Below are positions 1 through 64,000 of a stretch of 64,000 nt of DNA, piece after piece. The notes under the pieces were generated by a model. It was not told the origin of the DNA. It worked only from the letters and a program-made list of their open reading frames with translations, and ran no database searches. Both the position numbers and the translations under genes were made by a program. The DNA is from Octopus vulgaris (taxonomy: Eukaryota): NCBI GenBank assembly GCA_951406725.2, contig OX597823.1, positions 40,548,001-40,612,000 on the forward strand. The letters are read 5' to 3'. Position 1 is the stretch's first letter, and each line of letters begins with the position of its first letter.

Positions 1-437
1 TAATAATAAAAGAAGAAGAAAAGAAAATATATAAAAACAAAGAATGATGGGAGGAAAATAACAGAAGCAAAAACAACATTAATACAAGAAAACAAGAAAA
101 GTGGGGTGGGGGTTAGGGAAGGGGAAGGAGGATACAAAATAATGGGAAAAAAAGATGAAAGAGAAAGGTTAGAAATAAAATGTGATTGAATAAAGAATAT
201 GAAAGAATGAAGAATAAAAGAAAGAGGTGAAATGATAATGGGGGGGGGGGGGTGAGAGTGGGGAAGAACAATAGAAGAAAAAATACTCTTACACTCCCTC
301 ACTACACACAATTTTTTAATGCGTATGTGGAAATATATGTGAGTGTACATATGCATATACATACACACATGCAAACATAAACGCATATATATATACATAC
401 ATACGTATATATATATACATAAACATACATACATACC

Positions 438-531
<94 letters not shown>

Positions 532-899
532 TATACGCGTAAGTACGTACAAGTACACACGCACGTATTTGATGCACATATATAGCTATTTCTGTCTAAG
601 GTATAAATATATATATATATATATGTGTGTGTGTTTGTGTGTGTGTATGTGTGTGTGTGTGGTGGGGTATGTAAACGAACATATATGCATATTGACATAA
701 ACAACAAACATGTATGTATACGTACCAAAAATACGCCACGCCAATAACATCGTCATCACAGTCTACAGTGCACGTTACTAACACACAAGGTGGCGCTGTG
801 TAACAAATTGTTAATATTCTGGTACAGTCTTCGTTTTGTATTCGTCTCTATCATATGCTGAATCAATTGAAACTATTACTGTGTCAACAGGCGTTCTGT

Positions 900-1105
900 A
901 CGTGACCGTTCAACCTGTTAGAAACAGCAACCTAATGTCTTACAAATAATATCATTCGGCTGTAAAACTGGACACGAAGGATATTGCTGTTGGGGTGGCG
1001 GAATCTAAAAAAAGGGTTGTGATGGTAAGGGCTGGATTACTGATGATTATAGACCTGCTCTATCAAGGCTACAAGGCTGACATGGGGCTAAGCAGTAACA
1101 ACAAA
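900..1105 (+). mobile_element. Dispersed repeat family D (ends in GGGGCTAA + (CAA)n)
   Basis: CTGTTAGAAACAGCA...GACCTGCTC...TGGGGCTAAGCAG; related copies at ~2060-2165, 10585-10760, 16730-16925, 17950-18130, 41690-41880. Confidence 0.55.
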
Positions 1106-2281
1106 GAGTGAGATCGCAGGCATTCTTCTTGGATTTATAATTTATATCCTGGAATCAGCACGAAAACCATATCCCAGAAACAGCTGTAAAGAAAGGCCTG
1201 CACGTTCCATTTCTTTGCTTGGAAGTTTTTGAACAATGATTCCCATGATTCTTACTCACCTATCTCTGTTGAACTAACGCGAAGGCCTACTTAAATTCTA
1301 TTCTATCCCATCAACATCCTTAATGTAGAAACCTTTTGGATTTATACCTGTCTGTGAAGAATCACAACGAACTTTCACCTCTCTGAATTCCCTTATTTTT
1401 CTACTCACTTTTGTGTAGATGTTATAAATGGCATAATACCTTAGAAATAACTTATCGATTTTACTTAGCCCGGATCTTATCTACTCCATTCTTTAATTCT
1501 TGCATTCTTATTCGCACACCCGGCAGTGTCTAGTGCAATGAATGTGGGCAATAAAGTCTAACTGACCAGTATCAGATACCGCACATGAAACATTCTTGAT
1601 TTACTGAAATTTTCTCCCCTCCGAGAGAATGGTAAAGAAAATACCTTGTGGTAATTGCAAACAACTGAAAATGAGAAGGGGAGATAATCTCAAGAATAAT
1701 GAAATATCTGAAACTGACATATCATTACAGACTCTGATAAATTGTCGTTTCCGACTCTATAAGCGTCATCAGAACAACAATTGCTCACTTGAGTTCCAGA
1801 TACGTAAGACAAAGGCATATACAAAAATAGAAGACACGTTGTTTACATTCCTGTGTAAATATGTTGATACCCTTAATATTTCGTTTCAAGTCGTCCCTGA
1901 ACGGGCACACACGCGAAGAAAGATGTTCTAGCCATGACCATTCCTTAAAGATTCGCACCCCGATTCTTTTCAATCTTGAAATAGCCAGACAGTAGAAGCA
2001 GAGACAGTACTTTCTCCTCAGTGGCAATAAGTCCTATCTTTCATTTCAGAAGACCACCGTACTTCAGACTGCATTATGCTATATATCGTATTGCTCTTTC
2101 TAAGCTCGAACTTGGGTGTGATTCAAGAGATTTAGCTACTATTTTTAGCAGGTCGAGTAACAACGAATATGATCTTTTCTAGTTCTTTAAATATTCTTAA
2201 ATTTTCTAAGACCCAGGTGTCATATAAAAGAGAGCAAGAATGCAAAACTTAAGTAATATCTCACTACTTCAGTCAACAACA

Positions 2282-2821
2282 CAGTAATACCCCACTTTAT
2301 GAGGACCCGCTTTACGAGACCTCGGGTTTACGAGTTTTATTTTTCAAGCACAAGATCCAAATTTTGAACGAAATGCAAACGTTTCTATTACCATAACAAA
2401 TGCTTCTGCGTGTTACCGAGAAATTTATAGAAAGCGAAAAAAATCCTTTTAAGCAAACAACTCTGGACTTGATTTCTAAAAAGAAATTTACAAGTTTGTC
2501 CATGAGTGCTTGTGAAAATCAGCGATCACGTATACAAGTGATGGTGTGTGCGAGTCTAGTGCGCGTGAAAGTGATTCAGAAAACGATTATGATAATATAT
2601 TTTAATTATAAGTGACCTTGACATTCTTTTTGCTTTATATAAAATATTCTTTACATTCTACTTTTGCTTTATTGCCATTTATTTACGAGTATTACAAATT
2701 ATATACGTAAAATATTTTTCTGGGAACGAATTACGATTGTGAGATTATTGCCCTGTTTTACGAGTTTCACTTTACGAGCGGTCTCCGGGAACAAATTAAT
2801 TGGTATATCGAGGCATTTCTG
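2282..2821. mobile_element. Pogo/Tigger-like MITE
   Basis: Begins CAGTAATACCC, ends CGAGGCATTTCTG-TA; repeated TTTACGAG sub-terminal motifs at both ends and GGAACGAATTA motifs. Confidence 0.55.
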
Positions 2822-3157
2822 TATACATAATTATATTCTATAAAACCATAGTCAGGAGGTATGAATGGTGAGCATATATATATTTATTTAACCACGTGAC
2901 TTCCATGGGATTACGGCCGTTTCGCATCCTTCTTCTAAGTAATATTAATTTCAGTATAGAAACAACTAGGCGTACATGTTTGCATTAATATGTATGCTCA
3001 GCATTCACAAATTAGTGCAAATAAAGAAGGCTAGCTCATCAGATCTCTGGAACAACATGGTTACACCAATAATTCAACTCTGTGTTTTACATTGAGTATT
3101 ATTTCTCTTGCTCAAACCATGTCGATCAATAACGTTTCTTCAATGTCTGTGTTTGTG

Positions 3158-3215
<58 letters not shown>

Positions 3216-3381
3216 CTTATTTATCTGTCTGTCGGTTTGTCTGTCTGTCTGTCTATATAGGTGTACATGTATACGTAGGTGAGAAATATAGATATATTGA
3301 TTCTTTAATTATTCGCAAATAAGTAACGTTTTATGTCTACAAAAGATGAAAAATGCGCACACAAACAGGCATACACACACA

Positions 3382-3425
<44 letters not shown>

Positions 3426-3831
3426 CTCTCTCTCTCACTCTCTCTCTCTCACACACACATACACACTCATATGTACACCTTTTTTTAGTCTATAAGCGTA
3501 TAATATATCGTGATATACGTAGGTGTGTTTGCGTTTATAATAGGCATGTATGAGAAAACGCATATCTATGTATCTCAGTGCACGAAAAAAAAGAAACGAC
3601 GGAGTAAATATTTTCTGTAGCAAAGAACGAAGAAAGCAAGAATGAGGTGGTAGCGATGGTAGGGATGCAAATTTGGTTTTGTCGCAGACTAACAGATATT
3701 CTTAGAGTATTTACCTTAATCAGATATACATAATGCTACAGAAAGGTGAAGGTTATTATTACATTTCGTAGTATTCATGACACTGGTGTAGTGCGTGTGT
3801 GTTTATATGTATATGCACATAATATGGATGC

Positions 3832-3891
<60 letters not shown>

Positions 3892-3928
3892 ACATATATG
3901 TATATATGTGTACATATATATATATAAA

Positions 3929-3969
<41 letters not shown>

Positions 3970-4394
3970 AATATAATATATATATATATGCATATATATG
4001 TATGTGTTGTTTATGTATGTATATGTATGTGTCATATATTCATATTACTGTTGTATATGTGTGTATTGTAGATATGAGATTTCTATACAGACACACGTGC
4101 GCGCAAGAACCTCTCTATAGTGTTTTATGTGTAATACATATACACACTTAGAAAAAAGGTATTATACACTTAGCTATTTGTTATTCATGTGTGTGTATAT
4201 GGGTTTAATTCAGACAACTTATATCTATAAATTAGCATTCAATATTTATGGATATATGCCAATAAGTATGTTTATGTAAATCTCTGCCTGTCTCTCCTCC
4301 CTGCCTCTAAATCTCGATCGCTTTCCCTCTCTACATATAATGCATTAACCATAGTTATGTGAGTGTGCGTATATATGTATGTCTGCTCATACAA

Positions 4395-4453
<59 letters not shown>

Positions 4454-4577
4454 CACCCCCATGTATGTAAATACACGCGTCTATGTATATATTAAACTGT
4501 GTTTGTATATGTGTACATATTTATATATTTATATATACTCACGTGTATATATATATATGTATACATATATGTGTGTG

Positions 4578-4613
<36 letters not shown>

Positions 4614-5787
4614 CATACACACACACTCACACACACACGCGCACACACACACACAAACACATATATATGTACAAGCAGAATATCCAATGTTACCCCGGGT
4701 AACGGATATTTTTGTTGGCCCCTTTGTCAAAAATGTACAAGACTTAATCTTAAGACATGTATAGTGTGTAGCACATTATTTATATATATTGTATATCTGA
4801 AGCAAAAACATACTCTGGAACAAAAGACAATTTTCGGAGATGTTCTTGAAGAACAACGATCTTGTTTCGCTTTAAGCACTGACATGAAGATTGTCTTAAC
4901 ATATATCTGTCTGAAATGATGAATCAGTAGGAATGAATACATCTTAACCTTTGCAAAACCCGACATGAGATTCTTAAAAACTGCACATGTTTCATTGCAT
5001 TGATACGGTCGATCCATTTTACGACAGAGTAGAATGTGCATTCTTACTTTAAGATTAAAACACTATAGTAGGTACCTTAGAGGTTCCGGTGAAATTAGAA
5101 ACGCGTCTGAATAGTTGATAAAAGGATTTGGATCAGTAATTCTGTCAGCATACTTGAAGGATCAATGGTTCTTTGTTATTCAGCTAGTTGTCTTGTTACC
5201 ATAAACAACTTTTTTCTTCGAGGCCAATATTTCGATTTTCGGCAAATATCTTTGATCCTGGAACTTAAGAAAGACCTTCTTTCATGTCATCCATAAATAA
5301 ATTTTGCTAACCGTTCGCGTTTTTTTTTTTCATTCTTCGTAGTGTCTACGAAGTCAGAAACTAAACGACATTTGCTCAATGTGTGTATGCATGTGTGTGT
5401 GCGTATATATGTGTGTTATGTACGCGCGCGTGTGGATACTCGAGCATAATATAATGTGTGAGTCATTTTTAATTGCCTTGATGGTGTCCTGACGTTTTTG
5501 GACAACATACATGCTCTTGTCTGTTACGAGTAAAATCAACTTCAATAGCAGGTGGATCATTGGCGCGACCATACCACGTTCTTTTGGCTATTTATCTCTG
5601 TCAATCATTCACTGAATGTCCAAATTTGACTTATTCAGTAATTTATAATGATATGCATTATCTGCTGAAATAGTGTATCAAATCTGGTCCCCTTCAATTT
5701 CAACGGCATTCTCCTCGGTGCATAAACTGACAAAATAGTTGCAAATATTGTGTGCATGTATATAAGTGTATGTATGTATGTATGTGT

Positions 5788-6062
5788 GGAGGCACATGGC
5801 CTAGTGGTTAGAGCAGCGGACTCGCGATCGAGGGATCGCGGGTTCGAATCGCAGACCGGGTGATGTATGAGTTTATGAGCGAAACAACTAAGCTCCACGC
5901 GGCTCCGGCAGAAGGTGATGGCGAAATTTCTGGTGACTCTTTCGCCACAACTTTCTCTCACTCTTTCCTCCTGCATCTTGCAGCTCACCTGCGACGGACT
6001 GGCATCCCGTCCAGGTGGGGAACCTATACGCCAAGGAAACCGGAAAACTGGCCCAAATGAGA
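5788..6062 (+). mobile_element. tRNA-Arg-derived SINE (family A, OR-like), V-domain-like 3' part
   Basis: A box TGGCCTAGTGG, anticodon-like CTCGC, B box GGTTCGAATC; inside a (TATG)n tract. Confidence 0.85.
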
Positions 6063-6816
6063 AGGAACAAACAAACATGTATGTATGTATGTATGTATGT
6101 ATGTATGTATGTATGTATGTATGTATGTATGTATGTATAAATGTATGTATGTATGTATGTATGTATGTATGTATGTATGTATGTATAATTCTTTCTGCGG
6201 ACGGTTATCTCGATCTAGATAGAGCTAGAAATAATAGCAGCGTTCGATTTTTCTATCCAAAAGGTTTTTTAAACCGACACGGTATTATTTGGAACTTTAT
6301 CTACTTCGAGATCTACCGTTCTCAAACGTAATTATTTTAGGTTCACTCGAAGTTTATGAATTATTATGATGTCAAATATGTGTGTGTGTGTGTGTATTTA
6401 TATATATATGTATGTATGTGTGTGTGTATGTGTGTGTATATGTCTGTGTATATGTATTTATGTATGTACACACACACATATATATAAATATACATATACA
6501 TATATATGTCAACGACTATTGAAGAGGTTGCATTACGCAACGAAAATTTTAGAAAAAATAAATAAATGAGTGGAAATCTAACCGGTGAGTGTGTTAAGTA
6601 ATGAGGCACTAAAAGAGAATGACTCTCTCCAGTTACAATTGTATGAATGTATGTAAGGAATATATGTATATATTGTGAATGCTGAATATTGTAGCCGAGT
6701 GTGAGAATATTTACACACGCTCATCTATTTGTCAGAAATCGCTTTAGTTTCCTTCATACATAAATATGCGCGCACGCACGCGCGCACACGCACGCGCGCA
6801 CACGCACACACACACT

Positions 6817-6849
<33 letters not shown>

Positions 6850-7373
6850 ACACACGCAACAGATACTAAGGTATGTATATATACACACAGACATGAACAC
6901 ATGTCCACAAGTGTATTTTTAACAGCTTCTCGTGCTTGCTGCTGTATAAATGACATACGCACTCCCACTCCCCCACTAAAAACAAAAATATATGCATACA
7001 AAAACCCACATAGCCAATAATATATATCTTACACAAAACATGACAGGGTTCTTTAAGGAGTGCAATGCAGTCACATAAGATATACGTATAAGTACTGGTT
7101 TATATATAAACATAACATATAATTACAATACAACACGTTTGTCTGTGTGATTTATATATCAATATATACAACAGAGATGGCGGTGGTGTTGCAAATAAGT
7201 TTTGATGCTGATGGTGGACGTGGATGGGGAAGATGCAGATTGCAATATATAGATCTGTTAGTTTTCTGCTCTTTTGCTGCTTCGTTCTTTCTCCTACATT
7301 TTAAAGCACCAATACAAATTTGCATACACGCATGTACGATAAACACCCTCTCACACACTGATGTGTCATATAC

Positions 7374-7426
<53 letters not shown>

Positions 7427-7696
7427 GTATCTGTAAATATAAACCATCCGATTTTCTGAGTACCTCATTTCTTCTAATATATATATATATATATATGTAT
7501 GTACGTTATATATGCATGTTATGTACACATTACATATGCGGGTTTCATGTACATACATATTCATACCCACGCACACGTATATATATCTAAATACATACAT
7601 ATCCGTATATCATATATACGCAGGCATTTATACATATAAAGTATGCATATATTTTTAATATATCATATGGAAATTTTATAGTATCTAACATATCAC

Positions 7697-7730
<34 letters not shown>

Positions 7731-8255
7731 ATATAAATATATATTCATACATATTTACATACGTACATATATATATATATATATATATTTATGCGTGCGT
7801 ATGTGTTTACACACACACACACATGTATATATGAATACTTTTAAATATGGGTATTTATGTATGCATAGTTAAGCGCACTTTATTTCAATGTTTGCTTTCT
7901 CAGCAATATTCACAAAGGTAATACGTATTGAGGCTTACGCAGAGCTAAATGCTATCATGTGCTCACACACGTACGCATTTACTCACACTCACCGACACAG
8001 AAACACACACGCAAGCGCCCGCACACACACACACACACACACGTACATACATGCACAAACGCCTCGAGTGTATTTGCCCTTATATATATATATCTGTGTG
8101 TGTGTATCTGTGTGTTAACCGGAACAGCACCAGTCACTTCCAATATATACTCATCTGATACTGAGTCAATATAAGGATTATGTGACGTTATTTAGATGTA
8201 GTTTTGCTTGGCTGTATATAGCAATAAATGTGTAACTACCCCAATACACAAACAA

Positions 8256-8292
<37 letters not shown>

Positions 8293-8514
8293 CAGCGCGT
8301 GCGTATGTCTGTGTGTTTGTGTAAGTGAGTGGGCTGTATGTCTGTGTGTGCATCTGGTATCCATAAGTAAGACAGCACTTAAGCAGGTTTTATATTCCCA
8401 AACTTGACACAGATTTATGAAAAACAACAACAGCAACACGCACAAATATAAACAACACACACACACACACACACATACATATGTGTACGTGTACATATCT
8501 TATGAAGACACACG

Positions 8515-8624
8515 CAACTACAACCACAACGACGACAACAACAACAACAACGATAATAATAATATTAATAATAATAATAATAACAACAACAACAACAACG
8601 ACGATGATGATGATGATGATGATA

Positions 8625-8680
<56 letters not shown>

Positions 8681-8681
8681 A

Positions 8682-8726
<45 letters not shown>

Positions 8727-8752
8727 TTGATGGTGATGGTGGTGGTGACGAT
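8515..8752. repeat. Compound trinucleotide microsatellite (AAC/AAT/GAT)
   Basis: Directly visible. Confidence 0.95.
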
Positions 8753-8977
8753 GATTACTTTGACAATATTTACTGCCACGTTTATCACAGTCACACTGAA
8801 AGATCATTTTCAAATTCTAACGCATGCGTATCTTTTGCGAGTTTTTTTTTTTCTTTTTCTTTCGATTCTACTTCGATGACATTCAACCGTGATAACTGTG
8901 TATTCTTCAAAATCTTTCACCTCTAACTCTAAAGCCGAAAGTAAATCATTTTATTTACACACGACTTGGATCTTTTA

Positions 8978-9020
<43 letters not shown>

Positions 9021-9339
9021 GCACACGCATTCGCACCGGTTTTACATATTTCTAACTCCATTAGCTGGAACCAGTTATTCGCAGGTGATTTCACATCTTG
9101 ACAGAAATCAGAAAGCTATATCTTTGTGAAGGCAAGATGTATTGTTGATAGATATGATTTTAGCACATGAGTTGCCCTTATGTTATCCCTTTGAAATTAT
9201 AAATACAGGTTTGGATAAGAGACACGGGCAAAAATTAAATTAGATAAACCAATAAGCTTGGTTTTCTCTCGTTTCTTTTATCCCAACCGTCTTCTATCAT
9301 TCTTATAACCCTTTTGTTGCATTAGCCACGAAGCCTGTA

Positions 9340-9508
9340 GTTTCGCGGGAGTCGATTACTTCGATTCCAGTACTAAACTGGTACTTATTTTATCGACCCC
9401 GAAAGAGAAAGTCGAACTTGGCTGCATCTGAACTCACAACGCAAAGCCAGATTAAATGTCACTAAGCATTATATACAGTGTGCTACCGATTCAGCCAGGT
9501 CGCCGCCT
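9340..9508 (-). mobile_element. SINE family B, decayed
   Basis: GGTACTTATTTTATCGACCCCGAAAG...TCGCCGCC. Confidence 0.7.
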
Positions 9509-10023
9509 TTTTATCACTCTTATAATAAATGTATATTTATATATTTTGTCTCATGACCCAATGAAATTACAAAAATACTATCTTATTTAGAGTTATCACC
9601 CTTTGCTTTTGGTTACCATATATCTATTTTTTGTGTGTCTGTTCCTGTAATTTTCTAAATTTCAGTATAAAGCCAATAGCAAACCGATATAGATTTTCGT
9701 TTCCAGACTGTTCAAAGCAAAATCTGTTACAAAAACAGTATTTGTATTTGCAAATCGACGAAGTTTTCTTTCTAAGTTTTCCCTTTTATCTTCATTTCAT
9801 GTCTTCATTTCTTTGTTATTTTCAATACATTTAAATAAGTATTTGCCGTTATTATGAACGGTAAGGATATACTAGTTAGTTAATCAAACTACTCTGACGA
9901 AGATTGCCTAATCCTGGATACTGGTAAAAATGTAAAAATATACTAAAACTCACAGTCACAGACAGACAGACCGACACACACACAGAGGCACACGTATACA
10001 CATAACTATATTCATTACTTATT

Positions 10024-10257
10024 GAAGGCGGCGAGCTGGCAGAAACGTTAGCACGGCGGGCGAAATGCGTTGCCGTATTTCGTCTGCCGTTACGTTCCGA
10101 GTTCAAATTCCGCCGAGGTCGACTTTGCCTTTCATCCTTCCGGGGTCGATAAATTAAGTAACAGTTACGCACTGGGGTCGATGTAATCGACTTAATCCGT
10201 TTGTCTGTCCTTGTTTGTCTCCTCTGTGTTTAGCCCCTTGTGGGTAGTAAAGAAATA
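10024..10257 (+). mobile_element. SINE family B, full length
   Basis: GGCGGCGAGCTGGCAGAA head, GAGTTCAAATTCC B box, GCCTTTCATCCTTCCGGGGTCGATAAA central block; 16-bp TSD TATATTCATTACTTAT (10007-22, 10258-73). Confidence 0.9.
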
Positions 10258-11079
10258 TATATTCATTACTTATAACACACACACGATAGGAATTACATTT
10301 AATATAACTCGTTCAAGTTATTAGGACACCAAACCTCTCTCCAAAGGTGTTTAATATTATTAAAAACGACAATATCCCGCACACAAAGGAGGGAACTTCA
10401 ACGAAATGATTTGATAGAAATTTGTGAGCAATATTGATAATACAAATTGGAATGGAAGTGGTACTAAAATCCAATCTGTTTCTTGTAATTTGACAGTGAC
10501 GAGCTTTCTAGCAATTATGCGGCCCCGTTCTAACGGGCGTCAGATATTGATAGAGTTTAGATACTGAGTTACCTCAAGATGGTTGTCGCTGTTTAGTCTT
10601 GGTTAACTATATTTAAGCCAACGGTGAACATCCCGTCTCTTTGCATATCAGCGGCTGACATTGTCCGATGTGTCCTTTATTTCAAACGACAGGAGTTGAT
10701 TTCATGGATATTTGGTTACTATTTTTAACATCTTGAGCTACCACTTAGAGGCTCAGTTGGCTTAGATTTCGCTTACTGAGGTAATTAATGAAGTATTAAA
10801 TTCTAAGCTAAGGAGGTCTCCTCCTTTGATTGTATTATGAAATATAAATACCATCTATTAGTTAGGGTTGAACAGCAATACTCATGGGACTTTATACTCA
10901 CAAATGAAATCGGGTTTTCGTTAGTAACGACGTCTAATTAGGTAACTACGATGCATAACGTATTAACACCTGAAATTTTTTCTCTAGCATAAGAGCTCAT
11001 AAGGTTATCCGGTTTCCATGGTGTGGTCAAAATCCCAACATACCTCTTGAACGGAACGATAGTCAGTTACAGGGACCGT

Positions 11080-11232
11080 CGAAGCAATTTTGTGGGGAAG
11101 AGGGGAGTCGATTATATCGACCCCTCTCCCTGTCCTCAGTACTTGACTGGCATTTTATATTGTCGACCCGGAAAGGATGAAAGGCAAAGCTGACCTCGGT
11201 GGGATTTGAACTCAGAACGTAAAGAGTCGGAA
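11080..11232 (-). mobile_element. SINE family B, partial
   Basis: GACCCGGAAAGGATGAAAGGCAAAG...GATTTGAACTCAGAACG. Confidence 0.75.
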
Positions 11233-13080
11233 GAATATTTTTACAATTTTGTTTTATACAATTTCTAATAATATTCAATTATAGATATATATTATGATTC
11301 AGTAAACAGGGAATGACCATGGGGGTACGCCAGAGTAAAATAGGAATCACATGAGGTCCATAGATATAAAATGGCTGAGAATTACTGCTTTAAACTGATG
11401 GTTTGGTGCGAATGAACGGTATGTGTGATTTGATGGCGTAGTAAGGTGTGAAATAATAGTGTATTGTAATCTGATGCTATGGTATAAACGGATGGTATGG
11501 CAATGAGATCAGATTGTATGGAGTGATTGGAAGGTATGATTTAATCTGGTCGTATGTTGTGCTTCGATGGTACGGTGTAATTGGAAGGTATGGCTTAATG
11601 TGATGGCACAGTGTGGATGGCATGGTATGAACTGATGGTGTGTCGATGGTATTGTTCGAGTTGTCTGCGATGATGACGAGATTTCTTGTTTTAGGTTGCA
11701 GTTGAGGTTAATTCGGTGGATCAGATATTAGGGGGTTCTGCCGTAGGTGAGAATCTGGAGCATAGGATAGGGAGGGCAAGTGAGGAGAGACGGTGGGTGA
11801 TGGGTTTGATATTGATGCTGCTTATGTGTGAAAATTTGCTGCAATGGAAGAAACATGAATAGAAAATATTGGAAATGTGTGATTGATAGAATGACAGAGA
11901 GTAAAACAATTAAAATAAAATAAAATAAAATAAAATAAATAGATAAATAAACAAAGAAGCGAACAAATAAAGAGAAAGAATACATGAAAGAATTAAAGGA
12001 AGAAAGAAATGAAAGCGCTTTATGAAAACAAATAAATGCAATGAAAGGGGTGAAAAAAATTTGATAAAGGCGCAAAGAAAAGAGTGGAGAATGAAAAATA
12101 AAAACCAATGAAATGAAGAAAAGAATGAATGAAAGATTTACTAAAGAGCAGAGAGAGGAAGGGAGAGAGAAAGGAAGAGAGAGAAGAAGGGAGATAAGAG
12201 AGAAAGAAAGTAGAAGAGGAAAAGAGAGGAGGACAGAGAGATACAAAGGTGGTGATGGGGATTGATCGTTTCAGTGATGTGAAGATGTTGGTTTTCCGGA
12301 TATTTAGTTTGATGGACACGGCGATGTTGTTGATGTTACTTGTTTCTTAGCAACAGAGTATTTCAACAGAAGAAAAGCAACCGTGATGGGGATGTAGGCA
12401 GCGGCTATAACAGCAACAACAAAAACTAAAAGAAAACAAAAACAAAAGCAAAAACAAAACACCCCCCCACAAAAAAACAAAAAAAAACAAAAACGGGAAC
12501 GACAACAACAGTAACAATAGTATCGGCATCCTTGTCGTAGTCACCGTCATTAACTTGGGGCAAGTCGAGACTGTTGTTATAATTATCGTCGTTATCCTAA
12601 CCATCGTCATAAACATCAAAAGTCATTATCCTTATGGTCAATCATTTGTCATCATAATCATCACCGTCGTCTGTCATTATTGTTATGTCTTCAACAATGT
12701 TATCACCAAACCCTTCTTCGTTATCATCGTCAGCATAATATTCGTCATAAATTTCATCGTCATAACCAACATTTCATTATCACACTCTATTCATTCCTCT
12801 CTACCGTTATCATAACCATCGCCGCCATCATCATCTTCGTCGTCGTGTTATCGTCCTCGCCATCATAGCATTGTTGCCGTCATAATCATCACCATCTTCA
12901 TCGTCGACACAGCCGCCGTCATCCTCATCACCTCCATTGTTATGGTTCGTTGCATCTCTACTATTTCTCTTTGCAGAGACCTATTCTTCATACCAACACC
13001 GGTACCAGCTCTATCCTGTCTTAATAAATTTTCAAATTCATTTTTGGTCTCTTTTCTTCTGTATTTCTTTAGATGTCTAA

Positions 13081-13113
<33 letters not shown>

Positions 13114-13647
13114 AATTGTCGTCATCATCATCTGCCATCAGTTTTGTCATGATTATCGTCATCATCGTTGTATTCATAAACCACTTTCCCGTCCCATCAT
13201 CATCATAATCAGCATAATATTATTCATAATTTTCATCAATTATATATTTTTATTTTCCCATTCTTTCATTAAAAATTTAAAAATCGATATCGACGCAGAC
13301 ATAGCTGTTTGATAAATAGTTCTCTTTCAAACCACATGGTTCAATCCCCTTGCGTGGCACCTAGAGCAATTGTTTTGTACTTGGGTTGACCAAAGCCTTG
13401 TGAGTGGATTTGGTAGATAGAAACTGAAAGAAGCCCATCACACACAAATTCCAAATACTAAAACAACTGTGCCTTTCCAATCCCACGTTTTTTTGAAGCA
13501 GAAAACTCTAAAAAAAAATAATTATCCATATGTTATAAGGAAGCATGGCTGAAACGAGTAAAAGAATAAAAGGATAAAATAATTAGTACCAGTTTGGAAA
13601 GTAGACAGAGTTAATTATAAATGGTCATATTTTAACGAGGGTCGGGG

Positions 13648-13835
13648 ACAGTGGGTGGCTTAGTGGTTAGGATGCTAGACTCATGATCATAAGATTGCGG
13701 TTTCAAATCCTGGACTGGGGAACGCTTTGTGTTTTTGAGTAAAATATTTCATTTCAGGTTGCTCCCGTCCACTCAGCAAAAATGAATAATCCTGTGAAGG
13801 ACCGGCGCTACGGAAACCGAGAAACTGGTCCTAAG
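13648..13835 (+). mobile_element. Decayed tRNA-derived SINE
   Basis: TGGCTTAGTGGTTAGG A box, GGTTTCAAATCC B box, CGGAAACCGAGAAACTGG tail as in the 5788 copy. Confidence 0.65.
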
Positions 13836-13869
13836 AATCTGTATATCCTGGGAAAGATCCTTATCTATT

Positions 13870-14065
13870 GAGGCGGTAAGCTGGCGGAATCGTTAGCACG
13901 CCGGGGAAAATGCTTAGCGGCATTTCGTCCTTGTTTACATTCTGAGTTCAAATTCCACCGAGGTTGACTTAGCCTTTCAACCTTTCGCAGTCGGTAAAAT
14001 AAGTACCAACGATTTGATCGACTTACCTCTATCCCAAACTTCCTGTGCTAAAATTTGAAGCCAAT
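13870..14065 (+). mobile_element. SINE family B
   Basis: GAGGCGGTAAGCTGGCGGAATCGTTAGCACGCC head and central block. Confidence 0.8.
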
Positions 14066-14211
14066 ATATTAGTTGTGTGTGTGTGATGTCTTAATGAAAT
14101 TTGATTGATGTAAATCCACATATGCGTGACACATATATACGAACTTACATCAGCTCGTATATATATATAAAGACACACACACACGAACTTATATCAGTTC
14201 GTATACACAAA

Positions 14212-14257
<46 letters not shown>

Positions 14258-15542
14258 AACTGAGTTCGCGTTAACGCGTCTTCCTGTTTGAGTGCGTGTC
14301 ATCTCGATCTGTATGCACCCAATATGTTTGTATATACATATATATTTGTTATATACTTATGTATATGTATAAATATATATGTGTGTCTGTGTATGTGTAC
14401 ATATAAGCACACACATATATATCTATATCTATATATAGATAGAAAGAGACATCTGTGTGCGTCTGTATATATATATATGTGTGTATAAATCTGTTTATAA
14501 ATACACACACGTTGGTATATATGCACGCAGGAGCCTGTGGGCGCGCGTGTATATAATTATCTATTTATACATACAAATAGAAAAGTATGATTAAGTTCCC
14601 TGGAATAATTTCCTGTTTTTCGGCCGAGAATACCTTACTGAACAAAGAGAGCCGCTTGCACTCTTCTGAGACTCTGAGACAATTTCACAAATAGCAAATA
14701 GAAAAAGACTTCGACCAATATTGGATTTTGATTTAAAGGCATTTACTTTGTTTTATGTTGTTTATATGTTGTTTGTTGTTTGTTTGTATCAACATGTCGT
14801 AAAAGAAGTCTTAGATGCTTGGTTTGCCAAAGAAACGTCTCTCCAACTCTCTCCCCTCTACTCATTGCTTTACCATTCTTCCAGTTATGTTGCGAAACAA
14901 TTTCCATTAACATTCGGACTTCGACATCAATCCTATCAATGATACTTGACATCAACAACTAATTTTCCTATAACATAAATTCTCACACACACACACATAC
15001 ACGCACACACACACAAACACACACTTCATATGTGTATTCATTATATATGAATATACGTTATACGTATATAAATATATAAATACATTGAGTGTGTGTATAT
15101 TTATACACATATTAAAGTGTGTGTGTGTGTGTGCGTATTTGTGTGTATTTATATGCACACATACATATTTATATGTGCATATCTATATGGCATACATACA
15201 GACATATATATATATATCCGTTATATGTATTTGCTTTTTCCTTTCTACATTATATATAACTATATGAATTAAATATATCCACTATATATGATTAGATATT
15301 GCACATATACACTCGTATGTTATCGCTTTGCTTCTATATTCCATATATAAATACAATAAATGCATATAAACTTCATATACATTTAAATATGTGTACACAC
15401 ACTCTCTCTTTCTCTCTCTCTCTCTCCCACGCACAATAACATTATAGACTGTACACAGCCACATTTATGTATATTCGTCAAATTCTCTTTTATGCCATGC
15501 CTTCCGATACTAAAAAGTACATCAACATTTATTATACACTCA

Positions 15543-15680
<138 letters not shown>

Positions 15681-16932
15681 TTTGTCTGTCTGTGTGCCTG
15701 TCTCTCTGACTGTATGTTTGTCTGTCGGTCTGCCTGTACAACATACATATATCGGGGCAATGTAATATAGTTTTGTAGTCCATATTAAGAATATAATTTA
15801 TAAAAAAGAAAAGATAAGAAAATTAAAATTACTCGATGAAAAATTATGGAACAAAAGTAGAAAAAATTCTCCAGTTTCTCTATCGTCTTGTTTGGAGGTG
15901 AATTTTTTTAGAAAATGTCATACATACCTGTACTCATGATGAAATACAAGTTAATCCATACACACGCCAACTTAAAAGCCCGCCGCACCAAAACATACAC
16001 ACGCTGCGCCGACAGACACACGCATTCATATGCGCAAAAGCACATGCACGTTTCTCTCTTTTCCTCATACATATCACGTGCATATTCGTGCACTCGTAAA
16101 CATAGACAGATGAATGGATCTACCTAGTAAGTTTATGCATGCAATAGTGTAAATATGCTCTTTGTTTTTAATCCCTTTGCCAGTTCTGACGAAGGAGACC
16201 AATGAGCAATAGCCTTCCAGCTGTGAATGAGAAATTTGGTTGCTAGTTTTAGGACCTGAAGTGTCCACCTTGGAGCTCCCTCGGCCTGTTGCGTTTCAAA
16301 CAACAATACAACACCATCTCTAAAGATCTGGAGAATTGATAATTTGTTGTTTTTCTGCATGTATTTTTAGAAATATTTCTCAAGTGCTTGATGTGTGACG
16401 GAAGGCGATATCCGACCTTTTTCTTTTGGGTTTTCGAATCACAACAACTAGAACTAAATCTGTAGAACAAGGAATTCTGCTGGTAGAGGTTTGTGAAATT
16501 GCAAGACGTTGTCGAGGTTGTTGGTTAAACCTTACAGGAAAGTAAGAAATTATTAATGAAGCAACGCTTGTACCAAACATGAGCGTTGGTTTTTACTGAT
16601 ATAATTACAAGGGGAAACTGGGGAGAAGGCGGGCGATGCTAAGAACAATGAGAATTGCAGCGAATGTAATATTGGGTCAGAGCCATTGCCAAATACATAA
16701 AACAAAATGAGTCAACGTCAAAGCTTCGATCAAATCGCTTGACTCTTTGGAAATAGCAGCCAATCTCCTCCAAATCACAACGCACTTGTCATGTAGCAGG
16801 ATGTATAAATTCTGCCTTTATGTTCACTGCTTATTAAAATGAAGAGATGGTTGCCACGGCTGGAACGTCCTTGAACTGTGAGAGGTTTTCCTCAATGAGA
16901 ATTAACCTGGGTTAAACAGCAGCAGTAGTAGT

Positions 16933-17298
16933 GGAGGCGCAATGGCCCAGTGGTTAGAGCAGCGGACTCACGGTCGGAGGATCGCGGTTTCGATTCCCAG
17001 ACTGGGCATTGTGTGTGTTTATTAAGCGAAAACACCTAAAGCTCCACGAGGCTCCGGCAGGGGGTGGTGGCGACCCCTGTTGTACCCTTTCGCTCCAAAT
17101 TTATTTCTCTCACTCTTTTTTCCTGTTTCTTGTCCCCGACTTCCTAAGCAACCGCTGGGCCTGGAAGCGCATTCATCCATCCGTCGATGCTCTCGGTGTC
17201 GGGGGTTGACCTGCTTTCTCTTCTGCGGGTCTTACGAATAGCGAAGGACCACGTTTCGGACTTCTCCCGCTGGGACGAAGACCACTTCGCTCAACAGC
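16933..17298 (+). mobile_element. tRNA-Arg-derived SINE (family A) with distinct tail
   Basis: Same head as 44672; AACAGCAGCAGTA present on both sides (possible TSD). Confidence 0.85.
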
Positions 17299-17466
17299 AA
17301 CAGCAGCAGTAACGTAACCTAAATAGTATCGGTCTGTCTATCTATGATCTATAATTTTGTAACAACTCAACCACCATCTTTAAAGGTTACGTCATAATAT
17401 AACCTGATATCTGTTGTTTATACTTTTACTCCATTATGCATATATATATGCACACATGTATACAAG

Positions 17467-17651
17467 CTCCCTACCATCGCTTGATGACCGACCCTGGTGT
17501 GTTTATGACTCCGTAACTTAGCGGTTCTACAAAATAGACCGATATAATAAGTACCAAGCTTACAAAGAATAAGTCCTGGGGTCGATTTGTTCGACTAAAA
17601 GGCGGTGCTCCAGCATGGCTGCAGTCAGATGACTGTAACAAATAAAAGAAT
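17467..17651 (+). mobile_element. SINE family C, 3' half
   Basis: CGTAACTTAGCGGTTC...GGCGGTGCTCCAGCATGG; other partial copies at ~13305-13440, 21035-21570, 27640-27810, 36735-36935, 53270-53390, 59815-59960. Confidence 0.8.
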
Positions 17652-17829
17652 AATATATATATGTATATGTTTTCCTGGGGTTAAAAAAGGTAGTAGTAAC
17701 ACCGTCCTAATCAAGACTGTCATTTTACACGTTGGCAAATAGACCTTACTCTTTCTCTCTGTATATGTATCTGTCTACATCGTTATCTGCCTCTGTGTCT
17801 TTCCGTCTGTCTGTCTGTCTGTCTGTCTG

Positions 17830-17905
<76 letters not shown>

Positions 17906-18928
17906 AAATACTAAATTGCTCATTCATTAGATTGTTTTCAGTTACTGTAGTTTTTATAGCCCCAGGTCAGTCGTTAACCGAGGGTGCATATAATCAAAAG
18001 CTTTCCACTAGTGACATCCCGTTTCTAGTTCATAGGAACAAGGCTATGTAATCCACTTAGTCCTTCTTTTCAAAGACGCCTTAGAGTAATCTGAGGAAAA
18101 TATGGCTGCTGTTTCTAACAACATGAGCGACATGACAAATTCATAACTACCAAGTAAATATCATATTTAAGTGTGAAAGATTATTTTCGAGTCCCAAATG
18201 TCGTTGATTCAGCAGGAAGCCATTTTGTTTCATGTCTGTTATCTAACACAGAAACATAAAAAAAAAAAGGTTAAGAATTTAGACACGTAACGAATTTCCA
18301 ATGATTCTGAACTTGAAAAACGCATGTTTCGTTACTGAAATGTGTGAAGTATCGTGTGGAGTGACATCGTATCATAAACTAAAATGCTAAAATAAGCAAA
18401 CAAATGAATGAATATATAAAGAAAATATTAAAAAATTTTGTTGATATGTTAAAACCGTAGAGTTTAATAATATAATACGAGTGAATGTCAGACATTCTAT
18501 ATATTTTTAGTTGACAAATCATAATGTTGTTCGTTTGCTAATGTGATTTTAAAAATAACATAGGGAACGAGAAAAAAAGCCATGCCGAATGCTGCTGCTT
18601 TCTTTTCTATCAGAAAATAAAATAGGGGGAGAACAATAACAAATCATTATCTGATTGTCATATTGACTTTTATGTTCGGTAAAGAATATATTGACGACCT
18701 TTAGATCGAATAGTGAATAAACAAACAGATAAAAAGATGGCGTGGGTGACTTTAACACGAGACCAGGTTTTAGCTGAGTGTGTATCTATATCGTATGTAT
18801 AAAGGCACATCATTATTGAATTAGTTTTGAATCAGATAAACTAAGAAGGCAGAAGATCGTATCGAAGAGTATGACACAACAACTGCAAACTTTCTGTAAG
18901 TGTATGTGTGTGTGTGTATGTATGCATA

Positions 18929-19300
18929 TGTGGTTGTGTGGTAAGGAGCTTGCTTCCCAACCACAAGGTTCCGGGCTCAGTCCTACTGCGTGGCACCTTG
19001 AGCATGTGTCTTCTACTTTAGCCTCAGGCCGACCAAAGCCTTGTGAGTGGATTTGGTAAACGGAAAATTGGAAGAAGCCCGCCGTATATGTGTGTGTGTG
19101 TGTCTGTGTTTGTCACCACACCATCGCTTCACAACCCATGCTGGTGTGTTTAAGTCCCCATAACTTAGCGGTTCGGCAAAAGAACCGATAGAATAAATAC
19201 TAGGTTTACAAAGAATAAGTCCTGCGATTACTTGTTCGACTAAAGGCGGTGCTCCAGCATAGCCGCAGTCAAATAACTAAAAAGGTAAAAGAATAAAAGA
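18929..19300 (+). mobile_element. SINE family C (tRNA-like head, internal TG microsatellite, LINE-like tail)
   Basis: TGGTTGTGTGGTAAG..GCTTCCCAACCAC head, CAAAGCCTTGTGAGTGGATTTGG body, GGCGGTGCTCCAGCAT tail. Confidence 0.85.
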
Positions 19301-19393
19301 CTATGAATATCTATCTGTCTATCTATCCGTGATCTATCTATTTATCCATCTATTTATATATCTCTCTCTATCTCTCTCTATATATACATATAA

Positions 19394-19453
<60 letters not shown>

Positions 19454-19489
19454 ACACACACACATATATACATATGCATATATACATGC

Positions 19490-20410
19490 ATATATGTACA
19501 TACCTACATATATATGTGTACATATATGCATTAATGAGTACAGGGCAAAACAAAGCGTAAATGTGAAATACGAAAACAACGTGAAATGCGAAGACAAACT
19601 TGGGTATGCGAACAACGAGATAAACAAATGGAAAATAAGACAAGTAACATAAAGAACGACCCTTCATCAGTGGTTGGCCGTCCATCTAATCCTCATTTCG
19701 AGCAATTAACGACAATACGAGGCTTCGAAAGGCAGTTGCTCCGCCAAAATAACATTTGGGATTTGTGGAGGGTCAAAGTTAGTAAGAAAAACAGGACAGT
19801 GGAGACATACAACAAACAAAAAGAAAACAAAAATGGAGGGCCCTTAGGCCAGACGAGGTAAGGTAGCGAACGCTGGAGGAATCGCGTTTTTGACAAGAGA
19901 AAAGATAGAAGAGGAGACAGATAAGAATGCATCTGGTCTGTAAGACAGACTGAAAGAAAACAAAAATGATCACGTGAGGAAAAAAAAGATGGACGATGGT
20001 CACGCGTGATCAACGAGAGAGAATAAAGGAGAAAGAGAGATGGAGGAGAGAGGGGGAGACAGATAGAAAACGGTGAAGGGGAGAAAAAAGATTTAGAGAG
20101 AGGATGAGAGTAAAATTTACCAACCTTGACCCTCCTCATATACCAAATTATATTTTGGCTTTTGTGGGAGCAACTGCCTTTCGAAGCCTCATATTGTTGT
20201 TAATTGTTCGAAATGAGGAGTAGATGGACAGTCGACAACTGATAAAGGGTCGTTCCTTATGTTACTTGTCTTGTTTTCCATTTGTTTCTCTCGTTGTTCG
20301 CATGTCTAAGTTTGTCTTCGTATTTCATGTTGTTTTTGTATTTCATTTTTACGTTTTGTGACGTATTGTACCCACATATGCATATATACACATATATATG
20401 TATGTAACAT
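19490..20410. repeat. ~300-bp diverged inverted repeat (fold-back, probably Penelope-derived)
   Basis: ~19490-19790 is reverse-complementary to ~20110-20410; carries CTGATGAAGGG and CGAAA boxes; a related single arm lies at ~60385-60650. Confidence 0.85.
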
Positions 20411-21112
20411 GTATATATCTATGTATATATGCATATACATATATATACATATATATATATACATATATATACACACGCATATATATATATATATATTGTA
20501 TTTATGTTATTATATGATTGAACGCCACGCATCCATTTCCCAGTAAGTTTTCCTTAATAATTTTGACGCAACTCTACCCTGTAAGGTGCTCTCGCTTCCT
20601 TTCTCTCATTTTTTTCTCCCCTTCCCCCTCTTTCGTTTTTTTCTCTCTTATCCTTTCTCTAATCCTTTTTCCTTCCCATCACCGTTTTCTATCTTCCTCT
20701 CTTTATCTCTCTCTCTCTCTTTCTCTTTTACTCTCTCTCATTGCTCACACGACGCTTGCTTTATCATTCTTCAACATATTATTCACACAAACATATATAT
20801 ATATATATATATTTGTGTGTATATATATATGCATATATATATATATTATATATACATGAGATAAACATCTCATAAATAAATCCAAATTAATTAAGTGCTC
20901 AATTGATAACAGGCCATTAAACACCATCATGTTATTAAATTGCAGTAAATCCAAGTGGGAACGATTTGCATGCATATATGTATGTACATGATCGGCTAAA
21001 GCTATCTTTAAGAGTAACATATTTAGAATGAAAGTTATAGGGACATAAGCACACCAACACCGGTTGTAAAGCTATAGTGGGGGACAAACACACACTCTCA
21101 TACACATTGGAA

Positions 21113-21489
21113 GCACTCCGTCGGTTACGACGACGAGGGTTCCGGTTGATCCGATCAACGGAACAGCCTGCTCGTGAAATTAACGTGTAAGTGGCTGAGC
21201 ACTCCACAGACACGTGTACTCTTAACGTAGTTCTCGGGGATATTCAGCGTGACACAGAGAGTGACAAGGCCGGCCCTTTGAAATACAAGTACAACAGAAA
21301 CAGGAAGGAAGAGTGAGAGAAAGTTGTGGTGAAAGAGTACAGCAGGGATCACAACCATCCCTGCCGGAGCCTCGTGGAGCTTTTAGGTGTTTTCGCTCAA
21401 TAAACACTCACAACGCCCGGTCTGGGAATCTAAACCACGATCCTACGACCGCCAGTCCGCTGCCCTAACCACTGGGCCATTGCGCCTCC
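21113..21489 (-). mobile_element. tRNA-Arg-derived SINE (family A), full length, nested in a family C SINE
   Basis: 14-bp TSD ACTCTCATACACAT at 21094-21107 and 21490-21503. Confidence 0.9.
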
Positions 21490-23047
21490 ACTCTCATACA
21501 CATATGCACACGACGGTCTTCTTTTCAGTTTCTGTCAACCAACTCCTCTCAAAAGGCTTTGGTAGGTGGGCATATATGATAACTATGATGGTTACTCACG
21601 GTACAAAACCAACAATTTCTGACGGGAAGGTGTTAACTGACTACAGTATTTGGTAAAGTTGCTTCCTGCTATATTTTGAACTCACAACGTAAAGATCCGA
21701 TGTTACACGCTAGAAAAACTCGTTTCATTTTATTCTGCCGATTTACTGCCGACCAAATGGTCCCATTTCAAGAACTGGGGTAACTTTTCCGTATTCGTTG
21801 ATTATTGAACTTTCGAGAGGTAACTTACGTATGAAATAGAAAGTAAAAATCAATTAAAAGAAGGATATGGTAACTTGAAATTACTTTGACGTGAGTTTTA
21901 GGATTAGCCATTTAGTACAATATTTATTCAACAGGTTTTAGGAACCAAATTAGACGTTTCAACCATGCAATCTACATCACACACCTTGCCTTGATCATGG
22001 TCAACGTACTGTAACGTCACATGCTCATTTAACATGGCGAACAAACCAACGAAATCAGGTTTTGCTGTGGAGATATTTCTGTAGAACAGAATAGCTAGCA
22101 ATATATAATGATTATTGTCATATGACTCTGATGTGCAAAGCAGTCAACGATTTAATAACCGGAGCAAGTATCCGACACTCGAATACTATAACAGTGCTCT
22201 AAATTCAGTGTGGTGAGATAAAGATATATGAAAGAACGATCAAAGGCGAGAGGAGAGAATAAATCTTCAGGGAACAGTAAAACAAAATAATCGTTTGATG
22301 CTTGCATGTTGTCCTTGGTTTGATGTGATTGCTGCATGGTGACCTCGCTTTAGTATGGCGACTGCGTAGAAAAGAGAGAAACGATGCTGATAAATGAGGC
22401 TACAATGTGGACAAAGATTCCGGATATTCTCTTGTATATGAGATAGAGACGTGTGCATATGAGTGTTCGTATTGACATGCTTATACAAATGTTTTTGTTT
22501 TTTTTCTGACTGAAGATAACAAAATATTGCATACGTGTTCGAAAGTCATTGCAAGTCATCGATACGTTAGCTATGCAAATGGTTCCACCTAAAATCAGAT
22601 CCGTCTGTGAAGAAACAAACTGAACTAGATTAAATGTAACGGTGTTCCAAACTCTATCCTTATATATTTAGTTAATTGAAACTTATTGCACCGTTTCCAT
22701 ACGCTTTTTCGTTCAGTTGCTCTACAATGACCCGGATGTAATTGAATAGCATACACAGGAAGTGCAGCCTCCATTAGCAGCCCCACAATCCTTGCCAGTT
22801 TTCGGTGCAAAGTCTATTATTTTCTATTGATTCTCCACCAATCTTCCTTCTCCATTGCTTTCCTTCCCTTTCTCTGTATATCATTCTTCCTCTTCCTTTG
22901 CTTTCTCTTCATCTTTTATCTTCCTTTCTCATTCTTTTCCTCTAGCCTTGTCTCACTCTCTCTTTTCATCTCTCTCTCTCTCTCCTTCTTGTTTACAAAC
23001 CATTTCACGTATCGTATATCTTACATAGAAGCTTTTGCATACAATTC

Positions 23048-23170
<123 letters not shown>

Positions 23171-23396
23171 ACTTCTCTTTTCTTCTTTTTCTCTTCTTTT
23201 TCTTTTCTTAATGTATGCATATGTGCATTAATATATAAGTGCACGCCCCCACACACGCAAACATCTATATGAATATGGATTTAAACATGTTTTATATCTA
23301 TATGTATTGAAAAAAATTTTTTATATGTTTTACTTGTTTCAGTCATTAGACTGAGGCCATTTCATTACATATATATATATATGTATATATGTATAC

Positions 23397-23436
<40 letters not shown>

Positions 23437-24199
23437 ATGCATTCATCTATGTGTGCACAATACTCGTATATAAAAACAACATTGATGTTCTTGTTTCTTC
23501 CGTCTTTTCCTCGAGGTCGATGAATTAAGTACCAGTACTGAGTTCGATGAATCGATTATCGACCCCTAAAATACGTGATTCTATGTGATACGTGCGCCAA
23601 ATGTAGTGAACCATTATAATTCGAGTCACGTTTAAGTACTTTCCTTTACATACTCGCTTCATATCTCGCCCAATATAATTTTGCCATTAATACCAGTTAC
23701 ATATTGAGGTAGAAGAATCGATTAAATACCATTTCCTAATGGTACCAAATGTGAACTCTGAATTACTGAAAAACTAAACGTTATACAATAAACAGATAAC
23801 ATCTTAAACATTAGGGATGAAAACTTCTCTTCCTGCATACGCAAGCAATATTTTACACTCAAATACTTTTAAGAAGAGCCACCTTCTGCGACGGTAATCC
23901 ATCCAAGGTAGCCCCTTTATTGAACATGAAATCTGAACACACATAGAATACAAAGCTCCACACACAGAAGAAATGTGCCCCAATAATGAACTACCTCAGC
24001 ACACAAATATAAGAACACTACACCTAGAACAAAAACAAAATAATGCAGACAGATTTACCACACAATTGCTTGCCCAAAAAGCAAATCCAAAGAAGACAAA
24101 TATTCAAAAGATACCACCTAAGAGTAGCGTTCGTTGATTCATTAGTTTATTCCCTAGAATACACACACACACACATACGAACACACGCACACGCTCACA

Positions 24200-24253
<54 letters not shown>

Positions 24254-24416
24254 TATTTATATTATATTGAGGGTACTACTATTCATAGATACCGCACGCT
24301 AAGATTAAAAACAAAATTTTACCGAATGCAAATCTTCAAAGCAAGTCACTTAAAAAAAGAATTTAGTTACATATCACGCTAACTACTGATAATTTCTTAT
24401 AAAGATTTTATCCTCA

Positions 24417-24449
<33 letters not shown>

Positions 24450-24964
24450 CATCATGCGACCACGAAAATGAGGGCCTGTGTAGCGTCTTGTGGTGTGTTT
24501 GGTTGATGTTAGGAAAAGAATTATTAAAGTATCACAAATTCTTTTTTTTGGAAGAACGAAGTCTGAAGTAAATTCGTAATCCTACATGAGAACGTGAAAT
24601 ATTTCAGCTCCTTGCGATTTCCCTCGAACATTCAAAGTAGCTTAATTTACGACAAAATATTATTATACCTCATATATCGATATCTGCTTTTGAGTTTTCT
24701 CTGGTGATTTCTTTTGAAGTATATCACTTTTAATCTACTTGAATTTTAACAATTATATTCGATTTTGATTCGATACGCGTGTTTGAGGTGTTAGTTGGCT
24801 GGCGGTCTGGTCGGTTGATTTGCTGGTTGCCTGACCTATGTGACAGGTGGTGGTGTCTGATTGATTGTGGTACAACGGTAAGGTGGCTGACTTATCAGTC
24901 GGTTGGTAGAGAGATCTAATTCTTTTAGCGAATCAAAGAAAATCAAAATTCGAAAACAAGCAAC

Positions 24965-25040
<76 letters not shown>

Positions 25041-25044
25041 TAGC

Positions 25045-25113
<69 letters not shown>
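24965..25113. repeat. (AAT)n microsatellite
   Basis: Directly visible. Confidence 0.95.
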
Positions 25114-25114
<1 letters not shown>

Positions 25115-25781
25115 GACAGTAAACAACCAAGAGATAAACTAAAACATCAACACTAATAACAAAAACGATGACATCACAAAATATTAGTAAAAACAACAGC
25201 TACAGTAAACGCAACCAAATAGAACTTGCCCCGTCCTTCCTTAAAAACACACACGCAAACACACAAAACAGTTATAACACTAACTCATCGATTGATTACA
25301 TAACAGTCACTCAAATGTGTATGTGTGCACGCTTGAACATACGTGTAACAGTATATACACGCATACATACACAAATACGCACGTTGCATACGTACATGAT
25401 TATAGATACGGACACATATTCATAAGCACAGACACACGCACGCTCGCATACGCACATATATATAAATATATAAATATAAATAAATATATATGTATATTAT
25501 ACATATATATATATATGCATACTCATATATACAGCACACAAATATTTTTTATTAAATAAGCAACGGTAATAAGAAATCAATTGCGTTGCACTCGGGTGCA
25601 CACACACGCAAATACAAACTTATACTAAAAAAAATAATTGAACAAGCACACATTTCTCATACGCACTCAAATACTCGGTTTTTTTGTTTTGTTTTTTCAC
25701 TCATGACAGAAACATAAATGTGTATAACCTTAATATAGGTATATGTATATATATATATATACATAAATATATATATATTTA

Positions 25782-25819
<38 letters not shown>

Positions 25820-26557
25820 TGTATATATATATATATATAGATAGATAGATAGATAGATATATATACACATATATATATACATACATATATATACAAACAT
25901 ATATATATACACACATTATATATGCATTATACACATTTATATACTTGCTTATAAATATACTCATAAATACACACCTTCAAACCGCACGCGCGCACACACA
26001 CGCACATACACACGCACACACACACACACATACACACATCTATGTATACATGTATAAAGTTCACGCTATATCATCACCAACGACATCGTCAGTGCCGGCA
26101 TCATAGCAACCACCACCACCATCATCACCACCATCACCACCATCACCACCATCACCATCATCACCACCACCAACAACAACACCATCGCCATCTTCATCCC
26201 CACAATCATCATCATCATCACCATCTTCATCAATCACTATCATCGTCATCATCATCATCATCATCATCGTCATGACTTACAAGAGCAATGAAATCGATTA
26301 ATTACATATCTTTGGTGTACACACAGCCAAACTCGAGCATTCCAATACACATACCCAGATACAGACCTAGAAACGTACACATGCACGCTGTCATATTTGT
26401 GCACACACACACACACACATACGTATATATATATGTGTGTGTGTATATGTGGGTTTATATATGTGCCTATATAATATAGGTGTGTGTGTATATATACGTG
26501 TTCGTGTACATCTACATATACATATACATATATTATAAATATATATATATATATATA

Positions 26558-26612
<55 letters not shown>

Positions 26613-26848
26613 GTATATTATAAATATATATATATATATGCCAAGTTTGTATTAAATCAATTTTAATTAACATAATCTTTAGCTTTAGCTGCTCATTATC
26701 GACTGAGAAGAGGAGGAGAAGTGGAAACGAAGGAAAGAAAGGAGAGGTGCTAAAACGGTGTTCTAGTTTGGGAGAGGGTCGCTAGCGGCAGTGTGTGTGT
26801 GTGCGTGTGTGCGTGTGCATGTGTGTGCGTGTGTGTGTATGTGCGTGC

Positions 26849-26894
<46 letters not shown>

Positions 26895-27558
26895 GTTTGT
26901 GTATAGGTGACAGATTTCTGAGAGGGCAGAACGACCTGAGTTATAAGTAATCGAATCACTTCCGGCATGCATGCTTTGCACAACATATTGTTGGCTAATG
27001 TTGTCCTCAGCAGCAAAAACCGCTACCACAACCGCCGCCGCCGCCGCCTCCAACACCAGCACCACCACCAGCACCACCACCGACACCACCACCACCGCTA
27101 CCACCACCAGCACCACCACTTCCACCACCACCACTGTCACGCGACGATCACCGTTCGTCGTCATTATCATCAAAGGTGATATCTCTAGGTGTCTATGTGA
27201 TATATGTAAAGATTCAACCGATGCGGAAATCATAGATTACATGACATAACAAATGAATCATGCAACGCACACACACACATAATAATATATAATCAACATA
27301 CGCTATCACATAATACGTAATCACGCATATATACATACATCCATACATATATATATATATATATATATAGACGTCTGTATGTATGTGTGTGTATTTCTGA
27401 GAGAGAGAGACAGAGAGAAAAATATATTCATACATAAATCTTAAAGGGAACTTAGTAACATCAGATTATTTATTTATGAATAACGCATATATGTAAATAT
27501 TTTTTATTCAACAATATTGCAAGACACTTCTCTCTCACTCTTTATTTTTTATTCTTTC

Positions 27559-27627
<69 letters not shown>

Positions 27628-28099
27628 TTTTACTTGTGTCCGTATTTAGACTGTTGGAATAAATACTGCCTTGAGGAGTTTTTAGTCGAAACCTGGGGTT
27701 ATTTTTTTAAGCCTTTGGCACTTATTTATGTCGATCTTTTTTTACTGAAACGCTAAGTTACGGGGATTTAAACACACCAACACCAGTTGTCAAGTGACGG
27801 TTGGAGGACAAACACGCACGCACATACACACATGCACACACACACAAGTACATATTTATATATAAATGTGTATATACATCTATGTATATATATATATATA
27901 TATATATTTATAGAAAAATACAAAATGGCACAAGAACGCAAAACATCCAGACAGACGATACCAAAAACACTGACGGGTCATTCGAAGCCTTTAATCTTCA
28001 GTCAAGAACCGGATCATCCTCACAGTTTCGACTGATTAATCTTGAGATTGCTCCAATCTGGCCAGCCCCAAGGAAAAACTAAGCTAAGGACATTAGATT

Positions 28100-28768
28100 C
28101 CAGGTCACCCCATATATTCTGTCCGTTTTTAGCTTTTTAAAAACTGAATGAAATTTAATAGTATTTTAGAATGTCTAATAGAATTGAAAATTATATTTAT
28201 GCACTTGTATACATTTAAACTAATTAAATATTATTTAACAGAATGATAAAATTAAAATTTATTTGATTAAAACCCTTTCTAACAAGGAAGTATCCAAAGA
28301 GCATTTAAGGCACATAATGCTTTATAAGTACAAAAAAGGAAACACTGCAGCCGAAGTGAAGAAAAAAGACCTGCTTTTTGTGAATCGAAAAGGAGTGATG
28401 TTTCATCAGGACAATGCACGACCCCACACTGCAAAGATCACATCACGGAAGATCGAAGAGCTTGGTTGGGAAAAAAAAATTCTTTATTCTCTCGACCTTG
28501 CTCCTTCAGACCATTTGTTTCGTAGTTTACAGAATCACTTGGGTGACATAACGTTCGCAGGCCAGAAGGAGGTCGAAACCGAGATTTCAGAGTTCTTCGC
28601 TTTGAAACCAAAAGAATTTTACATTGATGGGATTAAAAAGCTTGTAAATAGACGGAAGGAAGTCATAGATAATGAGGGAACATAGATGAGTAAATTTCAG
28701 TTAAATATAACATTTGATCACCTGTTTCCATTATTCAAAATTCGGACAGAACTTATGGGATGACCTGA
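28100..28768 (+). mobile_element. Internally deleted mariner transposon (~670 bp)
   Basis: TIRs CAGGTCACCCCATATATTCTGTCCG (28101) / CGGACAGAACTTATGGGATGACCTGA (28743-28768), followed by TA; transposase remnant inside. Confidence 0.9.
28263..28685 (+). pseudogene. Mariner (DD34D) transposase remnant
   Basis: N-terminal HLRHIMLY..KKGNTAAE fused to C-terminal FHQDNARPHTA and YSLDLAPSDHLF motifs; central region and first catalytic Asp missing. Confidence 0.9.
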
Positions 28769-29129
28769 TATATATACACATGTCTATCTATACACACACA
28801 CACATATATATCCTTCATTTTAAGTGGGAAAATGTTTGAAGAGTCTACACACTAGTGTGGTCATATGGTTTCTCACTTTGCCCCACTGCTATTTCGAGGA
28901 CTTTTAGAATTTAAGCTGCAACCTCAGCATACCGAGTTACCATGACCACTCACGAAAAGGAACCTGTGTTCCAGCAAAATGAGCCTGAGGCATCCGATTC
29001 TTGTTTTACACTCCTATATAGAGGGCTAGCTAACCGTAGCTGGGAGCTGTGGGTAGAAAGCTGATGCACCACACACCGACAAGCACGACTATCACAATGA
29101 CACCGCGCAGATGTTTCATACTGAAGCTA

Positions 29130-29545
29130 TGTACAGCACACTTAGACAATTCATATCCACCCTGGGTACAATACAGCCACAACACTACAATATATAATCA
29201 ATGTGGGTAGAACACACATGGAGATAAGCAATTCATACCCCGCCTGGGTATAGCTGATTCAGATCTAGACAATACATAACCACATTGGATATAGCGCACT
29301 TGGAGATAGACAATTCATACCCACTCTGGGTACTGTACACCAAGATCTAGACAATACATACCCGCCCTCAGTACAGTACACCCGGAGAAAGGCAATTGAT
29401 ATCCACCCTGGGTACAACACACCCACATCTAAACAATGCATAACCACCTTTGGTACAGCACAATCGGAGACAAGGGATTCATATTCACTTTGGGTACAGC
29501 ACACTCACACAAAGAGAGTTTTGTACCCAAACTTGTAGAGTATAC
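29130..29545 (+). repeat. 41-bp minisatellite, ~10 diverged copies
   Basis: TGGGTA-type anchors at ~29164, 29205, 29246, 29287, 29328, 29369, 29410, 29451, 29492; core AGACAATTCATACCCACCCTGGGTACAGCACAC. Confidence 0.85.
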
Positions 29546-30106
29546 CTTCCCATAGACGATTCAGTCATTCTCTGTATAGCTCACCCGTAAACGGGCGCTT
29601 TATATTTATGTACCCTGCGTACAAGCACACCCACACACACACACAGAGCAGAAAGCTGGATAAATAAGCCGGAATGATAGAAAATGATGATAATGGTAGT
29701 CAAGATAATAAAAGCAATCATAAAATAAATTCTTAAAAGAAGCAGATAAATTGATGAGGGATTCTCAAGAGATAACATTCGACGACATGTCAGTTGAGGT
29801 GATTACAGCAGAACAGAAACTGGCATGAGGGTGGTGACGGGAGTGATGGTGTAGTTCCACACATTCAAACATACACAGAAACCTAACGTATAAATGTGTG
29901 TTCCTCTGTGTGTGCGTGCGCGACCTACACGCTGCAATTTCCATAAGGTTTATTATGCATGGCTCCACTCGCCTGCCTGCTGTTGTCCCTTAAGGTTCCC
30001 TTATCAATTTATCTGCTTATTTAAAATTTATTGTAAGTTTCTTTAAATTTTGTATAACCACCACCACCACCACCACCACCACCACCACCACCACCATCAT
30101 CATCAA

Positions 30107-30142
<36 letters not shown>

Positions 30143-30252
30143 TATCATCATCATCATCATCATCATCATCAGTATCAGTATCTATCTGTCTATGTATGTA
30201 TGTATGTATGTATGTATCTATTTGTCTGTCTGTCTGTCTGTCTGTATGTCTG

Positions 30253-30413
<161 letters not shown>

Positions 30414-30451
30414 CTGTCTGTCTGTCTATCTCTCTCTCTCTCTATCTATCC

Positions 30452-30513
<62 letters not shown>

Positions 30514-30639
30514 ATCCTATCTTTCTCTATCTTTTTATTTCGATCTAAACATATATTTATTGTTTTACTGTGCTTTATATTATAATTTTTACTTACGTCT
30601 TTATGCTTTATTTAATCTTTCGTCATCACCACCACCACC

Positions 30640-30673
<34 letters not shown>

Positions 30674-31100
30674 TCATCGTCATAATCGCCATCATCGTCA
30701 TTGTCGTCGTTGTCTTCACCACGAAAATTATTATCGTTCATTACTTGTTATTAATATTACTTCAGTTTCTTCTAGAATTAGGCTTGTAATGGCGCACACT
30801 AATATAGTTCTGTAGCCATTCCACGCCGCGACGTATTCCCGAAAGAAACAATTCGCCATTGGTTACTTTCATTTCTCTACTAAAACACTAACCCCCCACC
30901 CACCCCACACACACCAAATATAATATATATATATCGGCGCTTATGTATTCAGATTCTGCTCAATTCTTTGAATTCATCCAGGAAATAATAAGTTGCTCTC
31001 CTGGTAAAAAATGGAGTTCTTACCATTGGAAGTTAGGAAACAGGGTTACAAATCATATCATGTTTGCATGTATGAATGCGTATGCGCATATATATACCTT

Positions 31101-31134
<34 letters not shown>

Positions 31135-31238
31135 ATATAAATTCAGGGTGAGTACTTGATAATTGTAAGCACCTGTATGTACCATTTGGTGGTGTAGGTG
31201 GTGGACTAAATTAATCAAAATAAAAACATGATGCCAAT

Positions 31239-31538
31239 AATTCAGCGGTACATATGTTTTGGGCCTTTATTAGACGGATTTATAACAATGCATAATGTGT
31301 GTCTATGGCCTTCTTCTTTCTACATTGAGTGAAAGACGAGATGGACGCTTCATTTTTGTGCTGCTACCCAACTATGTCGTACGCGACTGAGAGGATTTGC
31401 ATCCCCAACGTAGAATTTACGATGTAATACATGTCTTTGAAGTAGTAATTGTGCGCGGCTGAAGAAGGCCATAGACACACATTATGCATTGTTATAAATC
31501 CGTCTAATAAAGGCCCGAAACATATGTACCGCTGAATT
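31239..31538. repeat. 78-bp inverted repeat (inverted pseudo-LTR-like)
   Basis: 31239-31316 is the reverse complement of 31461-31538 with one mismatch; 144-bp spacer. Confidence 0.95.
31455..31532 (+). ncRNA. Type I minimal hammerhead ribozyme (Penelope pseudo-LTR type)
   Basis: GCGG-CTGAAGA-AGGCC...GGCCC-GAAA-CATATG-TA-CCGC: stem I GCGG/CCGC, core CUGANGA/GAAA, palindromic stem III ACATATGT, GUA site after 31528. Confidence 0.75.
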
Positions 31539-31549
31539 CTTGACGTAAT

Positions 31550-31583
<34 letters not shown>

Positions 31584-32138
31584 CTGTGTGCCTAGTTTAT
31601 ATGTACGTATATCATTGTGTGATGTAAGCTTATGTGTATACAAAGTGTGTGTGTGTGTGTGCACATTTATGTAATCATGTATGTGTGTATAGGCATGTGC
31701 ATATGTATATGCAGATATGTATGAGTATCTATATTTGGTTGTTTGAATTCGTATATGAATGTGAATATTTCTTATGAATGTGTATATGTGTGTGTTTTGT
31801 ATGTTGGTTTTTCTCTTCCTAACTGGAATTTTAGAGTTCCTTTCGTCCAGTACATTCTCCCTGCAACAGTACCAATCTTGTAAAGAAAAACAAAATTTTC
31901 TCTTGAAAATATCTGAAAACTTGTTCTTTCCTTCATCGTTTTCACATTTATATACTTCTTGCATTTACATAACTAATAAATACAATAATAAACAACAATA
32001 CTGAGTAGAACGTGTAGATTTTCATTGTTATAGATATAATTGCAGTGATATATGAACTGAGTAGCTACTTTTTAAAATCAAACTCCAAGTCTCATCATAA
32101 TTTGATCGAAACAGGTTGGTATGATTGATTGATTGATT

Positions 32139-32180
32139 CTAGTTTCAGCTCATGAGCTGTGGCCATGCTGGGGCACCGCC
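32139..32180 (-). mobile_element. Tail-only copy of the same LINE
   Basis: Plus strand CTAGTTTCAGCTCATGAGCTGTGGCCATGCTGGGGCACCGCC is nearly identical to 52270-52311. Confidence 0.6.
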
Positions 32181-32354
32181 ATGTATACTACTACTACTAC
32201 TCCAATATTAATTAGTTCTAAAATGAAAATATTTTGGATACTGGATTTGAAGACTCCCTATCAAAGATCCATAGATGTCGTCTTTTTTGTATCAAGTGAG
32301 CAGGTGACTTTCCACAACACAGATTATTATTTCAGACCCCCCCCCGACAACTAT

Positions 32355-32800
32355 AAATAATAACATGGATGATATTTTCATCTAATTATTGCTTTATATT
32401 CCCAAACAATTTCATCCTATCAGTTTCAACATATTCATTTTTAGTCTCTTACTCTATACCAGCTTGTCGTAGCATCTCATTATTCTTCATGAGGAACGGA
32501 ATATCTGGAGGGCTTTCTCTCATATTTAGATGTGGCTAATTAATTCGTTATTGGTTTATACATTGCCTATATATGTGTATATCAGTTGATAGTTATAGAA
32601 AACCTACATTTACCAGCTCACATTATCTAATTTATCTGTAGAAGCTATTTGGTCGTGATTTCGTACAACTGGATTACGGTGACTCAATCTTCCAGCTGGG
32701 ATGTTATAAATTTTGCATCACACCATGCTAGCATTTTACTCATGGCTGTTTTCTTCATGAACCGTTTTTCGTATCCTGTACTCAAGTACAATCATTTCGG
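32355..32800 (+). pseudogene. Decayed Penelope-like reverse transcriptase fragment
   Basis: Ordered motifs across frameshifts: MDDIFI (32365), QFHPISF, GFLSYLDV (~32508-32534), YRKPTFT (32594), SSW...NRFSYP. Confidence 0.6.
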
Positions 32801-32924
32801 TAAAATTGTTTATTGTTATTTTGTTACAATGTTAAATAGGTTCTTCGATGTTCCTTAAAGAGATCTATGTCAGCCTTTATTTCATATTCTTCCTCCAATT
32901 CATTAGCAATTCTCTAATAATAGG

Positions 32925-33120
32925 ACTCGTTTTTGCACAAGGCCAGCAATTTTGAAGGAAATGAGGCAAGTTGATTACAGCAATCCTGGTACTTATTTTA
33001 ACGACCCTGAAAGGATGAAAGAGAAAGTCAACTGAGGTGGCATTTGAACTCAGAACGTAAAATGTAGGAAGAAATACCAATGAGCGTTTTCTACGATACG
33101 CTAACGCTTTTACCTTAACA
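32925..33120 (-). mobile_element. SINE family B, decayed
   Basis: GGTACTTATTTTAACGACCCTGAAAGGATGAAAG...TTTGAACTCAGAACG. Confidence 0.7.
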
Positions 33121-33854
33121 ATGATTTCAATTTTTGGCACAAGACCAGTAATTTCGGTGATAATGTTTATCTTTTTGCACTTACCCTTTATTTATATTTT
33201 TTTAAAATTCTCCTACCTTTTTTAAAATTACAAAATCTTTGATTAGATCTTCAGTATGAAACCATGAACACTTCGAATTTATATTTTCGATCATACAAAC
33301 TTCGAATATCATTCGACCAAGTTTACAGTAATTTCTTTTGTGCCGTGAATCATATACCATTTCTGTGGTACCCATCATTCCTTTGATGCTCTAAGCACGT
33401 ACTTCGTTTGCATAATGGTTATCGAGCCCTTTATGTATCTATGAATTACTAATTTGAATTCTTTCTAGAAGCAAGGAGCTGGTTTCTAACAAAGGAGCCA
33501 AGCTCTAGGGCAGAAATTTGGTTAACCACAACAGGTGCCACATACTGAACTTTAGAAAATTCTTGAATATTTTTTATCGTTCAACTTCCTAAATTTATTT
33601 GTAAATTTCGTGTTAGTTTCTACTTCCACATGGAAATCTTAACTTTGCTAGACTGTGGGGCAGATATTTGCTAAAATAGCGAAGAGCACCAATAATCATT
33701 GGTATAACTCTAAATTTATAATCAGGTTAGAAGAGCTGCAAAGTTCCAAGTAGTTGTCCTCGCATATTCTCTTTCTTTAATTGTATAATAATATCTGATA
33801 GTCGATACCCGTGGACGGGCTTAATAAAGCAAACTCCTGGTCAAAACCCAAATG

Positions 33855-33914
<60 letters not shown>

Positions 33915-33921
<7 letters not shown>

Positions 33922-34101
33922 GGCCTCCAAATAAAGAAGCGAGTGCTAGATACACAAAAAGGGGATAAATTCATGAAATGGAATGAAAATCAAAAACGTT
34001 TACCATCTCAGCTAATCCTGTACTGCAGTTTCATCTTTTTTTTAGCAAATGAATAGAATTGTGTATCTAGCACTCGCTTCTTTATTTGGAGGCCTTTTAA
34101 T
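33915..34101. repeat. 43-bp perfect inverted repeat
   Basis: ATTAAAAGGCCTCCAAATAAAGAAGCGAGTGCTAGATACACAA and its reverse complement at 34059-34101, between (TA)n tracts. Confidence 0.95.
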
Positions 34102-34197
34102 GTATTTATATATGAATAACGCATAGTCTAATGACTAATTCGTCTTTTGTCTAGGTCACTGGTAATAATAATTTATTTTTATTACCCTATTTACTAT

Positions 34198-34254
<57 letters not shown>

Positions 34255-34286
34255 TGCATGTATATGTATGCCTAAATATATATATC

Positions 34287-34503
34287 CGAGGGGTCACTTG
34301 AAAGTTCCTTGCTTTGGGTAAAAGTAAATACAGGAAGATCAATTAATTATGATTTTATTCAACATATTTCCCTCTCAGATTCACACACTTAATGCAGCGG
34401 TCCTTCAGATTTTCTAAGCCCTGTCCAAAAACTCGGAAGGCAGGGCCTCCAGCCATGCCTTTCGTGACACCCTTAAAGCAAGGATCTTTACAGCACCCGC
34501 TCG
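34287..34503. mobile_element. Mariner-type MITE
   Basis: Imperfect TIRs CGAGGGGTCACTTGAAAGTTCCTTGCTTT / AAAGCAAGGATCTTTACAGCACCCGCTCG within TA/TG microsatellite. Confidence 0.7.
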
Positions 34504-35299
34504 TGTGTACACACACACACACACACACATCTATGTATATGTGTGTGTATATGTACGTGTGTGTGTACGTATATATGTATGCATATATATAAATATATGT
34601 GTGTGTATATCTATATATAGATAGATAGATAGATATGCATATATATATACATATGTGTATATATATTTGTGTATATGTGCGTATAAATCTGCTTATAAGT
34701 GCGTGTGTATATTTTTATAGCCGTAGGTTAGGGTGTGTTCTCAATACACTAGTTTCACCCTCATCTATGCTATATCTTGCCAAAATATCATTTATACGTA
34801 AATAGAAGACACGTATAATCACGAAGACACAAGCACACACACACACACACAAACACACAGAGACATATACACACGCAGTTCCAGTTTGCTGACGTCACAT
34901 CGACGGATTATTTACAGTGCAAACAGTTAGTCCCATCTCGATTGTACGTTATCGCTTCTTACCGCTTACCTTTTGCTCCTTCAGATGTTCACCAAAACAT
35001 CACCAGCATCTCATCACTACAGCCTTTTTTTTTCCGTCGTAGTCATGGTTGTCATCTTCATCTGTGTCATCATCATCACCACCACCACCACCAACACCAC
35101 CACCACCACCAACACCACCACCACCACCAACACCACCACCACCGCCGCCGCCGCTTTGCCGCCGCCATCACCACCACCGACACCACTACCACAACCACCT
35201 CCATCACTCCTATCGTAATCTTTATCACTGACATTTTCTTATTATTGTAAGAATCACTTCAAAAGCAGCAGCAACAGCTGCGGCAGTACCGTCATCGCG

Positions 35300-35640
<341 letters not shown>

Positions 35641-36252
35641 CATAAAAAAAGGTATGATAGCCTACTCTCACATTTCCTCACATTTTAATAACACTCTTCA
35701 GAAAAGTTTTATCAAAATTCGAACCCCCAAATACTTCAAGACTTCAAGTGTGACTCTATACTTCCTTATTCGTCATCTGCGAGTAAAAACTGTACAAACT
35801 TTGCCGCAACTCGATGCATCTTCATTTTTTTTTCTTTTCAAACCATGCCATACAATTTCTTACAGACGCTTTCTTCTTCGGAGACTTCATGGCATTCAGG
35901 CAACAATTTTCACGGACCACAGCACATAGTTTTAAATCGTAACCGATTGTTGATATAGAAGATCAATCAGATTTGAAATCCCTTTCCATGGACGTATATT
36001 TCATTTCAGAACTGTGGTTCCACTCTTGACATTGTGTGAAGCCTAAACAGTCCAGACCATAATCTGGTGCCACACTAAAAAAATGTAGACTTCAAAACAA
36101 CTTCTGATCTGATTAAGCATCCATAAATATTTGTGGCACTTGTTAAGTCCTTCATTGTTTGATCTACGATAAAAAGTGAAAACATAAGTTCAACTAAGCG
36201 CTTATAGATCGATGGCTAACTGACGTGACACAATGAAGATGAACTTCAAGGT

Positions 36253-36702
<450 letters not shown>

Positions 36703-37986
36703 CTATATTTAAATGTGTGTGTGTGTTTGTATCAGTATTTATCCCCACCACTGCTTCACAACCGGTGTTGAAGTTTTTATGTCCCCGTAACTTAGCAATT
36801 CGGCAAAAGATACTAATAGAGTAAGTACCAAGCTTAAGAATACCAAAAGGTAATGGGGGTCGATTCGTTCGACAAAAATTCTCCAAGGTGGAATCCCAAC
36901 AAGTTCACACTCTAATGAATGAAACAAGTAAAAATAGATGAAAAAAAGATATAAATACACGTTTTTTGTTTTATTTATGTAACATTATACTATGCTGTGT
37001 GTTTGTATACATATATGCTACCATATAATATATATATATATGTGAATACAAACACACACACACACACACATAAATGTGTCTGTCTGTGTGTAACCATTTA
37101 AAATATACGCAAGAATTATATAAAAAATATGTAGGTAATAAAGCATAATGTAGACATTTAGGAATTTCAGATATTTAAAAATTAATATATTTAACAATCA
37201 TTCGCTTCAGCTCTCACCACACACATATACAAATACACTGTGTGTGGGTGTTACTCTTCCTCGTAGTGTCTGTGTGCAAGGGTCTGTTAGACACATGGTG
37301 TTCATATGTTATGGACCACCACGCTTGAGTATATACAAGAAGTTCAGAAGAAATGATGTCTTGTCCTAACTATAAAACTGATCAAAACTACGTATAAGGA
37401 AGGTATCGGCTCTGAAGTAAGGAGTCATAGAACCTGAATGGTTGCTTTTTTTCATGTCCACAGGGTCTTGTATTTGGTATTGCGTATTTACGGAATTTAC
37501 ACCTTTCTGCAACGCTGAGTTGTACCAAATCATGATATCTTTCCGGAGTTACAAGGCTTCAGTGAAATTTTCTAAGAATGGATTCGAACATAACATAGCG
37601 CGTATAATGGGTGGAGAGTCGTAGATCAGTCGATAAATATTGCAATTTTCAATTGATTTTATAGTTAAATGTATATATTAGTTATTGTTTTGTCGGTAGT
37701 TTGTAGGGAGGAAAATAAACTTAAACAAAATTAGGGACCTTCCAGCTAGGAGATCAGTGAGGGAGAACAGCTAACCTAAATATAAATATATCAATGTCTT
37801 CTAGGAAATCGTCGGTGAGCAGGATGTTTCTAAATCTCCGAGAAAGCGAGAACATGAGGATGCGGGAATTAGTGTATTTGGGTAAGATTGTGTGTGAATT
37901 TTAAAGTGCTGGGTGATTTAGAAAATTCAAGTATGAAACCAGATTGTGTGTTCTTCTTACTTCTTGCAGCTTACACACACACACAA

Positions 37987-38037
<51 letters not shown>

Positions 38038-38499
38038 CACACACACACACACAAACACACACACACATACACGCACACACATACAAACACATACGCACGC
38101 GCACACTTCCCGACGCGCCGGCGCACACACACACATATATATACACACATACACAAACACTGCATTCTTGCAAATCTCTGTATTCTTGACCTATTTCACA
38201 GTTTCTTCCTATTTTTATCTTACCAAACCATCCATATTCCTTGTATTCCCGTGTTGCCAATTCAACCATGTCGCTTTTTCCTTTCTTTCTCTTCCATATC
38301 ATTCTTCACACATCCTACTCCAAATTTCTACACTCCGTATTTCGATCTTACCCGGATATTTCATTTGATTTCCCATAGTTGTTAACCCTCCCACCAACAC
38401 TCTTCGTTTCATCTCAAGTTCGCCCTCCTATAAATGTAGAACCTCAACTCTGCCTCTAGGCCCAAAACTCCATATCCAACATCATCGCAAAAGCAACAA

Positions 38500-38724
38500 T
38501 ACCGCCGTCGACTCCCGCCACCGCCACCACTATCACCGCGGCCTTCGCCGCCGCCGCCGCCTCCGTCCCCGCCTCCACCCCCACTAGAGACGCCACCATC
38601 GCCGCCATCACCACCATCACCGCCATCGCCGCCGCCGCCGACGCCGCCCACCACCACCACCACCACCACCACCACCACCACCACCACCACCACCTCCACC
38701 ACCACCACCACCACAACCACCACG
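38500..38724. repeat. GC-rich CCG/CCA low-complexity tract
   Basis: Directly visible. Confidence 0.9.
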
Positions 38725-38911
38725 CTTTATCCATTCAAAATTTGTCTGCAGACGAGTTTAATGTAATTATAAATGTATTTAAATAAATATTTTTTTTGGT
38801 TTTTCTGATTTCTTTTCGTTGTTTTTCATGTTTCTTATTTATTTATTTGCCTGATTACTAAATTTTTACTATGTCTTCTTGAGATTATCGCAAAACATAG
38901 TCGAAGACAGC

Positions 38912-38957
<46 letters not shown>

Positions 38958-39051
38958 GGGAGAGAGAGACAAACATACACTGAAAAATTGATAGACAGAG
39001 AGCAGTGTACGTCTGAAGATTGTGTGTATATATGTATACACACACACATGC

Positions 39052-39097
<46 letters not shown>

Positions 39098-39213
39098 ATG
39101 CACTTATAAATATATATGTCTATCTATATATACATAATATGCATTTATATACATATTGATATAGACATAGATGGAACATACATACTGGTTTGTGTGTACG
39201 TATATGTATGTGT

Positions 39214-39255
<42 letters not shown>

Positions 39256-39498
39256 ATGTATATTCATATTGACGTAGAGAAAGAGAGAGAAAGAGAGAGA
39301 GAGAGTGAGAGAGAGAGAAAGAGGGAGAGAAGTGGAAGATTAAGACGAAAATATTGAGACGTAGGCAGAAACCTATAGAGGTGAAAAGATCAGCTCACAT
39401 AGTGTATGACCATATATACGTCTCACTCCCCCCTCTCTCTGTATTTATGTATCTATATATGTATGTATACATGTGAATATATATATAGACATATATAT

Positions 39499-39624
<126 letters not shown>

Positions 39625-40375
39625 GCACACGCATACATACTGTTAAATCTATGTCTACGCACGCGAACGCGTGCGCAAAGTATGTGTATATATGTAGGAG
39701 AGATAATGCGTGTAACGATTTAGAGGTAAGTCAAATAATCTTAAGAGAGCAACACAAAAAAAAAAAAAGGAAAATATATATATATTCATGTGTATACAAC
39801 ACATGTTTGCCTGTATATATGTGAGTGTTTTGTGTATATGTTTATATCATGTGCTTGCTGTCTCTCTCCCCTTCCGTCTCTCTTCCTCTTTATGTATATT
39901 GTCAGTCATACATATATAAATGCGTACGTACCTAAATACATACATCCAACAAGTATACCTACATATGCGTACACATAAACTCTGTTTTTTTTTCCTATTT
40001 GTAAAGATTAAAACTAAAATCAAATGAAGCTAAAAACATAGAAACTAGAACAGCGAAAAGAAGACGCAATTACATCGCTCAGAGTCTTCGTATTGCGATA
40101 GGAATGTAGAAGAAAATAAGAGTTGAGGACAGTATTTTTATCTATCGATGAGGAAAATCTCAACTTCAGACAAGGATATCATCATCGTTGTCGTCATTGT
40201 ACTACTCCTCGTTGACATTGTCATCATTATCATCGTCATTATCATGTCATCGTCTTCATCGTCGACATTATCATCATTATCATTGGCGTCGTCATCATCG
40301 CTGTTATTGTCAGAATCGTTGTCATCAACATAAACAACAGTGGCTCAGTTACAATGCTTTTATCAAGTCCTCTCT

Positions 40376-41490
40376 GAGGTGGCAAGCTGGCAGAACCGTT
40401 AGCACGCCGGGCAAAAATGCTTAGCGGTATTTCGTCCGTCTTTACGTGCTGAGTTCAAATTCCGCCGAGGTCGACTTTGCCTGCCTTTCATCTTTTCGGA
40501 TTCGATAAATTAAGTACCAGTTACGCACTGGGGTCGATATAATCAACTTAATCCGTTTGTCTGTCCTTGTTTGTCCTCTCTGTGTTTAGCCCCTTGTGGG
40601 TAGTAAAGAAATAGGTATTTCGTCTGCTGCTACATTCTGAGTTCAAATTTCGTCGAGGTCGACTTTGCCTTTCATCCTTACGGGGTCGATAAATTAAGTA
40701 CCAGTTACGCACTGGGGTCGATGTAATTGACTTAATCCCTTTGTCTGTCATTGTTTCTTCCCTCTATGTTTAGTCCCTTATGGGCAATAAAGAAATAAGA
40801 ACCGTTAACACACCGGGTAAAATGCTTAGCGATATTTCGTTCGTCTTAACGTTCTGAGTTCAAATTCCGTCGAGGTCGGTTTTACCTTGAATCCTTTCGG
40901 GTCAATAAAATTAATACTAGTGAAACACTTGGATCAATGTAATCAACCAATCCCCTCCCATAAAATTTCAGGCTTTGTGCCTTCAGTAGAAAGAATTATT
41001 ATTAAGTACTATAGGGCGGCGAGGTGGCAGAATCGTTAGTACGCCGAGTAAAATGCTTAGTGGTATTTCGCCCGTCTTTATTTTCTGAGTTCAAATCCCA
41101 CCGAAATCGACTTTATCTTCCCTCCTTTCGGAATCGATAAAATAAGTAGCAGCTTAACACTGGGTGTCAATGTAAACGACTTATCTGCTCCCTCAAAATT
41201 GCTGGCCTTGTGCCAAAACTTAAAATCATTATCAAGCACTCTATCATATTGAATACTCTACGGTTGTTACGTACACTGTCATTGTAGCAATCCTTTCCTG
41301 GATGTTAAGGTTATGCTAAATGTAAACTTATTATTAGTATGTCATGTTCTGAGTTCTCATTTCGCCGAGGTCAAATTTGCTTCTCATCCTTTTGGAGTCG
41401 ATAAAATAAGTACCAGTTATGTACTGGAATTGATGTAATCAACTTACCCATACCCCGAAATTTCTGACCTTGAGCCAAAATCTGGAATCA
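40376..41490 (+). mobile_element. Head-to-tail cluster of ~5 family B SINE units
   Basis: Units begin at ~40376, 40613, 40798, 41013 and 41346, each with TCTGAGTTCAAAT...GTCGATAAA..AAGTAC. Confidence 0.9.
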
Positions 41491-41883
41491 TTATTAATAT
41501 TAGTTATTGTTTTTTTTACTGCCTAGTTAAGCCCCGATTTGCATATTTTAAGAATGCATGCCGTTAAGCAATGAACGCCACATCGTTTCCCCATTCTTTT
41601 ACAGCACATCTGAAGTCTTTATAAATTGGAAATCATAGTTGCAGCTAGTACTGCTGCTACTGTAGTAGTAGTAGTAGTAGTTGTTGTTGTTGTTGTTGCT
41701 TCTTAGCTCCAGGCGACTACCGAAAGTACAGATCTGTGATCTAAGATCTTCTGGTGGCGAGCATCCTTTTCTTTTCTTTCATTCACGAATTTCATGTTAT
41801 AAGAATCACATTATTTAACGTGTCCATGATACGAATGAAATTTAACTGCTATTTCAAGCTGTTTGAATGGCGATATAGAAGTT

Positions 41884-41916
<33 letters not shown>

Positions 41917-42364
41917 CCTTGATGCTGTTCGTTTTCCTATTACGATGTCGTTTTTGTATTTGGTTCTCAAAATCCAAATGTATATTTTATTTTAAAAAAA
42001 AATATGCATAAACAAACAGATACATAACAAAATAAATAAATAAATAAATAAACAAGTAAATGCATTTTCCGGTTGGTTTCATGATTTCTTACAAAAGATC
42101 TCATCTGATAAAAAATCATTACAGAATGAATTGTGGTTGTTGTTTAGTGAAGTCTACCATAGTGAACTTTACTGTATAATAGTAGCATGCAGCCTACCAT
42201 TGAAGACTAGTTCGAAAAGTACTTTAGTTACACAAAAATCAATGTGACTCAAGCATTTTAATAGCAGTAGGGTCTTCATCTGATGTATATTTAACATAAT
42301 TTCGTGAAATATAATACAGACTGTCTGGTAATCCATCGAAATATGCAGTGTCTAATGATTATAG

Positions 42365-42570
42365 GTTTCAAATTCCGGTAAAAGTCTAACAATTTAGGTG
42401 GAAGGTAATAAGTCGATTACATCGACCCCAGTGCTCAAATCGTACTTATTTCATCGACTCCGACAGCATGAAAGGCAAAGTCGATCCTGGCAAGAATTTG
42501 AACTGAAAACGTAAAGGCGGAGGAAATGCTGCTAATTACTTTTCCTGGCGTGCTAACGATTCTGCCAGAA
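42365..42570 (-). mobile_element. SINE family B
   Basis: AAGTCGATTACATCGACCCCAGTG...GTGCTAACGATTCTGCCAG; a further decayed copy at ~43480-43635. Confidence 0.75.
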
Positions 42571-42595
42571 CACCGGCTTAGTGTCGTGTAATTAT

Positions 42596-42659
<64 letters not shown>

Positions 42660-44671
42660 TGTGTGTGTATGTACTACGTTGTCAAATAATTCATTTGGGT
42701 ATGAGACCATTTCTGCAAAACAGTTTTGGCACCGTTTATTTGGCATCGCTGATTCGATGCTGACTTATTTGACATCAGACGTTTTCATGTTTCCTCCCTT
42801 TGTAATGTTTCTCTCTTCTTCCTTTTCGCCCTACTCTCTCCATTTATGCGTGCGCGCGTATTTATCGTTATGCGTACGAGGAGAAGGAAAATATTTAGTC
42901 ATTCATATTCAGTCAATAAATTATAATGTCTCTCTTTTTCTCTCATGCCCACTCATTCTGTTAGAATACTTCTGTTGTGTGTGTTTGTGTCTAGTGCTAA
43001 AAAAATTACTGTTTCTAAAAAAGAAAGTGCTTAATGCCCAGTCATCCGTGCCAACTTGTCAACATAGTTGCACCCTGTTTTCTCATTCCGTCCGTATTTA
43101 AATTATATCGATGTTGTAGAACCCGGGTTAAAGCATTTAGAACTGTCTCTCCAGATGTGTCTCGGAAGTCGCAATGACACTGGCATTAAAGCGTTTATGT
43201 TATCTTGCAGTATATGTTCTGATCTCTGCACCCTGTGTTGAAATCTAGCTGAAGAAAACTTTGGTTTTTCACTATTTTGGGGACGAAAAATATCTAGCCA
43301 ATACACTTCCCTTCTTTTTCTCATTCACTCGGAATTGGTTAAAATCGGTGAGATGATGCCCGGCAAAATAAATAAACAAATAAATAAAAATTAAAACAGC
43401 GGAAGGTAACAGCAAGCCATTGTCTTTCGTATTCTCCCTCGAAGCTTCCGGAGCGAAATACGTTATGGCTTCAAAGTCATCAATTTTTGAAAGGGAAGAG
43501 ATTCGTCAATAACATCGACCGAAATACTTGAGTGGTGTATAATTTTTATCGATCATCAAGTGATGAAATGAGATTTGTTAAGAGCCGGAAAAAGCCGCTA
43601 AGCATTTTGTCCGGTGCTCTAACGATTCTGCCAATTGTTCTTTTTTTTTACGTTTCTCCAATATCGTGTGCAGCGGCGAGAGCTTATATAATAGATACTA
43701 CATATATATAGATAAGGTAGTGCTGTATATGTTTGTGTAAATAAGAGAGAAGTTATTTCGTGTTTGTATTTGGTTTGCAAATACAGGGTAGACCTCGAAG
43801 AGAGAGAGAGAAAGAGAGAGTTATTGAAGAGGTCACGATAGCGACGAAAAACCTTTGACTAACGAAAATCCGACTGATTGTTAACCAGCACATTAAACAA
43901 ACGATCGATTAGTGAGTTGGTTAAATATTTAACCAATTGATTAACAATAAAGAAGGGATTTTGAACTAGCGCGTGTGCTATCATTATTGGCGTAATGAGC
44001 GCCCTAAGACACATGAAGGGGAATTATTGTTTTCATAAATATTCATTTCATAAATATCTTTGTTGTTCTGAAGAGGCAGAGGCCATGCCGTTTCTAAAAT
44101 TTTCTCAAGGTTTCTTCAGGTTTTCTTTAGCTTTCTCGAGCAGATGATCACATGACTTGCTGAATGCGTGGGTAGTTAATGTTTCGTTTCAATCGTAATC
44201 TATTTTTGTTCTGTTGTATGTGAGATCTGTATAAGTTGAACGACAATCTGACATTACTGTTCTTGACTACCCCATTTTTACCTTATTTAAAGCAATGTAT
44301 GTAAGATTAGTATCGTATTACCCAGTCTGTCCTGCCTTCTAAAATTAAAAGATTTGACTTAAAGATGATTTGGATAATGCTTCCTTCTACTTCATCGATA
44401 AGACTTATACTTCGAATTCATATGTGTGATTTTGGTTAGAATGTGAACATACCCTTCTTTATAAATAAATATAGGTGAAGCATTTGCTGTATTCTGTATA
44501 TTTGTGTATTGAACAAAATAAAATGGATCGTGGAATCTTCTGTCCCCAATCGAAGAAAGAAATTAAGGAAAATTTTAGCTGTGGAGTTTGAAGCGAGAAT
44601 AATTTGTGTATTCTTTATTACTAATTTAGTGTTCGGCATGTGTATTCAAATGTCTGGCATGATTCTCTCAC

Positions 44672-45050
44672 GGAGGCGCAATGGCCCAGTGGTTAGGGCA
44701 GCGGACTCGCGGTCGTAGGATCGCGGTTTCGATTCCCAGACCAGGCATTGTGAGTATTTATTGAGCGAAAACACCTAAAGCTTCACAAGGCTCCTGCAGG
44801 GGGGTGGTGGTGAACCCTGCTGTACTCTTTCACCACAACTTTCTCTCACTCTTTCTTCCCGTTTCTCTTGTACCTGTATTTCAAAGGGCCAGCCTTGTCA
44901 CACTCTGTGTCACGCTGAATCTCCTCGAGAACTACGTTAAGGGTACACGTGTCTGTGGAATGCTCAGCCACTTGCACATTAATTCCACGAGCAAGCTGTT
45001 CCGTTGATCGTATCAGCTGGGACCCTCATCGTCGTAACTGACGGAGTGCT
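44672..45050 (+). mobile_element. tRNA-Arg-derived SINE (family A), full length
   Basis: 12-bp TSD ATGATTCTCTCA (44659-44670, 45056-45067); highly similar to the 21113 and 47672 copies. Confidence 0.9.
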
Positions 45051-47031
45051 CCTATATGATTCTCTCAGATACACACATAAAGTTTTTAGTAAGAAATATT
45101 TCAGAGAACTTCATTTAATAACAATGTGCTAATTAGTTGAAATGTGTTTAAACCCATATCATCACGGATCGTGCCGGTTTATGTTCAGAGATTTTTCCAG
45201 CCATTACCACTTCGAATTATTTTCAGGTTTATGATTCGATTTCTTAAGACGGCAAAGAAGGAAGGAGATTGAGCGAAGATTTGGTTGTCATGTGCATGTA
45301 TGTTTATGAGTTGCCAGCATCACTGTGTGTGAGTATCTAATAAGCAGTGATAATTATTTTTATATTATATGTTTATTTACAACAAACTTAAAGAGATTCC
45401 AACGCAAAACATAGCAGATTCTATTATCTAAGTGGCAAATCATAAAAAAAAACATACTTTACACGATATTTTCAAGTGTTAACAAATGAAAAACAAACTT
45501 CAAGATTCTCGTTGAAATAACGAATGTCCAAAATAAATGATAAATAACGTTTTCACGCTGCAAATTCTTCAGTGGATTTTTTTATCAATAGTTTCTGTTT
45601 TTCTCATTGATTTAATAGTATATCGTCATTACACTAGCTGAAACAGCAGCATACTGCATTACTAAATAACTTTTCAATTTTCAGCTTGATTCCTCTAAAC
45701 TGAAATGTCGTTATCGTTGATTTTACCCTTCATTATGTTGGAGCTGATAAAGTAAATAGCAGTAATATACTGACGTAGATCTAATTTATTTTATCCCCCC
45801 GCTTCACTATGAATTTGTGAAAATTGATTTCCTGGTTAATCGAAACAAGTCAATATTATACTGTAATTGTATTTTCACCAATTTATTCAAATAAGTTTTA
45901 GATGTCTACATTTTATTTTGAGAGACACCAATTTCTTCAATCAGGAATACTATTTAAATAGATAAATTCTTTATACCTACGGGATGAGAAATATTTATTA
46001 CTAAAATGTGTGTTTGTGTGTTTGTGTGTTTGTTTGTGTGTGTGTTTGTTTGTGTGTGTGTGTGTTTGTGTGTGTGTGTGACGTTTTACCTTTGACCTAT
46101 AGTATACTGTTTGGAATCAAATTCTTCCCACAGTTCAAAGTATGTGTTTTTACTTGAAATCAGATGATTTACCTTGATACTTCTTTTTCTCGGATGATGT
46201 TCTTATTTCATTTCTCGGATCCTACGCTGTGTAAGGGGTGATTTTAAGATTTGTCTAGAAATTTTGATGTACTTTAATATTGAACAGTTTTGAAATGAAT
46301 TGACTGGAAGAAAGATTGTTACAATTTACATTGTCGATAGCTATCGCTAAATTAAAGAAAAACAGCTCCAATTGGTTTGGAAGAATGAATAATCAAAGAG
46401 TTAGAGCAAAATGTTATATCAAATACTGATGGAATAACCAGAAAATGACATCCCCCGATAGCCGTATTGCAGTTGTAACTTACTTTTATCTTTCATTAAA
46501 AGATGCAGGGTCTACCAAATGCTGTGTTGATTTTATAAACGTGGAAATTTTGTTATGCAACAGAGTTCATAAATAGTAGGAATGGGGCTGCTCATTTCTA
46601 CTTATTTGGTATTGAAAAACGGATGTGGCAATGTTGTGGCCAAATTACAATAAGACTACAGTATTTAAGATGGAATAAAAATTTCCAAATACTCATTCAT
46701 ATGAATGCATAATTAAAGGCGACAGTTGTCAGGAAAGATGAATATTATAGAAAGCATAATATTATGTTAGGTATTAAACAGATTTTCTGACATCGCTCTG
46801 CCTTTTTCCTTTACATAATTACGTCTTCCATTTCGAATATCTTTCGTAGTGGCAGTCACTAATTATCAAGGTCAGTCACTGAGTAAAATAGATATGATCT
46901 TTCTAACAAATTTATTTGTACATCAATAAATACAGATATAATGACAATATCGGGACAAAAACAGCTAAAGACTTCGAATATTAAGACTTAAATTTTATAT
47001 CATCGCATTAATTTAAATAAGATTTTCTCTC

Positions 47032-47086
<55 letters not shown>

Positions 47087-47131
47087 CCCAGCCTGTCTGA
47101 CTGTTTATCTGTAGATATAGGTATTTTATTT

Positions 47132-47466
47132 TTATTACCCCACCGCCTTCGCTAAGGCAGAGGTAGTGTATTCAGTCGCGTTTGTTTGTCCGTGGACAAG
47201 ATATCTCAAGAACCGCTGAATGAATTCGGATGAAACTTTCAGGGATGTTTGGCCTCGTGACTGGCACGAGCAGATTAGATTTTGGGATTTTCCCTGTAGT
47301 TTTCCTAAAAATTTTGAGAGCGGTCGGGTTCATTTTTTAGTTTCTCGTTTGTGAGAGCAGTCGAGTTTATTTCAGATATTCTAATTTTAAAATCATCTCC
47401 GGCTAATCGTTGAGAAGGCGCTGGTGTTGTATTGGCTGAGGTTTGCGCTCTCTGAGTGCTATTGTT
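47132..47466 (+). mobile_element. Non-autonomous Helentron/HINE (DINE-1-like) element
   Basis: T-rich start, 5' hairpin CCGCCTT-CGCT-AAGGCAG, GTTT/GTCC microsatellite, 3' GGCTGAGGT sub-TIR and terminal hairpin GCGCTC-TCT-GAGTGC before TT. Confidence 0.65.
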
Positions 47467-47671
47467 TTATCTGGGTTTTTAAAAAAAATTTTATCTTGGT
47501 TCCTCATCAACAATAGCATCGACAACTGCTAGAGTAAGGCGAAGCGGCTGCAGACACACTTGTATACTAATGTCGTAGGTTTACCAATCAATCTTCACTT
47601 TTGGTATATGTACTTAAGGAAAACAAAAGGAAAAGCCGAATACGGTGCTGTAGCATATAAGTACTATCGTG

Positions 47672-48040
47672 GCACTCCGTCGGTTACGATGACAAGGGTT
47701 ACAGTTGATCCGATCAACGAAACAACCTGCTCGTGAAATTAACGTGTAAGTGGCTGAGCACTCCACATACACGTGTACTCTTAATGTAGTTCTCGAAGAG
47801 ATTCAGCGTGACACAGAGTGTGACAAGGCTGGCTCTTTGAAATACAGGTACCACAAAGACAGGAAAAAAGAGTGAGAGAAAGTTGTGGTGAAAGAATACA
47901 GCTGGGCTTGTCCACCCCCACCGCCGGAGCCTCGTGGAGCTTTAGGTGTTTTCGCTCAATAAACACTCACAACGCCCGGTCTGGGAATCGAAACCGCGAT
48001 TCTACGACCGCAAGTCCGCTGCATTAACCACTGGGCCATT
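47672..48040 (-). mobile_element. tRNA-Arg-derived SINE (family A)
   Basis: Reverse-complement match to the 44672-45050 copy. Confidence 0.9.
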
Positions 48041-49377
48041 TCTCTCCTCCCCCCCACGCATATGTAAAATTTCCTTTTTTTCCTCTCTCTCTATCTCTTT
48101 CTCTTAAGTACTGCACTGTACTCGCAAAATTATGACAAAACTTCAAAATCATATTCCCAAATAAGCAAACTACATTTTTTTAAATGATGATGGCTACTAA
48201 CAAATATTTCATTGTTGCGAAACTTCAACATTTGGTAGAACTAAAGCAAAAAGTTGAAATATAAAAGAAAACATTCTTTGTAATATTTGAGAAAACAATT
48301 GAACGATTCCAGACATTATCCAAAGACTTTACCGAAAGTTAGAGATCATAAAAAGAAAAGAAAATTGAAGAAATATATAAAAATAAATTGAAAAATAAGT
48401 GAAAAAAATCAAAAATAGACGTTAAATATGTCAGCTGTTACCCACCTTAATATAGCATGGCTAACCATGCACAATGGTGGAACTATAACTTAAGTCATGC
48501 GCAATTTTGCAGCTATAACTTGGATAAATTAATGAGGGAACTGCACATAGTTTAAAACTATCGATTATACATTTTAATGTCAATTTTTTTTTACCCAGCC
48601 GTTTAGCGGTTCAATAATTTATCGATATTTAGCCCGTGATTGTTTAAATGTCAGTTTAAATCTGTCTGTGTTACCACCGGGATGCAAAAATATTTACCAT
48701 ATTTTTGATTTGAAAGTCATAACAATAGCAATATATTCTTGGTCTTGTGTTGATTTCTTTACGTTTTTCATTTTAAATTCGTTTATGCTGACCAATTGAT
48801 TTCGTTTATGTGCTTATAAAAAAAGATTTCTACGAATATTATTATTGTATACGTTCATTGACAATTGATATAGTCATTTCTATTGTAACATTAAAAAAAA
48901 AAGCTCACTCACACATTCGCATATACTACGACATCCCACATACGTAATACAAATGTAGTCATAAATAGGTCGTAGATATTCAACTGACCTATTTGTTTAC
49001 GTACACACATACACACGCACGCACACACACAAACATATATATGTGTGTATAAATCTAAACATATATGTGCGTGTGTGTTCCTGTGTGTGTATTAAAAAAA
49101 AATTTATAGCACTTTTAAAAGTAGCTAGTCAATATTCAGTTTTGCAGTTATTCTATACTGAGAGCAACGTTAGATATATTATAATGACCGAGATGAATAG
49201 GGCATCAAGTTTCGCTCATCAGCTTGGCCAAACAGTGAGGGGATTTTATCTATTAGTGCCTTTGAATGGGGAGTTGAACTTTGACAAAAAAGCTGTTTTC
49301 ATCCATAGACAAAAACTGAAGTCCCGCTTTATTTGATTCTCACAGTTAATATACGATATATCTCTGCGCATATGTAA

Positions 49378-49425
<48 letters not shown>

Positions 49426-49608
49426 ACACACAAACACATACACATAAAATCTTTATTATAGGCACAATGGCCTGAATGAAGAGGGGACATAACAATACAA
49501 TACAGGATATGGGGTACATATAACAAAAATACAGAAAGGATGATATGAAGTGAAATATTAACAATTAATTAAATGAAATGGCTTACGGGCCCCACAAAGC
49601 TCGCAGTT

Positions 49609-51017
49609 TCATTTAGAATTACAGTTATGCCATCTGGAGTGTTCGTCAGTAATGTAAACGAGTAATTCATCCTGTTCTATAACGCCGGGCAAACTGTCAT
49701 ATCTAACGTAGTGCGCTATGCACACAGCTGTATTTGAAAACAAATTTATTAATTTATTTACCGTCTCTTTTTCCACTATTGCAGCCTTTATTTGGTTATC
49801 GTATATCCTCGGGTTCAATTTCACTCTCGTTAGATTTTTTCATTATCGCTAATTTTTTTCTCAATTTCTTTATCTTTTTTGTACAACATTACAGCTTTGA
49901 GATTTCTTCCTTTGGGTCTTCCTCCTTCTTTGCATGTTTTCAGACATTCTTCCACTTTTGTTGACCATTTTTCCGTTTCATCCCACGCTGGACCCTCACT
50001 CACTTTAGTTGCTGTATCTCTCCCTTCGTGAGTTCGATCCTCTGTCTCATCGGCAGACTTCTTTTTAGTTTTTTTTCTTTTTTTGGTCTTTGGGTGGTGA
50101 TTCCACCCGTGTTCGCTTTCTATCCTCTTTTTCTTCTGTTCTTTCCTTTTCTTTCTCCTTCACTAACTCGTCGCCACTTTCTATATTATCTGTTGTCATG
50201 ATCTCTTCTTCCGCTTGTAGTTCTACATTCTCTTTTTCTAACTCCTCTGTCAAAGCTTTTATTCCTTCCTCCAGTGTTATCGTCTTCTCTTGTATTCCTT
50301 TTTGAGGACACACATCCTTCATGTGCCCTCTGCTTTTACATTTATAACACACTGGAGGTCTCCCCTCCACCACGACTCTCAGTCGTATCTCGTCGGGGAA
50401 TACCAACTCCTCCGGAATGTTGTACAAATCTGGCATGGTTATGTGGATTAGGGTTTCCACCGCATAACCCCACCAGTTTATTTCATTCGACTTTTCCACC
50501 TTGAGTATGTCCACGTCCTCCTTGCAGTTGTAAATTATTGCAGCTACTATTCTTTCGGTATCAAGGTCCGGTGGAATTTTGCTTATACGTACCCGCGCCA
50601 CTCTTCTTCCACAATAATTAGGAAGTAATACCCATTTTTCTGGACTCAACACTGTCGTTGCATTCCTTTTTGCTTCAACTTCCTTTTCGAAGCGAACTTC
50701 TACTGTTGCGTATTTTCTACCTGTATTGTAGAAGGTAGTTATTCCTTTTATTTCTTGTAAACATTTTTCAATCTCTTCTACTTCTGCCACTTCTATTCTT
50801 TTTGAGACCACATTCCATGTTCTATATGCTATGGTTTTTTCCTCTGTTTTTTTTTAACTTCGTCTTCAGGTGGTGTAATCCTCAGACAGCCTCCTTCCTT
50901 TTTGAAGCTGTCACAGTATTTCCTCAGATTTTCTTTCTCAATAATAATTTTTTTTAACTGTAATACATTCGCAGACAGGCTTTTACCTGCTGCTTTCACA
51001 TAAGTCGGAGCTTGCAT
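49609..51017 (-). pseudogene. LINE ORF1 (gag-like nucleic-acid-binding protein, CCHC zinc knuckle), ~469 aa when three 1-bp indels in A runs are corrected
   Basis: Joins ORFs 50829..51035, 50065..50811, an open stretch ~50069-49841 and 49609..49824. N-terminus MQAPTYVKAAG, RRM-like ATVEVRF / RVRISKIPP, then VVVEGRPPVCYKCKSRGHMKDVC (CX2CX4HX4C) and a charged linker. Shifts at 50847-55, ~50069-76 and 49835-40; no nonsense codons. Confidence 0.8.
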
Positions 51018-51135
51018 ACCCAACAAAGAATTCAACAGTTATAACGTTCAACACGACGCAACAGTTTTCAACAACAATAATCAACAAAATTCAATTCACA
51101 ACCGCAAATCCGAAAAACCGACACAAACACTTCCG

Positions 51136-51164
51136 CGCGATATTACCCTGTGCCAGGTAAGTAT
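51136..51164 (-). ncRNA. 5'-terminal fragment of U1 snRNA (~29 nt), not a full gene
   Basis: ATACTTACCTGGCA equals the conserved first 14 nt of metazoan U1; the continuation CAGGGTAATATCGCG resembles the start of stem-loop I; rest of U1 (Sm site) absent. Confidence 0.65.
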
Positions 51165-51173
51165 GACACACGC

Positions 51174-51278
<105 letters not shown>

Positions 51279-51288
51279 AATATATCAG

Positions 51289-51805
51289 CAATAATAAGTC
51301 TCTGAGCGATATATATACAGTAGCAGCACGACATCGTGAAGTATATTCGCCACCTAAATGTGGCTAACCCTTAAGGGCCAATGCTGCTGTAGCTTGTCGC
51401 CCCAGGAAGACATCGCCTCCAGCTGGCTATTGTAACACTATCTGTGCCCTATCAGTATTTACAAAGAGAAGTCATCATTCCCATCTCCAGCCTGACGGGT
51501 ATTGACCCGTCATCAGCGTGTGACAACCACCGGTTGGCGATGGGAAGTGATTCTCCAATGCAAATATATATATACATTTTCCAGTGACAAAAATTCACTG
51601 ATCTCGAAAACGTGGGGACAAACAATAATAAATCTCTGAGCAAGATATAAACAGTAGCAGCGCGACATCATGAACTATATTTGCCACCTAGATGTGGCTA
51701 ACTCTTAAGGATAGATGCTACTGTAGCTACTGTAGCTTGTAGCTCCAGGAAGACATCTCCTGTTGGCTATTGACACACTATCTGTGCCCAATAAGTATTT
51801 GCAAA
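51289..51805 (+). repeat. Direct duplication (~180 bp, ~333 bp apart)
   Basis: AATAATAAGTCTCTGAGC...CTATCTGTGCCC..AGTATTT at ~51289-51465 repeated at ~51622-51805. Confidence 0.85.
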
Positions 51806-51843
51806 ATATTTATTTATGTATGCATATATATGTGTGTATGTAC

Positions 51844-51895
<52 letters not shown>

Positions 51896-51989
51896 ATATC
51901 AGGGTAGCAAAAAATTCAAGAGAAATTTTTTCGCCACCAGCGGTCCAGTGAGAAAAAAAAATAGTCAACAGACTATATAACGTACATTC

Positions 51990-52209
51990 AACAATATTAA
52001 GGAATGGCCTTCGTAGGCCATTCGACCCACTAGAAAGAGCAGCTAAACTCAAACCGCTAAATAGTAGTAATTCAGAAATCAAAGGATAATAAAAGGGTAA
52101 ATGTTTTTATTTTCCTTTGATTTCTGAATTACTACTATTAAGCGGTTTGAGTTTAGCTGCTCTTTCTAGTGGGTCGAATGGTGTATCAAGGCCATTCCTT
52201 AATATTGTT
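51990..52209. repeat. ~105-bp-arm near-perfect palindrome
   Basis: 51990-52094 pairs with 52104-52209; loop GGGTAAATG; few mismatches. Confidence 0.95.
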
Positions 52210-52264
52210 ATATATAAATATAGGTGTGTGTGTATGTGTGAATGTATGTGTGTGAGTATTGTTT

Positions 52265-52545
52265 TGTCACTAGTTTCAGCTCGAGAGCTGTGGCCATGCT
52301 GGGGTACCACCGTTTTCTTTGTTACACTTTCACTAAACCTCCTCTGATATGTAGCATTTGGCAAATGAGGTAGTTCGATGTTGCTGCCGCGAGGTAGGTT
52401 CATACGGAACTCTTGACAGGAGTGGATCTAGTTTTGTTTTGAAGTAACCTACATCGCCCCATGCAGCTCTCCCAGGCTCTGTGGGAAGGTACTGAAGAGC
52501 TGTAAGCCCTAGAAACCGAAGCCGTTGTAACATCTAGTCCTGTAT
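52265..52545 (-). mobile_element. 3' end of a CR1-group LINE (ORF2 C-terminus plus tail)
   Basis: Translation CYNGFGF*GLQLFSTFPQSLGELHG / DVGYFKTKLDPLLSRVPYEPTS matches the typical ORF2 end; tail GGTACCCCAGCATGGCCACAGCTCTCGAGCTGAAACTAGT. Confidence 0.7.
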
Positions 52546-52693
52546 CCTGAGGACAATGTTGGGACTTTTAGTATATGTATATATATATATATATATTAAT
52601 GGTCATTAAAGTTGCTACTTCATTGCTGTAGTGAAACTGAATTCCACTTGTCAGTATTTATAGAATTTACCATAGAAATCCATGACAGATGCA

Positions 52694-52737
<44 letters not shown>

Positions 52738-52819
52738 TAAGGAAATGTTTTTTATTCTCAAACGCAGGATAATGTTAATAATATAGTATGAACAGTATAA
52801 TCTACCTATATTTTGCAGA

Positions 52820-52905
52820 AAAATGTGTCGGCGGCCAGCCATAAGGCTCGAACTCACACCGCTGTGGTTACGCGTCGCAGTGCGCTGCCTTTCATCTAAA
52901 CTTCT
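52820..52905 (-). mobile_element. tRNA-like SINE head fragment between ~60-bp direct repeats
   Basis: Minus strand GGTGTGAGTTCGAGCC B box; flanking TTAAGGAA..TTCTCAAACG.AGGAT repeats at ~52737 and ~53029. Confidence 0.45.
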
Positions 52906-53094
52906 GCAAATTCTTCTGCAAATTTAGGATCTATAAATCTCGCTTTATAATACGCTATTGTACGTTAAATTCAAATTACGATGAAATCAAACACAGTTTG
53001 CTTTAGAAGCTTTGAGATGTCTGGAAAGTTAAGGAAGTAATTTTTCATTCTCAAACGTAGGATGCTCATAATATAGCATGAATCAGAATTATAC

Positions 53095-53129
<35 letters not shown>

Positions 53130-54156
53130 GTGTAATAAATAAAATATATGCATACATACAAACATATATGTACGTACCGACATCTACATGTATATATACA
53201 TGCATATATAAATATATATACGTACAGGACACTACAAGAAGACATATATATATATATATATATATGTAACTGCAGGCATGCCTGTGTGGTGTAGAAGAAC
53301 GCTTTGCATCCCAATGGTTTCCCGTTCAGTCATACCGGAAAAAACTGTAAATTAATACAGAAGGAAATTGTGTGGAGCCTGTCATTATAAATGTGTGTCT
53401 GTGTGAGTGTATGTGTGTATATACGTATATATATGTGTGTGTGTGTATATGTCTATGTACACATGTACGTATGAGTGTATGCGTACTTATTAATTTCTCT
53501 GTAGCTGAATAAGCGAACAACACTTCTGGGTTTGATTCAAAAGCGGTCTCTGCTGTTAAATTTCAGAACATACTTCATCAATTTAGAACAATTCAGAATA
53601 ATTTATTACCTATCCCATCATTCATTGCAATATACACATTAGTGAATTAGTGACAATGATCACCACACCTCACAACCTGGTCTTTCGTCCGTCCAAACTA
53701 TTCTTTATCACAATGATTGTGTTTATGACACTATGATGCTTATACATATATACATACATACATACATACATACATACATACATACATACATACATACATA
53801 CATAGATGCACACGTTCATTCATACACACACATATGTTTGTGTATATGCATGTATATATGTATGCATGTGTGTATGTATGCATGTGTGCATGTATGTATT
53901 CATTCACGCACACCCAACTATGTTTATTTTTGTCGATTAAATCTGTATATTTATGTATGTATGCTTATGTATAATTGTTTAATAGAAAACAAGACAATTA
54001 CATACGGCAAGCTCATCACATACCCAACTCCACCCCCGTATTAACTCATATTTCAATATAATTATATATATTTTGCCAGACGTTCTAATTTAATCGGAAA
54101 TTAAAGAAAAATAACACGCATGTGTATACGCTCACGCATACGAAACTTCATAATTA

Positions 54157-54265
<109 letters not shown>

Positions 54266-54303
54266 CCCTCTGTATATGCGTGTGTATGTATATAAACGAG
54301 TGC

Positions 54304-54357
<54 letters not shown>

Positions 54358-54601
54358 GCACTCGTTACCTGTCTGTGTTTGCCTTTCAAGTGCTGTGTTT
54401 TTACTGAGATCCCCCTTTTAGTAGAAGGAATAGCTATATCTCTTTGACTGCTATTTCTAAATTCGGTGTGTTGGTGAGGCAATTCGTTGCTAAACCCTTA
54501 ATTACTTAGTATTACTTAAATTTTCCTCGAATGGGGCTTTTACATGCCGAAATCTACTTGGTGTAATTGATAATTATCCCTAATTAATTAATGTATATCT
54601 A

Positions 54602-54779
<178 letters not shown>

Positions 54780-54818
54780 TACATGTATGTATATGTATAT
54801 ATATATATACACACATGC

Positions 54819-54858
<40 letters not shown>

Positions 54859-55234
54859 GCATACATACATGTATGTATGTATGGATGGATGGATGTAAAT
54901 ACATACGTATATGTAATGATTTATATTTACGCTAAATCGAAAGGTTTAAAAAATAATGTCAAACTACATATTGAAATTACCACGTAATATATTACCTATA
55001 TTATCCCGAAGAAGATTTTTAAATGTTTTATGCATATATTTATCAATATATTTTGGTTTCATTTGCAACCGTCTCTTCCCTCTGGTTGCATTCATACGCC
55101 ATTTCATTATTGCTCATATCCTCAATATTGCCGCTTTTATTGAGCTCTATACGAATCGCTTTGCATAACAGAAATAATTTGATATCATTGAGTAGTATTC
55201 ATCCCAATAATTCCTAAAGGGTAAAGACACCATT

Positions 55235-55500
55235 CGTTTATGAATGGCTATGGAAATGCACTCAGAAGTTCCCCTGTGAGGCACAAGTCCGGGCAAGTTT
55301 GTCGAAGACCAGCAGTCGCTCATGCATACCAGCCTCCCCACTCGACACCACCGATGTTATCCAAGGTAAAGGCCGATACAGCTAGGCGCCAGTGACGTCC
55401 CAACTTCTTTCTACAGCTGAATGAATTGCAGCAACGTGAAATAAAGTGTTTTGCCCGACCCGAGAATCAAACTCACTACACTACACACTGAGCCATGCGC
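55235..55500 (-). mobile_element. SINE, same subfamily as 36305
   Basis: GACCAGCAGTCGCTCATGCATACC...GATGTTATCCAAGG reverse-complement match. Confidence 0.75.
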
Positions 55501-55541
55501 ATATATATATATATATCTGTGTGTGTTTGTGTGTGTATGCG

Positions 55542-55573
<32 letters not shown>

Positions 55574-55737
55574 GATACATATACATATAGCTGTAAATGT
55601 AATATGTGACAACTATTCGGTAGCTATGATAAAACGCTGAGCTTCGGATATCGGGCCGGAAACCCAAGCCGGCATCTGTTCAGTTATCAGGCCACCGAAA
55701 AAAATACCCGGAGTTTTATCATGGCTACCATTTCTAT

Positions 55738-55779
<42 letters not shown>

Positions 55780-55782
<3 letters not shown>

Positions 55783-56058
55783 GCGCAGGTGTGTCTGTGT
55801 GGTAAGAAGATATAGGCGCAGGCGTGGCTGTGTGGTAAGAAGATTAGGTTATTATTTAAATATTCAACCGGTTTGACAAATTTCTTTGATTTTCAAAAGT
55901 TGAGATAGAAAGATATGGAGCTATGCTGCAGCTGTCTTGCTTCCTAGCGAAACCGGTTAAGTCTTTAAATAAAAAATTTAAACGAATCTCGGTATATTTT
56001 CAACTTCTTTTTTCTATATTTCTACCTGTGTGGAATAAAATGACCTTCATATATATAC

Positions 56059-56118
<60 letters not shown>

Positions 56119-56119
56119 A

Positions 56120-56202
<83 letters not shown>

Positions 56203-56546
56203 GTATATATATCATGCACCTTTGGCAAGTGTCTTCAACTATAGCCTCGGGCCGACCAAAGCCTTGTGAGTGGATTTGGTAGACGGAAACTGAGAGAAAC
56301 CCGTCGTATATATGTATATATATGTGTATATGTGTGTTTGTGTGTCTGTGTTTGTCTCCCTAGCATTGCTTGACAACCGGTGCTGTTGTATTTATGTCCC
56401 CGTTACTTAGCGGTTCGGCAAAAGAGACCGATAGAATAAGTACTGGGCTTACAAAATAAAAAGTCCCGGGATCGAGTTGCTCGATTAAAGGCGGTGCTCC
56501 AGCATGGCCGCAGTCAAATGACTGAAACAAGTAGAAGAGTAAAAGA

Positions 56547-56548
<2 letters not shown>
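55780..56548 (+). mobile_element. SINE family C, interrupted (duplicated head 55780-55843, body 56215-56548)
   Basis: TAGGCGCAGG.GTG.CTGTGTGGTAAGAAGA twice, then foreign sequence and microsatellite, then the rest of the SINE. Confidence 0.75.
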
Positions 56549-56592
<44 letters not shown>

Positions 56593-56649
56593 ATAGATGA
56601 TATAAATATATATATATATATATCATATAAATATATATTATACAAATGG

Positions 56650-56696
<47 letters not shown>

Positions 56697-57458
56697 GTAT
56701 GTAAATATAGTTTCGATTCGTGTGTTTCCGTTCTGCTCTTGTCATTGTTACCCGTAGCCAACAACGTAAATTAATGCATTCTCGCGACTTGTTTAAGTAT
56801 CAGTTTTACCGCCAAAATAAGTTGCGATATACGCCTAGTCAATGACCAATTAGATTATCAAACAACGGACATGTGATATGTGATATATGTTGAAGGACTA
56901 AATGCTTTGTGAAAAATACTTCACTCATTTAAAGCTGTTCCTGTTCTGCTTTGTAAACGTACGGCGAATCGTCTAGGATGCTGGTTGCAAGAAATAGACC
57001 TGCACTAAAATATAGAAATTTATATATATATAGTATGATAGATCATTTGTTGATCTTGTCGATGAGCAATTATTTGATGAGCTCAATTGCCAACTACGTA
57101 GCAGACCTGTATATGGCTGAATATTTCTCGGATACAGTTATTATACACAAATATTAGATCGATGCAGTGTGACACAATTTTACAAGTTTTGTCCTTTGAA
57201 ATACAGGCATAGTCCATTTGACGCGATTGGACACAGTTTTCGGTGTCTATCATATTTCAGTCGCAATGCTTGAGTCGATTCTAGGCATGCGTAAAATACG
57301 AAAGTCCAAGAAACCGTGCAGTGGGATCGAATCTGTTGAGCAAAAAGCGAATTGAAAAGCCGCATAACAGTAGGCTCAATGTGTGCGTGAGTAATGTGTG
57401 TGTGTGTGTGTATGTTTGTGTTTATGTGCGCGTGTGTGTGTGTTTGTGTGTGTGTGTG

Positions 57459-57497
<39 letters not shown>

Positions 57498-57576
57498 TTG
57501 AGAAGTAATTTTTCTATCAACTGAATTTCTCACTCTCTGAATTAGTGTAAGTGGCTGAGTATCCAAGACGCATACT

Positions 57577-58000
57577 CTCTTTACTCTTTTTTACTCTTTT
57601 ACTTGTTTCAGTCATTTGACTGCAGTCATGCTGGAGCACTGCCTTTAGTCGATCAAATCGACCCCAGGATTTATTCTTTGTAAGCCTAGTTCTTATTCGA
57701 TCGGTCTGTTTTGCCGAACCACTAAGAGACGGGGTCGTAAACACACCAGCATCAGTTGTCAAGCGATGTGGGGTGGGGGGAGAAACAGACACACAAACAT
57801 ATACACACACATACATATATACACATATATACATGTATACAACGGGCTTCTTTCAGTTTCCGTCTACCAAATCCACTCACAAGGCTTTGGTCGGCCCGAG
57901 GCTATAGTAGAAGACAATTGTCCAAGGTGTCACGCAGTGGGCCTGAACCCGGAACCAAGCCGTTGGTAAGCAAGCTACTTACCACAAAGCCACTCCTACA
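57577..58000 (-). mobile_element. SINE family C, full length
   Basis: Reverse-complement match to the 18929 copy; (AAAAGAGT)n 3' repeats. Confidence 0.9.
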
Positions 58001-58478
58001 CGTATGTGTAGCTTTAACGTAATTTCTTCTGCCAAACCAATATCACACTGTGTATTTAATTTTATGCTAATGCAGTTTCAGTCGCATGATATGGATTGAC
58101 CAGAGTAAATAGTAAGCCCCACTTCTCTTGATGTCAAGCAATGAGATCAACCGCAAAATCTTAAGGGAAACTTTTAACCATTCGGCTCTATTGCATGTTT
58201 GAGATAATCTCAGACTTCATAGTTCTCTAGAAATGCGTATTTATGGCTGTTTCCAAATAATCTATCTGATTTTTCTGTGAAGATATGTCAGTTCTAGAGA
58301 ATTCTCAAGTAAGAGATTATCTCAAGAATCAAGAAGTCTTTGAGTATTCCAAATGAGAGTGGTTCTTTCCTCTTTTCCCCACAAATCGTGACATTTGTTT
58401 TAGCCTCTTTAGAACTAGAGATAATTTTGAAGAATCAAGAATTTATCTTGTAAAACTTTTAACATACCCTTATCCGTC

Positions 58479-58522
<44 letters not shown>

Positions 58523-58619
58523 CATATCTATGCATGTAAATATACATACATACATAAACACACACACACACATATATATATATAGGCGCAGGAGTTGGCA
58601 TGTGGTAGGAAGTTTGCTT

Positions 58620-59823
58620 CCACTGCGCATGTGCGAATAATCGTGGTATTCGGCATGAAAGCGGTGAGACATGCTTTTGAAGCCGTCTCGAATTGAAAAA
58701 TTTTGAAGCTCCATTGTAAGGTACGATTCTGTTTTTTGGGTCCAGTGGGAATTTTTGTTGAGAATTGTTTTTGTACAGGCAGGAAGGCCTACTGGATTCA
58801 GAATTCTGGTTCTGGCTGTAGGGAGCGAATATTTTTTTTCGTTGAATTGTGAGAATTTTTGTTTGGGGGCGTATTCGTCTTCGGTTTATGTTGAGAGAAT
58901 ATTTTTCTCACTTAATTATGAGAATTGTTGCTTGGAGGAATATTGTGCCTTTTGAAGAATTTTTAAATAATTGTGAGAACTGCTGTTTGGGGGAGTGTCT
59001 TTGCCTCCGAAGATTGAACAATTTGTGTACCAATTTTTGTGGAAGTTGTATTCAAGTTGTTGCGGAAGACTTTTTTATTTGCTGTGTTTCTGAACTATTG
59101 ACTTTCTTTCTTCTAAACTTTATTCTAACGTTTTCTTTCTTTCTTCTAAACGGTGATTCTTGAGGTTCGCCCCCACCTCACCCCAAGTGTCATCGGTTCC
59201 TGGAGTCTGGTCATATAAAGAAAAACTGTCCCCAGGAACAAAATAAGGTCCCGGAGCAGTTGAGTGAGACCTCTATAGAAGAGGGAATGAAGGCGGCCGA
59301 GGAGGCGGAAGACTCCTCAAATAGGGGCAGAAAGAGGAAGAAGGTGAGCAACAATGGGTGCTCACCGAAGGATCCTAGGGATGAGGAGAGGAAGGCGAAT
59401 CTCCCGGTCACGGAGGAGACGCACCCTCCCTCAGTTGAAAAGATAAAAAAGAGGAAGAGAAACGGGACATTGCCGGCAGTCGGTGACATAGTACCAGAAT
59501 GTCCCAGAGCTACGTCGGTTGGGGTTGTGCCACCGGCAGGAGAAGAAACACCGTTGACGGGAACTGTGCCGCCAACGGAAGAATTGGATATCCCGCCCCC
59601 AGAAAAAGACGAATTATTGATCTTCTTCTATAGAGGCGGAGAGGTTGAAAAGGTAGTGGAAAATCACCATAAGGGAGCACCTTTAGCCTTCACACAGGAT
59701 CCCGAAAAGCCTCCGCAGGTAGCTGTGGACGTTATAACGTTTGACGAGGCATTTAGGGTGAAGGGGCTCAATGACGAATATCGCTTGTACCCGGGCGACG
59801 CCGACACGGAACTCGTCTCGTAA
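58620..59823 (+). mobile_element. Second, internally deleted Tx1/L1-like ORF1 element embedded in a SINE
   Basis: T-rich 5' region with repeated AATTGTGAGAA..TGTTTGGGGG units, then VILEVRP / CHRFLESGHIKKNC (decayed CCHC, in frame with ORF 59260..59823); ETSIEEGMKA resembles KTITLEEGIKA of the first element. Confidence 0.65.
59188..59823 (+). pseudogene. C-terminal half of LINE ORF1
   Basis: Decayed knuckle C-H-R-F-L-E-S-G-H-I-K-K-N-C, basic/acidic linker, and C-terminal block LLIFFYRGGEVEKVVENHHK similar to AVMLYKKDKEIEKKISDNEK in the 49609-51017 protein. Confidence 0.65.
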
Positions 59824-60225
59824 CTTAGCAGTTTTGTAAAAGCGACTGATAGAATAAGTACTAGATTTGCAGGGAATAAGTTCTGGGGTCGACTTGTTCG
59901 ACTAAATGTGGTGCTGCAGCATGGCTGCAGTCAAATGACTGAAACAAGTAAAAGAATAAACGAATACACGATTTCGCTTAGGAATACTGATCCTAAAAAC
60001 CAATTCTTAGAATTCAATATACATATGTTTGAGGTGAGTACAGAGCCTAACATTAATTAATAACTGTCAAGGGAACAGGAATCACGTTATCAACTAAACA
60101 ACTTTACTAGCTTACAGCTGTTTCGAGAATGTTACACAAGTATTCATCTTCTAGTGCAGTGCTTCTTATAGAAAATACAGCTAGAAGCTCACGAAGTTGT
60201 GTAAATGATTCCTGTTCCCTTGTCA

Positions 60226-60273
<48 letters not shown>

Positions 60274-60336
60274 ACATACGTATATGTACAAACTTACATC
60301 TATACGTATATATATATATAAGCTGTTGTTGTTGTA

Positions 60337-60385
<49 letters not shown>

Positions 60386-60694
60386 ACAACAAAAGCGTAC
60401 GAAACACGAATACATGGAACTTGAACTATTCTTTCGAACAACGAAAGGCACAAATGGAAAACAAAACAAACAACACAAAAACGACCTTTCATCAGTTATT
60501 GGCTGTTTTTCTACTCTCGTATTTCGAGCATTTAACAACAATATACAGTTGCTCCCGCAAAGCAAATTAAATAAAATTTGGGATTTTGCGAAGGATCAAA
60601 ATAGGAAACACAAACAGGACAGTGAAAACAAACATGAAGGGCTGCTAAGCTTAAACTATGTTATATATATATATATACACATATATATATACAT

Positions 60695-60744
<50 letters not shown>

Positions 60745-61034
60745 GTATTTATGTATGTTTGTGTGTAGTGTTAAGAGATTTGTGTGTTAATATTAATTAG
60801 TAGTGCATTGTTTCTAAATAGTTTCATTATTGATTTTTACCGATTGTTACTTGGCATGTCTTGTAAACGGAAATAGAGAAATTATTTATTGATCATTAAA
60901 AGCAATGTCTCCTGGAAATATCAAACACAAATGAAGACATATTGAATGTGTGCTTGTGTATGTACGCAAATATATATTATGTGTGTGTGTGTGTATGCAT
61001 AAACATACAAAAGAAACAATTACCCCAATAATTC

Positions 61035-61243
61035 TAATTTTGGCACAACGCCAGCAGTTTTGAGGGAAGGGTCAAATCGATTATATCCACCTCCAGTACT
61101 TCAGTGGTATCTATTTTATCGACCCGAAATAATGAACGCTAAAGTCGATCTCGGCGGACTTTACTCACAGAACGTAAGGAACCAGAAGAAACGCCGCAAA
61201 TTAATTCGTCTGACGTGCTAACAATTCTACCCGCTCGCCGCCG
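61035..61243 (-). mobile_element. SINE family B, decayed
   Basis: TTTTATCGACCCGAAA...GTGCTAAC...CTCGCCGCC. Confidence 0.7.
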
Positions 61244-62184
61244 TATGTACCCTAATACTAAATGTAAGCGTCCTAAGAATTAAAATACAATAAAAAAGAC
61301 AACAATATACTGATAATTGCTGAATGATTGAGAGGTTCACTTGAGCATAATGAAGACTCAGGAGGTTCGATCTCACTGCGTGTCATCTTGGACAGCTTTC
61401 TATCATTTCGTATCGATCTAAGACTTCAGTGTACGAGTGTATATTCATTGTTGTTATACACACAAACCACTCTAGGTACACAAAGAAATTCAGGCCCAAA
61501 CATAGATATCTTATAGAAATTGCCCATCAGAAAAGGCAGTGGAGCAGTACCCATAGGTTTGCAGAATATAACTGCTACAAAAACAGAGAAACAAAATTCG
61601 GTGTAATTCATGCGGTTGATGTATATTTCGGACATCTGTCATCATCAGAAACAAACACGGGTGCTCAACCAACTAAGTGATTGCTCAACAATAGCAAATG
61701 AAATTCACTCTAAATCGTATTATAGCATTTCAGAGAAGAAAGAAACTACCCTGTGTATTGCGATATAATTTCTTTCAACGTTCTTTCAACGTTCTTAGGC
61801 CTGCTGTAGCAGAACTAGACAACAACAACACCAGCAGCAGTAGCACCACCACCACGAACAACAACGACAATAACAACAGTAGCAACAGCAGCATAAGCAA
61901 TAACAGTAATGAGACGCGTGGGGGGATGAAGATTGTGCTATTTCAGAGAGGAAAAGATTACGGGTAGGTTTGACAGAAAAGCATGTGTGCTCGAGTTTTG
62001 GTAGATATTTAACCAAGTAGTTGCGATAAAAAGAGGGGTTGTAATTAAAGAAACGAAAGGGAGAAGAGTAACAAAAATATTGGTCTGTAAGCTAGGTGTT
62101 GTTGTAGCGTTGGTGATTGATTTTTACCTTTATCAGTTAAGCGCATTCTTTTGTATGTTATCTTATTCGTAAGAAAAACAAATG

Positions 62185-62256
<72 letters not shown>

Positions 62257-64000
62257 ATACAAGATGAATACATATATTACGTATGTGAAAGCGCATGTGC
62301 GAACAAACACGCAGACGTACACATACATATACACACATACACGTGAGCACATAGGTGCAGAACAAGGTGGAGAAAACAGTACAGTACTGGATTACCAAAA
62401 TAGAGCAAAATATGTTTTTTAAAGTAGCTGAAAAAAGACTTCACGATACGTCACTCAGTTTCACGTAACCTTCCGTCAGACAGTATTGCTTGACGAACGG
62501 TTGCGTGAAAGTCTGAAAAAGAGAATGTGAAGATTTTTCAACTTCAATTACATACATATGGGTGCACGCACGCACACACACATGGATATATATATATAGT
62601 CCGCTACCTTAACCACTGAGCCATTGCGCCACACACACACACAAACACAACATGTCAGTGCAATCAGTTTTCCAACAGCAACTGTTTGCTCAATGCTAAA
62701 TGCCTAGCTAAGGCAATTACTAACCAGAAACGCATAATATTACATAAAAAATATTATATTATTATAATATCTATGATATATTCAAAGACACTAATGTAAA
62801 TAACATCTGTGGAACTCGAATTTAATTATAAGATGAAGAAAAACTAAGTGCACAGTGATAAACTGTGTCTAAGTAAAACAATCGTCCCCATAGCTCAAAT
62901 TACATATGAAGATGTTTATGAAAAACGTTGAAAGAAATTATATCGGAATACACGAGGGTAGTTTCAAGTTTGTTTTCTTAACCATCACTCCTCTTTCGTG
63001 AATAAGACTGGAGGACAACTTATGAAAATAACACAATAGACGTGTGCGTGTGGTTTGAGAGACGTGTGCATATATACATGTACTATATATATATATGTAC
63101 AATTTACAAGGCAAACTGCTTTCTTTTGGCTCTCGCTGCTCTAATAAAGCATGGCGACATCCAGTTGTGTAAGTCAACCCCTTTCGTACCTCCCAAATAT
63201 GTCCCATTTGCAACAACGAAATGTAAATGCTGGAGGAGGAAGAGCAATTCCCCATCATTTATTTGGCATTTACTTCAGCCGACCAGACAGGAGCAATTCA
63301 AAATAAGGTACCTGAGTGAAGGATACAAAGCGTCACCTGGTTTAAGAATGGGGCAAATCTATGACCTAATAATCGTAAGCACTTAACCAACGATGAAATT
63401 GTTCAATCCGAATTTAGTACACTTATAAAAATCTCTTCCTACAAAAACTCTGTCTATATATGTAAACTGAACCGTAAAAGAAAGGTGACGCATACTAAAT
63501 AGAAACCATTTTATTAACAGATTGGCATTGTATTGATTGAAGGGTGCTAAATAAGAAACCGTTATTTCCTAATGATAAAACATCATTTCCTGAAAAATAT
63601 TTGACGTCACATGGGGTCACGTGATGGTGGAGTGTTTTGGATCCAAATAGATGAGCTCAATCTCTCGTATGACTACCGTTAACGTTCAAAAGGGTCATGT
63701 GGTGTGAATGAAATTTTGAGAATGTTGTAGTAGTATCAAGTAGATAGAGAGGAGAGAAAAATGTGTATGCTAAAATTAGGAGAATGGTCAAAATGAATAG
63801 ATGAGGAAAGAAGAAAGTGAGAGGAAGAGAATATGAATAAAATAAAATAAAATGAAAAAAGTAAAAAAAAGAAAAAAAGGAGTGTTAGTTGGTGGTCAAG
63901 ATATTATGAGGGGAATTGGAGAGGAGTAGGGAGGGAAAGGAAGAGATAAAAATGTAAGGAATGAATGTGTATGAGAAGTGCAAGGTGGGGTGATATGTTC

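Follow-up and report, generated by a model that had tools for sequence, protein, structure and literature searches.

The element and its U1 head

The window, a stretch of 64,000 nucleotides from contig OX597823.1 of Octopus vulgaris, carries a retroelement at 51164-49446 on the minus strand. It starts with a piece of U1 snRNA (nt 1-19, 51146-51164), which passes through a short junction (GGTAA, 51143-51147) into the element's own 5′ end with a T-rich leader (51018-51142) common to the family described below. This is followed by ORF1 (49609-51017; ATG at 51017, stop codon at 49611-49609) and a 3′ UTR (49446-49608) ending with AATAAAG and the fixed short tail of one subfamily, all on the minus strand; a poly(A) tail is lacking at this 3′ end. 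ORF1 is split into pieces in three frames, the frame being shifted at three A-runs (near 50830, 50065 and 49870); these shifts may be homopolymer errors of the assembly. It includes a CCHC zinc knuckle (50308-50349, minus strand), matching Pfam zf-CCHC with E=0.0013, below the curated cut-off. The T-rich leader, single CCHC ORF1, AATAAA, lack of ORF2 and upstream microsatellite described in an earlier note on this DNA were all seen.

The microsatellite, (TG)n/(TA)n, lies directly upstream of the U1 head (51166-51285) and constitutes an off-target insertion site. Positions 51166-51182 and 49428-49444 may represent a decayed 17-bp target duplication; by eye they agree at 13 of 17 positions, a weak likeness as both are microsatellite. 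While the microsatellite had been reported correctly, the array of ribozyme repeats beyond it had been overlooked. About 1.5 damaged monomers of a class A hammerhead retrozyme repeat (51287-51805, minus strand), the normal target of the family, end ~120 bp upstream of the U1 head; the element is not at its usual site here. The array contains a match to the PSE-like motif of the retrozyme (beginning ATCAGTG, 51581-51602, minus strand) and a damaged hammerhead core (51496-51516, minus strand), in which GAAA, stem III and the cleavage site are missing. An Rfam scan of window positions 47000-54000 returned neither a U1 nor a hammerhead match, only microsatellite and hairpin noise, because the U1 head is too short and the local hammerhead core is damaged.

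Host U1 genes were identified by an Rfam search (42 matches), and 20 loci were read. Compared to these, the element begins exactly at U1 nt 1 (51164, minus strand), as had been claimed. The U1 head is real, but its proposed length of ~29 nt did not hold: the exact match covers 19 nt (51164-51146) of the variant at loci L049/L050 and 18 nt of the commoner variant of the C18 array. In the alignment of 51164-51120 to host U1 divergence sets in after nt 19, beyond the ~11-14 nt that had been set as the limit for a chance match. A 19-nt U1 match is expected by chance 1.6e-7 times in the window and 0.007 times genome-wide. Element nt 18-35 match the head of a sister copy, L067, at 17 of 18 nt, and therefore nt 18-22 (GGTAA), which correspond to about U1 nt 18-23, are a shared junction, while the element proper extends from nt 23 onward.

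Genome-wide searches for the U1 head joined to the element, for the U1 5′ fragment, and for the U1 junction with three mismatches allowed returned the window locus only, and the head is present in one of 40 family copies examined. A looser search with a 13-mer of the U1 start gave 60 matches. Those read comprised 18 non-gene or partial loci and one full-length U1 copy, and yielded a U1 piece at L278, a 3′-truncated retrocopy (L281) and chance matches. At L278 (G000:C14:41021885-41021932, minus strand) U1 nt 1-26 are fused to unrelated DNA headed by a TTAGGG-like repeat. The U1 head is a genuine one-off accident of the window copy. A U1-headed family is unsupported, since the head is a singleton and the searches revealed no U1 gene into which the element is inserted.

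Family, target repeat and two-ORF relatives

The first 215 nt of the element were used as query for a family search, in which the best 40 of 66 candidates were scored; the copy sets given here are such top-40 lists, and the 39 copies other than the window copy were fetched. They represent a family of at least 40 ORF1-only, HAL1-like copies of ~1.7 kb. Thirty of the 40 (29 others and the window copy) map through to the 3′ tail without an ORF2, and ten end or are interrupted before it. The earlier note would have been contradicted by family copies that lack U1 and carry ORF2. Indeed, U1 sequence is absent from the 5′ end of all 39 other copies, but the 29 whose 3′ end was mapped are all without ORF2, and the element is therefore not a one-off deletion. 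An intact ORF1 of 460 aa is present in copy L055, and a database search with ORF1 revealed one homologous protein, from Octopus bimaculoides. The window copy is 83-93% identical to 30 copies over the 5′ 1.2 kb, with L053 as the nearest. It forms a group with L053, L054, L055, L063 and L064 (support 1.0), which L067 joins in a shorter tree; L071 was omitted from both trees and eight short copies from the longer one. A mosaic of subfamilies was rejected for the window copy, as identity shifts along its length but no clear breakpoint is seen. Both target duplications and 5′ truncation, hallmarks of target-primed reverse transcription (TPRT), were observed in the family. A search of the genome with ORF1 scored at least 150 places, among them young identical copies of related ORF1-only families and their tandem arrays. 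Young near-identical ORF1-only elements with a 457-aa ORF form 1.8-kb tandem arrays at L133 (G000:C4:70042400-70052399), L134 and L136-L140, where the 5′ end of an element of the same kind, or of a different element coding for ORF1, serves as insertion site.

A retrozyme lies directly on at least one flank of 36 of the 39 other copies selected by their 5′ part, at the 5′ flank in 32 of 39 and at the 3′ flank in 26 of the 29 with mapped 3′ end. Of the remaining three copies, L059 ends a tandem chain at a retrozyme, and L089 and L090 lie elsewhere. The tail is separated from the CTGANGA core by 19-24 nt in 14 and by 28-30 nt in 11 of the 29 mapped ends, and target duplications of ~9-21 bp are located at a fixed distance before the ribozyme core. 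When copies were selected by the 3′ UTR, 24 of 29 were, by eye, either at the target itself or in a tandem chain located there, and five were off target. Furthermore, 5′-truncated copies at the retrozyme site bear duplications of their own (e.g. L194, L180), and different element families form tandem chains there. A pattern of tail plus core gave 43 matches vs. none for the reversed control. Among 30 of these loci read, 26 are correctly oriented, with several tail families, and three contain sequence of reverse transcriptase (RT) or its zinc finger. Judged by these flanks, the regular host of the family is the hammerhead retrozyme repeat and not U1.

The target repeat is ~340-355 bp long, contains a type I hammerhead motif and occurs in at least two diverged classes (A, B). 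At least 1,297 exact repeat cores are present in the genome (control: 0), with dimer spacings of 342, 354 and 355; the copies are dispersed, permuted and often flanked by (TA)n. Cores selected by pattern show the three helices of a type I hammerhead, helix III being short and often palindromic. Covariation was analysed for 20 of 30 core loci, with cores picked by pattern and the structure set from one alignment row. Pairing was found in 95.4% of cells with 49 two-sided changes, and 0 of 500 shuffles scored as high, although relatedness inflates this test. Two-sided changes occur in each of the six pairs of stem I, and slid controls drop to 10-55%. Each of the 22 cores parsed has U-A or C-A at the base of stem II, where the canonical hammerhead has G-C, and the Rfam hammerhead model gave no match at E<=0.05 in four target loci. 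One monomer folds at -128.6 kcal/mol compared to -89.5 +/- 6.5 kcal/mol for 30 shuffles. A query for a Penelope-like RT matched in 4 of 30 core loci, compared to one of 56 controls and none of 59 insertion loci; we take this query to be Penelope (Pfam RVT_1 matched only weakly), and the link between the repeat and a Penelope-like RT is suggestive only.

Units of 170-400 nt, tandem or monomeric and strongly self-paired, are characteristic of retrozymes and were found here. By sequence and predicted fold the repeat fits the metazoan non-LTR retrozymes (Cervera and de la Pena 2020, PMC7229834), which measure 350-390 bp in mussel. Common to both are the type I hammerhead, monomers and dimers of 342-355 bp in the octopus, the short palindromic helix III and the strong self-pairing. 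The main text of PMC7229834 mentions neither octopus nor cephalopods and reports no role of retrozymes as retrotransposon target.

Two-ORF elements were sought by an RT search of the genome followed by examination of 20 fetched loci. In a tblastn search ORF1 matched 17 of the 20 RT loci, with 26-36% identity in the main segment (best E 1e-37), and its N-terminal part is 28-36% identical to ORF1 of two-ORF elements with apurinic-type endonuclease (APE) and RT in the genome. ORF2 of these relatives includes APE, RT and zf-RVT domains; Pfam matches are Exo_endo_phos, RVT_1, zf-RVT and zf-CCHC for the young relatives L234/L235, and RVT_1 and zf-RVT for the retrozyme-inserted L129. Four two-ORF elements (L239, L242, L244, L251) sit at the same retrozyme site; retrozyme sequence either flanks them on both sides or adjoins their 5′ end along with a duplication that starts where transcription is predicted to begin (see below). 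A multi-copy ORF1-only family together with an autonomous APE/RT group supports the earlier proposal of an ORF1-only element mobilised in trans. The proposal had also called for an autonomous partner sharing the 3′ UTR: the APE/RT group at the same site is present, but no two-ORF element with the family's 3′ UTR was found among the loci searched. Blastn of the element against the 20 RT loci gave no match, and only two short tail motifs are common to both. Locus L128, considered as a partner sharing the tail, turned out to be two adjacent insertions.

Features of Tx1-type elements were found, namely a zinc-knuckle ORF1, an ORF2 with APE, RT and C-terminal zinc finger in the partners, and target-sequence specificity. 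The best PDB matches are L1-type RTs, and no named Tx1 reference occurs among the 120 homologues listed. An octopus annotation (PMC13282606) counts 80 L1-Tx1 families, and the supplement with this count mentions neither hammerhead nor retrozyme.

The targets of the relatives are two SINEs, one of them tRNA-like, as well as a second hammerhead-like repeat and TATA promoters. A young two-ORF family (L234, L237, L243) with a 1,140-aa ORF2 and tandem arrays of ~5.4 kb occupies a fixed site of the second hammerhead-like repeat, whose core is atypical. Another two-ORF family (L288-L316) targets a SINE whose 3′ tail resembles the tails of these elements, suggesting that this SINE is mobilised as well as targeted by the same element group. 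In the 5′ flanks of L250, L145 and L146, TATA (and CCAAT) boxes immediately precede the related elements, which suggests that such elements generally prefer transcription start sites.

A putative promoter motif of the target repeat

The motif ATCA[GA]T[GC] is located at -56 to -59 in 20 of 20 U1 and 14 of 15 U5 loci. A matching motif precedes the retrozyme core by 83-85 nt in 9 of 30 loci, belonging to both classes; it is found at 87-98 nt in five and elsewhere in three, and is absent within 130 nt in 13 of the 30, many of them visibly truncated. One class B variant has, by eye, 15 consecutive bases in common with a U5 upstream region. We infer that the motif, a sequence candidate for the octopus PSE, acts as such and starts transcription ~26-28 nt before the core, the distance predicted when the U1/U5 spacing is carried over to the retrozyme. 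This predicted start coincides with the cut site of one subfamily; the cut of the other subfamily lies about 10 nt beyond it. In L074 and L076 the duplication is followed by a second retrozyme 5′ segment, and the off-target copy L090 carries one as well; these retrozyme-type heads begin near the predicted start. Contigs of 4 among 24 runs listed, whose RNA origin is a guess, cover element plus repeat and contain the empty-site joint. A U1 loose end was seen in none of the contigs of the 24 runs listed (395 others exist), with the same guess as to RNA origin.

By eye, the U1/U5 motif at -57 is not present in the U6 genes L208, L210 and L215-L218, where a TATA box and, at about -75, an octamer-like motif are seen. 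Since U6 lacks the motif, as judged by eye, and the retrozyme contains a TATA-like run, the polymerase of the retrozyme is uncertain. Several U6 retrocopies are fused to SINE tails.

The general idea that elements lie just downstream of an snRNA-type promoter and take a head from the host RNA is supported, and the mechanism first suggested for U1 would apply with the retrozyme as host. An snRNA-type promoter, which has been described for newt satellite 2 (cited in PMC2220036), is hereby pointed to in a mollusc retrozyme, which bears on the transcription of such abundant RNAs.

Origin of the U1 head and known systems

For the family as a whole we propose with considerable confidence that the ORF1-only element inserts at one constant position immediately ahead of the hammerhead core in the ~350-bp repeat and is likely moved in trans by Tx1-like two-ORF elements using the same site. 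At this position the retrozyme promoter would drive transcription of the element together with ~19-26 nt of retrozyme as its head, through which the cDNA could anneal to the next target, a mode resembling the homology-guided junctions of R2 elements. The window copy is probably an off-target copy of this retrozyme-targeting family to which the U1 head was added once. Its RNA would have been primed in the microsatellite, without upstream homology, and the RT likely jumped at GGTAA onto the abundant U1 snRNA, which was then copied to its cap. We rate such a template switch as the source of the head slightly better than even. It is favoured by the singleton status, the lack of a master, the microhomology with the head of the sister clade and the U1 fusion at L278, and, by analogy, by the repeated addition of U1 to Tx1-mobilised RNAs in crocodilians (PMC4494074).

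A tentative alternative is that a master once resided in a U1 gene at about nt 19-23 and was transcribed from the U1 promoter, the window copy being its daughter and the master being lost, polymorphic or unassembled. U1 genes and retrozyme carry the upstream motif at the same spacing; a U1 master would place the element anchor 92-93 nt from it, and 23 on-target copies span 73-102 nt. The first nucleotide of the head is precisely U1 nt 1, the head's length of 19 nt is similar to that of the retrozyme heads (19-26 nt), and a U1-derived 3′ extension could account for the off-target landing. The rarity of human U1/L1 chimeras (PMC4476161) also favours a U1-gene master, which collapsed U1 arrays or diverged junctions could hide. 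Nevertheless, there is only one U1-headed daughter, a search for the tail joined to U1 gave one chance match and one control match, and the U1 5′ end resembles the target sites no better than shuffles do (fraction 0.33-0.99). Among the best 40 of 79 candidates one U1 without nt 1-19 was found (C1:193507310), but it is a truncated retrocopy without an element upstream and was rejected as master. Copies with an upstream PSE and the remainder of U1 downstream were absent from the U1-gene searches. With no interrupted U1 gene found and the retrozyme as regular host, the earlier claim of U1 as promoter donor of the whole family is not supported.

In a broader and rather unlikely scheme, octopus Tx1-like elements home on promoter-proximal positions instead of one sequence, and the U1-headed copy is the fossil of a master in a PSE-bearing U1 gene. 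Landing at the start site of PSE-driven retrozymes would provide promoter and target-homologous head from upstream, while the hammerhead rebuilt downstream by target duplication would give a defined, target-homologous 3′ end. If true, a ribozyme repeat would serve a guild of retroelements as promoter, 3′-end processor and landing pad.

That the U1 match reflects chance or an accident at the DNA level, i.e. a separate short U1 retrocopy beside the element or an assembly artefact, is improbable. Chance 13-mer matches to the U1 start are common and free 3′-truncated U1 retrocopies exist (L094, L281, L278), but the 19-mer expectation of 0.007 genome-wide and the abutting of U1 piece and element 5′ end through shared bases, without a spacer, argue against it. 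Still less credible, and largely refuted, is a retrozyme-plus-element composite amplified as a unit by hitch-hiking of an element without target specificity: the dispersed, permuted, often (TA)n-flanked retrozyme copies could include some composite daughters, but junctions and duplication lengths differ, at least two diverged retrozyme classes are hit, copies at the same site are independently 5′-truncated, and several distinct ORF1-only and two-ORF families occupy the site, also in tandem chains of different families.

Returning to the off-target copy of a retrozyme-targeting family, the family works like HAL1 and the target-specific Tx1 elements, being Tx1-like by its sequence features, and not like SINEU or Keno. 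HAL1 (half-L1) is non-autonomous, encodes ORF1p only and is moved in trans (PMC5753468), and the octopus family is likewise ORF1-only and likely moved in trans. It differs from HAL1 by the cephalopod host, the CCHC-type ORF1, the lack of a poly(A) tail and a strict target site; in addition, several ORF1-only families exist side by side, and some of them are young and arranged in tandem. In crocodilians, protein-coding Tx1 families with U1 heads have already been published (PMC4494074), and the system to compare is that of Tx1-Mar and SINEU (Kojima 2015). Its heads are shared throughout the family and a Mariner MITE is targeted, whereas in the octopus a single copy has U1 and the elements target a hammerhead retrozyme with an snRNA-type motif; unlike SINEU with its family-wide U1/U2 head, the element is 1.7 kb long with an ORF1 and not short and non-coding. 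Keno and Utopia target U2, Keno being APE-type (PMC4640811) like the partners here, and they share with the octopus elements the use of a specific insertion site close to the 5′ end of a small-RNA unit present in many copies. In the octopus, however, the search of U1 genes revealed no snRNA-gene insertion, and the target is not a host gene. Chimeras of snRNA and LINE (U6/L1) mostly involve U6/U6atac, and 33 human U1 copies included no U1/L1 template-switch chimera (PMC4476161). They resemble the window copy in the one-off fusion of an snRNA 5′ piece to a retroelement, but here a 19-nt U1 piece stands on a near full-length element.

The U1 head by itself is a minor one-off. The retrozyme target system is well supported and apparently undescribed: in titles and abstract starts no report was found of retroelements targeting retrozymes or of octopus retrozymes, while Repbase or Dfam may record the families. 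Hammerhead retrozymes would add a target class for site-specific non-LTR elements. The guild of ORF1-only and two-ORF families, which differ in their targets (two hammerhead repeats, two SINEs or TATA promoters) and include young and intact members, offers a natural series on the evolution of APE-type target choice and on why ORF1 is kept in cis.

Further elements are located in the window. A second, unrelated-looking element with a T-rich leader and a broken gag-like ORF lies at ~58620-59823 (plus strand). It has a zinc-knuckle-like motif by eye, with no Pfam match, and begins inside a tRNA-like SINE head; a similar SINE head is targeted by the two-ORF elements L247-L249. A near-perfect inverted repeat of ~190 bp at 52006-52193 is a MITE-like foldback, which matched a miRNA model only as a hairpin, and 28317-28685 (plus strand) is presumably a mariner-like transposase fragment.
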